Made by a program: the position numbers and the translations under genes | The notes under the pieces: model-generated | What the model was told of the DNA's origin: nothing | Database searches by the model: none | Seen by the model: only the letters and a program-made list of their open reading frames with translations | Shown: piece by piece, positions 1-64,000 of the stretch | How the letters are laid out: every line of letters starts with the position of its first letter | How positions within the stretch are numbered: the first letter of the stretch is position 1 | Source: Neoconidiobolus thromboides FSU 785 | Lineage: Eukaryota; Fungi; Entomophthoromycota | NCBI GenBank assembly: GCA_025603075.1 | Contig: MU626367.1 | Location: forward strand, 1-64,000 | Direction: 5' to 3' | DNA length: 64,000 nucleotides

Positions 1-398
1 CAGCTATTTCTTTGTATTTTATTCCGGCTATTAGAGAATAATATAGTTTTTATCATATTATCTGGTCTAGACCATATAGTCTTATAAATCTATTGAATAT
101 TCATCTATAAACAAATACATCACATACTTGACCGTATATAAACTTATAGTAAGAATTTTACATAATATCTGTAGCTATTTAAATTCATAAAATCACCTAC
201 TTGTATTAAGTAATAAATGTAATTGGATAAATAGAGAAGATTAATCATTTAGAAAAGCTGGATAATAACAATCAAATATTTTACACAATATGATTGAATA
301 GAGTTGTGTATATTAATGAATCAAGATATGAATTACACTTTCTAAGTCTATACAAGCTAAACAGTTAATATTTAGCAAAGAAATAGATAATAAGAAAT

Positions 399-489
399 AG
401 GGATGTTTCCTTTTAAGAAATTTATCAACATTTTTCTGCTTAATAGCGCTTAAAAAATAGAAAAAATGATAAAACCAATAAAAAAGCCC
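399..489 (+). mobile_element. ~98-bp MITE copy 1 (degenerate)
   Basis: AGGGATGT start, core TAATAGCGCTTAAAAAATAGAAAAA, ends AAGCCC; flanked AAAT/AAAT. For all copies, + means the orientation in which TACTAAC reads on the plus strand. Confidence 0.8.
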
Positions 490-3400
490 AAATATTTTTT
501 ACCACACCTTACTATATTTTACTTTGTAAAGCTTATACTAGCTAAATGGCTCGGTGGTTTTCAGGGATGCCTATTGATAACATTGGTCTGGGACTATATT
601 TGAATCAGTAATACATATTTTAGAAAAATGTGTATTATTAATTTGAATTCGTAGATAGTGTAGATGTTCTAAAGACCCCCTATTGATTAACGTTGGGGCT
701 TTTGAAGTTCAAATTTGAACTAGTTAGCGGCGATTTTTGTAACCAGTAACTTATATTATTATGCATTTTGCAATCTGATATTTGAATTCTCATTTTAAAA
801 TGAGCAAACAACCACTGCATATGTGTGCTTTAATAGGTGTAACAATCTCATTTTCACGGATACTTTAATTTAATATGTGTGGAATTAGTTTAAATTAAAC
901 AAGCTGGGACTCAAATCAAGGTCATAGTTATGGAGTATTGTTAATTTTACAAAGTTTATATTAGGAAACATTTAGGATTTCAAAGGAACCTTAGTGTAAC
1001 TAATAAAGTCAAAAAATATCATGCTTATGATATTTTGTTTAAATTACATATATAATCAGTAAATAATTTACACATTTGACTTTTTTGTATTTGAACTTTA
1101 TTAAGCTAAATAACTGAATTGCACTCCTGATTTAAATTAAACATGGGCTGAGTATTTTTCTTTTGTGTTTTCTGGGTTTAATTATAGGGACTTTCTATTT
1201 TCGAAACCATTAGATATATATATTTAAAATGACCAGACCATATTTGACTTAAATCAATGGTAGTAACTAAATTTTTCAGATCGTGACATTGTCATTGAGA
1301 TAGCATTGAGTTAAAAACGATACATAGAAACATTGTAGCTTGTTTACCAAGCTACCTTTTTAACTTGGAAATAATTTTTCTTACACACCATGAAGCTATT
1401 ATAAATCAAAGATAGATATTCAATTAAGACTTTGTAGTTGTATATTTGCATTTAATTTAGAATAACTTCGAGTTATGTAAGAAAAACTAGTGCTAAATTA
1501 TACCAGCAGTAGTTATAGAAATTATATAGAAATACCTTTTTCATTATTGTTTTAGCTATTTTTTATGGAACTTGATTATTAAATTTTCAAGCCCTTTCAA
1601 GAAAGAGGTTTATGTAGCTTAAGGTTAAACAAATCATTAGCTATATGGTGAGATAAAAAACTTATCATGTACTTTACAGGTAGTTAATACTTTTAAGATT
1701 ATAAACTATTTTAGAAAGGTTACCGCTTAAGCATCATGGTTTATACTATATTAAAATATAAAATTTTAATGTAAACGACGCGTTTTTTTAGGACCTTTGC
1801 AGTACTTATTAATAAGCCTCTAACTTCTCTTCACTTCAAAGTTGATTCATTGCACTAAACCTTCACTCATATTTTAAGTCTATGCACTTATGGCATTCAG
1901 TTTGGTTTCCATCACGCATAATAAGTTTAATATTAAATATATTGTTAATTTTATTGTTGCTTTCTTTTTAGTAACTTTAAATATATCATAAGAAATAAAA
2001 ACTTAAATTAATATAAACAAATTTAATTAAAATACAATTTCACAAAAACTGAATATTATTTTATTAACCGAAAAGTTGTTAGCAATATTTCGGTAAATTT
2101 AATGGAAATATTTATAATTAAATGGGTAGTAAAGCACGTCTTAAAGAGTATGCGATGAAATAGCTGACATCCGCATAAACAGGACATTAGCATTGGGATT
2201 AAGTATGTTTATATGACCAATGTTTGTATCCCTTGAAAACGGAAATATACACTAATATATTTTAAAGATTAAGACGAATGAATTATTAAGAAATGATATA
2301 ATTTTAAACCTTTGAGAACCGCAGGTACTTTACTCTTATGTTGTTGATTAAACAAACACATATCAGTCATGTAATTTTAAAAATGAAGCATAAGTAGTTA
2401 TAGAATATTCGATTGTTTATTTTTAAAACAAAATGTGCTTATATCGAATATATTCGCATTTTCACTCATAAAAATAAGGAACATATACATCATCGCTTTA
2501 GATTCTATCAAAATTGGCGATATCATTATGTTGGAAAGATTATAAAGATCAATTTAATTATGATTTTATGAATATTGTTTATAATAGTCAATTGAAAAGT
2601 AAATATGAATCTGTTATTCTTATATAACAAACATTATTTATTATTAAATTAAGTAATAAATACAATCTAGAAAGCTTTTCCCAATTTGTATATTTTTTCT
2701 AATTATAGATGATAACCTTAATTAAATAGCTATTTTATTATTATCTTTTATATTGTTGATATACTAATTCAGCTGTTTTAACATTATAAAGCAGCAATCA
2801 ATATGCTTAACTTTATTATCCTTGAATCATATAACGACGTATATTATTATTTCCTACAGCTATCATCTGCTTATAGTCAGCTTATGATTTTTAGGAGGCC
2901 AAACTCTGGCAAATTCGAGTATTGGATTCTTTATTCGAAATGATTCAAATAAGGATAAGAGATAAATAAATAAGTAATACTGTTTCTTTGAAGAGTTTTT
3001 ACTTTATTTATGGGCTTATTAAAATAATTCTTTTACCTCGCCCGTCCAACTTGGGCCGCTACTTGGCCAAATAAATTAAATGTAAACACCCTTTCATTTT
3101 AACACTTTGTTTTTTTCCTAAGGGTAGGAGCTAAAAACTATCATACGAACTTTCATATGAAACAACCTAGATAGTTTATCATATAATGATTTTTTAAAGC
3201 GTTGCTTTTGTTGTTATGCAGTCGGTTGATAGTTTCTGTATTTGAACAAGTCATTAACCCTGGTATTAAATTATTATATCAAAAATATACATAAAATTTA
3301 TACTAGCTGATAGGCTATACATTTTTACTCAATTGCTTTAGCTATAAAGTTCATTATGATAAATTACAGGCTCAATAAAGTAAATTAACAAATATCTAAT

Positions 3401-3884
3401 AGACATATTTAATGTCAACTTTATATACTTATATTAAAAAAGAAATTGATTTTTTTGAATTTAGGATTGAGCCTTATGATCCTTTATTACTAATAATTAT
3501 TATTTTTCAATTTTAATCAATTACAAAATAAAAGAGATCGTAGTAAAAATAAATAGTTACACAAACAAAACATACAATATAAAGACATTAAATCTATTAT
3601 ATAAAAAAGCTTTTAAACAAGATAAAGCTTTCTGGTTTCGACACAAAAATAAGTTCATTTATCATATTGCGTTATTTTAAAGTAAATTATAACTTAGAAT
3701 GATTTATTATTCATTTGACTTCGGAAGAAAAAAGTATATAAATAGAGCTCAGAAACAACATCTAACTTTAAAAAAGACATTTTTATCTATTTATCTATTA
3801 CAAGCTATGCTAGAGCCTGCTAAGATCTATAAAAACTATACCTATAATTTTCCATCTATTTATAATAATAAAACGAACTATAAT

Positions 3885-4343
3885 ATGAACAATGATGATA
3901 AGATTAATATTAATATTGAGGAAAAAGGCCCCAGAGGGATATTCAAGAGAGAGCGACGCAAAATATTAGAATCCATATATAAAATTAACCCTTATCCATC
4001 TAAATTGACAAGAAAAAAGTTATCTGAGCAGTTACAAATGAATCCAAGAGAATTTCAAATTTGGTTTCAGAATCGTAGATCAGTAGAAAAGAGGACGACT
4101 AATTTTATTCCAATAAACACAGGTTTACAATGGAAAGATGAGATTAAAACCTCTCATTTTTTAAAGCTTCCTTTAGCTTCATCCCCTGAAAGGAATAATA
4201 ACACTCTAAATTTTTCACCTCCACTTTCATCTCAAGAAAACTTCGAATCAAATTACAACTCAATGAGCAATTCGATCTCTTCTTCTCCTTCATCTATAAC
4301 TAACAGCACAGAAAGGATGAGTTTGAATTATCTACTAATATAG
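3885..4343 (+). CDS. Homeodomain transcription factor
   Basis: LESIYKINPYPSKLTRKKLSEQLQMNPREFQIWFQNRR is a homeodomain with the WFQNRR helix 3, followed by a Ser-rich tail. ATG 3885 is preferred over the ORF-track start at 3699, whose upstream part is AT-rich and low-complexity. Confidence 0.85.
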   Translation: MNNDDKININIEEKGPRGIFKRERRKILESIYKINPYPSKLTRKKLSEQLQMNPREFQIWFQNRRSVEKRTTNFIPINTGLQWKDEIKTSHFLKLPLASSPERNNNTLNFSPPLSSQENFESNYNSMSNSISSSPSSITNSTERMSLNYLLI

Positions 4344-4580
4344 CTACTCTTTCTTTGTCTCTCATTATACATCATTTCTTAAATAAATCATGTATTTGAA
4401 TTATTGGATTATTTATGGTTATAGTCACCAATTTATCTTTATAGAATAAAATTGATACTATACAATATGTTCGTTTTCATAAAGAACTACAATTGGTTTT
4501 CAATAATATCATCATATAATAATAAATTAATCTTTCATTTTTAAAATGATAGAATAAATCAAATTTAATTTTATTAAAAT

Positions 4581-4650
4581 TTATTATCTGTAATATTATT
4601 ATTTGTAATATTATTATTTGTAATATTATTATTTGTAATATTATTATTTT
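4581..4650. repeat. 15-bp tandem repeat (TTATTATTTGTAATA) x~4.5
   Basis: Directly visible; explains the IILQI-repeat ORF at 4477-4671. Confidence 0.9.
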
Positions 4651-5520
4651 ATCTTGAAAAGTATAAAACATTAAATGCTTATGAAAAAATTATAGAATTA
4701 AAAAGTTGAAAAGAAGGCAGCTAAATTTAATTTGTACTGACCAGATAAAAAATTGGAAAGAAAAAATATGTACTTATTACGATTTGTACAAGCTAATTGA
4801 TGATAAAAAAGATGAAAATAAATAAGGAGACTATTATTGTTTATTTTGGTATTAAGTTTTATATAGTTTAGATGAAGTAAGGTAGTAGCTATATAGTCGC
4901 TTTTTTATTGCTATTTATAAAAAAGCTTTGCTTTATCTAAGAACTTGAAAAATCTAGAGAATATAAATATAGAATATTCAAAAAAGGTTTCAAAGTTTAA
5001 AGAATTTTTTAACGGATAACTTAAACTTAAAATACGTTGACAAGTTAATTTTTCTTAATATCTAATTTACCTTTTTGACTTTACCAATATTTGAATTTTC
5101 TGCTAAAATTTATAGTAAAAGGTTATTAATCAAGAACATTTCTATCTATTTTTAACAAGTTTATTCCTTAAAAGCAGCTTGATATATGACTTGTCTCCAT
5201 TCTTTCCCAATCTCATACTATACACTCAAAAAGCATCTATAAAATATTTAACATCTGATTAGTATTTTTAAGCTTAAACAATAATCAATCTATGACACTT
5301 TCATTATTTTATTAAAAACACAGTAAAACACAAATACCCTTAGATATAGAGTAATCAAAGAATTTTATATTTTAGCTTATCTTGAACTTACCTGTTATAT
5401 CTTTAAAATGTTACTTTTATTTTTGATTTGTATTATATATAATTACCAGTTTCTTAGTAAACCTAACTATGTTTAAATGGATTTTTTATTTTTTTATTTT
5501 TAGTAACTTTTTTAACATAT

Positions 5521-5617
5521 GGGGATATTCTTTTTGGTTTCATTACTTTTTCCATTTTTCAAGCACTATTTGAGCGGAAAACTTGTTAGTAAAATTCTTA
5601 AACAAAAATATATCCCC
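5521..5617 (-). mobile_element. MITE copy 2
   Basis: GGGGATA...TATCCCC termini with the full internal core; flanks ATAT/AATA are an imperfect TSD. Confidence 0.9.
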
Positions 5618-6662
5618 AATAAATGTTTTTCAATGAAGTTTTCTAAGAAAATGTATTTAAAATCTAGTAGAAATTCAGCTAGCTTACAATATAAACTATA
5701 ATAGAATAATTTAAAACTGTGTTCGGGTACTTTTGTTTTAATAAAAGATTTGATTCTATAGAATTTTAACCGAAGTTTTTAAAATACAAAATATTTAAAA
5801 ATTGGATAAAATAATGAAACTAATTCGGACATCCCCACATCAAGTATACTACACCAAATTATTCAAATTAAGTTTTATATCAATAGATAGTCTTTTGTTA
5901 TACTATCATATAAATTTATTAACTTTGATTTCATTTTACTAGGAAAATTCTTTAAGAAGGTTGTTTTCTAAAATTCATTAAAATATAACAATTATTAAAA
6001 TACTATCTTCATTAATAATCACGATAGTCATTGCGTTCTGGAGGAAGTATAATATAATAAGATGGTTTTAAAAAATTGGTAAAAATCATCATAAATTTTT
6101 TTGTTTAATAATAATTTTATTTAAGAAAATTTTGTTTTCCATTAATTTATAAAGTTAGCTATTTTATATTTATTTTTGTAATAGTTATAATTAAACTAAA
6201 CCTCGATGATAAAAAGCAAAGAACGTTAATTTCTATTTAATATAACTCATAAGGATATAAATAGAAGTGTCCGAAGTTTATTCATAGAAAAATTCCATAA
6301 TTTAGAGCTACATGCAGTTAGATGTATTTATTGATTTTAACTTGTGGTTGATTTTTCTAATGTGAGTTTTAAGACCAGAGTTTTTCTTATAATCCTAAAT
6401 TCATATTAAAAAATATTGAAGCAAATTAAAAATAAAGAAAGGCGTTTAACTGCAAGCTATTCTAACTGAACAAGGAATAAAGTTAATAAATAATCCCATT
6501 TTATTGTTTCTCCTCATTTCTGATTTTTAATTTATCCAATTTTGGATTCTAACAAAATACTAATGATATGTTATGTAATAAAATGGGGTAAGTAAAAAGG
6601 TATAAAATAAGTGAAATTCAAATGATATTGCTCACTTTTATTAAAATTTTATAGTGGAAAAA

Positions 6663-7499
6663 ATGGATCCAATAATAATATCTTTACCAACAGATTATTT
6701 TAGAACTGTTAATCAAGATTTATTGATTTATTCACTTACTTTCGTTTTTCATATAAAACTAATTATTAATCTGTTTCAAACTATAATCAAAAAAGTGTTA
6801 AACATTTATACCATCTTAATACTAGTTATAGGAGCAACAGCAATTTGTTGTCATATAAGTAGAATATCAGATTTTTACAATAATACATTATGTACTATAA
6901 AACCAAAATTAAATATAACAATGGCAATGATAAGTGTATCTTTATCGGATATTTTAATTGTAATAGCAATTTTAAATGTGTTGTCTGAAGTAATAAAGCA
7001 TAAACTATTATTACAGGGCATATCAATAAGTTACATAATAATCAATAGTGCTTTAAAGATTTGCTCTTTATTAATGTTATTTTTTAGTATTAATGGATTT
7101 AAAGATGAATTCGATTTCTGTTCTGCTACTATGAATGTTCATTATTTGGCAATTTATTCATGGGTTGAGTTTAGTATTAATCTTTTTTCATTGACATTAT
7201 TATCAGTAATATTATTAGTATTAAAATACAATTATAAAGAATTATTTAAGGACAATAATTTAATTTTAGCCTCAATATTATTATATTATACTTATGGAAT
7301 GATATTATATATACCAATGATAGTTACCTCCGCAAGTTTACCAAATGCTAATAATGATGTTATCTTTCATCTTAAATGGGCACTTCAATCGAATATTTTA
7401 TTTTATATTTCAAAGCATTTATTTTTAAGTAATACTAAATCATCCTTCTTTTTTATTGTATCAATGTCTTCTTCATTATACAATAAATCCTCCAGTTAA
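6663..7499 (+). CDS. Orphan multi-pass (about 7 TM) membrane protein, GPCR-like topology
   Basis: Intronless ORF with about 7 hydrophobic segments and loop cysteines; ATG at 6663; no family motif recognised. Confidence 0.5.
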   Translation: MDPIIISLPTDYFRTVNQDLLIYSLTFVFHIKLIINLFQTIIKKVLNIYTILILVIGATAICCHISRISDFYNNTLCTIKPKLNITMAMISVSLSDILIVIAILNVLSEVIKHKLLLQGISISYIIINSALKICSLLMLFFSINGFKDEFDFCSATMNVHYLAIYSWVEFSINLFSLTLLSVILLVLKYNYKELFKDNNLILASILLYYTYGMILYIPMIVTSASLPNANNDVIFHLKWALQSNILFYISKHLFLSNTKSSFFFIVSMSSSLYNKSSS

Positions 7500-7888
7500 A
7501 TTGAATAATTTTTATAATTTTTAATACATACTAATTTATTAATTTATTATTTGTTTTTCTATTTAAATAAATCTATTTATTGCTTACATGGAAATTGAAG
7601 ATTAGTAATTTTAGATTTATAGTAGCCAATCAGAAGTGCTAATAGATTATAAGCCAATGAAAGGATACCATGGAGCTTGATTTTTTCTATAAAAACCAAT
7701 TATAGTAAATGAGAAACGATAATAAATGGTTGAATAAATTCTAGTTTACGGGAACATAAAGTTAATTAGAAATAAACCAAAGTTGAAGCTTACTCTTTTT
7801 ACAAAACGAAAAACAAAAGATTATAAAACAAACAAAAAAACAAACAATAAAAATAATAAAAGTTGTTTAGTTTAATAATAAAAGAGAA

Positions 7889-9147
7889 ATGTTGAGTAAT
7901 TTAGAATTAATTAAATGGGGTATATTAAATTTACCAAAAACACATTGGCATAGTCAATATTTACCATTATCTATCTTATCTACTTTACATGCTACTCGTG
8001 TTGCTTTGTTTTCAAGATATTTATTTGGTGATAAATCAACTAATAATAAATATCAAGTTCCTTGGTTACAGGCTTTAATTGTTAATATTATTTTAGGTTT
8101 AGGTGGTGGTATATTAAGTAGTAAGTTTTATTGTTTATTTATTATTTTGTTTCTTAAATTTATTAATAAATCAATTTAGGTTTTTTGTTTGGTAGATATG
8201 TACCATGGTTAGCTTCTAATACTATTATACCATTATATAGGTAACTTTAACTTAGTTTATTCTTTGTTTTTATAACATTTATATTTTATTATAAAGTACA
8301 ATTCATTTTATTATATTTTATTCACCAAATGATTTAATATTTAAAATATTACTTCCATTTCTATCTTTAATCAACCCATTACTTATTATTGCTGATGGCG
8401 TAAGTCGTGGTTTTGCTGTAACTTCAACTATTGATATTATTAGAGCAAGTAATTCATTACCATTAGCTAATTCTTATGTAGCTATGATTTTGGGAGGTAC
8501 TGTAGCTGCTTGTGGAGGTGGAATAATGATGGGTAAGTATAATATCAATTATATCATTATTAAACAACAATAAGGATTTAACTTTCTTAGATTTATTTAA
8601 GCTAAATCAACCAGAATGGGGATTACAAACACCTAATTTTGTTAAGAATATACCATTAGGTATACGTACTCCATTTTATTTAGCTATCTTTTATATAGTT
8701 AGTACAACTCAAGAATTAATTAGTGCACAACACTTGATTCAATTAGCCAAACAGTTCAATTTATTTGATCAATTAGAATCCATTATCTCATTAATTGGTA
8801 ATGTTAATTTATCAGACGCTCAAGTTATTGTATGTATTTTGTTTACTTGTGTTTTATTTTATGAAGAATATGTGGTAAATTCAATGTTTAAGTTTGTTAA
8901 ATATTCATCAAAGAGTAATGGAGTTATTGAGAAACCTATTAATAAAGAGCAAATCGAAGATATTAATGCTTTAAATTCATCTTTCGATTCTCAAGCTAAA
9001 ACTAATGGTAATAAAAAAATGAATGGTATTAGAGAACTTAATATTAATGGTATTAATAAAAATCCCAATGAAAATGGTAATATATTAAAAAGTCGTCCAC
9101 CTTCCCCTTCAAGACTTTCTGTAAGATCCGTTCCACCTCACGAATAA
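7889..9147 (+). CDS. TRIC/TMEM38-like membrane protein (4 exons)
   Basis: Splicing three GT-AG introns (about 8130-8180, 8240-8297, 8533-8590) gives a continuous protein with two repeated glycine motifs (GLGGGILSS and GGTVAACGGGIMMD) as in the TRIC fold, ending in the 8734-9147 ORF. Confidence 0.6.
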
Positions 9148-9497
9148 GAGCTATATTTTTGTAGTTTATTTTTGACTATATGCCCATTTAAAAAAATCAT
9201 TAAATCATTATTGCATTTTAAGTTATTTTTGCTTTTTTATTTTTCTATTAAAGATAGTCTATTTTAATTTCATTTTTATTATATTTTAAAAAGAAACCCA
9301 TTAAATTTATTTATTCAATATTTAAGTATTATTACTACTCTTCGAATTCAGCTTAACTTTCCAACAATATTAGGCTGACGTAAGTCAGCACTTGAAAGCT
9401 TAAAAAATAAACCAATAAAATACCATCTCACTTAATTTAAAACTCCAAAAAAAATCCCAAGCTTTTTAGTTTATTAAAAAAATAACAATAACCCAAT

Positions 9498-10314
9498 ATG
9501 TCCCAATATAATTTTTCATTGACGACTTTCTCACCCTCTGGTAAATTAGGTCAAATCGAACATGCCTTAACTGCTGTTTCCAAAGGTGTAACTTCAGTTG
9601 GTATAAAAGGTAAATATAAATTTATTTGTTTTTAATTTCAAACTTTAATTTCTTAACCATTTCAATTTAGCCAAAAACGGTATTGTTATAGCAACTGAAA
9701 AAAAGAGCGGTTCAATTTTAGTAGATAGTAGTAGTAGCGAAAAGATCAGTAATGTCAATGGTACCATTGGTATGGTCTATAGTGGAATGGGCCCTGATGC
9801 ACGAGTATTAGTGAATCGAGCACGTAAATCAAGTCAAGCATATCGTCGAGTATATTTAGAAGATCCCAGTAATTTAGCATTAGTAAAAGAAGTAGCTGGG
9901 GTGATGCAAGAATTTACACAAAAAGGAGGGGTAAGGCCATTTGGAGTCTCTTTATTGATTGCAGGCTATGATAAGGGTGAGCCTAGTTTATATCAAGTGG
10001 ATCCTTCTGGTTCTTATTTTCCTTGGAAAGCAACTGCCATTGGTAAAAATATGGTAGCTGCTAAAAGCTTCTTAGAAAAGAGATATGATGCTGAAATGTT
10101 ATTAGAAGACGCAGTACACACCGCTATTTTAACTCTTAAAGAAGGGTTTGAAGGTGTTATGAATGAAAGTAATATTGAAATTGGTATCATTGGGGAATCT
10201 ACAGTTCCAAATCCAAGTCAAATGCCCCAATCTGGCTTTGGTATCCAACACGGTGCTCACTTCCGTCGCCTTTCTCCTAGTGAAGTTAAGGATTATTTAG
10301 CTACTTCAAATTAA
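9498..10314 (+). CDS. PRE8: 20S proteasome subunit alpha type-2
   Basis: [25 protein letters not shown]-terminus; intron 9610-9670; [11 protein letters not shown] and YQVDPSG motifs. Confidence 0.95.
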
Positions 10315-10929
10315 GTGATTAAATTGGCTATACTTTTTCCGGTTATTTTTAATATATATTTGGTAAAATTATTAATAGTTAAGTTGATCTATGCTTTAAA
10401 TGTTTTGAATTGTAAGATTAAACGATAATCTTTATTTTTTGTTGAATCTAAATGTTGATAAAGCTTGGTTTTATTATTATAAATATCAATATACTACATA
10501 AAATCATCATATTCTATATATGTATAATATCGTAGTATATTGTTTTTAGTATATAATTTTGTATATTTTAATATATTAGATATTATACCAATAAAAAAAA
10601 TGAAATAGGTATTATTATCAAAAATCTACTTGCAAATTCATGTCTATTTTTGTTATCAATTCAGACCATTATTTAGATTGTTTACATGGTTTAATTCCTT
10701 CAAAGCTATTATTGTATATAGTAATTTGAATATTCAAAGCTAATAACTATATAACTAAATAAGCTTACACTTTATTATACACTTTAAACCAAGAATTCAA
10801 ACCAATTAAATAATTAACAATAACAAAGCACAATTAAGTAATATTAGAAATGAACCCATCATGACGTAAAGTAATAAAAAACTATAAATAAAATGCTAAG
10901 TGAAAATAAACTTTAAAAGATTTTAAAAA

Positions 10930-11351
10930 ATGAGATTATTACGTTTATTACCCAAGATATCAACAGTGAGAGTAAGCAAGATGGGCAAGTTACAAATGAT
11001 TTATGGTGTCAATCGAATAAGCATTGAAGGCTTCAAATCCAAAATTGAAGATCCAGCTGAAAATAGAATCTTTGACATTATTAAGAAGGTGCAGGGCATA
11101 GATAAAGAGGTAATCGATAAAAAAGTAATTCAAATAAAACACATTTATAATCTCTATCTTGATAGTTAAAACCCAATATGGAGTTATCTAAAGACTTGGG
11201 AGTGAACTCTAGTAATTTAGTTCCATTTCTTAATGCTTTAGAAAAGGAGCTACTCTTTAATATTCCTATTGAGAAAGCTATCACTTTTACTACTCTTGCT
11301 GATCTCCTCAGATACCTTAGTGAATTGGAAGATAAAAGGGTTACAAAATAA
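10930..11351 (+). CDS. Divergent mitochondrial acyl-carrier-protein-like protein
   Basis: Basic presequence; phase-0 intron (donor 11110 or 11125, acceptor 11165); exon 2 reads LKPNMELSKDLGVNSSNLVPFLNALEKELLFNIPIEKAITFTTLADLLRYLS, colinear with ACP helices II-IV. Confidence 0.7.
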
Positions 11352-11510
11352 ATGGTTATATGTATTATGTAGTAAGATACTTGTATTTTATTTTGTTTTT
11401 ATAAAATTTCAATATTGAAATCGATTCCATTTTAAACAAGAACTATTATTAGAATGATAAAAGATAAATTAATATTTAAATGTAGTTTATTATATTTTTG
11501 TAAAGAAAAT

Positions 11511-13569
11511 CTAAAGTTTAGCTTTTTCACTAGCAGCAAATACGGCTCTAATAAGCTCCAAAGATTTATGAAGTGAATCAGCCATAGCATTCACATCGGG
11601 TGTGATATAACCATCATTTGTATTATTTACTGGCTTAATAGCTGTAACATTAAATTGAATTGCATCTTTTTTAATCATATAGGCAATACCATAACCATCA
11701 GGTACAACTTCACCCCAACCATAACCATCAAAGTGTTCAGAACTTAATTGAGAAGTAGATAAGTTCCAATGGCTAGTAAAAGTATAAGAAGGGTCTTTGA
11801 ATAGTTCTGGTACAGGTTCATCCTTATTTACGCTAAGTTTAAGACCTAATAAATGTCTATCAACTCCTTTACCTTCTACAGCATCAGAAATATAAGCTAC
11901 ATGGGATTGAATTGCCTTTAAAACTAATTCATGTTTTTGTTTTAAACTTAATTGATCATTAACCATTCCTTTACAAAAAGCAACACTATCTTCAGATACA
12001 GTTCTACAAACTTCAGTACGTCCAGAATGGAATCTTCTTGTAGTAGCCGATTCATAAGTAGGTCCAAATTTACCATGTAAAAGATAAAAGGCTAATTGAA
12101 TTACCATTTGAGCATAGGCATCCGGACTAACCTTAAATTTTTTAATACTATTTTTACCATAGCTTGATTTAACCACTTTTAGATCATGTTTATTAATTAA
12201 ATTATTAAAAGCAACTTCGGATTCCTTAATAATAGTTTGAATATCATTATTTAGTTCAAATTTTAATTCTGTTGGTGGTAATAATCCTTCTTTATTGAAA
12301 GAAGTACCATGGTTGACTTGTTTTTTAGTTAAAACAGTATTGACATAATCATTTAAACGACAAGTTGGAGTACCATCCATTCTTGAATGCTAAAGTAAAT
12401 AATTATTATTAAACTGTATTAAGTATAATAAAATAAGCTTACTTCTCCGTTGAAACCAGCTACCCCATTTTCAAATACAATAAATTGAAGTGATTTATCA
12501 AAAAATCTGTTTTTACCATCTCCGTGCCAGCAAGCTCTAGAAGCCTCATCTTTATTAGCAGGTGAAGTTTCATCCAAACATAAAAGGAAAGAAGCAGATT
12601 CAACAGCATTTAATGATTCTGAATTTTTTTTAGAATGTTGAAGCAACTTATTACGTGCCTAAATAAATAAATAAATAAACTGATAGTTAAAAGAAATGCC
12701 AATAAACTTACATCTAACCAGATATCCCTATTTTGAGTAGTAAGAAGACCAATAGGATTTGGATCTGCTTTATCACCAGCTAATTCAATAATTTGACTTA
12801 ATTGATAATCAATTTCTTTGGTAGATAATCGTTGACCATTTTTATTATTTAATTCCAATTTAAAAAATTTGTTTTTTCTAGCTACAATCACATGTTGATT
12901 CTTTTCCATATCAAAAGTTTCAACATAATCCGAACCTTCTGCTGGGATACGAGTAGCATTAAACATGTATTTATAGGTGGACATGCATAATGGTCCTTTA
13001 CGATCTTTCTCTGGTTCTAGTTCTTCACTTACAACTAAATCTTTAAATTGTAAAGCAGCTTGAATAATCTCTGCACCTCTGGTAGTATTCTTAATTTGAC
13101 TTGGTAGCATATTATAAACATAAAAATAAGATACATAAATAACAACTGGATCACGATACGAAAAATAAGCTATATCATTCCACCAAGCATCTAACCAGTT
13201 TAAAATAGATTCATTTGAAGCCCTAGCTTGTAATCTCTTTTGTAGTTCGGGTCCAACTTCGTTTTGAAACTTTTCAACTACTTTTAAAGTATTTTGATAT
13301 TGCTCTTCAGATACCAATGGTTTAACAGTTTTAATATATTTCTTTAATGTAGCCTCTAATTCAGGAACTGGAAGTTTTGGTAAACTATTTTGAAATTGAT
13401 ATAATGGTTTAGTTATTTCTGGAGTAGAGGTAGTAGCAGCTGCTAAGTTTAAATTGACTTTGGAAGTGCTCATAGTTCTAATTAAATTTCTAAAAATAAA
13501 GGAATTCAACATTTACATTAAAATATTATTCATTTTAACTTACCTGCTCTTTAAAAGGGTACGTAACAT
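11511..13569 (-). CDS. CAT2: Carnitine O-acetyltransferase (mitochondrial/peroxisomal)
   Basis: LPKLPVP, NRFFDK, EHSRMDG, TYESATTRRF and GVDRHL motifs; introns 13490-13543, 12659-12721, 12390-12442; presequence exon MLRTLLKSR; C-terminal AKL. Confidence 0.93.
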
Positions 13570-14055
13570 TAAGCTTTTACTTTTTTTTAAATAAAAGACT
13601 TCGAGTAGATTTTCATGAGCTCTTTTTATTGCTCAACTGTGTCTCTTTTTCAATTGAAAGCACATGATCGAAAAATCTCTATATTAATTAAGCAACTTAC
13701 CCAAAAATTTTCAAAAGAGCAGATGACCTCAATCCACCGCATAAACTCCAACCAATTATGCAGAACCTCAGTATGCAAGTTGTTTATTTATTGGTTGGAG
13801 TATAAGCTTCATCTTTAGCCGAGTTTAAACCCTAAAAATTAGAAACTTTAATGGATTAAAAATGCGAGCTTAAATGGTGTAAACTAGTTGAGTTTGGTAA
13901 TATGCTAATTATATACGGAATGAGAAAACCCCTTCGATTGTAAGTTGGTGGGACTATTATCCAGGATAATAGTGTAAGAGTGTTGTTTTTTTCGAAAATC
14001 ATCATCTTAAATTTATGATTGTTTAAAAACAAAAATATCTATTAAATTAACAAAT

Positions 14056-14153
14056 GGGGATGTATTTTTGTATTTAAGAATTTTACTAGCAATTTTTCCA
14101 CTTAAATAACGCTTAAAAGATGTAAAAATAATGAAATCAAAAAAAACATCCCC
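14056..14153 (+). mobile_element. MITE copy 3
   Basis: GGGGATGTATTTTTG...CAAAAAAAACATCCCC; TSD AAAT/AAAT. Confidence 0.95.
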
Positions 14154-14813
14154 AAATAAAACACTACTTTTTTAATTAGTTTGGTCATGTTTTGAAGCCT
14201 AAAATTTAAAAAAATTTGAATGATCCAGACTAAACGTGACCAAATTTTTTAGTTTGAATTCTTTTAAGGCTTAAATCATACTATTTTTATAGTATTATCA
14301 AAAGTTTGATAAAAATAATAAAAAGTTTAAACGCACTTACTTTAAACCATTAGCAGTGAAATAACAAAACAAAAGTGATTCCCACATTATTTTTAACAAC
14401 TGTACAGGGTGTAATTTCGATGGATGAAATTCTTAAGCTCTATATTAATTGCATTAAGTTTCCTTTGATATTAAAATTAACTCATGTACTTAAACTAATA
14501 ATGAAATATTTGATTAAAGATTAATATTTTATGTTTTATATTTTATGTATTCTATTTTTTATTTTTCAACTACTACAATAAATGGTGTCTCATGTTTAAC
14601 AAATTTGCTGATTATTAAACAGAAGTTTAGTTTTATGGACCAAACTAAATTAGCACTGCTTTTAATGATTTATGTATTATAAAATATCAAGCATTGAGAA
14701 TTTATAAAATCTGTTTGAAATTTATCTTTTGCAAATTGTATATTTAAAAAACATCATTAAAAATCTACGAATTGAACATAATGAATTATTTATTATACTT
14801 TTAAATTAAAAGA

Positions 14814-17800
14814 TTAGGCATGTACTAATTCGTGGTTAAAGATAGGGATGGAAGGAGCAGGGGCCTTGGTTGGAAACTCCTTAGCTAGATTAGAATCATA
14901 GACGAAACCATTAAGTACAACCTTCTCAATCTTTCTAGAGTTATCAATAGATTTGAGTGGTGAATTTTCACTCTTATAAATAACCAAATCAGCTAAGAAA
15001 CCAGGCTTAAGTTGACCAACACCATGGAGACCAAGGGATTGAGCAGGGTTACGAGTGGCAACTTTAAGTACTTCATAATTGGTAAGGTTACCTTGAGAAA
15101 AGAATTTTAACTCCCAATGATAACCAACGCCCTTTCTTTGTCCATGAGCACCTGCATTGACAAGACCGCCTTGGCGGATGACATCACGAGTAGAACGAGC
15201 AATTTCAAAATGAACATAATCCCTATCATCAGCAGCTGGTCTACGGAATGTATCAGCTTCAAGTGGACGAAGTGGATGGAATTCTCTAAGATTACTTTCT
15301 TCCCATACATTGGTATTTTGGTAAGCCCAGTTTTCACCCATAATACCACCATAAGATACAATAAGAGTTGGGGTCCAAGCAGTACCAGCTTTAGCAAATA
15401 ATTGGATGATATCTTGATAAATAGTACCACTTGGAAGAGAATGCTCAATAGTGGTATGGCCATCAATAATTTGATTAATATTCCAATAACCATTCATACC
15501 GCCTTCAGGTACAACAGTAACACCAAGTTTTCTAGCAGCTTCAAGAACCATTTGACGGGCTGAACGGGCAGGTTGATTGTAAGATTTTACTGACCAAGCA
15601 CCATATGATTTATGGCGACGAAGAGCAGATAAAGCGTCTTCAATAGAGTTAATTTCAACTCTATAAGGACCAGCAGCACCATAAAGAATAGAACCAGTAC
15701 CAAATAATCTTGGAGCAACCAATCTACCGGAGCGCTCATAATCTTGTTCAACATAATTATCAACATTATCATAAGATGGGTTGTGTTGAGTAGTAACACC
15801 GTAAGCAAGTTGAAGTTGCTGTTCCCAATGGCCTTGAACTGGGAATTGAGGAGTATTCCAATGGGCATGAGCATCGATGAAACCTGGAACTACAACACCA
15901 CCATTGAGGTTATAAACTTTAGCATTTTGTGGAATTTTAGTATCCCAGGTTCTACCAACGGAAAGAATTTTATTGCCTTTAACTACAAGACGACCGTCTT
16001 TAATGATATCTTTCTTTTCATCTCCAGTTTGCATAGTAACAATAACAGCATTATCAAGAACAAATACATCGTCATCACTTGGTTTGTTGGTTTTAAGGAC
16101 AACTGAAAGATCGTGCTTCTTTAATAAGTCTTTAGCACAATCAGCACCAAATTTATTGGTATCTTGAGCAGCAACGGCACCACATTTAGCTTGAACGGCG
16201 GCGATATCAGCTTCATATAAAGAAGAACCTAAAAGATAATAGACCCTTCCATTACTAATGATAGGGTATTCACCACCATCAGAGGTAAGTCTAACAACAT
16301 CTTTTGGTTGAGAACCAGGTTTAGACCAATAAACGAATTTTGGATCAGCTGAAGCTGAAGAAAGGAAAACATGATGATATTGGTTGAAAATAAATTTGGA
16401 AGCGTCGAAAGATACATCTGATCCTTGGTAAGAGTCTTTAACTGAACCATAGCTGACTGATTCTTGAGTATTGATATCAAAGATATATGGGCTGTTTGTA
16501 ACACCAGAAATCTTTAATTTTTTGCCATCAGCAGAGAACTTAGCTTGAGCAGATTCGAATGGAATGTTTAATTTGAAAGAGTCTTTAACAAGTTGGTAGC
16601 TTGAATCAATTTGACCAATGTATACACCTGGTTTAGTAGTATATAAAGAGTTCCCTGAAATGTCATCACCGGATGATTTGGTTACAGCAATAGATTTACT
16701 GTCATGAGATAAAGAAAAAAAGTCATATCTACCAGGTGGTAATTTTACTTCAGAAACAACCTTGTTTTGTTTGAGATCAAGGATTTCAACAGTGGTCATG
16801 TTTTTGTCACTCCATCTTCCTTGGATAACGATGTTAGAGTCAGTAGGATGGAAGTTAGGGCTATAGCGATTTTGTTCTGAACTTGGAAGTTTAATTTCCT
16901 CAATCTTTCCACTTTCTAAATCTTTGACATAAGTTTTTCCAACAACTACAAAGACTACTTTTTTTCCGTCATGAGAAACATCATAATATTTGACAGCAGC
17001 GTTTTTGAATTCACCATTACAATTAAAGTCAACTAAATCAATCTTTGGACGAACAGTTTCAGCAATGTCTAAGTTAACATCAACTTCAAAAGGAATTTCC
17101 TTAATTGGTCTAGAGTCAACTGGGACATTCCAAAGCTTTCCTTTAGCCCAAATAATGATAGATTGATCATCTTTGGTCCATGAAAAACGAGGATAGACAC
17201 CGTTGGAAGCGCTAGATTCTTGGTTATCACGGGATAAACCTTCCCAGAGAATTTTCTCATTACCAGTTTCGAGTTCGCGTACAACTAATCCCCAATTAAA
17301 TTCAATTTTACGTACAAAGGCCAAATATTTGCCACTGTTGGATGGAGTAGGACGAGCAGCACCACCAGTTCCGCCAGTAACGGTTTCCTTTTCTTGGGAA
17401 GTAGTATTAAAGGAGTAAATGTTAAAGATACCCTTATGTGGGTCTTTACTATATTGCCATCTGCCCTTATCAACGCTATTACCAGAGTAATAAATAAGGT
17501 CAGGGTGATTAGGGTCATAAATTGGCTCTTCAACACCTACTTGTTCATTAACAGCACCAATTAATTTGGTAGCTTTCTTTGTTGCAAGATCATATTCATG
17601 GATAGTACCAGCTGGAATGGAACGTGAAGAAGTATACCATTTGACACCAACAACTTTATCACCCTTTGGAGACCAATGACCATTAGTAACAAAACGGTAA
17701 TTTTCATTACTGATTTGAGTTGGGTTACTCTTACCATCTCTATCAACAGTCCAAAGATTATCAATTCCAGAGCGATCTGAAGTGAATAAAATACGTTTAC

Positions 17801-18191
17801 CATCTTTAGAGTATTTAGCTTGAACTTCAAAAGAAGGACCAGTAAGGAGAGGTTTAGCTTTCCCACCAGTTACTGGGAGGGTGTAGATATCACCAAGAAC
17901 ATCAAAAAGAAGCTCACCACCATCTGGACTGACATCAACATTAACCCAGGTAGCTTCTTTAACTTTATAGCCAAGTTTTTTATTCAAGGATTTTTTAATG
18001 TCCCATTCACCAAGTGGACGAAGTGGGAGTTCATCATTGTCTTTACCAGCTTTACCGTCATCAGCTTGAGGACCAGCATTACTGACAGTCTCTGGAGAGT
18101 AATGATCACCAAATTGACCAGTACCGTGTGAAAGTACTAATCCAATACTTCCACCTAACAAATATATTACAGAGGGATTAAATTTCACCAT
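14814..18191 (-). CDS. Secreted TolB/PD40 beta-propeller + metal-dependent amidohydrolase fusion protein
   Basis: 1125-aa intronless ORF; signal peptide; repeated SPDG/SKDG/SHDG propeller motifs; GFIDAHAH metal motif, KSYNQ, TIEHS, GAHGQ and C-terminal GQLKPGFLADLV. Confidence 0.85.
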   Translation of the reverse strand: MVKFNPSVIYLLGGSIGLVLSHGTGQFGDHYSPETVSNAGPQADDGKAGKDNDELPLRPLGEWDIKKSLNKKLGYKVKEATWVNVDVSPDGGELLFDVLGDIYTLPVTGGKAKPLLTGPSFEVQAKYSKDGKRILFTSDRSGIDNLWTVDRDGKSNPTQISNENYRFVTNGHWSPKGDKVVGVKWYTSSRSIPAGTIHEYDLATKKATKLIGAVNEQVGVEEPIYDPNHPDLIYYSGNSVDKGRWQYSKDPHKGIFNIYSFNTTSQEKETVTGGTGGAARPTPSNSGKYLAFVRKIEFNWGLVVRELETGNEKILWEGLSRDNQESSASNGVYPRFSWTKDDQSIIIWAKGKLWNVPVDSRPIKEIPFEVDVNLDIAETVRPKIDLVDFNCNGEFKNAAVKYYDVSHDGKKVVFVVVGKTYVKDLESGKIEEIKLPSSEQNRYSPNFHPTDSNIVIQGRWSDKNMTTVEILDLKQNKVVSEVKLPPGRYDFFSLSHDSKSIAVTKSSGDDISGNSLYTTKPGVYIGQIDSSYQLVKDSFKLNIPFESAQAKFSADGKKLKISGVTNSPYIFDINTQESVSYGSVKDSYQGSDVSFDASKFIFNQYHHVFLSSASADPKFVYWSKPGSQPKDVVRLTSDGGEYPIISNGRVYYLLGSSLYEADIAAVQAKCGAVAAQDTNKFGADCAKDLLKKHDLSVVLKTNKPSDDDVFVLDNAVIVTMQTGDEKKDIIKDGRLVVKGNKILSVGRTWDTKIPQNAKVYNLNGGVVVPGFIDAHAHWNTPQFPVQGHWEQQLQLAYGVTTQHNPSYDNVDNYVEQDYERSGRLVAPRLFGTGSILYGAAGPYRVEINSIEDALSALRRHKSYGAWSVKSYNQPARSARQMVLEAARKLGVTVVPEGGMNGYWNINQIIDGHTTIEHSLPSGTIYQDIIQLFAKAGTAWTPTLIVSYGGIMGENWAYQNTNVWEESNLREFHPLRPLEADTFRRPAADDRDYVHFEIARSTRDVIRQGGLVNAGAHGQRKGVGYHWELKFFSQGNLTNYEVLKVATRNPAQSLGLHGVGQLKPGFLADLVIYKSENSPLKSIDNSRKIEKVVLNGFVYDSNLAKEFPTKAPAPSIPIFNHELVHA

Positions 18192-19425
18192 ATTAAAAAA
18201 AGCTATATATTAATGAGATATACAAAGGATAAAAAAAATTAGATAGATTCAAACTAAAGGTTTGTTTTCCATTAGATTGCTATTTCAGACACTTATATAT
18301 CCATCTTTTATTAGGCAAGATTTTTTTAACTGTGTAATATTAGGTATGATTTAAATAAGAAATCAAATGACTTAAATAATTTACTACTTTTAGCTCAAAA
18401 ATCTCGTATTTGACAACAAATGACTTTCAAGTCTTCGATAGATTATATTGGCGTAATCAAATGATGTAGTTTTTGAGAATAATTAGAAATCGAATATTCA
18501 AATTTCGAAAACATAGGAATAATAGGCAAGAAGATATATTATTCTTTAACTGTGAAAGCGCTTTTTTTCATCTTCTTGAACCTTCTATAGAGAGTATTGA
18601 TACTATACTCAACCATTAAATTATATAATCTATCTCTACTCATCAGATCGTTATATTCTATAAAAGCTTGATAACTAAAAATATCTTGTTTGTTTTTTAG
18701 ACTCGTGATCTCCCACCTGAACAAAAAAATATTAGTTCCTAAGCTTAAAGGTAAAAAAATAGTCAATAAAACTCAATGGTTCGAAGAATTTAAAGAATAG
18801 TTAAAACTCAAATTAGAAATAATCGTCGAAAATTAAGATGGATATTGTATCATTCCTTTATTAATTTATTCTTACTGTTTTCTCAATGTATTAATATGAT
18901 TTTTAATTTAATACGTTTTTTATAAATGATATAGCTTTATTAAAACTGCCCAAAACAACATAAAATTATTTTTAGTATCTTACATTTATTATTATATGTT
19001 TTATTTTTTACACGATATGAAGTTTATAATCTTTGAACATTTGTATGAAAATTTAATATTTATATAAAACATTGTATCCCTTTTTTCATATCATGATAAA
19101 GATTTTATATTACTAACAGAAGTTGCTGGACTTTTCTTAATTTATATATTTTATAACGTGCCTTTGAAGAAATTATAGGTATTTTTATGGTGTCATAATA
19201 CAGTAAAAAAACGGAAGCTGGGAGGAGTTGATAATAATTCACATATTTAAAAACATTTATATCTTGTTACTTTTATTTAATCTTTTTAGCAAAACTGATT
19301 TTTTTAAAATTTTGAAAGTAAACTCCCGAGTGGTTTATTATTGGGGCTAAATAAAATTATAAAGAAACTGAATAATAAATAAACGAGTGAAGGATGAGGG
19401 GAAGCAAGAGTGAGAAGGAGGATAT

Positions 19426-19526
19426 GCGGATGTATTTTTGTGTTTAAGAATTTTTCTGATAATTTTTCCACTCAAATAATGCCACTTAAAAAATGGAAAA
19501 AGTAATGAAGCCAAAAAAACACCCCC
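19426..19526 (+). mobile_element. MITE copy 4
   Basis: GCGGATGTATTTTTG...ACACCCCC; TSD ATAT/ATAT. Confidence 0.9.
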
Positions 19527-19959
19527 ATATTATGTTAAGATTAGAAAATTTGTTAATTTGGCGTTATTGAAAAACATTACTGATTTTAGTTTAGAAACGA
19601 TAATAATTATAATTAAAATATTGGTTATAATTAACGATAATTATATTGAAATTGATAACAAAGTAAATGACGTTTAGTTTATAAACTTTAATAATGATTG
19701 TTTTAACCTCCTAAACATTGTAATTGCAACTAATATTAAATGTTGTTTTATTATAGAGTTAAAAAGTAAATAAATTTATACAAATTAAAACTTTTAATAA
19801 AAATGACTAGTAAAAAAACCCAAATAATTGTATTAAATTGAAAAATAACCAAAACAGAACATGATTATCATAATAAGTTCATGAAAATTAACAAACATCA
19901 ATATAATTTTTTATTTTCATAAAGTATACATCATATTCATCGATGCTTATATATTCTCA

Positions 19960-20700
19960 GTTCTCTACCAAGATGAAAGAATAGGTCTAAATCTAATCAT
20001 CGATTTAGGATACTAATTGAAATTTTCTATATTAAGTAAATAGTTCATTCACTGAAATAAAATATTAAAAATCAACTTGAAAGCTTTAGCTTGATTTATA
20101 TTAACTATAGCAATAATTTTCTATATTAAATGACCTTTGAGCTTCTTTATTCTTACAATTATGTAAATTAATAAAGACACTTAATCGCTTAGATCAAATA
20201 TTTACAAAAATAGTAGTTTTTCAATCGAGCATTTAACACTAAAACTGTGCGGTATTAATGTTCTTAATTATATGGGGCTATTTTTTTTTGTTTCATTATT
20301 TTTCCATTTTTTAAGCGCTATTTGAGCGGAAAGATTGTAGTAAAATTCTTAAACAAAAAAATACACCCCCATATAGATAAAATTATTAGTAATGGCGAAT
20401 AGGGCTAACAGCTACAAGGATTGAAAGTGCCACTATATTTGTTGAAACACTATTTGCATCAGAAGTAAAGAATATGTGTGTTGTTATTATTGGACAAAAT
20501 GCATATTTAGATTATGCTTTAAAGGGCATAATGATAGTTGATAAGGAGCCTTTTAATATTGGAGGAATTAGCTTGGAAGAAACTGAAGATGTTATTAATG
20601 ATAAGGATCTTTTAGCAATTTGAGAAAGATATAAAAATATTTTTGTTATCTTGATGAAAATTATAGCTACTTTTTAGCAGATTTTGAATTTCTATTCTTG
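19960..20700 (+). pseudogene. NmrA-like/isoflavone-reductase-like pseudogene interrupted by MITE copy 5
   Basis: Reads SIEHLTLKLCGINVLNY[MITE]IDKIISNGE...LFASEVKNMCVVIIGQNAYL...ISLEETEDVINDKD, colinear with the intact gene at 31712-32669 (MEHLLSELFGIDVPNHKAKIVGSGE...FLPGVKNKFVNIVGENACL...ITLEEAEDVINAKD). Frameshifts and stops are present; the 5' boundary is approximate. Confidence 0.75.
20274..20370 (-). mobile_element. MITE copy 5
   Basis: GGGGCTA...ACACCCCC; TSD ATAT/ATAT; lies inside pseudogene coding sequence. Confidence 0.93.
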
Positions 20701-20946
20701 AAACATCATGATGAACAAACTTTTTACAATTGAAAAAGACTTATAATTATAATTAATTAGTTCTTCCAAAAATTAGCTAAATATATCACATATATCAAAT
20801 TTTGTTCCAATTTAAATCACCTATATTTCGTATAATACATACTAAATAAAAAATTACTTAATTCATAAATATACAATTTTTTATCTGAAATGCTAGCGTA
20901 GCAATCATTGACATCACTCATCTACAATGTCCAGGATTCAAAATAT

Positions 20947-21043
20947 GGGAATGTTTTTTTGACTTCACTACTTTTTCCATCTTTTAAGCACTATTAAGCG
21001 GAAAATTTGTTAGTAAAATTCTTAAACACAAAAATACATCCCC
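20947..21043 (-). mobile_element. MITE copy 6
   Basis: GGGAATGTTTTTTTG...TACATCCCC; TSD ATAT/ATAT. Confidence 0.95.
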
Positions 21044-21358
21044 ATATCCTCAATAGGGGCTATATTGGTGTTTAATAACAAACTATGATGTAATACTTTT
21101 AAGTGATTTTTACATATTAATATATTTATAACGCGCTTTATATTTCGAAATAGAGTTAATGACTTTATTGATGTTGAATATTTTAGACTTTTACGCTTTA
21201 TTATTAAATCTATTGTATTTTTTTTCATATCATAAACCAAAGAGTTATTAAAAAAACATCGTAAAATATGATAAGACTGTTTTAATACAACTCTTGTACA
21301 TTTTATTAATAAAGTGTAGGCATATAAATACATAATAATATACAGATTTCCATAATAT

Positions 21359-21430
21359 GGATCCATGGTGTAATGGTTAGCACCCAAGGTTTTGATCCTT
21401 GTAATCCGAGTTCGATTCTCGGTGGGTCCT
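21359..21430 (+). tRNA. tRNA-Gln (anticodon TTG)
   Basis: 72 nt; acceptor stem GGATCCA/TGGGTCC; A box TGGTGTAATGG; anticodon arm CAAGG-TTTTGAT-CCTTG; T arm GAGTTCGATTCTC. Confidence 0.95.
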
Positions 21431-21965
21431 TATATTTTAGTAAACTAATATTTTTAGTAATTCATTTAAACTATTGTCTGACCAATAAAGGTATACTTTT
21501 TTAATTTCATAAATTGATAGTTTGCTGATTACAGTTAAAAAATAAACTTTAATATCTTTAAAATTAGTAGCTATCACCTGATTTTATTAGCATTTTGTTT
21601 TATAAGCTGGGTAACTTGATTTTTATTGAATATAACACTAAATAAAGCACTTGTTTTATGTTTAGCTATCTGTTTTATAAATCAAATCCTCATTGTACTC
21701 TTTATTGGATCTATCTTAACCTCTATGTGTTTTTAATTCTTTTACTACAACTTTTTTAAAGATAAACTATACTTTTAACTTAATGTCTGATATGTTATCA
21801 AAATAATAAAAACAAAGCACTTGTTGTTTGTTTCATTATTCAACCATATCATTTATATTAACTATTATTGTATACAAAATTTATACAGGTGGACAAAAAA
21901 TAAAACAAAATAACTATAAACTAAACAATTTTTTATGAAATGCATCATACTGAACTCTTCCTATT

Positions 21966-23585
21966 TTAACCGCAACGTCCTGGATTTAAAACACACCAAA
22001 GAGGTTGAAGAGCTTGAGCATTAAAGCCACGATCTGTCAAACGGAAGCGGAAGTTATTTAAACGATCCAAAATAAACTTTGGACTAATCATTTGATTGCT
22101 TTTATCTTTATTACCATACCAAAGGACTTCACCAGCAACGGCAGTACGTGGCCAAATTAAAGGGTCTAAATTAAAATGATCTGTTTGTTCACTCCACATA
22201 GCGACTTCACCACCATGAATTAATTTATATTGATTTGGTTCAATTTTATCAAACAAATCATAACTATAAATTATTTGCCATGATTTATAAGGATCACACC
22301 ACGAATTCCCTGTACCTACACCAATCCATTCACCACGTCCACAATCTAAATACCAGTATTTATATGAAGAGCTAATTACTTTATAACCTAAATCAACAAT
22401 CTTTTTTGCATCCGAAGCATCTAACCAGGCATGAATTAAACTATCTTTGGGTAATTCTACTTTATGATTTAATAGCATTTCTTGATAAACCATGACTTTT
22501 CTCTTATTATCCATAGCTCTTTTATGCATATCTTTAGCAAAAGATTCTAATAAATCATTATAAGTAACATTATGTTTACTAACATAATCCACAATCTTAG
22601 GTGAACTCTTCCAACAGTTTAAATTAACTTCATCTCCAGATAAATGCATATATTTATCTTTAAAGACAGTTGAGAATTCATCAATTAAATCATTAACTAT
22701 TTTTTTAGATAAAGGATTAGTTGGATCAATTTGTCCACTGGGTGGTTGCATTGCATTATCCCACCAAGCATCTTTATCCATACATACGCCAATTTCTGGA
22801 TAAGCTACTCCCATAGCATAAGAATGAGCAGGTGCTTCTAATTCAGGTATAATCCTAATACCACGATCTAAACCATATTCAACTAATTCTTTAATATCTT
22901 CCATTGAATAAACTTGTCCTGGTAATAGAGAACCTTTTTGCCATAATATTGGATGCTTTTTAGACATAAATGGAAAACTATTAGAATCCGTAAGATGCCA
23001 GTGAAATACATTCATTTTACTATAACCTAATCCATCAATGGTTTTCTTTAAAGTGGCTAACGGATAATAATTTCTACTAGTATCCAATAGCAAACCACGA
23101 TGTGGTAACTTTGGATAGTCTTTAATATAAATAGGAGTATTAGATATAAACTTCTTTCCATTTTTAAATTGAACCATTTGTTGAAAAGATTCTAAGCCAC
23201 GAATAACACCATAAACGGATTTAGCTTCTAAAGTACCACTACCATCTTCTTTAATATTAAGAATATAAGATTCATCCGTTTCATCATCAAATTTATCATC
23301 AGTGTTTTCAACTTTAACATTCAATTGACGTAAAACCTTATCATAATCTGAATAAGTGCCTCGAAACTTAGGTACTATAGGGACATACTTTTCTTGTTGA
23401 ATTTGTTGAATTATACGAAAGAATACACGATTTAATCGACCACTGTTTTTATTACTTTGGATATTAAAACCAGAACTTAATAAGACACTCTTTTTTCCTT
23501 CTGTAAATTCTTGAGGTGTTGGAAATAATAAGCTTGGAGTACTTATTATACTATTGATTAAAAATAATACATAAAGTAAATTCAT
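21966..23585 (-). CDS. Secreted beta-N-acetylhexosaminidase (GH20)
   Basis: Signal peptide; HRGLLLDTSRNY, NVFHWHLTDS, HLSGDE (catalytic DE), WYLDCG and GGEVAMWSEQ motifs; intronless. Confidence 0.95.
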   Translation of the reverse strand: MNLLYVLFLINSIISTPSLLFPTPQEFTEGKKSVLLSSGFNIQSNKNSGRLNRVFFRIIQQIQQEKYVPIVPKFRGTYSDYDKVLRQLNVKVENTDDKFDDETDESYILNIKEDGSGTLEAKSVYGVIRGLESFQQMVQFKNGKKFISNTPIYIKDYPKLPHRGLLLDTSRNYYPLATLKKTIDGLGYSKMNVFHWHLTDSNSFPFMSKKHPILWQKGSLLPGQVYSMEDIKELVEYGLDRGIRIIPELEAPAHSYAMGVAYPEIGVCMDKDAWWDNAMQPPSGQIDPTNPLSKKIVNDLIDEFSTVFKDKYMHLSGDEVNLNCWKSSPKIVDYVSKHNVTYNDLLESFAKDMHKRAMDNKRKVMVYQEMLLNHKVELPKDSLIHAWLDASDAKKIVDLGYKVISSSYKYWYLDCGRGEWIGVGTGNSWCDPYKSWQIIYSYDLFDKIEPNQYKLIHGGEVAMWSEQTDHFNLDPLIWPRTAVAGEVLWYGNKDKSNQMISPKFILDRLNNFRFRLTDRGFNAQALQPLWCVLNPGRCG

Positions 23586-24549
23586 TTTGAATGAAATAAA
23601 GTTAAAATTGATATATTAATTTTGATTTTATTTATATACTCTTTGTTTATTTATAATATTTAGTCAATGACTTAATTTAAATGCTCTTTTGAAACGTGGT
23701 TATCAAATGATCCGTCAGTCTTTTTCAGTTTACCGCTGATTTGATTGAATTCAGAACCATTTGGTGATTTCGAAGCTTAGACTTTAACTAAATTTGGGAA
23801 TATGGGGATACAATCTATAACTTAGAACTTTAACTGTTATTGTAGATGATAGCTTTTATTTTTAGGCTTCTATTTTTATAGTCAGGGCATATCCCTAAAT
23901 GTATCTATAATAAAGGACGTATCTATATTCTTAAGCTTCATAATTTAAGCTTTGTTATTAACTTATCAATTCTTCCCTTCAACTTTTTTCGAAAATGTCA
24001 AAACTAGCTTTCGAGTGGTTGATTTTAACAAACAAAAGGAGGTAGAAAGGGAAAATCAAGATTCTTTGTAGCATCAATAACATTTTTTTTCTTTATGACC
24101 AAGTAATAATTATGGGGTTCTGTAGCCTAAAGTGTTTTAATTCTGCATTTGTTTATCAACTATAGTAAAAATCACATACATCAATTAGTGTATAGGACTA
24201 AAGCATTATTGAGCTATATCTAGACAGATTGTTAGAAAAAGACAACGTTAATAAAATATTAGGATCATAACACCTTTTAAACAATTAAATAGTTTTTGTT
24301 AACTAAACAATAGTGTATTGTTTTTGTTTGTAAAATTAAATTTGTTGTATAGCATTATAAATTGAATGCTATTATTTTATAAAATAATTTTAGATTTATT
24401 TTATTACAACAGTAATAACTTATTATGTTACAATCAATTGTTAAATATTAGTAATAACTTAAGTCTCAAAATAACATTTATTTAGTAACAACAATAATAC
24501 TAACATAAAACATAATTAATACTTAAAATTTGCAAGCTTATTTACAGCT

Positions 24550-24645
24550 ATTTTATTTTATATTTATTTTATTTTATATTTATTTTATATTTATTTTATT
24601 TTATATTTATTTTATTATATATTTATTCCATTTTATATTTATTTT
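24550..24645. repeat. AT-rich (TTTTA/TATT)-type microsatellite
   Basis: Directly visible low-complexity run. Confidence 0.75.
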
Positions 24646-24664
24646 GTCCACTTTTCATAGCAAA

Positions 24665-24738
24665 AAATTAAAAAATTTGCTAGTATTTTTCCCACTCAAT
24701 AGTACTTAAAATGAAAAGTAATGAAACCAACACACCCC
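24665..24738 (+). mobile_element. MITE copy 7 (5'-truncated, degenerate)
   Basis: TTTTCCCACTCAATAGTACTTAAAATGAAAAGTAATGAAACCAACACACCCC matches the right two-thirds of the consensus. Confidence 0.7.
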
Positions 24739-25336
24739 TTAGTCATTGAAATAAAAAATACATTCTTATATTATTTAACTTATAAATAGTATTAAAATAA
24801 ATAGAATAACAATTAAACTATAATTACTTAATAATCTTCTTTTTTCAACAATTATAACGCTGATAATATTTATTTCTTTAATATTCAAAAATACAACTAA
24901 TAATACTATTTGATTAATGCTAACAAATTCATCAATTTCATAAAGGACACTCGGAAGAGTACTTGTATATTTTTAATTTTAGTTATAATATGAGTTAAAT
25001 ACTTTATATTGATATTATACAATACTTCAAATAAAGTACAACAGAAATCAATATAAATTCTTATTTTATAAAATAGCTTTATCTCATCATACATTTATTC
25101 ACTAACAAAACAGCAATTAATTATACTAAATAAGTCCAAAATCCTAAATTTTCAAATAATGCTTATCAAATCCAATAAACGCTCATCTTCAATAATAACT
25201 CCAGTTTACATAATAATCAAAGGGGATAATAGTCTGAAATTCTATAAAAAGGGTCTGTTCAACCAATCGTATAAAACCATTCACAACTAGAACCTATATA
25301 ATCAACAAACTTCGAAAATTATTTGTTTTTATAATA

Positions 25337-26851
25337 ATGAAATCTTTATCTTTTCAACAAACTAAGAATGAAGATCCATTTTATACAACAAGAAAACATA
25401 AATATGCTTTTTATTTACATACTTTGGGTGTAAGTTTAATTATTCAACTTCACAATGATCTCAAAATTAACTCTCTAACTCTCTAGTTTCTTCCCTATGC
25501 CTTAACTGCCGTCCATGTTATCCCAAGTTTACTTGATAGTTTAATCACTGAAAACGGCTATCTAGCTGATGGTCTTACTCAATGTAATGGGAAAGATATA
25601 TGTTATTTAAAAATCAATACCTTAATGATTCCCAATACTTCAGCAGTATTATATATCAATGGAATTACAACAATATTTCAAGCTTTATTTTTGATTTTAT
25701 TTTCTGGGTTAGCAGATCATGGAAACTATCGAAGTTATTTTTTATTGGTATTTACAATATTAGGTAGTATAAGTTCCAGTATCATTGCATTAATTAATAG
25801 TTCTAACTATGTGGTATTGATTATATTGTGTATGTTAGCTAATGTATCAACAGTAATTGCATCTGCTTTCTTCTTATCTTATATTTCATTTTTTGCGAAT
25901 TTTGATCAAAGAGTAATGGAGTGTAATAGTGACAAAGAAGTTAAAAAGATTAAAGATTCAATAACAACAGAGTTATCAGCCAATCCATTTAGCTTAGCTA
26001 TGTTATTAACTTTTGGAATATCATTAACAAGTTCATTAATATCCTTAAATAACAATAATAGTATTTTTAGTTTACAATTAGGAGTTAGTCTTCCTGGGTT
26101 GTTTTGGTTAATATTAGGCTTGATATCTTACATTTATCTCCCTAAATACAAATTCCCATCAATACCAAATGATCAAAATATATTTACTTACTCTATAATA
26201 GAAATTTATAAAATTATTATAAATTTCAAACAATATAAAGATATTTGGTTGGGTTTAGTTTCTTGGTTTTTCTTATCTGACGGATTATCAACTGGAATAT
26301 CAACAGCAATTTTTGTTGGCCGTAGAGAGTTAGCAATTACTTCAAGTGATACTTTATTAATTAATGCTATTGGTCCTTTAGTTGAAGGTGTAGCAGTAAC
26401 AATATTATATTTTCTAAAAAAGTGGTTTCCAAAGCAACTCAATATTCTTAACCTAACAAATTATCTCTCATTATTTTCATTAATCTTTCCAATCTGGGGT
26501 TTATTTGGACTATATCTTTCTGTTGGAATCAAAAGCAAAGTAGAGTATTATATCTATTATTTATTTTTATTCTCCATTTATGCTACAATACAATGCTATC
26601 ATCGAGCTTTGTATTCTCAAATGTTACCCAAATCAAAAGATGCAATGTTTTTTGCTATTTATCTAATTTCTTATAAAGGGACTTCTTGGATTGGTTCAAT
26701 ATCTCTTGGGGCTATTGTTAATACTACAAATCAAATTAGATTAGGTTATTATTTAGTATTTGGACTTTTAGCAGCTGGGGTTATTTGTTTATTTTTTATT
26801 AAGTTGGAGAGAGCTACTAGGGTTCATAATTTGATATTGCAGACAGAGTAG
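25337..26851 (+). CDS. ATG22: Atg22-like MFS vacuolar amino-acid efflux transporter
   Basis: Exon 1 25337-25429 and intron 25430-25486 join the track ORF in frame; GLADHGNYR, WFFLSDG, FFAIYLISYKGTSWIG motifs; about 12 TM segments. Confidence 0.8.
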
Positions 26852-27822
26852 ATAGAGTTGAGTGATTAATAAAGTTGATTTTTTGGTTTTTAAACATAAC
26901 AAATTGACAATTGCTCATTTGAAATTTGAAATAAAAATGAGTAAAAAATATTAATAAGCAAATTTAAAAGTATTTTAAATTTCAGAACTATGATAAAAAA
27001 GGGAAGCTTTTATTTCTAGATTCATAATACCAATAAAAGGGTGAGTTGCCATCTTATTAATCTATTTTATTTGTCAAGTTTTAGCTCTCACCTACATTTA
27101 ACTATATACAAGAAATTAGTTGACTAATGTTAAAAATCAATATTCCCCCTATTTAGCACAATAATTACTTTATGTAAAATCATCATTACTTGGGATAATA
27201 TTCTATTTTGTTCTAAAAATTTAGATTATTAATTTCATTTTGTTGTTAAATGTTAATTTACATACGCTTACTTAATACAATAAAAATAAACGATGGGGTC
27301 CATTTTAAACATTAATAAAATGAATATTAAATATGAAAATATGAAAACTAAGTCGTAAAACGCATACATTAAACTCAATATAAATAAATAAAAACAAACA
27401 ATAACAAACTAGTCAACCCCTTTTAATTAAATATCTAACGAATTAGCCTAAACAAAAAAACAATCCTTAATTTCTATATTAATAAGAAATAATCCAAATG
27501 ACTTCATTTTTTAAATTAGCAAATTTTTACACTCGTATTGAAATATTCCTATTTAATTGGTTAAGTGTGAAATGATACTATCTTTGAATTCGCGCAATAA
27601 ATACGAAAAATTAAATTAAAAATTTCACTTTCGAAACTTTGGACTATAAATAGAAAGCACCACTATAAAGAGTAACTTGAAAAAGGTCTTTTTTTTCTAT
27701 ATTCTATATTTTAACTATTTAATATTTATTTTCAAATTTATCGACATTTATCTTCTCCATTTTATTTCGATTAAATAGTATAACAATTCAAACTCCAACT
27801 TCTCATTCATATAAATAAAACA

Positions 27823-28575
27823 ATGTTTACAGTTTTAAAACCACGTTCATTAAACCAATTAAAATATATCACTCATAGACTAACTAATACACGTCCAACC
27901 AGTAGTACAATTCCATTGAAACAATCAAATGAACCTTTTTTAGCATCCTGGAAAGCAGGGGGATTGTTATTAAGTGGAGGCTTAATTGGCGGAGAGGTTT
28001 ACCGACAATATCAATCTCCAGGTTCAGATATAAGTAACAAACTTCACTCCCATCCATGGACAACCGAACTTGAATCCAATACCTCATTTGATGATATAGG
28101 TGAAATGATAGTTGAAAGAATAGTTAAGGGGTTGATATCAGATGATCATATTACATTTAATTATTATTATAAAGATAATATTTTAGCTTTATTACCAAGG
28201 ATGTTTTTTAATAAAGAAAAAAAACAAGGTATTGAAGTTCATTATATTGGTACCAAAGCAGTAGATCATGATGATAGAATTCATCAAGGGATTTTAACTC
28301 ATATGTTAGATGAAGCCTTTTACAGAGTAGCAGTATTATCTACTAGTAATGGAAAAAATAGAAATATGTTTACTGTTAATTTAAGTACGGAGTTTAATGC
28401 GGAGGGAATGAAGGAATTACCAAATGCGGATACTTTTGTTAAATTTATAATTGATTATGAAGATAGTAAAAGTAAACCCTATAAAGCTGTATTATCTGCA
28501 AAGATATTTAATCAATTTGATGAATTAGTTGGAACTGCTGAATGTACTTATGTAATTCCTAAAGATAGACGTTAA
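27823..28575 (+). CDS. Mitochondrial hotdog-fold thioesterase (PaaI/THEM4-like)
   Basis: Presequence plus TM segment; IHQGILTHMLDEA (HGG...DE-type motif) and FTVNLSTEF strand. Confidence 0.7.
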   Translation: MFTVLKPRSLNQLKYITHRLTNTRPTSSTIPLKQSNEPFLASWKAGGLLLSGGLIGGEVYRQYQSPGSDISNKLHSHPWTTELESNTSFDDIGEMIVERIVKGLISDDHITFNYYYKDNILALLPRMFFNKEKKQGIEVHYIGTKAVDHDDRIHQGILTHMLDEAFYRVAVLSTSNGKNRNMFTVNLSTEFNAEGMKELPNADTFVKFIIDYEDSKSKPYKAVLSAKIFNQFDELVGTAECTYVIPKDRR

Positions 28576-28695
28576 TAATTGCCATTATTAATTATAATAA
28601 AATTATTTTTTCTTAAATAAATAAAATTTGATAGTTTAATAATGCATGCTTTCATTTAATAATACACAAATTTAAATAAGAATTATAGATATATA

Positions 28696-30239
28696 TTAAA
28701 ATGGATTACATTGACAAGCGATTGCCAACCAAATAAAGGACATAGAAGAGCCTATGGATAAACCTAAAGTTAATGTAAGTGCCATAAGGGATGCCATAGT
28801 AGGCCTTGATTCTACATTAGTTGTACTAGGGCCTAATATCATAGTCATAGTGCCTAAATAACCATTGGTCGTTGCGAACAATAACATCAAAGTGAAAAAT
28901 AGAACATCATTTCCCAAATAATGATTTGTTCCTAACTTAGTATTACTCCATAAAAATAAAGGTACAAAGAGAAATCTTAAGATAGAAGCAAGGAGTAAAT
29001 GCTTTGTATTGGTAATGAATAGAGTTGATATAGAAGGTAAATAACGACCTAATAAATCACCTAGATTGTAGATAATAAAGCCTATTTCAATAAAATAAAT
29101 CGATATAAAGGTGTCATTATTCGTTGATGTAATTGTGGTCGTAATAGCAGGAAATAAAGATAAGGTAACAATAAATGTAAGCAATAAACTTATTAAAAGC
29201 TTCCCGTTTTCATTAATTAAAACTTTACATTCATTAACTTTCTCTTTGATCAATTCTGAAAAACTTAGCTCATGATCATCTTTTAATTCCATTTTAATTA
29301 ACATAAACTGTGGATGTTTTCTTGAACCAAAAAAACAAACAAAGGTTAATAAACTTGTCATTACTGCTGTTAAAAAATAATAATAACCTTGGTTCAAAAT
29401 TAATTCTTCTGGTAATTGAATCAAATTCATTTGACCATGATAAGCAATCCCCAATTGAGCAATAGCTACCGCTAATCCTGCCAATGCTTGGCCCATTAAA
29501 CTAGCTTGTACATAATTACTACCAAAAGTAGAGGCTAAAGCGAGACCGTCACTATTTAAAAAAGAAGCACTTGAAATGGATAAAAAGAGTAAGAGGATTG
29601 ATATATAAAAATTAGTTTCAGGAAGGAAATTGGTTTGAGTAAATATTAACATGAAAATAAAACAGAGTGTTAAATAAAATATACTGGTCAAACTACGGGT
29701 ATATAATCTAGACTATTAATATATGAGTTAATTAAATATTAATGTTATTTATGCAAGGATGTGTTCATAAAAAAATACTTACCTTCCTTTGACTTCCTAA
29801 TGAATAAAATAAAAACAATAGATTAGTTGTTGACCCAATAACTGAAAACCAACCATTGAAATTGGTTTCATAGCGACTGTTTTTAAATTTATAAGAAAAG
29901 AAACTGGTAGCTGTGATGAAAACTAATCATAATTAAAAAGTATATTAATACCCAATTTCAATTGAAATCATTTAAAAAGAAATGATAAAAATATAATAAA
30001 AATAAACGGTAAAACCTACCATTCCAAGGTAACAACATAGCTACCCCTAACATGAAAAAAGTGATATAGAGTAAACAATATGGGTCATCAATACTTTGTT
30101 TGAGTTCAGATTCTCCAGATTCTATTAGTGCGTAACCACTTCCTTGTGCTCGACCATTTCCTTCTTCTCCTTCACTGTAGTTAACATATCGCTCATCCAT
30201 CAATGGTGTATTTAAATTTGATTTTATGTCTTGTGGCAT
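28696..30239 (-). CDS. Equilibrative nucleoside transporter (ENT/Fun26-like), 3 exons
   Basis: FFMLGVAMLLPWN|VFITA, GQALAG, VTLSLFP, YNLGDLLGR and ATTNGY motifs; two GT-AG introns restore the frame. Confidence 0.9.
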
Positions 30240-30564
30240 TAAGTTTGATAAAAAGATAAGATGGAGGAATTGATCAAATTATAATATAATCATTCTTTTT
30301 ATTAACGTTAGAAAAACTATGATAAGCTAAGTTGCTATTTTTGGTCAATTGACAGCTTTATTTTTTTTCAAAATAGCTTATTTTATTGCTAATTTCTGAG
30401 GATAATTTAATTTCAATATGGATCAAATTATTGGACAGTGGTAGTGATGACTTAATATAATGCAAATGGATAATGATTGAATATGAAATATTTGAAAAAT
30501 ATAAATATTGAAAAATATCAATGTAATTTAACATTAAAACAAAAACTAACAAAAATCTTAATAT

Positions 30565-30655
30565 GGACATGTCTTTTTTTAGATTCTACTACTCAGCTTT
30601 TCCACTCAATAGTGCTTAAAAACCAACAAAGTAATGAAGCTAAAAAAGATAGTTC
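30565..30655 (+). mobile_element. MITE copy 8 (degenerate)
   Basis: TTTTCCACTCAATAGTGCTTAAAAA...AAAGTAATGAAGCTAAAAA core; termini eroded. Confidence 0.65.
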
Positions 30656-30689
30656 AATACAAATTCTATTGTAGAAAAATATGCCTTGA

Positions 30690-30761
30690 AGGACCCACCG
30701 AGAATCGAACTCGGATTACAAGGATCAAAACCTTGGGTGCTAACCATTACACCATGGATCC
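30690..30761 (-). tRNA. tRNA-Gln (anticodon TTG), identical to the 21359-21430 copy
   Basis: Exact reverse complement of the first copy over 72 nt. Confidence 0.95.
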
Positions 30762-30824
30762 ATATTCTAAGGATTACCATTTGGTATTTTGGTTGTATAT
30801 AAATCTTAATTTAACTAATAAAAT

Positions 30825-30921
30825 GAGAATATATTTTTTTGTTTAGGAATTTTACTAACAATCTTTCCGCTCAAATAGCGCTTAAAAAACGTAAAAGTAG
30901 TGAAATCAAAAAAACATCCCC
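30825..30921 (+). mobile_element. MITE copy 9
   Basis: Core TTTACTAACAATCTTTCCGCTCAAATAGCGCTT, ends CATCCCC; TSD AAAT/AAAT. Confidence 0.9.
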
Positions 30922-31711
30922 AAATGTTTTATTATCATATTAACTATGTAGATGTTTGCTTTATATCTTTATGAAAATATTATTCCGATTTCAATAGTAT
31001 AATTTGAAAAACCGTTTGACTCTAAAATAAAAAATAAGTACTAAATAAAAGATTGATTCATTTAATAGTGTTAGGTGCTTATACTGTTTTAAAATCTAAT
31101 TAAATCTAACAATCTATACATAGACTGATACCTTTTGAAAAGATGGCTTAGATTAGACAAAAATATAAATACATTATCAATTTACTTGTCTATATTAAGT
31201 ATCTCAAAGTTTTTCTACCTTGAATTTCGCTAAATATTAGTATAAATCATTATCTGATTTCTGTTTTAATAAAAGCTATTAATATCTTGAATTATTACAA
31301 AATGACTTATTATTGAAGTTTAATAAATTTCCATAGTCTTATTTTAACAAATGAGAGCCATCTTTTATTATAGTAAAACGATGATTTATTATTCAATCAA
31401 GTTTATTTACTGGAAGATGTTAAAAGGTAGTGAAAACATTATTTGAATTATGGCCTTAATAACCAGACTCTTCAGTCTCTTTAATAAGTTTTAATTGTCA
31501 GCATTATAAGTGACTTTTATGGTTGCATTTCAAGAAAAGTAGCTTGTATTTCATTTTAATTTTAATTACCACATATTATGAAAATTATTGAGATTTTACG
31601 TAGAATATAAGTACAATGTGTTATATCAACATAAACTTGTAAAAAAGCCAGATTGTAAATGAAGGATTATAAAAATAGTAATAACAAAGAAAAGCTGGAT
31701 TCATATTTATT

Positions 31712-32669
31712 TTAGTTAAAAAAAGTTTGTTTAACATACTCTTTTATGGATACAAACTTAAAGCCAGGAAAAAAATGGTTGAAATTTCCAGCAAGATAAC
31801 AATAACCTTTTTCAATATCTCTCTTAAACAAATAAGATATTTGTGTCATTAACTCAGTATCCTTAGCATTAATAACGTCCTCGGCTTCCTCTAAGGTAAT
31901 TTTTTCAACTTCAAAAGGTTTATTACTAATTTCTGATATGTTTTTTAATACTTCATTTAAGCATGCATTTTCTCCAACGATATTAACAAATTTATTTTTT
32001 ACTCCTGGAAGGAAATAGGTATTTACAACACATTTAGCCACATCTTTTACACTAGTAATAGTCAGCTTTGTTTCCCCACTCCCAACAATTTTAGCTTTAT
32101 GGTTTGGAACATCAATACCAAATAATTCAGATAGTAAATGTTCCATAAGGAAACCATTATTATAATAAATATAATCTAAACCAGAACTTTCAAGGTGACT
32201 TCTAACTTCTTTTTTTGGTAAAGTGAATGGATTATCTACTCTAACAAATAAAAACTCAAACATCTAATTAATGTCAAATATACAACTTAACTTACCCTTC
32301 TACTTTAGCACCAAACTCAGAAGGTATGAATAATTTAACGTTGGCTTTAACAGAAGCATCAATCAAAGTAACGCTTGCTTTGACAAGGTCTGGAAGGCTT
32401 AAAGTTACTATTACTACATCAATGTCTATCAGCGCTTTTAAAACACTGTCTTGGTTATTATAATTCACTTCCACAATCTGTCCACCTTGCTTAATAAAGC
32501 TATCTTTCAATTCTTTTTTGGTATCGTTTTCACTAGAAGCTCGGGTTAAGATTGTTACTTTAAGATCTTTGTCTTTTAAGAATTCTTCCACGAGATAATG
32601 GCCCAGTTCTCCAGTTCCACCTGCAATTGCTATGTTTTGATAGTGTTTTGAGATGCTTGAGGTTGACAT
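31712..32669 (-). CDS. NmrA-like/isoflavone-reductase-like NAD(P)-binding protein
   Basis: IAIAGGTGELG Rossmann motif and FIPSEFG; 55-nt intron 32241-32295 joins the two track ORFs in frame. Confidence 0.9.
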
Positions 32670-33544
32670 AATGTTTCAAAGTTACAAATTACTGAGTTTA
32701 TGATTGCTATTTATATGTCAATTTCTTTCAAAAGTACCTTGTCATATTGAAATAATACTTTTATAAGTTTATGCAAACTAAGTTGCTTTCTATTTAAGGT
32801 ATAAAACTAAACAAATGTGATATTTAAATTCATCAAATGCTCAAATTATAACAAAATTATCAATCATTGCAAACTAAATATTTAGTTTTCTTTATTATTA
32901 TATTTTCTAATATATTTTTTAAACATTAAATTGAGTTTAGATCATATCATCGCTATATCAATATAAACCGAATCATAACATTTCATTTTTACATAGATAT
33001 TGATATTAATAAATAGCATAATAATAATAACTTTATAGAATGTTCAATTAGTAATGTGTTAAAAATTTAATGTATGATTGAAGATTAGACACAAAATGCA
33101 TTCAAAAATAAAATAGAAATTGATAGACTAAGAGATTGTCTTAATAAAAATGCTATCAACTTCAAATTCCATTATACGTTTTAAATAAAATCCTTGTTAA
33201 ATGATCAATATTTTTATCATAAATGAATTAAGTATATTAATGAAGGATTTTGAAATTTGTTTTAAACTTAATTATAAGATCATTTTAAGTAATCATAGCT
33301 TTTTGATTAAATACAGAGTTCATTACTGGTTACAGCATAATATATTTCCTATGCCTATGGACAAGATTATTTTAATGCGAAATACTTTGTTGCAATTTTG
33401 TACTTTTACAAACTTGGGTTTGCTCAAAAAATATATACACTTGGTTCATAAAGCCAAAATTTATTTTAAAGTAGTTTCTTGGCTACTCAAAGTTGAATGT
33501 ATTATACATTTATTTTCATACAACTAATTCAGTTAAAAACTAAG

Positions 33545-33900
33545 ATTATTATTTTTTTAAAGCTGTCAGATGGCACACATCTCCATGTCAGGCTCTGGAA
33601 TATGAACCGACAAGATCATCAACTTTTACAAAGACATAAAGCCTAAGTAAACCCTTCCCTTTTTAGAGACCGTGCTAACCATCATCAACCAACCTTATGA
33701 AGTTTTCAATGTTGTTAAACATTGTTACGAAATATACTAAACATGTGATCCTGTAAAGTACAGTCGATAAAGTTGATTAGATAAATCCAGTTTCAGTAGT
33801 AACTTTTCTTTTTAAAAGTTAAGTTGTGGGATTAACAATTCGATAGCTTTTGTTGCGTGAGTTGGTATTTTCTAAACATTTTGATTGGCTACCTTGGCTT
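33545..33900 (-). mobile_element. Possible decayed non-LTR retrotransposon RT fragment
   Basis: Minus strand gives LLLKLDLSNQLYRL (cf. LxLDxxKAFDRV) and about 68 codons later RA*HGD (cf. GxRQGD); many stops. Confidence 0.3.
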
Positions 33901-33924
33901 TAACTAAGTAATTTGGTTGGTTGT

Positions 33925-33995
33925 CTTAACTACGATTTTTTTGACTCAAATAGCGCTTAAAAAATAGAAAGTAATGAAATCAAAAAAACATCTCC
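33925..33995 (+). mobile_element. MITE copy 10 (partial)
   Basis: ACTCAAATAGCGCTTAAAAAATAGAAAGTAATGAAATCAAAAAAACATCTCC. Confidence 0.8.
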
Positions 33996-34329
33996 AAATG
34001 CTTTACAAATCCTTTAATTAGTTTCAGTTTTAGTAATACATAAATTTGTGATGGGATTAGGGCTCACTGATGTCTATTATAAGCATAATATTAGAACAGG
34101 CATTTCCTGGCTGTTTACAATATAGCATTTGAGCGTAAGGTTATGGGGATTGGGCAAGTCCATTTGTTAAAGTAGTCAGTATAGTTTACTTTATCACTGA
34201 AGGATTTAAGAAGTGGGCTAGTAAATACACGTTAAGCTAGGTTTAAACACCTATTTTGGACAGAACAGCTGCTTAATCTATATTAATTAGTCTCGCAGTG
34301 GTACATACATATATTAATATTAAACATAT

Positions 34330-34425
34330 GTGGATGTATTTTTATATTTAAGAGTTTTACTAACAATTTTTTCACTTAAATAGCGCTTAAAAGATGGAAA
34401 AAGTAATGAAGTCAAAAACATCTCC
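34330..34425 (+). mobile_element. MITE copy 11
   Basis: GTGGATGTATTTTT...ACATCTCC; TSD ATAT/ATAT. Confidence 0.93.
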
Positions 34426-35607
34426 ATATAAAGTTGAGTAGTTTGTTTGTCTAATGGATTTGTTATAATTATAAAATGCTTAAAATATGAAATATGAAAT
34501 AAAAATAAAACCTATTCGATTATAACTAACAAAAGCTACTATTGTATGTTACTTCAACTATCTTCTTATCAAACTATTGTTGTTTAAATGATTGGCTGAT
34601 ATTTAGATAGTTTTGTTAGTATAATTGGCAAAAGGCTGTAACTTGTAAAAATTTATACTCCTTAAACCTTTAATTGAAGTACAGTGAAATTAAAGATAAG
34701 GATAAGCGGAAATAAAGACTGGCTAAACATAAATGAGGTTTTCATCTATAAATTAAATGAAAAGTGAAGATGCTGTTGAAACAAAAAATATTTAATTTGC
34801 AATAGTATTGCACTGAAAAAATTCAAAATTCTCGATAAAGAATAAATTCTAATGATATCATTAGACAAAAACTATCAATAAAATTTCAAAACTTAATACA
34901 ACATTAGTATAACACTAACTATAATCTACAGTGATATAGAAATTTTAAGTAAGTTTGAGACTTATTAAAAGTATACATTGTTCATTTAAGCAAAAATGCA
35001 TCTTATTATCTATTTTAGTATAGTAAAAATTCGCTCTAAATTTAAAGTCGCTTTAAACAACGTAAACAAAAAACCTATTTCTATGGCAAACAAATAAACC
35101 TTAATATTTCCAAGACTCAAATAATCTCTATTAATGATGTTTCTTATTAAAAATCTGGTTTATTTTTATTGTTGTTTTGGTTTTTAAAATCTTTTTGAGG
35201 TTTTGTAGAATTATTGTCAGTTTCAGCAACTCAAAATTACAAAAAAGCTAGCTAAAGTTTTTCACAAAAGTCTTGAAGATAAAGATCCTTGAGAAAATTA
35301 GAACAAAACGGCTCCTAAATTGGAAAATAAAAATAAAAAAATGAATTTTCGGGTAGTAAATAAAGTATCTGGTAAGCAATATCTGATAGCCCTATATTGT
35401 TTTAACAGAGAAATAGTGGCTTATTTATTACTATATGTATTTAAAATTTTATTTCAATCAAACAATAGGTGATAAGTAGTGATAGTAACAATATGAGGGA
35501 TTGATAGTATATAATGGTGAAAAAAACACAACACAATTGCCAAAAAAACCAAGATAAAATAATTATTTATTGCTACTCTTTTATCATTTATCATCACTCT
35601 TAACAGA

Positions 35608-36070
35608 TGTGAAATATCGCTTTGTCAGTCCCATGGTTAGTTATAGCATAACAATCGCCTAAGCTGTTGTGTTCTCGAGTTCAGAGAAAATCAGTTCCAC
35701 GTTCTTAGTTTGATTTGCTATGAGAATTTCTAGCTCCATCCCAAAGAATATTATCTTCTCGTTTTGATATCTATACTTTTCAGAGTATAAAAGAGTTTAC
35801 AGAGTATAGTAGTTCGAGGCTTTTTAACTGAATTATTCCCTGATATCTCAAACATTTAATAAAGCCACTAAGTTTTCTTAGTAGTATTTTACGTAGATTT
35901 ACATTAGTATTGTCTATTCTATTTGTTTTACATAGTCTGTAGCCTACTACGTGCTATTCTTCACAATTCAAGTCTATCTTAGTCACATAAACTAAGACCT
36001 TTCGACTTATAGTGTAGTCAACCCAGCAATAGCTGTTCTTGACTCCAAGCACTGAATACCAGATTTCACA
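35608..36070 (+). mobile_element. Solo LTR copy A (463 bp)
   Basis: TGTGAAAT...ATTTCACA termini; internal TATAAAA and AATAAA; alignable over its full length to 50130-50596; no clear TSD (CAGA/CTTA). Confidence 0.8.
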
Positions 36071-36080
36071 CTTATTATAT

Positions 36081-36177
36081 GGTAATATTTTTTTGATTTC
36101 ATTATTTTTCCATTTTTTGAGCGCTATTTGAGTGGAAAAATTATTAGTAAAATTCTTAAATACAAAGAAACATCCCC
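36081..36177 (-). mobile_element. MITE copy 12
   Basis: Full core, ends CATCCCC; TSD ATAT/ATAT; 10 bp from the end of LTR A. Confidence 0.92.
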
Positions 36178-36962
36178 ATATATTGAGTTGTAATTTAATA
36201 CTTTAGATAAATATTTAAAACAAACTTCGCTTATTATTTTATCACTTTCTAGATATAAGAGACTAAATTTTAATACTAATATAGTTTATTTATTATAATA
36301 GTTTAAATTTGTCAAATCTTGTTTTGTTTTTGTTTTTATATTTTATTTAAAATCATATACAACTTTTATTATTTAATTTTTTAATAGTTTTATTAAATAT
36401 ATTTTTTTGAGTATTGATACAAAATTTACGTAATTTGTATAGCTTTTTTTCACTGTTTTTTTTGTTTTTGCTTTATTTATTATTATTACTATTAATTGCT
36501 TTTAAATAATTATATTAATTTCTACTTATATAAATCTAAAACTTCTATACTTATTGAAAAATATACCAAAGCTATAGTTGATGACAATGATGTTGGGTTT
36601 TATTTCTTGTTCCTTTTAAAGTACTAGTTTTATACATTATTTGATTAAGCTTATTATTATTATAAATATTATAAACTCTGGGCTATTATGAATAGTTTTC
36701 AAAATTAATTTGAATAAATCAAAATGTTTATATTATCTGCTTTTCCTTATACTATAATTCTAAAAAATGTTATTTCGATGTTTAGTTATAAAAGGTTGCA
36801 TTTTGTTTCTTATTTTATTTTAATAAAAAGTAAAGTAAAATAATCACATATATTATATATTTATTAACCATTTAACAAAGATATTTTTAATTACATACTT
36901 TATACTATTTTCATCAAATATTAAAAAATTAGTTATTAAAAAAAAAGAGATAACTAATAATA

Positions 36963-37059
36963 GGGGATGTATTTTTGTGTTTAAGAATTTTACTAATAAT
37001 TTTTCCACTCAAATAGCGCTTAAAAATAGAAAAAGTGATGAAGCCAAAAAAACATCCTC
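36963..37059 (+). mobile_element. MITE copy 13
   Basis: Near-consensus; TSD AATA/AATA. Confidence 0.95.
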
Positions 37060-38034
37060 AATAAATCTTTTAAATCTTTTTATTTTACTTTAAACTTTTT
37101 AAATTGAGACTAATTTTTAAGTAATTTTGAGGCCAATTTGGACATCCCCAAATGTTAGCTAGTCAAAAACAAAAGCCATGTTTTAATTTTAAATGGAGGC
37201 TAAAATGTATTTCAAGCATTAAAAGCTGATTTCTTAAGACTAAAACATGTTCTTTATGGCGAGACCTTACCATCTAAACCTTGGGTACTTGTTATTAATA
37301 GAATCTCTATCGAAACTGTTACTGGTAAAATTATCACTTGATAAATTCATTATCAATTGACTTATATTTATTTTAAAATTATATTCTATTTTAATTATAT
37401 TCTATTTTATGATTCAAAAATAAGACCATAACAATACAAACGATATAACAAATGGTTTTTATGTTATCTGATGTTCTTTTTATAATATACAACATTATAT
37501 TTTATAGCATTAATAGTTTTTAAGTCTTTATTTAAACCTTGTAACCAAATATAGAGTTTTCGTTGTTTCGATAATCTTCTAAGCTATCAAAGCAATGGAA
37601 AAAGCTTCTATATTAAGAATTAAGATAAACTCTGGTTATTGTAAATAAATAATTTAGTTATCTACTCTGAAAACTAACTTTATAAAAAGTTTAAGCTTAT
37701 ATTAATTCAAGTAATTCAAGTTATAAGGATATTTTTTTTAATATTATTTGAAACCGAAAATAACAACTGAAATGAGGTTAAAAAAACAACGAATTGAGCC
37801 AATAAAAAGTAAGTGAAAATCAAATTATTAGTTAAATAAAAATAAAAATCATTTTAAAAAAATAAACGTTAGTAAAAAAGAAGATAATGAAAATAAACAG
37901 AGGCAGTAATAAACTATAAGGAAATATCAACAATGAAATGGAAAAAATGAAAAGTAATAATTTGTTATTATTATTGTTTTTCATTTTCAATTCATCTATT
38001 TATTTATTCATTTGCATAACTTTTAATTAATATC

Positions 38035-41000
38035 ATGAAAGAAGAGCTACTAACTAATAATAATGACATTGACGATTTAAGTGAAGATGAAGATGAAGAT
38101 AATTTACTAATAACTAATATAACATTAAAGCAATATTATAAAAGATTAAAAAAATTGATATTAAAAAGTCAAAGTAAAAAATTTAAAAAAGAGTTAATTC
38201 AAACTTTGAACACCCATGAACTTATCACTCGAGACAGTCAAGAGTTTACCTTATTTATTCAACTGATATTAGAAGTTATCTTTTGTTATTTGGATTTCAT
38301 CACCCTAGATGATCAAGATATTGATATATATAATGATATTTTAATGTTATTGATGAATCACGAACAATTTCATGTTGACTTAAACTGGAGAGGTAGTTGA
38401 ATTATTACAGTACAATCAACTGTTTTTAATATTTATTTTTAACTTAGATGAAAAAGGACAAACTATTCTGTTTAAAGCGACCTGTTTAGATTTAGTAGAC
38501 AATATCAAAGTACTTATTGAACTAGGTGCTGATCCTACAAAACTAGATAATGATGGTAGAACTCCTTTAGCAATAGCTGCTTCTTTAGGCCACGCTGCCT
38601 CTTGCCAATTATTTACGAGTCTGGAAAAATATCCCATCAACCAACCTGATCTTCAAGGAAATACTCCTTTATCTTTGGCAGTAATAGGAAACCATTTAGA
38701 TGCTGTAGTACAACTATTGTTAGATGCTAAAGTAAATGTAAATAAGGCGGATTTGGTAAGTGCTGTTTTGAATTTTATAGTTATGGCTATTTATAATTTT
38801 TTAGTATGGCTGGACTCCTTTGATGTTAGCTTCCCATTTGGGTTATTTGGATTTAATTGAGCCACTCTTGGCTGCTGGAGCAAATCGAGATTTGATAGCA
38901 CTAAACAAGAAAAACGCAATTGAGTTAGCTCTTGAGAATAAACACAATCCAATAGCCAAAAGACTTGTGAGTTTTTCCAAAATCAGTGACAAATATAAGC
39001 ATATACCTAAGCGAGATAAGGACATAACTATAAAAGAGAAAAAGAAGGAGATCAAAAAGGAAGCTAAAAAAGAGAGCTTCATGAAGTTTGAAGATTCTTT
39101 TATGAAAGATTTATCTCTATCCTCTTGTGAGCAATTAGAAATTCAATCTAGATTAAAAAGAAATTCAAGTTTAGGGAAATCTAGAAATGCTTCTCCAAAA
39201 GAAGAAACGATCGATGACAACTCAAGCTTTAGTGAAACTAGGAAATTGGTTAGGAACGGAACTTTAAGAAATAGAAAGATATATAATCAACTTGTTGAAA
39301 ACGAATTACAAATAGAACAAAGTGAAGTGCCATTGAGTAATTTATCAAACAATTTAGAAAATGAAGAAGGTCCAAAAGAAGGAATAAGGGCTTACTTCAA
39401 TTTAAGCCATTTAAATAAATGGGAATATTTCTCTAGATTGCTAACAATCTGTGTTATTCCGCCTTTCTTGAGTAAATTAGGTGGCATGAAAGACCCACAT
39501 ATACAACAAGCTTGGAGAGAGAAAGTAGCATTATGTTTTATTATTTTAATGATTTCGTTTGGTCTTGGATTTTTAACTTTTGGGTTTTCTTCAATTATTT
39601 GCCAAAAAATTATTCCCATATTTCCAGACCAAGTGGCACGTGATTTTGGTATACATGCAAATGGAACCAAATTGATGATTGTAAGAGGACAGCTTTATGA
39701 TGTGGGTTCTTATTTTCCAGTTGGAAATCATCGACCTATTTTACCATTTGTTGATGAAGATTTAAAAGATACTATTGAGCCTTACTATGGACATGATATC
39801 TCCCATATATTTCCACCAGATAAAAAGAGTTCGTCTTGTAAGTTTTGGCCCAAAAATTTCGATGAAAAATGTAAAGGCCTACAAGACGACCCTAAATTAC
39901 ACTGTCATACCTCTGCAGAATCATGGCGTGCGTTAAAAGAACTTTCAATCAAGAACTACGTCGCATTTTCTTGGGCGAATATTACAAACTCAATCAATAA
40001 TGATAAACTATTCGTATTTAATGAGAAAGTATATACTTTAAAAGATTACTTTCTAGTACCTGAAGAAGAGGAAGAAGATCCAGATCTTTATCTCGGTGAG
40101 GAGTTGACGGAAGTTTTAAAGTCCTTTATTGGTAGAGATGCTACAAAAGATATATTAAACAATAATAAACTAGCTGAGTTAATCCCTTGTTTTGAAGATC
40201 AATTGTTGGTGGGCAAGCTGGATGGTACTACTATTGGATGTTTTGCTTCTAATTTAGCTATGGTCATTGCTACCTCAATCTTATTAACAATCACCGTTAT
40301 CAAGTTCCTTGCTGCCATAAGCTTTGATTGGTTCCTTTCCTGGAAGTTAGGAAAAATATCCAATAAACCTCGTAACAAGAATACCCTTCCTCACCTCTTA
40401 TGTCTTGTAACTTGTTATTCAGAAGGTGAATCAAGTTTAAAAACAACCTTAGATTCTATTGCATTGTCCGATTATTATGATAAACACAAAATACTTTTTG
40501 TAATTGCAGATGGTGACATCACTGGTTCAGGTAATGAAAAATCTACACCAGATATCTTATTAGACATGCTCGAACCCTTAGATAAAGATGAAGAAATTAA
40601 ACCAAAAGCGTATATTTCTATTGGAGATGCTAAAAAACAAATGAATATGGCGAAAGTTCATATCGGAAATTATGTAGTACAAAATGACCGAAGAGTCCCT
40701 ATGGTGTTGATAAATAAATGTGGTTTGCCATATGAAAGAAATCAACCTAAGGCTGGAAATAGAGGGAAAAGGGACTCTCAATTGATATTAATGCGTTTCC
40801 TGTCAAACCTATGCTTTAACGAAAGGATGACCCCACTTGAATTTGACTTGTTTGAAAAGCTTTATCGTTTGACTAATATTACAGCTGATAAATATGAAAT
40901 GGTATTAATGGTAGATGCAGATACAATGGTACTACCAGATGCTATTTCTAAGATGGTATCAGCTATGGAGAGAGATCCAACTGTTATGGGGCTTTGCGGT

Positions 41001-42602
41001 GAAACTAAGATTGAAAATAAAAGACAAAGCTGGGTGACGATGATTCAAGTGTATGAGTATTATATATCTCATCACTTAGGAAAAGCATTTGAATCCATCT
41101 TTGGTGGTGTTACTTGTTTACCAGGTTGTTTTTGTATGTATCGTATCAAAGTAAGTAAACCAGATGGTTACTGTGTTCCCATATTAGCTAACCCTGATAT
41201 TGTTAAAAACTACTCTTCCAATGATGTATCAACTTTGCATAAGAAAAACCTTTTGTTATTGGGTGAAGATCGTTACCTAACCACACTAATGCTTAGAGCT
41301 TTCCCAAGGAGAAAAATGATTTATGTTCCTAAAGCTATTTGTAAAACAGTTGTACCTGATGAGTTTAAAGTACTATTATCACAAAGGAGAAGATGGATTA
41401 ATTCTACAGTACACAATTTGTTAGAGTTGGTATTAGTACCACAATTGTGCGGTATTTTTTGTTGTTCTATGCAGTTTGTTATTTTATTAGAGCTTTTGGG
41501 AACAGTTGTAATGCCAGCTTCATTACTATTTTTATCTTACTTGATAGTTAGTGCTTTCATGGGTCAAGATGTATGGCTACCCCTTTTCTTTATGGCCTGT
41601 CTTTATTTTATGCAAGCTATATTAATCGGAGTTACGACACGTAAAGTATCTTACATAGGATGGATGTTTATTTTTATTCTAGCTATGCCTATATGGAATT
41701 TTGTATTACCAGTCTATTCTTTCTGGCATTTTGATGATTTTTCATGGGGCGCAACTAGGAAAATTGATGGCCCAGATAACGGCCACGGTGATTCTAATGG
41801 GGAGAAGGAAGATGAAATAGAATGCATTGAACAAAAAAAGATTGGTGAATGGCAAAAATTATCAAATAAAAAGAAAGAAAAGAGAATGAGTTACCAAGCT
41901 AAGGCAGAACAAAATAAGCTTAGAAGCATACGTATTCAAGAACTAGAATTAGCTAAAAATTTTAAAGATGATAAGCTTAAACAATATCATCAAACTTTAA
42001 ATAAGATTAAATTAGTTCAACTCAAAGAAAATAAAATTGAAATTGCACCTAATCATGAAACTATAGAAACAACAAAAGCGCTTGCTAGTCCTACTTCGCC
42101 AAGCGCTGAGATAACGACTGAGAAGTTGTTCTTTGAGAAACAAATCCATGAAAGACCCAAATCCGTTGCAATGGAACAATTGAACACAACACTAAAAAAC
42201 GTTCCAAAGAAACCAAATAGAAGACTGTCAGTGGATAGAACTGAAGATAATGGGTTTTTATTCTTAAATCAAAACAATATCACAGTTGGAATCCAACCAC
42301 CGTTTAATAATAAACCTACAATAGATACTTTTGATGGCCAAGAAGAGGTTCAAGGAACAATATTAAAGGATAATCGTTCCCCTGAGCAGCCTCCTTTAGA
42401 GCTAGGGTTATCAAGGTTAAATCTTAAGATTGAATCAAATATTTATGATCGCCCAAAAACATTACCTAGGGGACCTAGACTAGATAATAAATTCAAAGAA
42501 ATTCAACATGAAGATGAAGGGTTTGATAATAGTAGCATCTCGAAACCTCTTCAAGTGCATACAGTTAAAGGAAAGCGAGTATCTCGGGACATGGATTTTT
42601 AA
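38035..42602 (+). CDS. Chitin synthase (division 2, class IV/Chs3-like) with N-terminal ankyrin repeats
   Basis: Introns 38393-38447 and 38756-38804 join three exons in frame. Ankyrin repeats: GQTILF, GRTPLAIAA, GNTPLSLAV, GWTPLMLAS. Also cytochrome-b5-like segments, LMVDADT, TCLPGCF, EDRYLT and QRRRW. Confidence 0.9.
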
Positions 42603-42708
42603 ATTGATAGTAAATAAATATTTTTTTATATTAAATGTATTATTTTTATAACGAATAATTGATAAATAATTTTAAAAAATAAAGACAAAAATAAAATTAT
42701 TAACGTTT

Positions 42709-43314
42709 TCATTGCTGTAAAAATGGATTGCTAATTTCAATAGCTTCCTCTTCAGGATGAATCAATACTACAGTAGGGCCACGACATACTAGTAAACCTA
42801 ACTCTCTAGTTTTATCTGAACCTTTGGCTTTATGAAAATATAAGTTTTAAATTGTATATAATTGAAATAATCTTACTATTGCTTTCATTTGAATCCGCTA
42901 TTAACAAGTTAAAGATTAATATTTTATATTAAGATTTAAAATGATTTTGCTTTACCTCTTATAATTTCTATAGTATGGTCTAAAACCAAGTTTAAAAGGG
43001 GGTCGAACCCTTTTAAAATACCAGAAACTAAAAATTAGGTCATTGAATTTGAAAAGTGAAGGAAAAAGTAATTTACCTTCTCTGCCACCTGAAAATTTAA
43101 CATGTACTTTTTTTTCTAAAAATTTAGAAAGATCCAATATCGACTCTTTCTTCTTCTTAGGTTTATCTAAATTATCCTTATTTCTATCGCCGTTATTGTT
43201 TGAATTTCCTCCTCTTCCTCGAGTGCTATTTCCTCCTCTTCCTGTACCACGTCCCTATACATTTAATCAGTTTTATTCTTTATTATTTTATTTCATCATT
43301 ACTCTTCCTGACAT
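42709..43314 (-). CDS. LSM7: U6 snRNA-associated Sm-like protein Lsm7 (multi-exon)
   Basis: Spliced reading KKESILDLSKFLEKKVHVKFSGGRE|VSGILKGFDPLLNLVLD...TRELGLLVCRGPTVVLIHP...ISNPF; RGG-rich N-terminus. Confidence 0.92.
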
Positions 43315-43892
43315 TTTAAAATTGCTAAAAATGATTTTTTAAAATTTTAAAATTTTTAGTTTTTAAAAAATTCAAGTTGGTGTGATTGGTGCAGCTTAAA
43401 TTTGCAAATTTGTAGGGAACATAATAATGTCTAATTTATTTACGTTTAGGATATTATATCCTTTTATTATAGTACTGCTTGCCCTTTTATTTCGATATTG
43501 ACAGGGGGTAGCGTGGTATTTGGTGATAACGGTTTTAACTTTGTGTCTCTTCATTGCGGCTCACTAAATATCAAAATATATATTAATTGTTATAGTAAAC
43601 TATATATATTTAAAATTGACAATGAATAGAAAGTCTTTTGTCCTTGTTTAGAGCTAGTGCTTTTACTATACTTATTGCTTGCTATTATGTTATATGTTTA
43701 TACTTGATATTTAAAAAAGTTATGCTTGGACACATTGACTGATATAAGACTTTTATGTTATTGCTATTTAGCCATATAAAGTGACTAGATAAGGTGGCCT
43801 TCAATTTACCTTTAAGGAAAAATTATACTTTGTACAATAAATGGATTTTTAATCTTATTCTGACTTTTTTCAAATAATACTATTTACTATTT

Positions 43893-43988
43893 GGGGCTGT
43901 TTTTTTTGGCTTCATTATTTTTCCATTTTTAAGCGCTACTTAAGTAGAAAGATTATAGTAAAATTCTTAAATAAAAAAACACACCCCT
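43893..43988 (-). mobile_element. MITE copy 14
   Basis: GGGGCTGTTTTTTTTGG...ACACCCCT; TSD ATTT/ATTT. Confidence 0.92.
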
Positions 43989-44610
43989 ATTTACTGTTTA
44001 CATATTATGCTAACATCCAATTTTATTTACATTTATGTAAAATCAAATGATTCCAACTAGTTGGAAACTTATACCATTTCTTTATGAGCTATGACATCCA
44101 ATATTAACTTAATAACTATACAGGGTTTTACTGATCGCTATTAGAATTGAATACATTAATTTAGTTATTTTAAAAATATACAATAGTTTTATTTATTAGT
44201 TGAAAGGGGCTAATACTTCAAATACATAACATTTAAAAATATATAACAAAAAATGGTGTATAAAATAACAAAACTAAATTTGTTTTTTCAATTAAGAGAC
44301 ACTTCACAATATAGACATTAGCATTTCCAGAGTATAGAAAGATGAGATCAATAAACAAAACAAACAAATACTTAAATGAAAACTTACTAAAAAAGATAAA
44401 AAATAGAACCAATAGTTTCAAAACGGAATTTAAAATTACATCTTAAAATAAAGTTTAATAACATATATAAAAAATTATATTAAAGAATTTTAAATTCTAC
44501 TAACAATAAACTAAATCTTATTAATACCCATTATTGCTACTTTATAGCATTTTGTTTTAAATATATTGGATCCATTAATTACTATATTGCTATTTTTCAT
44601 ATAGTTTAAC

Positions 44611-44660
44611 ACTACTTTTTAACACTACTTTTTAATACTACTTTTTAATACTACTTTTTA
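44611..44660. repeat. 13-bp tandem repeat (ACTACTTTTTAAY) x~4
   Basis: Directly visible. Confidence 0.8.
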
Positions 44661-47606
44661 CTATAGCTTAACAGTAATAGTCTTCAATTTTTTATAGTGT
44701 TTCAACTCTAATATTATTTTTTGCTATTTCTAGCGGTATAAAATTAAATCTTACATTTTATTTAATTTCTTCTAAAAAAATCAAAGTGTATCATTATTTG
44801 ATAATATTTATTAGTATTATTGTTACCATACTAACTTATAAAGCTTAATATCAAAGTATTCTTTAAATTTGCGGAAAGAAAGGATTCAAAAACCATTAAT
44901 TATCGTCTTAAATGGGGTGGTAAGCTAGAGAAGATGGATAAAAGTAATAATAGTATAAAACAAAGTTAGATAAAAAATAAAGTTTAAAACTCCATTATGT
45001 TCATTTAACTTGATTTTAAAATCCAGCAAATTAATTTTATCACTTTATTATGTTTATTACGTCTATTATTGTATTTATATTTGTTATGTTAAATAATAAA
45101 TAATCGATTTTAACTATTTTAAACAAAGTAAAAAGGTTGAAACACTATTTAAAAATTAGTTGATTTAATTGGTGGATTTCTACAAATCATCCTTTTAAGG
45201 GGATAGATTGTTGTGTGAGTAAAATAAAAATTGACCAAGTAAAGTAATTAAAATAAAAATTGACAATCATTTTATAAATAAGAAGATCGAAAAAAAGAAA
45301 ATAAAGGGGAAATGTTTAGTATATAAACGAAAAGGAATCCTTGTTTATTTTAAAATTATTTGAATTGTTATTTTATATAGACAGGTTTAAAACATTTTTT
45401 TAATCCAATCATCTTTAAACTACCCCACTTAGATTATTAATATAATTATTTATACGCCTTACTTATCCTTACAACTTTTATTTACAAACATTCATTTTTA
45501 AAAAACAAAATAATGGAATATAAATTAATTGGAAAAACGCCTTATAGTTATCATAACTCACAACGATTAACACAATGTATAATAAGTATTACGACTGTAT
45601 TAACCATGACTCCGTATTTAAAACAAAATAGCTTTTGTATAGCTTTATTAGCGATAAGTTTAACTTCTTTTTTATGCTCTAGTGTCTTTTTAGAAATAGA
45701 AACTTGGTGTAAAAAATATCGCAGTCACTTATTACTTGTTTTAATGATCCCAATGGTTGAGCCTCTCATCTCTTTGTTTATTTCTTTTATGTGGCTGCTT
45801 TTAGCCGTCGTAGCTCCTATTCATGCAAACCATAAACTCTTGTCACTATCTTCACAATGTGGCTTGTTACTCTTAAATTCTTGTGCTTGGTCTCTGCCAG
45901 TTATCATCAACCTTACCGTTATATTCTGGCCTAACTTAAGTATTTTTTGTAAAAAATAAAAAATTCGTCGAATTTATTTTATTGTAAATATACAAATATA
46001 TAAATAAGGGTCAAAAACAAGTTTAAAAATAGTCGCATCCCTTTCATTAGTTTTATTTTAAATATATTATAACCAATTACTAAATTTAAATTGCTGAAAA
46101 TAAAGGGAAGTTTTTCTAGTACCTAAATCGTTTAGTAGGAAAGTCTACTATTTTTAAAAACTGAAAAGAGATTAATTTATTAACTTGCTCTTTAGTTTTA
46201 CACCAAATTACATTAGATTTTACAACTAATATGCAAAAGCTTAAGCAAACCAATCATTTTTAGAGTAGTAAATAACTTTTTGCTGTTCTCAACAAAATAG
46301 TTGTTTAATTTGAGCTAAATTAAAATTAAAAGTAAAATTAAAATGAATTTAATAATAATTCTGCTTACAAAAAACACCTTATTAAATTTAAAAGACTCAA
46401 ATATTTATTAAGGTGTTGTTTTTGAATTTTAGACATACCAGTATAACACTATGATAAGATAATAAATGACAAAAACAAATCATTAATAGATAAGATAAAA
46501 TATTAGTGGAAAAGAACACCTATAAGGATTATTAGTAGAATCTTTATAAACTCATAGCATGTGATTTTAGATCTAATAATAGTTTACTATTTCTGTACAA
46601 AACTTGTAGGTTAATTCGTAATGAAATTAATAATTATATTACAAGGATATATTAAATATCCTTGACAATTCGGATGTTTTTTAATATACTATATGACCTT
46701 CACAGCAGTTAATAGTATTTATAAAGCTACTTTTGACGATTTTTTGATTTAAAGACTAGAAAGTAACAAGAATGCTAAAATTAAGACTGTTTGCAGCTTA
46801 AAATAGCAAAGCTGCTCTCTTTCTTAATAAGTGTTATTACGTTCGAATTACTTAAGTCATTAAAGTAAAAACTTGTTTTTATTGCAGTAGATATCAGTTT
46901 TATTTTGATATTTTGATCGAATGATTTAACAATGCAAAATATAGATTTGTTTTTAGCCTTTGGCAATGGACAAATTTAAAGAATAACACTATAATTGACC
47001 GTAATTCTGTAAAATAACTCCACAAATTGTAATCTCTTTTTTAAATTCTTTTGGTCAAAACCATAAATTTTTAATTTTAATTTTATTAATTTATTTATGC
47101 TACTTTATAGACTCTTATTTTTTTGATTCTCCTCTTTTATTTTTGTATTTCCCCTAATTAGTTCATGTTAATTGAAAAATCCTTCGTTAATTTATTGCTC
47201 ATAACCATAGTCAAAAGGGAGGAATTAATTGGCTGATTTTGAGTTTGTTTGAAGCCGTTGTTACTTTTATTGGTTAGTAGAAAAAGAACTTTGCTTTAAT
47301 GATTTCACTACTAGAGCCAATCAATAGTCTAAGATTTGGGTTAATTGGGGATTTTAAGTTTGTCTCCGCCTTTAAATAGCTTTGAGTTTACCAATTAAAT
47401 CACTTATAGAGGTTAAGGCACTTCGAAAGAATTTATGGCTTGGTAATTAACAGATATTTTTATTTTTATTTTGTGATTTAATATAGTTCTAGTTTTCAAC
47501 TTACTATTAATCTTTCCGCTTTTTCATTTCTTATCTAGTAATTTAAATTTTTCTATTCAGCTAAAAATTCAACTAAATATATAGTATATAGAATTAATAC
47601 ATATTA

Positions 47607-48395
<789 letters not shown>

Positions 48396-48639
48396 AAGTG
48401 AATAGTTTTGAAGAGGATACTAAAGTATTATAAGTAAGAGAAGGCCAACATACAAACTCTACTTCCATTTAAGCTACTATTTTAACGATCAATTACACTA
48501 GTTGTTTTCTTATTACAATTTTAATTTTTACCCTTACTTAACCTATAAAACCACCACTCAATTAATTTTACACATCTTTTATCCCCTTTTATTTGCTTTA
48601 ACTTTACATATTTCTTATTTTATAAAATACTAAACAGAC

Positions 48640-48642
48640 TTG

Positions 48643-48672
<30 letters not shown>
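48640..48672. repeat. (GATAAT)n microsatellite x~5
   Basis: Directly visible. Confidence 0.8.
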
Positions 48673-48674
<2 letters not shown>

Positions 48675-49283
48675 TGAGTAATTAAAGGACTATATTAAAC
48701 CCTCCAATTACTAAAAAATAAAGTGATAGTATCGTTTCATATAGAGTACTAGAATATTCATAAATAGCATCAATTAATTATAATTCATAACAATTTGTAC
48801 TTTAATCTTTAAAGTAAAATATATGCTCAACTTTGAAAAGTGGCACCTGATCTGAATTTGAATTTAAAGTTTAAAATTAACCAAGTTATTACTTTACTAT
48901 GTAAAGGCTGAATATCCCATTAATTAAAAGTAAAGAGGAAGGAAATTTTCAAAGTGATTCATTTTACCAAAGTGGTTTTGAAACAAGCCACAAGAGATTG
49001 TAAAGTTATGGAATTGAACTCAGTCTTCTTAATTTATAAATTTATAAATAATTCTGGAATTGATTATGATAAAAAACAAATAATAAAGAAACCCTTTAAG
49101 TATATAAATTTATATAGCCGAGTGTTAAAACATGTTTTTTTACTATTTTAAATAAATTATATTGTAAATATCTTTTGAATTTAGATTTTAATATTCAATT
49201 ATAGTAATTTTTCACCATACTTATTTTTTAGAATAAATTTAAAATTTCATAAGCTTTATTAGCATTTTTAAAAACAAACATAT

Positions 49284-49379
49284 GGGGATGTATTTTTGTT
49301 CAAGAATTTTACTAACAATTTTTCCGTTCAAATAGGGCTTAAAAAATGAAAAAAGTAATGAAACCAAAAAAACATCCCC
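49284..49379 (+). mobile_element. MITE copy 15
   Basis: Near-consensus, both TIRs intact; TSD ATAT/ATAT. Confidence 0.96.
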
Positions 49380-50030
49380 ATATTTTAAATTTACAAATTT
49401 TGTATAATTTAAACAATCAAATTTATATTGCGATTGATATAATTGAATTATATACTTATTTAAAAATAATTCAAAAGAAACAATACCTCAAATGTTCTAT
49501 AATAATAAAATTATAAAAAAAATAAGGTAGTATAGTTTAAAAAAAATTATAAAAAAGTATACAAAAAACCATTAAAAATATTTTTTGATTCAAAAATAAC
49601 TGTTTAGTTATAATCAAGCTATGTTAAATCATTCAAATTTAAAATTTAAGTTTTAAATTGTTTAATCAGGACTAATAATACTATATCAGTATTTAATATA
49701 AACCCAGTTTTTTTCAGCTTTTCTAGCTTAAAAAATTAAGGTTGTTAATTTTTTAATATTTTTTGTGTTATTACTTATTAAATTATCATTATTATTATTT
49801 AATAAATTAATATTATTTTATAATATACTTTTATTATTTTATTAATGAATATATTTATTTTTATTATACTTGTTTTTATTGTTTTATACGATTTAATAAA
49901 CATTTTATACTTATGAACTATAATTTGTTTTAATTATATAAATTAAAAATTATTAATTATCAACTTTATTTAACATTACAATATTGTGGATAGCAGTTAT
50001 TTCTACTTAAAATGTAACATTTCATTATAT

Positions 50031-50127
50031 GGGAGTGTTTTTTTTGAGTTCATTATTTTTCTATTTTTAAGTGCTATTTAAGTGGAAAATTTGTTAGTAA
50101 AATTCTTAAATACAAAAATGCATCCCT
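50031..50127 (-). mobile_element. MITE copy 16 (terminus hit by the LTR B insertion)
   Basis: GGGAGTG...CATCCCT; the TSD ATAT/ATAT is restored when LTR B and one CTAT are removed. Confidence 0.92.
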
Positions 50128-50129
50128 AT

Positions 50130-50596
50130 TGTGAAATATCGCTTTGTCAGCCCCATGGTTAATTATAGTATAACAATCGCCTAAGCTGTCGTGTTCTCGA
50201 TTATAGAGACAATTAGTCTCATGCTCTTATTCTGATTTGTTAAGAGAATTTCTATCTTCTTCGTCTCAAAGAATATTCTCCCGTCGTTTTGATATTTATA
50301 CTTATTGGAGTATAAAAGAGATTCTAAAACATAATAGCTTGAGGCTTTTTAACTGAATTATTCCTTGATACCTTGAACATTTAATAAAGCCACTAAGTTT
50401 GCTTAACAGTATTTTACGTAGATTTTACATTAGTATTGTCTATTCTATTTGTCTTATATAGCTTGTAACCTATTACGTGCTATTCCTCATAATCCAAGTC
50501 TATCTTAGTCACATAAACTAAGACCTTTCGACTTATAGTGTACTCAACCCAGCAATAGCTGTCCTTGACTCCAAACACTGAGTACCAGATTTCACA
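50130..50596 (+). mobile_element. Solo LTR copy B (467 bp)
   Basis: TGTGAAAT...ATTTCACA termini; 4-bp TSD CTAT/CTAT; internal TATAAAA and AATAAA. Confidence 0.88.
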
Positions 50597-51081
50597 CTAT
50601 ATAGTAAAATTTTAAACTTTGTTTATATGTATAACTTTTTGTTATAATTTTTTTTCTACCTTTTAGCTTTTTACAATTAATATAAAATAAGTAGGCTTTG
50701 AGCATTAAATTTAATAACCCTTACTAATTTAATTTTATATTTAATTGCAGTATAATATAACAATATAACAATATAACTTAGTTTACTAAATAGTTTTTTA
50801 TATTTAATATTAACAAACTTTTTATATTTTTTAAGTATTATGTTTTTTGATAAAAAAATAATCTTAATCTGATTCAATCTTTATTTTTTCATGTTTTTAT
50901 TTAAAATAACTTTATTGTTAAATTTTAAAATATATACATGTGTTTAACTTTTTTTAACCCTTAAGCATTGTTTGGGTAAAAAGAATTTCAACAAGATTCT
51001 TAAAGACAAAAAGATATGTTTATACATTAATAATGCTCCTATTTTATTTTTATTAGCTTTTCTAGTTTACTAGCATAATAT

Positions 51082-51166
51082 AGGGATGTTTTTTTATTAC
51101 TTTTTCATTAGCGTTATTTGAGTGGAAAGATTGTTAGTAAAATTCTTAAATAAAAAATACATCCAC
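51082..51166 (-). mobile_element. MITE copy 17 (internal deletion)
   Basis: AGGGATGT...TACATCCAC; TSD ATAT/ATAT. Confidence 0.88.
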
Positions 51167-52211
51167 ATATTTTGATATTTATTTTGTTTTTTTAAAAAGC
51201 TGAAGTTACATATAATTTACATATAAATTAATATTAAATATTTACAAACTAATTTAGTTATGAACCTTGTATTTTTATGTATAGTATTAATATTTTTATA
51301 ATATATTTGAAATAATTCTAAGTTTTTTGATCAAAAAATAGTAGTTATTGATTGGAGCAGATATTAATCTTAGATCAGTATAAAAATTATTTTCATGTAA
51401 AAATATTTTGATGTTGCAATCTTATACCCCTACAACTAATTTTTCATAAAGTACCATATCGCAAGTTATTGAAAAATTAATAGTATATATAATCAAACAT
51501 ACTCTATTAATAAATAAATACCTTATAATTTCACATAACCAAATTTTATACTAAGTTAATAACAAAAAAGCTATTAACCTAAGAATAAATGATAGTATTC
51601 AAAAATAACTCACTTTAAACCAGCTTAAATTGAATCTTACAGTTAATTTTTATTGTTGAAAAAGTAAGCTTAAACTGCATAAAAGAGAGGAGGAGAATGG
51701 GAATTGGCTTTAATAACCGCTTTTTAAAAAATGTCATAAATTTTTATCCTGGAAAATTAATTTCCCTTAGTTATGATGTCATTTCTTAAAAATTAGCCAA
51801 ATAAAAATTGGGTGGGGAAAGCTGATGAAAAAATATTTTTCAAAAATGTCAAAAAATAGATTGCTATTTACCAAATTTAGGAGGTGCAAAGTAATTTGTA
51901 ATTTTTCAAACAATTTGAAACTTAATAACAAATTATATTGATTTAATTAATCCTTTAATTTGTCAATAAGTGATCAATTTTTAACAATCCCATTGATTTG
52001 AAAAAATATGATCCAAACAGAGAATTTATTAATTTTAATAGAGATAAGCTTTTGTAATTTCATTGGCTCTTAAAAATCACATTCTTTTGATATCTATTTA
52101 AGGGAGAATCCAAAAAAAGAGTATATAAATCAAAATAAACATAAAACTAAAAGAATTTAATTTAAAATAAAACAAAAATAAAAATAATTTCAAAAAAATA
52201 ACGACAGCAAT

Positions 52212-52886
52212 ATGTTAACTAAATTAAAGCAATTTAAATCCCTTTATCAAAGTAAAGCAGGGATAAGTATGACATCCAGTTTACCAGCCATTAATTATCC
52301 AACATCCAATTACAAACCCGCTTATTTAAGAAATACCTTATTATTAATAGCTGGTTTAGTTGCTCCAAGCTTGTATTATAGTACTAAATCAACATCAAAC
52401 TCTGGTATAAAATTAGAACCTTACAACTTACCTGTTATTTCAAAACATAAAATCCAACTTGAAGCTAATGAAGAAGTCACTTTACTCAGTAAATTACAAA
52501 CTCAATTATTCCCAACCTCTACTCATTTAACCAAACAAACATTAAAAAGAGAAGATTTAATTCAAGCTGAGTTCAGCGGTAAATTAACTAAAGTTTATTA
52601 TATGGGTGCCAATGTTTGTGGTCATAAAGGAATTATTCATGGAGGTTTATTAGCTACTTTATTACAAGAAGCTACTAGAGAATTTGCTGGTTTTACAGAT
52701 CCTAAGGTTAATGTTAAATATTCTGTTAATTATAGAAGACCAGCATTCTCGGATCAACCTTTAATTGTTATGGCTCAACCTCCGGTTAATTCTGTTGATG
52801 GAGTTACTATTAAGGCTGCTATTATGGATCAAAATGGTCAAGTGTTAACAGATATTATTACCACGTTTCCAGGCCAAAAGATTTAA
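52212..52886 (+). CDS. Mitochondrial hotdog-fold thioesterase (THEM4/Fmp10-like)
   Basis: CGHKGIIHGGLLATLLQEA and VNYRRPA motifs; presequence plus TM segment. Confidence 0.8.
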   Translation: MLTKLKQFKSLYQSKAGISMTSSLPAINYPTSNYKPAYLRNTLLLIAGLVAPSLYYSTKSTSNSGIKLEPYNLPVISKHKIQLEANEEVTLLSKLQTQLFPTSTHLTKQTLKREDLIQAEFSGKLTKVYYMGANVCGHKGIIHGGLLATLLQEATREFAGFTDPKVNVKYSVNYRRPAFSDQPLIVMAQPPVNSVDGVTIKAAIMDQNGQVLTDIITTFPGQKI

Positions 52887-53294
52887 GTTGATGCGGTTGG
52901 TTTACTTTTTTTTTATCTCTCTTGTTTCTATTTTTAATGGTTTAATACTATATCTCCTCCACTTTACTCCTCCTTCTTTTGTTTACTAACTATAATAAAC
53001 TATTTCTTGTTGGAATTGAACTTATATTTATTTCGTTATCTTATTAAATTCCCTGTTATTGTATCTATTTTTATTAATAAAATTAATCTATCGGTTATCA
53101 GGTTTTACCGGTTTTTAAGTTTAAGTCAATTGATCATTGAATTGAATCATGTTATTACTATAGATAATAAACAAAAATAGTTTATCATATCTATTATTAT
53201 AACATTCAATTATATATTTACAAGTAAAAATTAATTTTTTATTATACGTTTTACTTATTTGTTTTATTAATATATAGTATAAGTCAAACTATTT

Positions 53295-53393
53295 GGGGAT
53301 GTTTTTTCTGGCTTCATTACTTTTTCCATCTTTTAAGCATTATCTGAACGGAAAAATTGTTAGTAAAATTCTTAAATACAAAAATACATCCCT
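53295..53393 (-). mobile_element. MITE copy 18
   Basis: GGGGATGT...TACATCCCT; TSD ATTT/ATTT. Confidence 0.94.
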
Positions 53394-53637
53394 ATTTTCT
53401 ATTTTCTATTTTTATTCTACATAACCAACGATATGAATGTATTTATTGTTCATACAAAATTAATACTTCAAATTATAACTATTAAATCAATTTACATATG
53501 ATATTAATTATCTATGATACTCATATAAGGTAAATAATAATAATAAATTATATCCTTGTTTTATATGGGAAACAATTAAATAGTTCAAACTACTAATTTG
53601 AGATCAATAAAAGACACTCAACATAAAAGTATAACAT

Positions 53638-53729
53638 GGGGATGATTTTTTAGTTTCGTTACTTTTTCCATATTTTAAGTGCTATTTGAGCAAAAAGATT
53701 GTTAATAAAATTCTTAAAAATACATTCAC
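53638..53729 (-). mobile_element. MITE copy 19
   Basis: GGGGATGA...TACATTCAC; TSD ACAT/ACAT. Confidence 0.88.
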
Positions 53730-53872
53730 ACATAATAAACAAACACAATAACATCAAGAAATCTTACCATGAAAATTAAAAGCTTAAATTGAAAAACTAA
53801 ACGTTAAACATCAAAAACTAGATATTGTAGAAAATGTTGCTTTATTTCTCAAGTCTTTATACCTTTAACTCT

Positions 53873-54379
53873 TTAGACAGCATCATTTCTTAAACTAATA
53901 TATTCAATAACGTCTTTAACAGTTTTAATTTCAACTGAATCATGTTCCGGTATTTCAATAGAAAACTCTTCTTCAACTGCCATAATAACTTCAACTGTAT
54001 CTAAACTATCCAATTTTAAATCTTTGGTTAAATGGGCTTCAGCAGTGAGCTAAAAAAGAGAGAGAAAGGATTAATTATTGTCTTATGAATGAAAAAAATA
54101 AACTTGTTATAGAAGTATGATTAAAATAAAAAATTATTATCATTAATTATAAAGCTAATAGAATAGTAATTAATGGAATATAAAAAAACTTACTAAACCT
54201 TGATCAACTTTATCGAAGTCCTTCAATAAATCTAAAACTCTTTCTTGAATTATTAACTTTGGGTTACCACTTGGAGCACCATAAAAACGTAAACTTTGAT
54301 TATTTACAATCATATTGGATTTCATTAAATTCTTTCCATTGAATAATTTTAAACTGGCTAAAGATCTCAAATAACGCAT
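53873..54379 (-). CDS. ACP1: Mitochondrial acyl carrier protein (canonical)
   Basis: Presequence; intron 54050-54193; exon 2 LTAEAHLTKDLKLDSLDTVEVIMAVEEEFSIEIP with the DSL phosphopantetheine site. Confidence 0.95.
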
Positions 54380-54732
54380 CTTTTATTGTTCTATTTTAGT
54401 TGTATAGAAAGTAGTTTAATCAAAAATTATGTTGTTAGATTATCTTAGATTTCGAAGTCTGGTTTTTGAAATTTTGAGCTAAATTTAAAGTTTGTTACTT
54501 GATTGAAGTTTATTGGACAATACAGTGAAGTTGTTATTTTATTGGTTCAAATCACTCAATAAAATTAGAATCCCATTCCAATTATCTTCTTATAATTGGG
54601 TATTATTTTTCAACTTAATTTTTCCAAACAAAATCAAATTAATTTTGTATTATAATCTTCAAGAATTCACTTTATTAGCCTGATCTTTAATGTATCTTCC
54701 ATATGTAAACCCAATTTCAAATTTAAAGATAT

Positions 54733-54830
54733 AGGGGGGGGGTTTTTTGGTTCCATCACTTTTTCTATTTTTTAAGCGCTATTTAAGTGGAAAAATTATT
54801 AGTAAAATTCTTAAACAAAAACACATCCCC
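54733..54830 (-). mobile_element. MITE copy 20
   Basis: AGGGGGG...CACATCCCC; TSD ATAT/ATAT. Confidence 0.92.
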
Positions 54831-54964
54831 ATATCTTAATGAGTTAGTATTATGAAACATTTAGGTCCATTATAATAAGAGCTGTTTATATATTGACTAC
54901 TAATACTTAATTTGTAATTGGGTTAAAAATTAATTATTGTATTATTATTTTGAAAACAATAAAT

Positions 54965-55062
54965 GGGGGTGTTTTTTTGGCTTCATTATTTTTTCCATCT
55001 TTTAAGTGCCATTTAAGTAGAATAATTATTAGTAAAATTCTTAAATACAAAAATACATTCTC
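54965..55062 (-). mobile_element. MITE copy 21
   Basis: GGGGGTGTTTTTTTGG...TACATTCTC; flanks AAAT/AATA are an imperfect TSD. Confidence 0.9.
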
Positions 55063-55113
55063 AATAATAAAGTAACTTGTCTTAAAACTTTTATTTCAAT
55101 AAACATAATATAG

Positions 55114-56251
55114 TTAATCCAGTAATAAACTGTTTTTTAAATCCAAAGGTAACATAATAAATTCCAAATCAGTAGTAGTGATCCCATCAATAAATTTGTA
55201 GCACATCATAATACTACATAATTGACTAACCTGAAAGAAAAATATACCATCTAAATAATGCTTAAAGGATTGACATAGTGGTATTGATAATAAAGATAAA
55301 AATAACAAGCCTGATAAATAGAATAAATAACCTATAACAATATCGCCTAAACAATAATAACAATAATTAATAATAGTAATAATAGTAATAATAGTAAAAT
55401 AAAATTAATGGCTAATATTATATTACTATTTAATAGATAGAATTTACCTAATGCCCATCGGTTTTCAATATAATAAAAAGTAAAACATAATTGAGATATC
55501 ATATATAATGTAATTAATAAATTGGGTAATAATAAATGAAGAAACCATAATAAAGATGGGTTTTTGGAATCTAATCCCCCCATGTTTTTAATAGTCAATA
55601 TACTAATTAAAAACATTATTAAAAATAAACTTAATGAAATGAGCTTGATGTACTAAGAATAATAATATTAATGTTAATGTCAGTTTAAGGATATAATAAT
55701 GAAGAACTTACTAAATTGATTCGATTAACTTTTAATATGAATGGAAAATTTAACAATCCAGTTAAAAATAAAAAGATTGATAAACTTAAATTCAAAGAAG
55801 TATTTAAAAGTACTAAAAACTATAATAATGTTATTAGTTTCATATAACAATACAATGTCTAATTAAACTTACTGTATAAAACCCTGAATTTGATGGTATG
55901 ATATTTGTAATAGTTACTGAATCCACAGTCAACATAAATAAATAGAAATAAAAAAAAATTATCATATTTTTAATCACTAGTAATTTGTCATTAATAAAAA
56001 AGTAATTTATTATAATATTACTAATACTTACCTTCTGTCATTGTTTTCTTTTTTAAATTATATAAAATAATTGACAACATAATAAAAGCAATTAAATAAA
56101 TAAAAAAATAACAATATTCAAATAGATAGGAATTAAACCATTGATAAGTACGAGTATAACATTTGGTTGATAAGCCGGTGGAATTGTTGAGTAAATTACA
56201 AATACTTAATGCACTTGAATCACATACTTCAATGTAACTACCAAATTTCAT
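55114..56251 (-). CDS. CHS7: Chs7-like chitin synthase ER export chaperone (multi-exon, divergent)
   Basis: MKFGSYIEVC...C...CYTR N-terminus, ENRWAL|GDI, HYLDGIFF and MMCYKFIDGITTTDLEF match Chs7 family hallmarks (MxFG..C, CYAR, HYLDG, MMVYKYWDSITKEDLEF). Middle exons are only partly resolved. Confidence 0.8.
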
Positions 56252-56882
56252 CTTCTCTTTATTATTTTTATTGTTTTATGTTTTATAGTTGTGATTATTA
56301 ATTTTACTATTTGTATTTACTTTTTATATTTATATTGCTTTTTTTACTCTTTACATTTTGTAAGTTTCAAAAGACAATTTTTAGTGTAATGGAATTATTA
56401 GGCTTGCGTCAAATCATTTTTTATGCTACAAAATTGTTAAATGCTACCTTTTCTTTTTTTAGTATTTTGAAAAATTTGAACTAAATTTAATTCATTCTTT
56501 TGAAACTATTAAGAAATAATAAAATTGTATTTTTATTATTGTTTATTATTAGAAATAGTAATTATGATAATAATAAAAATTTATGGCAGTGATGAAGAGG
56601 ATAATAATGATATTAGTAATGTTAAAAGTTGAATCTCTATTATCAAACTCTTTATTTGAATATGTTAATCAATTTTTTTAATAAAAGTTGATCTTTTAAA
56701 AATAAACGTGACTGTTTTACAATTTTCTATCATAATTCAACCAATCACCTTAATTTGACTATTTGAAAATTTGCAGTCTACCAAATTATTATCACTTTCA
56801 TAATATTTTCTTCATTCTTTTTTTAATCAATTTACTTCAACTCAACCAAAGAAAAAGAAAAGGCCGAAATTAACTCTCTCTA

Positions 56883-58147
56883 ATGTCCAAATACAAATCT
56901 CTCCATAAAAGAGACGAATTATTCTCCACCACAGGTCTTCCAAAACCATATAAAAAGAAAGAAGAAGTTATAAAATATCAACCATATTTAGATAAGTTTG
57001 CTGATAAAAGGTATCGTCAATATGAAGGTAAGAAAAGATTGGAATAAATCATATTAAGATTTAAGATTTATTAATTAAATTTCTTTATTTTATAGAATTA
57101 ATAAAAAACCTTAAAACAAAAAATAGCGAGTTAGCTAGGTAAGTATTATCTTTTATAGTCATCAATTCATAAATAAACCTATTAATAATCTCCTACAGAA
57201 GCCATAATCACTCCAAACTCCATCGTCAAAAACTAGAAACAGAAAACACTTCATTGAAAGTACAATCTGTGGAGCTTTCTTTATCGCTTAATCAATCTAA
57301 TCTCAAAATTCAAGAATTAGAAAGTAAATTAAGTTTACAGAATATAGTGATTCAAGATTTATTATTAAAACAAAGTAATATGATTAAGATGATTAAACAA
57401 CAAGGATTGGATTTATTAAATGTATCTAAGAATACTAAAAAAGTGAATTTGGAATTCTGCAAAAAATTAAACTTACCAATTACTGACTTATTGTCACCAT
57501 TGGTATCCTTGGAATTGAGTAATAACAATAGCTTGAATACGGAAAATGGAATTGATAAAGAGGATGGTGTGGATAAAAGTATTGAGCTTCCGCCTTTGGA
57601 AAGCTTGAGCTTAACGGATAAGGAGCAACTTAATTTTGTATCTTTCAATGAAAACAATGAGAAGCAGATAGTTAAATTAAGTAATCAAATGAACAGTACA
57701 GAAAGAGAAAGTTTATCAGCTAGAGAAAGAAATAAAATTACAATTGAAAGTAGAAATAATCTACAAGATGTAGAAAGAAACGATTTAAAAACTGTGAAGA
57801 GAAAAGATCTACAAAGTGAAGATATTAATAAATCACAAATACAACTTAGTGAACAATTAAAAGTAAATAAAAAGGGTTCGGGTTTATCTGTAGTTCCAAT
57901 TAATAAAAAGAAAATGGAGGAGATGAGGGTAAACAAAAGAAAAGAAAAAGAAGAAAAAGAAGAAAAAGAAGAAAAAGAAGAAGAAAAGGGAGAAGAAGAA
58001 GAAAAGGGAGAAGAAGAAGAAAAAGTAGAAGTAGAAAAATGTTCACGTAATTTAAGAAAACAAAAAAGGATCAATTATACTATTTTAAAGGGCAAAATGT
58101 TTTTTAAAGCTGGATCAAGACGTGCTAGGAAATTAATGAAAACCTAA
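56883..58147 (+). CDS. Coiled-coil protein, shugoshin-like (3 exons)
   Basis: ATG 56883 plus two introns join the 57254 ORF in frame; KNSELARSHNHSKLHRQKLETENTSL resembles the shugoshin N-terminal coil; basic C-terminal RNLRKQKRINY resembles the SGO motif; Glu/Lys repeat at about 57950-58030. Confidence 0.5.
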
Positions 58148-58349
58148 AATATTGATGGTTTCTTTATTGTTATGATTATTTGAATTCTAATTCCTTATCC
58201 TGCATTTGCTAATTTATTATTATTGAAACTCAAATCACTCAGTTTTTTATACTTACTCCTTTATTCATAGCTTAATTTATCAAAATAAAAGTATAAAAAA
58301 GTAAAAGTAAATTTAATTAGCTAATTTTCATATATAAATATATGTATAT

Positions 58350-60182
58350 TTAATAACTTTCTAAATTTAAAATTTTAGCAGCCGATCTCATACAATTCCA
58401 ATATTTAGCATGACAACTAATTACTTCATAAACATCTTTTTTGCCCTTCTCACTTACATCTTCAAATTCAATTGTATTGGGTACATCACCTAATAATACT
58501 TTACATACTGCTAAAACTGATTTAGCAATTGCATCTGGATTATACCCTCCCTATTAAAATAAAATTAGTTTAACTTAGTTATTAGAATAAATATTTTATT
58601 TACTTCTAGACAAACTGCTAATTTACCATTAGCCAATCCTTTCAATAAATAAGTCATCATCGCATAACCATCAGGAGTTACTTTAAATTCTCCAATAGGA
58701 TCGCCTTATTTATATTAGTTTATATAAAAATATTAGTTTTATTTTAAAAACTACCTTTAGCTGCATCAAATCCAGCAGAAACTATTAAAAAGAATAGTCA
58801 TTTTAAAAGGATCATAATAATTATATAATATTAAACCTTACTAACAACCAATTCAGGATTGAATTCCATAGCCATTGGCATCACCACTTTAATAAAAGCA
58901 TAAATATAATCAGCATCTCCCATTTCTTTTTCAGTAAAGGCAATATTTACATTTCTATTATATTTTGTATTTTATTTTAATATTTAATTTAATTTTATAA
59001 TAAGTTACCTTCCAATACCTTCTCCTTTACCAATATCTCCTGGATGTCCAGTCATTGGATAAAATTCATTACCATATCTATGTAATGATATATAAAGTAC
59101 ATCTTTTTCATTAATAAATGCGTCTTCAATTCCGTTTCCTTTATTATTTTATTTAATTATCTTAATTATCTTATTCTAATTATCTTATTTATACCATGAT
59201 GTACATCCCTTAACTTAATTAATATTATATAATATTATTTTAAACAGTTTAATATTTATTACCAATCCAATATTAACACTTTCTTTACTCCATATGTCCG
59301 TCTTAATTTTTCTACTCCAATAACCTTAATTATTGATTATTATGACCATATATTGTAAGTTATGAATTGACTTACAACATTATTGAAGAAACAAAATCCC
59401 CTTTTAAAAAAGCATTAAAACCTAATTTTTATATTTTAAAAAAGCAAATCCCAAATATTACATTGCCTAGACAATAATTCATTAATACAATATATCTAAT
59501 ACTCTTGTAAAAACAATAAAATTACATTTTTTTTCTCTGCATGATGGCCGCTAATAAAAATTAATTAATATCCTTTGTATAATTTATACAAATTAGAAAT
59601 AAATTTTTACGGCGGTCTAACTACTGCAATCCCATTACTAATATTATTTAATGCAATTTCTTTAAGCAGTTCAAGTACTCCACCACATGATAATCGTGCA
59701 CAAAAATGGGTACTTTTATTAAAATAAACAGAATCCCCATCTTGAGTCAATTCTTTTAATCTTTTTAAGCTTAATTCTATAAATAAAAAAATAATATTAG
59801 CTTCCTCCATCTTTTTAATTTAAATTCACAGATCCTTTAACTTACTTTCTGTATCTTGCATAAATTCTAAATGTTCTCTATCGTGGTAATACAAAATTTC
59901 AAAATCATTCACTTCTCTACATGGTATATTTTTCATTCTTTTTAATAAACCCAGTTCTTGTAATAATTTATAAATTTTATAAATTCGTACTGGATTTTCT
60001 GGATGGATTCCAGAAGCTTGATCTATTTGATCATGATTCAATAAACGTGCATCATATACTATTCCAGTCCCATGTGTAAGCTCCGATAATAATGTTTCCT
60101 GTTCTTTTTTCTAATTGAAAATTGATGTTGAATGAAATTATTGTTTTGAATATTCGAGTTGACTTACTATGTTATCGTTCAT
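58350..60182 (-). CDS. HDA1: Class II histone deacetylase (Hda1/Clr3-like catalytic domain), highly fragmented by introns
   Basis: Spliced motifs HPENPVRI, AVVRPP|GHHAE, AMGFCFFNNV, ILDW|DVHH|GNG, SLHRY, FYP, VSAGFDAA, LE|GGY; all catalytic residues present. Confidence 0.88.
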
Positions 60183-60647
60183 TTTTAAACGAATTGAAAA
60201 ATTGAAAATACAATTTAACTTGACTATTATTTTTGTAATATGTTGTGTAATGCAGTTTAATTTCTAGAATAGTAAACCAATCAGGTTTGAATTTCTTTGT
60301 CATAAAATAAAATCAAAAATTTCAATTCTAATATTGATAAAGTTAATTAAATGTACATGGGCAAATGATTAAACTAACAAAAATTAATTAAATTTATTTT
60401 TGAAAGTTAAATATTACAAATGAATTGTTTATAAAACAAAATATGATAAATAATATGAAAGGATGGGAAATGTCATCAAAATAAGATAGAGTGGCTGAAT
60501 TAACTAAGCTTTAGAAAAATACTAATTACTTAACAAAACAAAATATATTCAACATATTCTATTAAACAAATAAAGCACAAAAGAAGCTAAAAACAAAATA
60601 ATAAATATATTTAAAAGCAACAGCTAATATTTCAACCTCTTAACAAA

Positions 60648-62403
60648 TTAATTTAAAAACATCCAATATTTTTTAAATCTATTATTAAATGCTTTGACTA
60701 TTGAAATAATTTCTTCTGAAGGTTTATAATTCGTTGGTATATCGTTGCTATTGATATTTTTACCCATAAATAATTTAACACATTCTTCCATTATATTTTT
60801 AATATTTTCAATGGAATTATCTACCTAATTAATAATATTAGAGATTAATTAAATGCTAATGGTGTTATACTGCTTACTTCTACTGCTAAGATTAATTTCT
60901 CCTTTTGTACCATTGACAAGTAATATAATAAATGAATATAAGTACTTGTATTCAATTGTTTATGTTCTATTTAATATTTAATCATTAAAGTTAATTATAA
61001 ACGTAAAATTATATAAATAAACTTACTTTCATTTCTATTAAAATGTGTTGGTACTATAATATTATTATTATCAACATAAATATAATAAATAAATAATATA
61101 ATTCAATTACTTAAAACAAAATCTGGATTAAACTCCAATAATATTGGTAATAAAAGTTGATGAAATAAAAATAAAATATCTTGATTAATTGTATCATTGA
61201 ATTTTAAATCTAGACTAATATTCCTTAAAATGAAAATGATTGCTAAACTCGACTTTAATATTAATATGAAATATGTAAACTTACTTTCTTATGTTATTCT
61301 TACTTAGCTCTTCATTTCCATTATTTCTATTTTGATTATTTGTTATTGTATTAATACTGATTACTAATACATCTTTATCATTAAAATTATTTTCAATTTC
61401 CTTACCTAATTTAAAATTTAGTATATTGTCATAATAATTTAATTAGTTTTATATTTATTACTATGACATAAATCCCTAATTATATGAATTACTTTAATTA
61501 AAAATAGTATTGTATTAATTTAAATTACCAATTAAATATAGCTACTCTTGATTTAGGTGACTGTACAAAATGATGGTTAAGGGCATCAGCCTAATATTTT
61601 AATTATTATTTTAATTAAAATATGTAATAAAACTTACAATACTATAAATGATAAACAAGATAAATAATAACTATGATTTAGTATATTGCTTTTATAAACA
61701 AAATTTAAGTTACTATTTCTAATTAATGATATTAGTAAATAAATTAAATTAATTAATAATAATTTACTTTTTCATTATCAACTTCAGGACCGCTATTAAT
61801 AATAATTATATTAATATAAATAAAATAAAAGATTAAATTACCAGGTTTGAACCAAACAAATTGATGGGTTAAATATACCAAACAAGCATGAATTAATAGC
61901 CAGTTTAATTATATCTGTTGATATACAATTACATAAATTTTTCATTAGTTTATAACCTTCTGAGTTTTTGTCGCTGAATTCTTTTTTTGTTTCTTTCTTT
62001 TTTAATATGTTATCTAAAAATAAGAATTTGATTTATTGATGTTTATAAATTAAATCAAAAAATTACAATATCGTTCCATAATTAAGTTAGTATATCCATT
62101 TTCATCCATTTTATTAATAAAAAAACCCAATTCAGGCTGAGTATCCTTCAATAATAAGAAAGGATAAAATAATTTAACTGGATCTTTTGAATCATCTCCT
62201 TTAATATAGCTTGTATTATTGCCTTTATCTAACATAAATAATGCGCTATTATAAATCAATTGTACTTTTTTTTTAATATTCTCTTTTTTAATTTCGTTTC
62301 GTGTTTTTATTTCTCTTGAATTATTTAATGTAGTTGATGTTTCCGAAATATCATTTTGTTGTTTAAGTTTTTTAATAATTTTTTCAGGTATTTTGTTATT
62401 CAT
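60648..62403 (-). CDS. Catalytically dead HDAC-fold paralogue (pseudo-deacetylase), multi-exon
   Basis: Spliced segments AIFNW|DLCH|SKEIENNFNDKDVLVISI, LLPILLEFNPDFVL|IPTHFN, YIHLLYYLSMVQKEKLILAVE|VDN and KKYW are colinear with the adjacent HDAC and share its intron positions. Confidence 0.72.
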
Positions 62404-62540
62404 CTTTTAATATATTAAATTTAAAAAATATTAAAAATTAATAAAATAGATAAAACTAATAATCATCAAAAAAAAACACTATTTATTCCAATTGACTAAC
62501 TCTTTGCCCTAGTTCTCATTGGTCAATTCGAATCATTCCA

Positions 62541-63071
62541 TCATTTCTTTAAATTCAAATTCAACTTATCCAAAACTGGTACTATAAATCCAACAATATC
62601 TTCAATATCATCTTCCGCTTTAATGTTTATTATATGAACATCCTCCTCCTTGTTTTTATCGGGTACTTCTAATGTATCAAACTGAGATCTTAATAGCTTA
62701 GTGCCCATAAAATGATTTTTCCTTAGCATTAATCTTTGATAAATAGTTTCATATTTTAAATCCAAATAAACAATAATAAATCTTTCAACTCCTTTCTTTA
62801 ACTTATTTCTGTATTCGTTTTTTAAAGCAGAACAAGCTAAGATTACCGTATCATCTGGATGGGTTTTCAATACTTCACTTAAAGATAACAACCAGGGTTG
62901 ACGATCAAGATCAGTTAATGGATGACCTAACTTCATTTTTTGTTTATTACTATCACTATGGTAATCATCCGCTTCAATATAAGATATGTTATAATGTTGA
63001 CTTAATTTGGATGCAATACTACTTTTTCCACTACCACTAACACCCATAATTAAAATTACTGTTTTGGCCAT
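62541..63071 (-). CDS. Gluconokinase (GntK/IdnK family)
   Basis: MGVSGSGKS P-loop, EADDYH, NKQKM..GHPLTDLDRQPWL, ACSALK, HFM...LLRSQFDTLE. Confidence 0.93.
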   Translation of the reverse strand: MAKTVILIMGVSGSGKSSIASKLSQHYNISYIEADDYHSDSNKQKMKLGHPLTDLDRQPWLLSLSEVLKTHPDDTVILACSALKNEYRNKLKKGVERFIIVYLDLKYETIYQRLMLRKNHFMGTKLLRSQFDTLEVPDKNKEEDVHIINIKAEDDIEDIVGFIVPVLDKLNLNLKK

Positions 63072-63358
63072 TTTGTTTGTTTTTGATTTTTTGATTCAAA
63101 TTGAAATTGAAATAAAATAAGCTAATATTTATATTTATTAATTTTTTATTTCAAATACGATATCAAGATTAAATCATATTAAAAAATTCAAGAATAAATA
63201 TTTCAAAAAAAAGGCTGATATTCAATTTATAAAATTTTAATAATGAAATATGAAAATAGAATAAAAAAAGAAGAGATAGATCGTAATTAAACTTTAAGAT
63301 GTAAAATAACAAAAAAAAAACTGGGATCGTATAAGAAATAAAACTTTCACTTAATTCT

Positions 63359-64000
63359 TTACTCAGGAGTATCCTTTTCCTTATTATTGGTACTTTCCTT
63401 ATTAACCTCAACATTATGTCCTTCACCATCTGAGCCACTCAATTTACTATTACTTTGTTTCCAAGGAACGGCAATCCTCTTAAATGCAGTTCTAAAACTA
63501 AAGATACTAGGACTTGTCAAATTTTCTCCTTTTTCCCCATCCAAATTTGAATTAATACTACTAACTGACATAGATTTTGCCCTTCTAGTACGTACACCAT
63601 TTTCTTTTCCTTTAACACTTTGTTTACTTTCTTCTCGTATCATTGTTAATGGTTCTCGAGTAAGGTCAATACTATCAGTTGAATTTCGACTGGGTTTTAA
63701 ATGTTCTTCTCTATTGGGTTTAGGTAAATCAAAAGAAACTCTTCCTGGGTTAGCAGAATTAGCTGTGACAGATAAATTGGTGGGTGGTGTTTGTGCTGTA
63801 AAGGTAGGGGAAAAGAAAGAAAATCGACTAATGTTATTTTTATTAGTAGTAGCTTCTTTAGATTTTGTATCTTTAGATTCTTTGTTTTCTTTAACCTCTT
63901 TGGATTTGATACTATTCCCAGGTAAAATTTCTTTACTTTCTTTAGTTGATATAGTATCCGCATTATTAGTAATAGCATCCGCTAATACTGGATTACTCAT
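63359..64000 (-). CDS. Hypothetical Ser/Lys/Glu-rich disordered protein (may extend beyond the window)
   Basis: 213-aa open frame with coding-like composition that starts at the window edge; no domain recognised. Confidence 0.5.
   Translation of the reverse strand: MSNPVLADAITNNADTISTKESKEILPGNSIKSKEVKENKESKDTKSKEATTNKNNISRFSFFSPTFTAQTPPTNLSVTANSANPGRVSFDLPKPNREEHLKPSRNSTDSIDLTREPLTMIREESKQSVKGKENGVRTRRAKSMSVSSINSNLDGEKGENLTSPSIFSFRTAFKRIAVPWKQSNSKLSGSDGEGHNVEVNKESTNNKEKDTPE

What the first reader, a model, noticed from the sequence alone, without database searches (positions are those of the whole stretch)
38035..38990. Chitin synthase with an N-terminal ankyrin-repeat module
Seen: two canonical short introns splice an acidic helical exon and about 5 ankyrin repeats in frame onto a class IV-like synthase. 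The last repeats (GWTPLMLASHLGYLDLIEPLLAAGA) lie in the same exon as the catalytic domain, so the fusion does not depend on my splice model. Knowledge: the familiar N-terminal accessories of fungal division 2 synthases are cytochrome-b5-like and myosin-motor domains; ankyrin repeats are not part of the standard class definitions. Inference: an alternative protein-interaction route for localising or regulating the enzyme.
Basis: partly seen in the sequence, partly recalled or inferred. Interest (0 to 1): 0.7.

Follow-up and report, generated by a model that had tools for sequence, protein, structure and literature searches.

The report
Ankyrin-repeat chitin synthase, conserved clade member
This is a real, transcribed fungal chitin synthase gene with an ankyrin-repeat domain at its front end, but the same fusion is found in many early-diverging fungi, so it is one member of an old and little-described enzyme group.

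Summary
A three-exon gene (ATG 38035, stop 42602) encodes ankyrin repeats followed by a division-2 chitin synthase: Chitin_synth_2 at 759 bits, with VDAD, QVYEY, EDRYL and QRRRW intact. Two of the repeats lie in the same exon as the enzyme.

An RNA contig identical to the window starts 128 nt upstream of the ATG. It removes intron 1 exactly as modelled and runs past the stop codon. Intron 2 is retained in every RNA contig seen. It is supported only by canonical splice sites and by exact collinearity with two intronless relatives.

The fusion is not a peculiarity of this gene. At least 38 of the 120 best database clusters carry Ank + Chitin_synth_2. They come from Entomophthora, Basidiobolus, Coemansia, Syncephalis, many Glomeromycotina, Endogone, Calcarisporiella and Blastocladiella. 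In a tree of the catalytic core they all fall on one side of a 99%-supported split.

The family module is a seven-repeat solenoid with a GWT[AP]LM signature found in every aligned ortholog. The classification papers I read never mention it; one supplementary table lists a single Rozella protein.

The ankyrin module's role in targeting or regulation is inferred, not shown. The scan had already noted this same stretch in another read of this genome (s1-247488).

The parts
37907..38034 (+). 5' leader of the transcript, containing short upstream ORFs (ATGs at 37933, 37938, 37947)
   Evidence: The X1 RNA contig starts at 37907 with adapter letters before it. The uATGs were listed.
38035..38392 (+). 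Exon 1 coding part: an acidic N-terminus followed by four predicted helices, sitting where repeats R0-R1 of the family module lie. Homology not demonstrable.
   Evidence: ORF. No BLAST hit to orthologs. hhalign probability 0.3%. AF2 single-sequence pLDDT 52 with helices at 28-43, 48-60, 69-88 and 93-107.
38393..38447 (+). Intron 1 (55 nt, GT..AG), confirmed as spliced
   Evidence: A joint 38390->38446 (cut +2), GT..AG, is seen in X1 (depth 107.7) and X3.
38448..38755 (+). Exon 2: ankyrin repeats R2 (to 38548), R3 (38549-38650) and R4 (38651-38755)
   Evidence: Pfam Ank/Ank_2 at E about 1e-14. Collinear with orthologs.
38756..38804 (+). Intron 2 (49 nt, GTAAGT..TAG). Predicted from homology and frame, but retained in all RNA contigs seen.
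   Evidence: Exon 2 residue 102 and exon 3 residue 1 fall on adjacent residues of orthologs. The orthologs P0001 and P0002 are intronless ORFs. No joint is listed here in any run.
38805..38990 (+). Start of exon 3: ankyrin repeats R5 (with the GWTPLM signature) and R6 (C-terminal cap)
   Evidence: Pfam Ank at aa 1-30. Matches the last repeat plus C-cap of DARPins. W and M are present in 27 of 27 aligned orthologs.
38991..39518 (+). Lys/Glu/Ser-rich linker between the ankyrin module and the first membrane segment. Poorly conserved.
   Evidence: Translation. Only weak, patchy BLAST alignment to orthologs.
39519..39605 (+). First transmembrane-like segment
   Evidence: Kyte-Doolittle 19-residue mean of 2.53.
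39960..40214 (+). CHS4-like domain (PF22997), between the two N-terminal membrane segments
   Evidence: Pfam 5e-12, aa 386-470 of exon 3.
40230..40340 (+). Second transmembrane-like segment
   Evidence: Kyte-Doolittle 2.30.
40371..41858 (+). Chitin_synth_2 catalytic domain. Motifs: VDAD 40911-40922, QVYEY 41046-41060, EDRYL 41265-41279, QRRRW 41382-41396, SWGATR about 41742-41759. Membrane segments cluster at 41409-41729.
   Evidence: Pfam 3.9e-228. Motifs and hydropathy.
41859..42602 (+). C-terminal tail, charged and with no Pfam domain (no DEK_C), ending in the stop codon
42603..42827 (+). 3' untranslated region covered by the transcript contig
   Evidence: The X1 contig ends at 42827.

Best explanation
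The locus is an intact, expressed gene for a division-2 (superclass IV-type) chitin synthase. Its cytosolic N-terminus is an ankyrin-repeat solenoid. It is an ordinary ortholog within an old group of ankyrin-bearing chitin synthases, shared by Zoopagomycota, Glomeromycotina, Endogonales, Calcarisporiella and Blastocladiomycota, with probably a Rozella relative. Its nearest relative is the Entomophthora muscae protein.

Shown here: the domain order, the catalytic motifs, transcription from upstream of the repeats, splicing of intron 1, and conservation of the module.

Inferred: the topology. Two membrane segments lie between the repeats and the GT2 domain, which puts both on the cytosolic side.

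Inferred mechanism: the ankyrin groove, which carries a conserved Trp at a canonical target-contact position in repeat 5, binds a conserved partner. That partner would control trafficking, placement at growth or septation sites, or activation. This would be the role played by short N-terminal sorting motifs in yeast Chs3 and by the myosin motor domain in class V/VII enzymes.
For: - Pfam domains and scores.
- 38 of the top 120 homolog clusters have Ank + Chitin_synth_2; the best hit is 60% identical over 85% of the query.
- The exons are collinear with orthologs, and the repeat register continues across the exon 2/3 junction.
- P0001 and P0002 encode the whole fusion in single ORFs.
- In the catalytic-core tree, all Ank-bearing rows and the window lie on one side of a split with SH-aLRT 99. 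The window is sister to E. muscae at 75% core identity.
- An AF2 model of the Basidiobolus ortholog's module has pLDDT 94.7 and 14 helices, which is 7 repeats.
- In GWT[AP]LM, W and M are present in 27 of 27 aligned orthologs.
- A transcript contig runs 37907-42827 with intron 1 removed.
- Differences in related strains fall mostly at third codon positions of exon 3 (table 3).
- The yeast Chs3 N-terminus carries the exomer and AP-1 sorting signals (PMC3463608 and PMC4207043).
- Division-2 accessory domains are described as cytochrome b5-like, myosin motor and DEK_C only.
Against: - Intron 2 is retained in every RNA contig laid (X1, X2, X6; X3 starts inside it). Retention gives a stop at 38858-38860, so the full-length fusion protein is not demonstrated at the RNA level in this organism.
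- Exon 1 has no detectable similarity to repeats R0-R1 of the family.
- The aromatic groove residues that are conserved in most orthologs are replaced in the window's R3-R5.
- No partner, localisation or activity has been tested anywhere for this group.
- The tree is unrooted and was built with a quick search.
Confidence: 0.8

Rival explanations
1. The ankyrin part and the synthase are made as two separate products. Intron 2 is normally retained, so translation from ATG 38035 ends at the stop at 38858-38860 and gives an ankyrin-only protein of about 256 residues. The synthase would then start at the internal ATG at 38823 with only about 1.5 repeats. A variant of this reading is that retention is a regulated switch between the two outcomes.
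For: No contig in four RNA runs skips 38756-38804, while intron 1 is skipped in X1 and X3. The X1 contig, at depth 107.7, carries intron 1 spliced and intron 2 unspliced.
Against: - Contigs show presence, not absence. Intron 1 is also retained in the X2 and X6 contigs although it is clearly spliced in X1.
- The splice sites are canonical, and a 49-nt intron must be removed to keep the frame.
- Removal joins R4 to R5 in perfect register with the intronless orthologs.
- The read-through peptide is hydrophobic and has no homolog.
Confidence: 0.1
2. The ankyrin module acts on the enzyme itself, through autoinhibition, oligomerisation or quality control at ER exit, and does not recruit a localisation partner.
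For: The yeast Chs3 N-terminal domain is reported to mediate at least dimer formation and ER exit (2025 review). Ankyrin solenoids can bind intramolecular segments (general knowledge). A long linker of about 175 residues (38991-39518) would allow the module to fold back.
Against: Nothing tested here distinguishes this from partner recruitment. The linker is poorly conserved, so there is no obvious conserved intramolecular ligand.
Confidence: 0.2
3. The gene is decaying. The N-terminal repeats are degenerate, an intron is poorly spliced, and the product has no function.
For: - Exon 1 has lost recognisable repeat sequence.
- Intron 2 is retained.
- Earlier scan notes mention catalytically dead synthases elsewhere in this genome (unchecked).
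Against: - The 1265-codon exon 3 is intact.
- All catalytic motifs are present.
- The gene is transcribed in four runs.
- Substitutions between strains fall mainly at third codon positions, and an indel in exon 1 is in frame.
Confidence: 0.03

Closest known systems
Entomophthora muscae protein P0001 (labelled 'ATP-dependent RNA helicase' in NCBI) and the other Ank + Chitin_synth_2 proteins of early-diverging fungi
   Same: The domain order is the same: ankyrin repeats, linker, TM, CHS4 domain, TM, Chitin_synth_2. Identity is 60% overall and 75% in the catalytic core. The GWT[AP]LM signature in repeat 5 is shared. They lie on the same side of the 99% split.
   Different: The window gene has two short introns where P0001 and P0002 have a single ORF. 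Its first two repeats are unrecognisable. It has a long charged C-terminal tail.
Rozella allomycis EPZ33276.1, the only ankyrin-bearing chitin synthase I found mentioned in print (Liu et al. 2017, supplementary tables)
   Same: Ank_2/Ank_4 lie N-terminal to PF03142 in a protein the authors assigned to class IV.
   Different: The Rozella protein also scores for cytochrome b5 (PF00173). The window protein scores only for the CHS4 domain PF22997. I did not retrieve or align that protein itself.
Saccharomyces cerevisiae Chs3 (class IV, division 2)
   Same: It has a division-2 catalytic domain. Its cytosolic N-terminal region decides the trafficking itinerary (PMC3463608, PMC4207043).
   Different: Chs3 uses short linear motifs (19-DEESLL-24 and residues 28-52) and separate partner proteins. 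It has no ankyrin repeats. The DEDNLL of the window's exon 1 resembles that motif, but the match is at chance level (0.43) and is not conserved.
Class V/VII chitin synthases with an N-terminal myosin motor domain
   Same: The logic is the same: a large cytosolic accessory domain fused in front of a division-2 synthase and involved in trafficking and site specificity (Goncalves 2016).
   Different: The accessory domain is a myosin head, not ankyrin repeats. These enzymes also carry a C-terminal DEK_C domain, which is absent here.

Membership tests
Chitin synthase, division 2 (Pfam Chitin_synth_2, GT2) | PF03142 match above the gathering score | tested here: met
   758.8 bits against a cut-off of 27; profile positions 19-526 of 527.
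Chitin synthase, division 2 (Pfam Chitin_synth_2, GT2) | Catalytic motifs QXXEY, (E)DRXL and QRRRW, plus an SWG-type motif | tested here: met
   QVYEY, EDRYL and QRRRW were located. SWGATR was read in the ORF.
Chitin synthase, division 2 (Pfam Chitin_synth_2, GT2) | Catalytic domain flanked by membrane segments, and no division-1 N-terminal domain (PF08407) | tested here: met
   Hydropathy segments lie at aa 239-267, 476-512 and 869-975. PF08407 is not among the Pfam hits.
Superclass IV (class IV-type) of division 2 | No myosin motor domain and no DEK_C domain | tested here: met
   Neither appears in the Pfam scan of the three exons.
Superclass IV (class IV-type) of division 2 | Cytochrome b5-like domain N-terminal to the catalytic domain | tested here: inconclusive
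   PF00173 is not detected. The PF22997 CHS4 domain is present at that place. Some clade members score for both.
Superclass IV (class IV-type) of division 2 | Grouping with named class IVa/b/c references in a rooted tree | not tested
   No named reference or outgroup sequences were available by reference. The tree is unrooted.
Ankyrin repeat (Pfam clan Ank) | Repeat profile matches above the gathering score, with a period of about 33 residues | tested here: met
   Exon 2: Ank 52.1 bits and Ank_2 52.3 bits. Exon 3: Ank 23.2 bits. The spacing between successive G-x-T motifs is 33-34 residues, read.
Ankyrin repeat (Pfam clan Ank) | Folds as a stacked helix-turn-helix solenoid | tested here: inconclusive
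   This was shown with high confidence only for the Basidiobolus ortholog: pLDDT 94.7 and 7 helix pairs. The window's own joined module was not folded, because the joined step was left out. Exon 1 alone gave pLDDT 52.
Ankyrin-bearing chitin synthase group of early-diverging fungi (unnamed) | Catalytic core on the Ank-bearing side of the well-supported split | tested here: met
   The 49-row side contains 37 Ank rows and the window; SH-aLRT is 99.
Ankyrin-bearing chitin synthase group of early-diverging fungi (unnamed) | Seven-repeat module with GWT[AP]LM in repeat 5 | tested here: inconclusive
   The signature is present as GWTPLM, and R2-R6 align. R0-R1 are not recognisable in exon 1.

The most novel reading that the evidence does not exclude
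The ankyrin-bearing synthases are a distinct, ancient and still unnamed class of division-2 chitin synthases. On this reading the class was present before Blastocladiomycota, Zoopagomycota and Mucoromycota diverged and was lost in Dikarya, Mucorales and Mortierellomycotina. Its seven-repeat solenoid, with a Trp in the groove found in every aligned ortholog, docks a conserved targeting or activating partner. In this organism, retention of intron 2 would additionally act as a switch between the full-length enzyme and an ankyrin-only peptide.
Probability: 0.3. Interest if true: 0.55.

Novelty: new member of a known kind. Interest (0 to 1): 0.35.

Why it matters
Chitin synthase classes are defined largely from Dikarya, and their accessory domains explain how each enzyme reaches its site of action. 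This gene shows that many early-diverging fungi carry a division-2 enzyme with a different accessory domain. These include arbuscular mycorrhizal fungi and insect pathogens. The classification papers I read do not mention this domain. Many database entries for these proteins are named 'ATP-dependent RNA helicase', apparently wrongly.

Recognising the group would tidy the classification. It would also point to a testable partner-binding surface. For this particular locus, the result is that the gene is an ordinary member of that group.

Tried and rejected
1. Exon 1 as degenerate repeats R0-R1:
- BLASTP against 120 homologs gave no hit.
- hhalign against a 19-sequence R0-R1 profile gave probability 0.3%.
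- AF2 on the single sequence gave only pLDDT 52, with four helices.
- The idea therefore rests on position alone, and I did not run a fold search on so weak a model.

2. The Pfam TetR_C_19 hit of exon 1 (E 0.0076, 17 bits against a cut-off of 26.8) is taken as chance.

3. The acidic dileucine DEDNLL at exon 1 aa 20-25, as a Chs3-like AP-1/exomer signal:
- A [DE]xxxL[LI] match occurs in 43% of shuffles of the first 60 residues.
- It is absent from ortholog N-termini.
- Rejected as evidence.

4. Literature: six full-text searches and five papers read. None describes an ankyrin-bearing chitin synthase class. In the hits I read, ankyrin and chitin synthase were discussed separately.

5. Solved structures: only division-1 synthases match, and only in the GT2 core (7wjm at 2e-20). 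No division-2 structure was found by sequence.

6. The words look-up of earlier findings returned nothing.

7. Rooting the tree and naming the class: no outgroup or named reference sequences could be obtained by reference. I left out the large representative search as not essential.

All searches, alignments and folds used single exons by reference, or stored orthologs.

Full report
**What is in the sequence**

The region lies in DNA of about 26% GC. An ATG at 38035 opens a 119-codon frame that ends at a GT at 38393. I estimate roughly 0.086 stop codons per random codon at this base composition. The chance of so long an open frame is then about 2e-5, so exon 1 is coding even though it resembles nothing.

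The rest of the model is:
- A 55-nt GT..AG intron (38393-38447), which joins exon 1 in phase 1 to exon 2.
- Exon 2 (38448-38755).
- A 49-nt intron (38756-38804, GTAAGT..TTTTTTAG), which joins exon 2 in phase 0 to exon 3.
- Exon 3 (38805-42602), which holds the rest of the protein.

**Domains**

I searched each exon separately by reference.
- Exon 2 scores for Ank (4.9e-14) and Ank_2 (9e-14).
- Exon 3 begins with another Ank match (aa 1-30, 8e-5). It then has the CHS4 domain PF22997 (aa 386-470) and Chitin_synth_2 (aa 523-1018, 3.9e-228).
- Exon 3 residues 1-64 also match the last internal repeat plus C-cap of designed ankyrin proteins.
- VDAD, QVYEY, EDRYL and QRRRW are all present, and SWGATR can be read in the ORF.
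- Hydropathy gives two membrane segments between the repeats and the GT2 domain (aa 239-267 and 476-512) and a cluster after QRRRW.

If each of the two segments crosses the membrane once, the ankyrin module and the catalytic domain are on the same, cytosolic side. The CHS4 domain would then be on the other side. This agrees with the topology drawn for division 2 in the 2025 review.

**RNA evidence**

Four public runs hold the stretch. All have zero depth over the upstream intergenic DNA (37300-37693; two of them pick up from the 37694-37890 bin). They also carry spliced joints in the neighbouring gene, so they behave as RNA.

Run X1 gives one 4888-nt contig with no differences from the window:
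- It starts at 37907, preceded by adapter letters. That is 128 nt upstream of the ATG.
- It skips intron 1 exactly (GT..AG).
- It continues unbroken to 42827, 225 nt past the stop.

There are no further introns.

Intron 2 is not skipped in that contig, nor in any other contig of the four runs. Retention would end translation at 38858-38860. Contigs show presence, not absence. Intron 1 is likewise retained in the X2 and X6 contigs although it is plainly spliced in X1. So this is an open point and not a refutation.

**Homology evidence for intron 2**

BLASTP of the single exons against the homologs places exon 2 residues 3-101 on ortholog residues 106-203 and exon 3 residue 1 on residue 205. The equivalent pattern holds in a dozen proteins. 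Removing the intron therefore continues the repeat register without a gap.

The two nearest relatives encode the whole ankyrin-synthase protein in a single uninterrupted ORF:
- P0002: 5016 nt for 1671 aa, on a metagenome contig and a Logan contig.
- P0001: 3432 nt for 1143 aa, in the Entomophthora muscae genome.

The fusion as such thus needs no splice model at all.

**How common the architecture is**

The word-based search with exon 3 returned 5926 significant proteins. Among the 120 best clusters, at least 38 have precomputed Ank-family domains together with PF03142. They come from:
- Entomophthora and Basidiobolus;
- Coemansia (many species) and Syncephalis;
- at least twelve genera of Glomeromycotina;
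- Endogone, Calcarisporiella and Blastocladiella.

The best hit is only 60% identical, so this genome's own protein is not in that collection. The organism is probably a relative of Entomophthorales, but I did not identify it.

In a tree of the catalytic core (120 rows, 497 columns, quick LG+G4), a branch with SH-aLRT 99 separates two sides:
- 71 rows with no ankyrin domain.
- 49 rows holding all 37 Ank rows and the window, which is sister to E. muscae at 75% identity.

The eleven non-Ank rows on the Ank side are mostly short or explicitly partial models. Their catalytic core starts 230-490 residues from their N-terminus, against 570-1030 in most Ank rows. They are probably truncated gene models, which I did not verify.

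The tree is unrooted. I therefore cannot say whether the Ank side is a clade or a grade. I also could not place it relative to named classes IVa-c.

**The family's ankyrin module**

Aligning the N-terminal regions of 28 orthologs with the window's exons as separate rows shows a common module. An AlphaFold model of the Basidiobolus ortholog's module, built from a 24-row alignment, has pLDDT 94.7 and 14 helices, which is seven repeats, R0-R6.

The window maps onto this as follows:
- Exon 2 is R2-R4.
- The start of exon 3 is R5-R6.
- Exon 1 sits where R0-R1 are, but its similarity is not significant. Its own fold prediction is weak, with four helices at pLDDT 52.

Repeat 5 carries GWT[AP]LM. The Trp, at a position between G and T that contacts targets in canonical ankyrin proteins, is present in 27 of 27 aligned orthologs. 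So is the Met that replaces the usual His of TPLH. That points to a conserved binding surface. Several aromatic groove residues common in the orthologs are replaced in the window protein.

**What it most likely does**

The enzyme part should make chitin, since all motifs are intact. The ankyrin part is most simply a cytosolic docking module.

The comparison that carries the argument is with the other division-2 enzymes:
- In yeast Chs3, the N-terminal cytosolic segment holds the signals read by exomer and AP-1 (PMC3463608; PMC4207043).
- In class V/VII, a myosin motor domain is fused at the same place and is involved in trafficking and site specificity (Goncalves 2016).

A fused solenoid with a conserved groove fits the same role. 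Autoinhibition or oligomerisation cannot be separated from it with sequence data. Nothing here tests function.

**What the literature says**
- Goncalves et al. 2016 and the 2025 review of fungal chitin synthases contain no occurrence of 'ankyrin'. They list only cytochrome b5-like, myosin motor and DEK_C accessory domains for division 2.
- Liu et al. 2017 analysed 231 fungi. In a supplementary table they record PF12796 and PF13637 as existing in only one CHSIV protein, Rozella allomycis EPZ33276.1.
- Searches combining chitin synthase with ankyrin, PF03142 or Glomeromycota found no paper describing the group.
- The architecture is thus plainly visible in databases but essentially undescribed in the papers I could search.

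**Verdict**

The gene is a new member of an existing, conserved, under-described group and not a unique invention. I score interest at 0.35.

A specialist would find the breadth and age of the group mildly surprising, but this locus adds one more ordinary member. The only unusual local feature is the persistent retention of intron 2 in RNA contigs.

The scan had already flagged this same stretch in another read of the genome (s1-247488).

Noticed in passing
window 38756-38804: Intron 2 is retained in all RNA contigs of four runs, while intron 1 is spliced in X1 and X3. Retention would give an ankyrin-only product of about 256 residues, ending at the stop at 38858-38860.
   Followed up: partly
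window 37933-38030: The transcript leader has three upstream ATGs. One at 37933 opens a 5-codon uORF. Those at 37938 and 37947 open a uORF of 30 or 27 codons that ends just before the main ATG at 38035.
   Followed up: no
homolog list (P0001, P0003, P0028, P0033-P0037 and others): Many Ank + Chitin_synth_2 proteins of Entomophthora, Basidiobolus, Blastocladiella and Coemansia are named 'ATP-dependent RNA helicase' in NCBI, although no helicase domain is among their Pfam hits. This looks like a propagated misannotation, and it may help hide the group.
   Followed up: partly
orthologs P0005-P0012, P0018, P0023 (first 30 residues): Glomeromycotina orthologs share a proline-rich N-terminus ahead of the repeats (…PPYSP…TRTPPP…). 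It contains a PPxY-like motif of the kind bound by WW-domain ubiquitin ligases. The window protein lacks it.
   Followed up: no
window 42692-43200, minus strand: The downstream neighbour, noted earlier by the scan as LSm7, is highly expressed. Its minus-strand introns are confirmed by CT..AC joints (43027->43077 in all four runs; 42827->42956 in three). It lies tail to tail with the synthase, whose transcript contig ends at 42827.
   Followed up: partly
window 38054 and 39542-39842: Runs X2, X3 and X6 come from diverged strains or species. Their differences in exon 3 fall almost only at third codon positions. X3 has an in-frame TAA insertion in the Asn run of exon 1. Both observations fit purifying selection on the reading frame.
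   Followed up: partly
L001 1630-6645 and L002 1054-6069: A metagenomic relative (P0002, 1671 aa, 56% identical) is intronless. It has an extra N-terminal extension of about 230 residues before the repeats, and an insertion in one repeat.
   Followed up: no

Follow-up and report, generated by a model that had tools for sequence, protein, structure and literature searches.

Gene organisation of the locus

The window analysed was a stretch of 64,000 nt of DNA from Neoconidiobolus thromboides FSU 785, in which two genes of the same orientation lie one after the other on the minus strand (Table 1). The upstream gene, here called pHDA, is K502DRAFT_342829 (KAI9293923.1), whose public entry is a hypothetical protein of 378 aa without a precomputed Pfam domain; its reading frame runs from an ATG to a TAA with no internal stop. 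The downstream gene, here called HDAC, encodes an Hda1-like class II histone deacetylase; on its other side pHDA is flanked by gluconokinase. Both public proteins were rebuilt exactly by joining exons of the window (P0001, 378 aa, for pHDA and P0122, 384 aa, for HDAC), and this joining left a spacer of 465 nt between the pHDA stop and the HDAC start, in agreement with the original prediction that pHDA lay upstream on the same strand, with a gap of about 465 bp.

An intact frame over roughly ten exons had also been predicted, and the count was 10 exons in the public pHDA model versus 12 in the present one, which adds exons of 5 nt and 28 nt within a region spanned by a single 177-nt intron in the public model. 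The present spliced models, microexons included, encoded 389 and 395 aa for pHDA and 382 aa for HDAC. Judging from the sequence, 5-nt microexons were probably missed by both public gene models at the locus, and that of pHDA may have come from either ab initio or homology-based prediction. The 14-nt microexon expected in each gene was found at its predicted place. The database and structure searches were run with single exons or with the two public models (P0001 and P0122), and the present spliced models were compared locally only. A scan for promoters and terminators of bacterial type, which is irrelevant for a fungus, gave results at the level of shuffled sequence.

The common strand and order of two genes only 465 nt apart, together with the existence of class IIb enzymes as two-domain single chains, could suggest that pHDA and HDAC are one gene, joined by read-through or a long intron into an HDAC6-like chain whose N-terminal domain would be dead and whose C-terminal domain would be live. 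However, the TAA of pHDA is placed right at the end of the domain, and the public annotation consists of two genes. A fusion was rejected, as the spacer contained stops in all frames and only weak donors were available, which truncate the last helices and require an intron of 550-714 nt when the other introns measure 43-69 nt; we consider a one-gene arrangement very improbable.

Table 1. Features of the pHDA-HDAC region of N. thromboides FSU 785 (positions in the window)
Feature	Position	Strand	Remarks
pHDA gene, HDAC-fold paralogue predicted to be catalytically dead	60648..62403	-	ATG at 62403 to TAA at 60648
pHDA exon 1, 337 nt	62067..62403	-	Lys/Asn-rich N-terminal extension of ~45 aa and beginning of the HDAC fold
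pHDA exon 2, 172 nt	61842..62013	-	phase 2 end immediately 5' of GPE (family: RPPGHH)
pHDA exon 3, 25 nt	61768..61792	-	same length as HDAC exon 4; (C)GPEVDNEK in place of (P)GHHAEKKN
pHDA putative 5-nt microexon	61714..61718	-	AG/AAATA/GTAACT; matches the HDAC 5-nt microexon; absent in public model; proposed from colinearity and intron sizes
pHDA putative 28-nt exon	61643..61670	-	counterpart of the GFCFFNNV exon; acceptor at 61688 would give 46 nt; absent in public model
pHDA exon, 62 nt	61529..61590	-	same length as HDAC exon 7; phase 2 end at ...VAIFN-W
pHDA 14-nt microexon	61462..61475	-	(W)DLCH; Cys in place of zinc ligand His
pHDA exon, 121 nt	61285..61405	-	Asn-rich stretch in place of substrate-tunnel loop (family HRY..FYPGTG)
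pHDA exon, 113 nt	61111..61223	-	same length as HDAC exon 10; helix alphaF and EFNPDFVL; best conserved segment
pHDA exon, 27 nt	61027..61053	-	same length as HDAC exon 11; IPTHFNRNE; GFD replaced by HFN
pHDA exon, 89 nt	60878..60966	-	helix alphaG, strand ...LILAVE
pHDA last exon, including stop	60648..60824	-	VDN in place of GGY, catalytic Tyr gone; C-terminal helices, KYW tail
Intergenic spacer, 465 nt	60183..60647	-	stops in 3/3 frames (frame scan)
HDAC gene, Hda1-like class II, 'histone deacetylase superfamily, partial' (P0122)	58350..60182	-	start ATG at 60182; 13 exons in present model; catalytic residues complete; without Arb2 domain
HDAC 5-nt microexon (GCAAT)	59462..59466	-	yields canonical ..NAMGFCFFNN..; identical spacing in relative P0123
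HDAC 14-nt microexon	59195..59208	-	(W)DVHH

Common origin of pHDA and HDAC

The two genes are old tandem duplicates with a common origin. All the 11 introns of pHDA were GT-AG introns of 43-61 nt, and every one matched in aligned position and phase an intron of HDAC (11 of 12), which has one extra intron towards its 5'-end, corroborating the colinearity and the common intron positions and phases proposed earlier. Six exons had identical lengths in pHDA and HDAC (25/25, 5/5, 62/62, 14/14, 113/113 and 27/27 nt, the 5-nt pair being putative in pHDA). BLASTP aligned the two proteins with 24% identity over 191 aa (E 2e-14), in the C-terminal halves only, where 44/184 positions were identical versus 17/120 in the N-terminal halves; similarity between the latter was not significant (z 0.3), and their homology was deduced because of the intron positions and the predicted fold. 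Helix alphaF showed 14/20 positives between the proteins, and the KYW tail was retained in pHDA.

The HDAC gene retained every catalytic residue and ended directly after the catalytic domain. Its highest single-domain scores were those to yeast Hda1 (332 bits) and Clr3 (316 bits), as expected of the active-type Hda1-like gene with which pHDA had been said to stand in tandem. No other class II HDAC was found in the genome, where pHDA was single-copy, and no match to the Arb2 domain was obtained in HDAC or in the genome by a six-frame search run without a positive control.

Family membership and predicted fold of pHDA

Several searches agreed with the proposal that pHDA is an HDAC-fold paralogue. 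The PF00850 profile matched pHDA at colinear profile positions with an E of 2.9e-5 and 24.0 bits, a score lower than the Pfam curated cut-off of 27.9, so that Pfam itself would make no call on this protein; scanned exon by exon, pHDA gave a single weak PF00850 match (E 0.26). When PDB sequences were searched with phmmer, both domains of HDAC6 were matched (E 1.6e-15). The AF2 model of pHDA (pTM 0.72) retrieved HDAC6 CD2 with Foldseek (E 4e-12), and its best VIA-align match was HDAC4 (Z 25.8, 292 residues aligned, rmsd 3.2 A, model residues 44-378), with Hda1 (Z 25.4) and HDAC10 (Z 24.9) close to it; the alignment given to AF2 held HDACs only, and this model therefore leans toward the HDAC fold. 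The single-sequence, MSA-free model of the ESM Atlas reached a pTM of 0.70 and a TM of 0.70-0.71 to class II HDAC clusters. In both models the alpha/beta deacetylase fold was predicted across the whole domain, showing at the level of modelled structure that pHDA keeps the deacetylase fold. A hypothetical protein without any domain call is now assigned to a fold and a family.

Loss of the catalytic site

The catalytic and metal-binding residues were compared on a 25-row family alignment, in which the 24 family rows were invariant at seven key positions. Six of these seven residues were changed in pHDA. The His pair of the RPPGHH motif (H151 and H152) was replaced by P172 and E173, the K+-site Asp (D189) by N198 and the catalytic Tyr (Y321) by N323, the motif EGGY having become EVDN (GG to VD). 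Two of the three zinc ligands were lost (H193 to C202 and D281 to N287), and the remaining one (D191, corresponding to D200) was the sole key residue retained. In addition, R147 was replaced by Q168, the GFCFFNN tunnel segment was missing from the public model and substituted in the present one, and an Asn-rich stretch took the place of the FYPGTG loop. The substitutions that had been read from the sequence (HH to PE, DVH to DLC, GFD to HFN and EGGY to EVDN) were thus all seen on the family alignment, together with the proposed loss of the catalytic machinery. With the His-His pair, the Tyr, two zinc ligands, the K+-site Asp and the tunnel loops gone, pHDA should be unable to deacetylate, and this residue comparison shows it to be, by prediction, catalytically dead and not a zinc-dependent HDAC enzyme.

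The conserved Asp, the Cys in place of the His ligand (Cys being a good zinc ligand) and the retention of the next His would be compatible with an enzyme or metal-binder of altered chemistry, for example at a site formed by Asp200, Cys202 and His203. We give this only a small likelihood, since nothing is left of the His pair that acts as general acid/base, of the transition-state Tyr, of the third zinc ligand or of the Asp at the K+ site, and the tunnel-forming loops, near which the confidence of the AF2 model was low, are missing.

Selection versus decay

Neutral decay was simulated down to 24% identity, and stops and broken splice dinucleotides were counted. The decayed copies carried about 32 stops (never fewer than 19), and about 16 of their 22 splice dinucleotides were broken, whereas pHDA had no stop and no broken dinucleotide; the chance of finding zero stops was about 1e-18. 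None of 900 simulated unconstrained copies kept both an open frame and intact splice sites, even at 50% divergence. Read in its two remaining frames, the coding sequence contained 29 and 67 stops, and the GC content was 22.6% in the exons versus 13% in the introns. These counts show, so far as the sequence speaks, that pHDA is being maintained by selection for an intact translated gene, as had been suggested, and is not decaying.

The failure to detect an orthologue, the lack of a precomputed Pfam domain and a coding sequence that is AT-rich and of very low complexity would all fit a decaying pseudogene or an annotation artefact without product. However, neither the counts above, with no intact copy among the 900 simulated, nor the HDAC fold still predicted by a single-sequence method agree with it, making this explanation extremely improbable; as an unprocessed pseudogene, pHDA was rejected for its 0 stops and 0/22 broken splice dinucleotides.

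Relatives and phylogeny

Exon 1 of pHDA, searched against 1.84e9 representatives, matched only itself; the full-length word search returned pHDA and one distant HDAC, and a metagenome scan with P0001 gave no orthologue, so pHDA may be private to one species. A profile search with P0001 and HDAC exons, the fragments of which were misaligned by MAFFT, recovered only P0122, which is the annotated HDAC, and a single relative, P0123, with no fungal orthologues. The metagenome scan with the HDAC alignment yielded 80 loci of at most 44% identity, chiefly prokaryote-like or ciliate, and in none of the 80 did a second degenerate HDAC-like gene adjoin the first.

In the tree, the pHDA branch was about 10 substitutions per site long and had no supported position; at such saturation the tree can neither place pHDA nor date the duplication, and it is with this saturated branch that a sister relation of pHDA and HDAC was not rejected by the AU test (p 0.41). 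The best sequence and structure matches of pHDA were all class II HDACs, and its gene structure was that of its class II neighbour. The N. thromboides HDAC itself was located outside the animal HDAC6 CD1 and CD2 groups.

Possible role of pHDA

We propose that the single class II (Hda1-like) HDAC gene of N. thromboides was duplicated in tandem into two genes of the same orientation, the downstream copy of which would have remained an ordinary zinc deacetylase. In the upstream one, pHDA, the predicted alpha/beta deacetylase fold is complete and all the introns are still present, and the catalytic residues and the tunnel loops have been lost. Class II HDAC domains are normally two-fold dimers of butterfly shape, as in the homodimers of Hda1 and Clr3, in HDAC6 with its CD1-CD2 and in HDAC10 with its catalytic and pseudo-deacetylase domains. 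Because of this, and because HDAC has no Arb2 dimerisation domain, pHDA would most likely pair with its neighbour as a non-catalytic protomer, in a butterfly-type dimer, and would stabilise, target or regulate it. The better conserved C-terminal half (helix alphaF, the alphaG and alphaH region and the C-terminal tail) may be the pairing surface; such conservation is equally expected of a buried fold core and is not specific to an interface. Targeting to the nucleus or to chromatin could come from the Lys-rich N-terminal extension. The setting fits such a partnership, the only class II HDAC of the genome adjoining the single-copy pHDA and no Arb2 match having been found. We find the heterodimer plausible, by analogy, as a split-gene counterpart of the HDAC10 pseudo-deacetylase domain, and we give about an even chance to the whole explanation, that is, that this tandem duplicate is a selected dead paralogue serving as non-catalytic heterodimer partner of HDAC.

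It is possible, albeit rather unlikely, that pHDA is a selected dead paralogue working apart from its neighbour, as a scaffold in another complex, a ligand binder or a decoy for HDAC partners, in which case the adjacency would be a scar of the duplication. The fold, the dead site and the evidence of selection fit this equally well, the tandem position is what this kind of duplication produces and need not mean a joint function, and the extreme divergence of the N-terminal half, with its added Lys-rich extension, could reflect a new function. However, a substrate 'reader' seems unlikely with the acetyl-lysine tunnel loops (GFCFFNN and FYPGTG) deleted or turned Asn-rich; moreover, all the solved class II examples show the HDAC domain partnered by a second domain of HDAC fold, and the neighbouring HDAC is the only such domain available in the genome.

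Taking the preferred pairing with HDAC further, we tentatively suggest, as a rather doubtful extension, that the Entomophthoralean lineage could have exchanged an Arb2-held Hda1 homodimer for an obligate two-gene heterodimer of a live and a dead HDAC fold. The HDAC10 architecture would then have arisen a second time, independently and as two genes, with a dead subunit that gives stability and whose Lys-rich N-terminus provides targeting to the nucleus or to chromatin. If the complex forms, the locus would represent a class IIb architecture that is naturally divided between two genes, in which the role of a non-catalytic protomer (stability, targeting or allostery) could be tested with separately expressed chains, and it would show how a class II HDAC is assembled in a fungus without Arb2 and perhaps without Hda2/3.

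Comparison with known systems

The original prediction had called pHDA possibly undescribed, and we found neither a paper on a stand-alone fungal pseudo-HDAC nor an account of any separate pseudo-deacetylase gene paired with the active gene from which it derives; the known dead units of HDAC fold are domains inside HDAC10 and, in milder form, the class IIa enzymes. The class IIa enzymes (HDAC4/5/7/9; 'pseudodeacetylases', PMC12747566) resemble pHDA in having a class II fold with crippled catalysis and in acting largely as scaffolds, and HDAC4 ranked first among the structural matches of the pHDA model. However, the catalytic Tyr, changed to His, is all that they have lost, the zinc and the tunnel being retained, whereas pHDA lost six of the seven key residues and the tunnel loops.

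Class II HDAC domains, such as those of Hda1 and Clr3, work as butterfly-shaped dimers, and Hda1 requires non-catalytic subunits in the Hda1-Hda2-Hda3 complex (PMC7793584). The N. thromboides HDAC is like Hda1 and Clr3 in its single-domain scores; unlike them, since they are homodimers with a C-terminal Arb2, it has no Arb2. The partners Hda2 and Hda3 also differ from pHDA, having a helicase-like fold and not an HDAC fold.

HDAC6, which gave the best PDB sequence matches of pHDA, likewise has two duplicated class II HDAC-fold units placed head to tail. Its CD1 and CD2 pack with pseudo-two-fold symmetry, a packing that would be putative for pHDA and HDAC, and both domains, unlike the pair described here, are catalytically competent and belong to a single chain.

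The pseudo-deacetylase domain of HDAC10 (PsiDAC) has neither zinc ligands nor catalytic residues, evolves fast and retains its interface helices (PMC5454378). It shares with pHDA an HDAC-fold unit so deprived, a much faster evolution than that of the active partner and a position adjoining an active class II deacetylase unit. It differs in being C-terminal in the same polypeptide and in having no helices A and B2-B3 or loops L1-L5, whereas pHDA is encoded upstream by a gene of its own, from ATG to TAA, and is full-length, about 300 of 335 residues of its predicted model aligning to HDAC structures; pHDA is also of fungal origin, as the duplicate of an Hda1-like gene, and its pairing is putative. 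The analogy with HDAC10 and HDAC6 drawn in the original prediction was apt in principle, given the butterfly dimers (PMC7793584) and the nicked HDAC10 heterodimer (PMC5454378), and differed in detail, the dead unit here being a separate, upstream and full-length gene. Cutting the linker of HDAC10 leaves its two domains associated as a heterodimer (PMC5454378), and a PsiDAC and its active unit can thus exist as two chains.

Gene models and organisation of the locus

When exon 1 of pHDA (112 aa, the fastest-evolving third of the protein) was compared by HMMER with 1.84 billion representative proteins, the sole match was its own public product, P0001 (KAI9293923.1, 'hypothetical protein K502DRAFT_342829', Neoconidiobolus thromboides FSU 785, Entomophthoromycotina), which was 100% identical over the exon and is the sole member of its 90% cluster. 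The genome comprises 799 contigs (24.6 Mb in all); the window, on contig C110, has a G+C content of about 26%. Exon models of pHDA and of the active Hda1-like gene downstream of it (HDAC) were built from three-frame translations and the sequence, and then checked numerically. All introns of both genes were GT-AG. They measured 43-69 nt with the main pHDA model (389 aa), and one of 25 nt occurs in the 395-aa alternative.

Features of the locus (window positions; exon numbers and protein lengths from our own models)
Feature	Position	Strand	Remarks
HDAC	ATG 60182 to stop 58350	-	13 exons, 382 aa
HDAC 5-nt microexon	59462-59466	-	GCAAT between AG and GTAATA
HDAC 14-nt microexon	59195-59208	-	(W)DVHH
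pHDA	ATG 62403 to TAA 60648	-	12 exons, 389 aa; 395 aa with alternative acceptor
pHDA putative 5-nt exon	61714-61718	-	skipped in P0001
pHDA putative 28-nt exon	61643-61670	-	skipped in P0001
pHDA 14-nt microexon	61462-61475	-	(W)DLCH
Gluconokinase-like gene	62541-63071	-	single exon
Gluconokinase-pHDA interval	62404-62540		137 nt
Convergent ORF	57254-58147		297 aa
GAA/AAA repeat	57900-58040		imperfect, within convergent ORF

Joined window exons reproduced both public proteins exactly, P0001 (378 aa) and the HDAC product P0122 (384 aa, recorded as 'histone deacetylase superfamily, partial'), and the public models differed from ours at one point in each gene. In P0122, exon 4 is prolonged through an atypical GTTTTT donor (59515-59550 region) with a 114-nt intron, giving GHHAEKKN-VILL-GFC. 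The 5-nt microexon gives the canonical GHHAEKKN-AM-GFCFFNN with flanking introns of normal size (59 and 61 nt), and the same spacing is found in the 58% identical relative P0123 (GHHAVHDQPMGFCFFNN), suggesting that the public model is probably wrong at this site. P0001 passes directly from exon 3 to exon 6 across a 177-nt intron, skipping two putative exons that are colinear and jointly in frame. The choice between the public and microexon forms leaves the conclusions on pHDA unaffected. Database and structure searches used single exons or the public proteins, and the microexon-bearing spliced models entered local comparisons only.

The distance from the pHDA stop to the HDAC ATG was 465 nt, in agreement with the gap of the original prediction, and all frames of this spacer contain stops. 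A single fused gene would require an intron of 550-714 nt reaching HDAC exon 2 from weak donors within the last pHDA exon, and all the other introns at the locus are ten times shorter. As read from the sequence, pHDA and HDAC are two genes, not one. On the other side of pHDA, the short interval between the stop of the gluconokinase-like gene and the pHDA start codon implies that the pHDA promoter must overlap the 3'-end of that gene. The repeat in the ORF convergent with HDAC encodes a Glu/Lys-rich run (KEKEEKEEKEEKEEEKGEEEEKGEEEEK) close to its C-terminus.

Predicted fold and active site of pHDA

P0001 matched PF00850 with E 2.9e-5, the match covering the colinear part of the profile (139-252 of 298). 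At 24.0 bits it falls short of the curated cut-off (27.9), which is why no domain is listed for this protein. Its best PDB sequence matches were HDAC6 (E 1.6e-15, both domains), followed by HDA15, HDAC7, Hda1, HDAC4, Clr3 and HDAC10. An AF2 model was obtained from the family alignment A4 (P0001, P0122, P0123, P0002 and 21 single-domain homologues translated from metagenome loci), with pTM 0.72 and mean pLDDT 68.9 (80-94 in the C-terminal half). Foldseek related this model to HDAC6 CD2 (E 4e-12), and VIA-align to HDAC4 (Z 25.8, rmsd 3.2 A, 292 residues aligned, model residues 44-378), Hda1 (Z 25.4) and HDAC10 (Z 24.9). Because the AF2 model leans on an alignment made of HDACs only, the agreement of the ESM Atlas single-sequence model of exactly P0001 matters: its pTM was 0.70, with TM 0.70-0.71 to class II HDAC clusters over 318-330 aligned residues. 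pHDA is thus, by profile, sequence and model comparisons alike, a predicted HDAC-fold protein, as had been proposed.

Seven catalytic and metal-binding positions were invariant in all 24 family rows of A4, and only one of them was kept in pHDA. The substitutions originally described for the His pair, the zinc ligands and the catalytic Tyr were borne out by the alignment.

Active-site residues of HDAC and pHDA in alignment A4
Position	HDAC (P0122)	pHDA (P0001)
Catalytic His pair	H151, H152	P172, E173
K+-site Asp	D189	N198
Zinc ligand Asp	D191	D200, kept
Zinc ligand His	H193	C202
Zinc ligand Asp	D281	N287
Catalytic Tyr	Y321	N323

In addition, the two glycines preceding the catalytic Tyr are replaced by V and D, the Arg of RPPGHH by Q and the FYPGTG tunnel loop by an Asn-rich stretch, and the GFCFFNN segment is absent or unrecognisable. 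Every one of these residues is present in P0122, which scored 306.8 bits with PF00850. Judging from these residues, pHDA cannot be a deacetylase.

Paralogy with HDAC and selection

The shared intron positions and phases first noticed at this locus, including the 14-nt microexon, were borne out by a global alignment with intron marks, in which 11 of 11 pHDA introns coincided with 11 of the 12 HDAC introns, the single extra one lying after codon 5 of HDAC. Six exon pairs were of equal length (25, 5, 62, 14, 113 and 27 nt). The proteins were 24% identical over 191 aa (pairwise E 2e-14), and their whole-length alignment scored 23 SD over shuffles. The N-terminal halves by themselves showed no significant similarity (z 0.3), so the homology of this half rests on the common introns and the predicted fold.

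Neutral decay of the HDAC coding sequence was simulated with substitutions only, towards the local intron composition, until 24% protein identity. On average, the 300 runs accumulated 32 in-frame stops (minimum 19) and lost 16 of 22 splice dinucleotides (minimum 10), and at each of 50%, 40% and 30% identity none of 200 runs was intact. pHDA has no stops and no broken splice sites, which makes a decaying copy very improbable. The other two frames of its coding sequence contain 29 and 67 stops, the probability of 389 codons without a stop is about 1e-18 from base composition, and the G+C content is 22.6% in exons vs 13% in introns. The only reasonable reading of this intactness would be selection for an intact, spliced and translated gene, as had been suggested. 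Taken jointly, pHDA is very probably an HDAC-fold paralogue, catalytically dead and under selection.

Relatives of pHDA and other deacetylases of the genome

In collections without the genome of a close relative, a full-length word search (which needs shared 5-mers) returned only pHDA itself and one distant HDAC, the metagenome scan yielded no pHDA relative, and none of 80 metagenome loci had a degenerate second copy beside the HDAC homologue. Maximum likelihood grouped P0122 with P0123 (SH-aLRT 99); the pHDA branch, about 10 substitutions per site in length, had no supported place in the tree. The AU test did not reject pHDA as sister of HDAC (p 0.41). P0123 comes from L092 (JGI 3300030548, Ga0210252_10199722), a 1307-nt contig with an intronless HDAC copy and a one-base frameshift at 180-230, between ...ADDYEL and FHTQEHIDFM; the contig probably represents a transcript of an unsampled relative, read with a sequencing error. 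Two other metagenome class II homologues (L052 and L079) were interrupted by single in-frame stops only, in one reading frame, a pattern that points to reassignment of a stop codon, as in a ciliate-type code, and not to introns.

A six-frame PF00850 search of the genome found, besides the window gene, class I-type HDAC genes on contigs C12, C108, C128 and C155 (with an identical recurrence on C361). The Rpd3-like loci G000:C155:45886-46755 and G000:C361:534-1403 (L001, L002) had identical scores (290.9 bits) and 442-aa open frames; C361 being a short contig, the pair probably reflects either a sequence assembled twice or a gene duplicated very recently. No further class II-like HDAC was found with P0122 as query, and pHDA is single-copy. 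By single-domain PDB score, the closest proteins to HDAC were Hda1 of yeast (332 bits) and then Clr3 (316 bits), above HDAC6 CD2 (303 bits). The Arb2 domain (PF09757) was not found in the genome in a search without a positive control; HDAC ends directly after its catalytic domain, and the convergent gene just past it (58148-58560 region) leaves no room for an Arb2 exon. P0123 ends in the same way, so that the lack of Arb2 in an Hda1-like enzyme may be characteristic of the lineage. The PF11496 (HDA2-3) matches all lay in very long open frames (1,090-1,533 aa; C40, C71, C51 and C7; L093-L095), which are probably SNF2-type helicases and not Hda2/3; the genome may thus be without yeast-type Hda1 accessory subunits.

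A possible partner of HDAC and comparison with HDAC10

The HDAC domains of solved class II enzymes work in pairs (PMC5454378, PMC7793584). HDAC10 is a butterfly in which a live domain is paired with a dead one, the latter (PsiDAC) without zinc ligands or catalytic residues; its constructs are soluble only at full length and the domains stay together after the linker is cut. They meet through alphaF, alphaG, loop LH and the C-terminal tails, and PsiDAC evolves quickly (the zebrafish and human domains are 28% identical) with its interface helices kept (PMC5454378). The conservation pattern of pHDA is similar: the half with the active site can hardly be recognised any more (17/120 identities), and the C-terminal half, from alphaF to alphaH and the tail, is better kept (44/184), with 14/20 positives in alphaF and a conserved KYW tail, helices being named by their position in the fold and not by superposition. 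This is also the pattern expected of a buried core. As HDAC lacks Arb2 and pHDA is the sole other class II-fold protein of the genome, the most economical proposal is that pHDA would be a non-catalytic protomer of the neighbouring HDAC; by analogy with HDAC10, such a partnership seems possible, if a little short of probable.

In full-text searches of the literature, the term pseudo-deacetylase was found only for HDAC10 and class IIa enzymes, and nothing was found on a free-standing fungal one. pHDA, known from one genome, is a clean and well supported case of a pseudo-enzyme. On paper its way of working would be like that of the HDAC10 PsiDAC; however, pHDA is a separate upstream gene encoding a full-length domain, with an Hda1-like parent in a fungus, and for these reasons it is not a member of the PsiDAC group.
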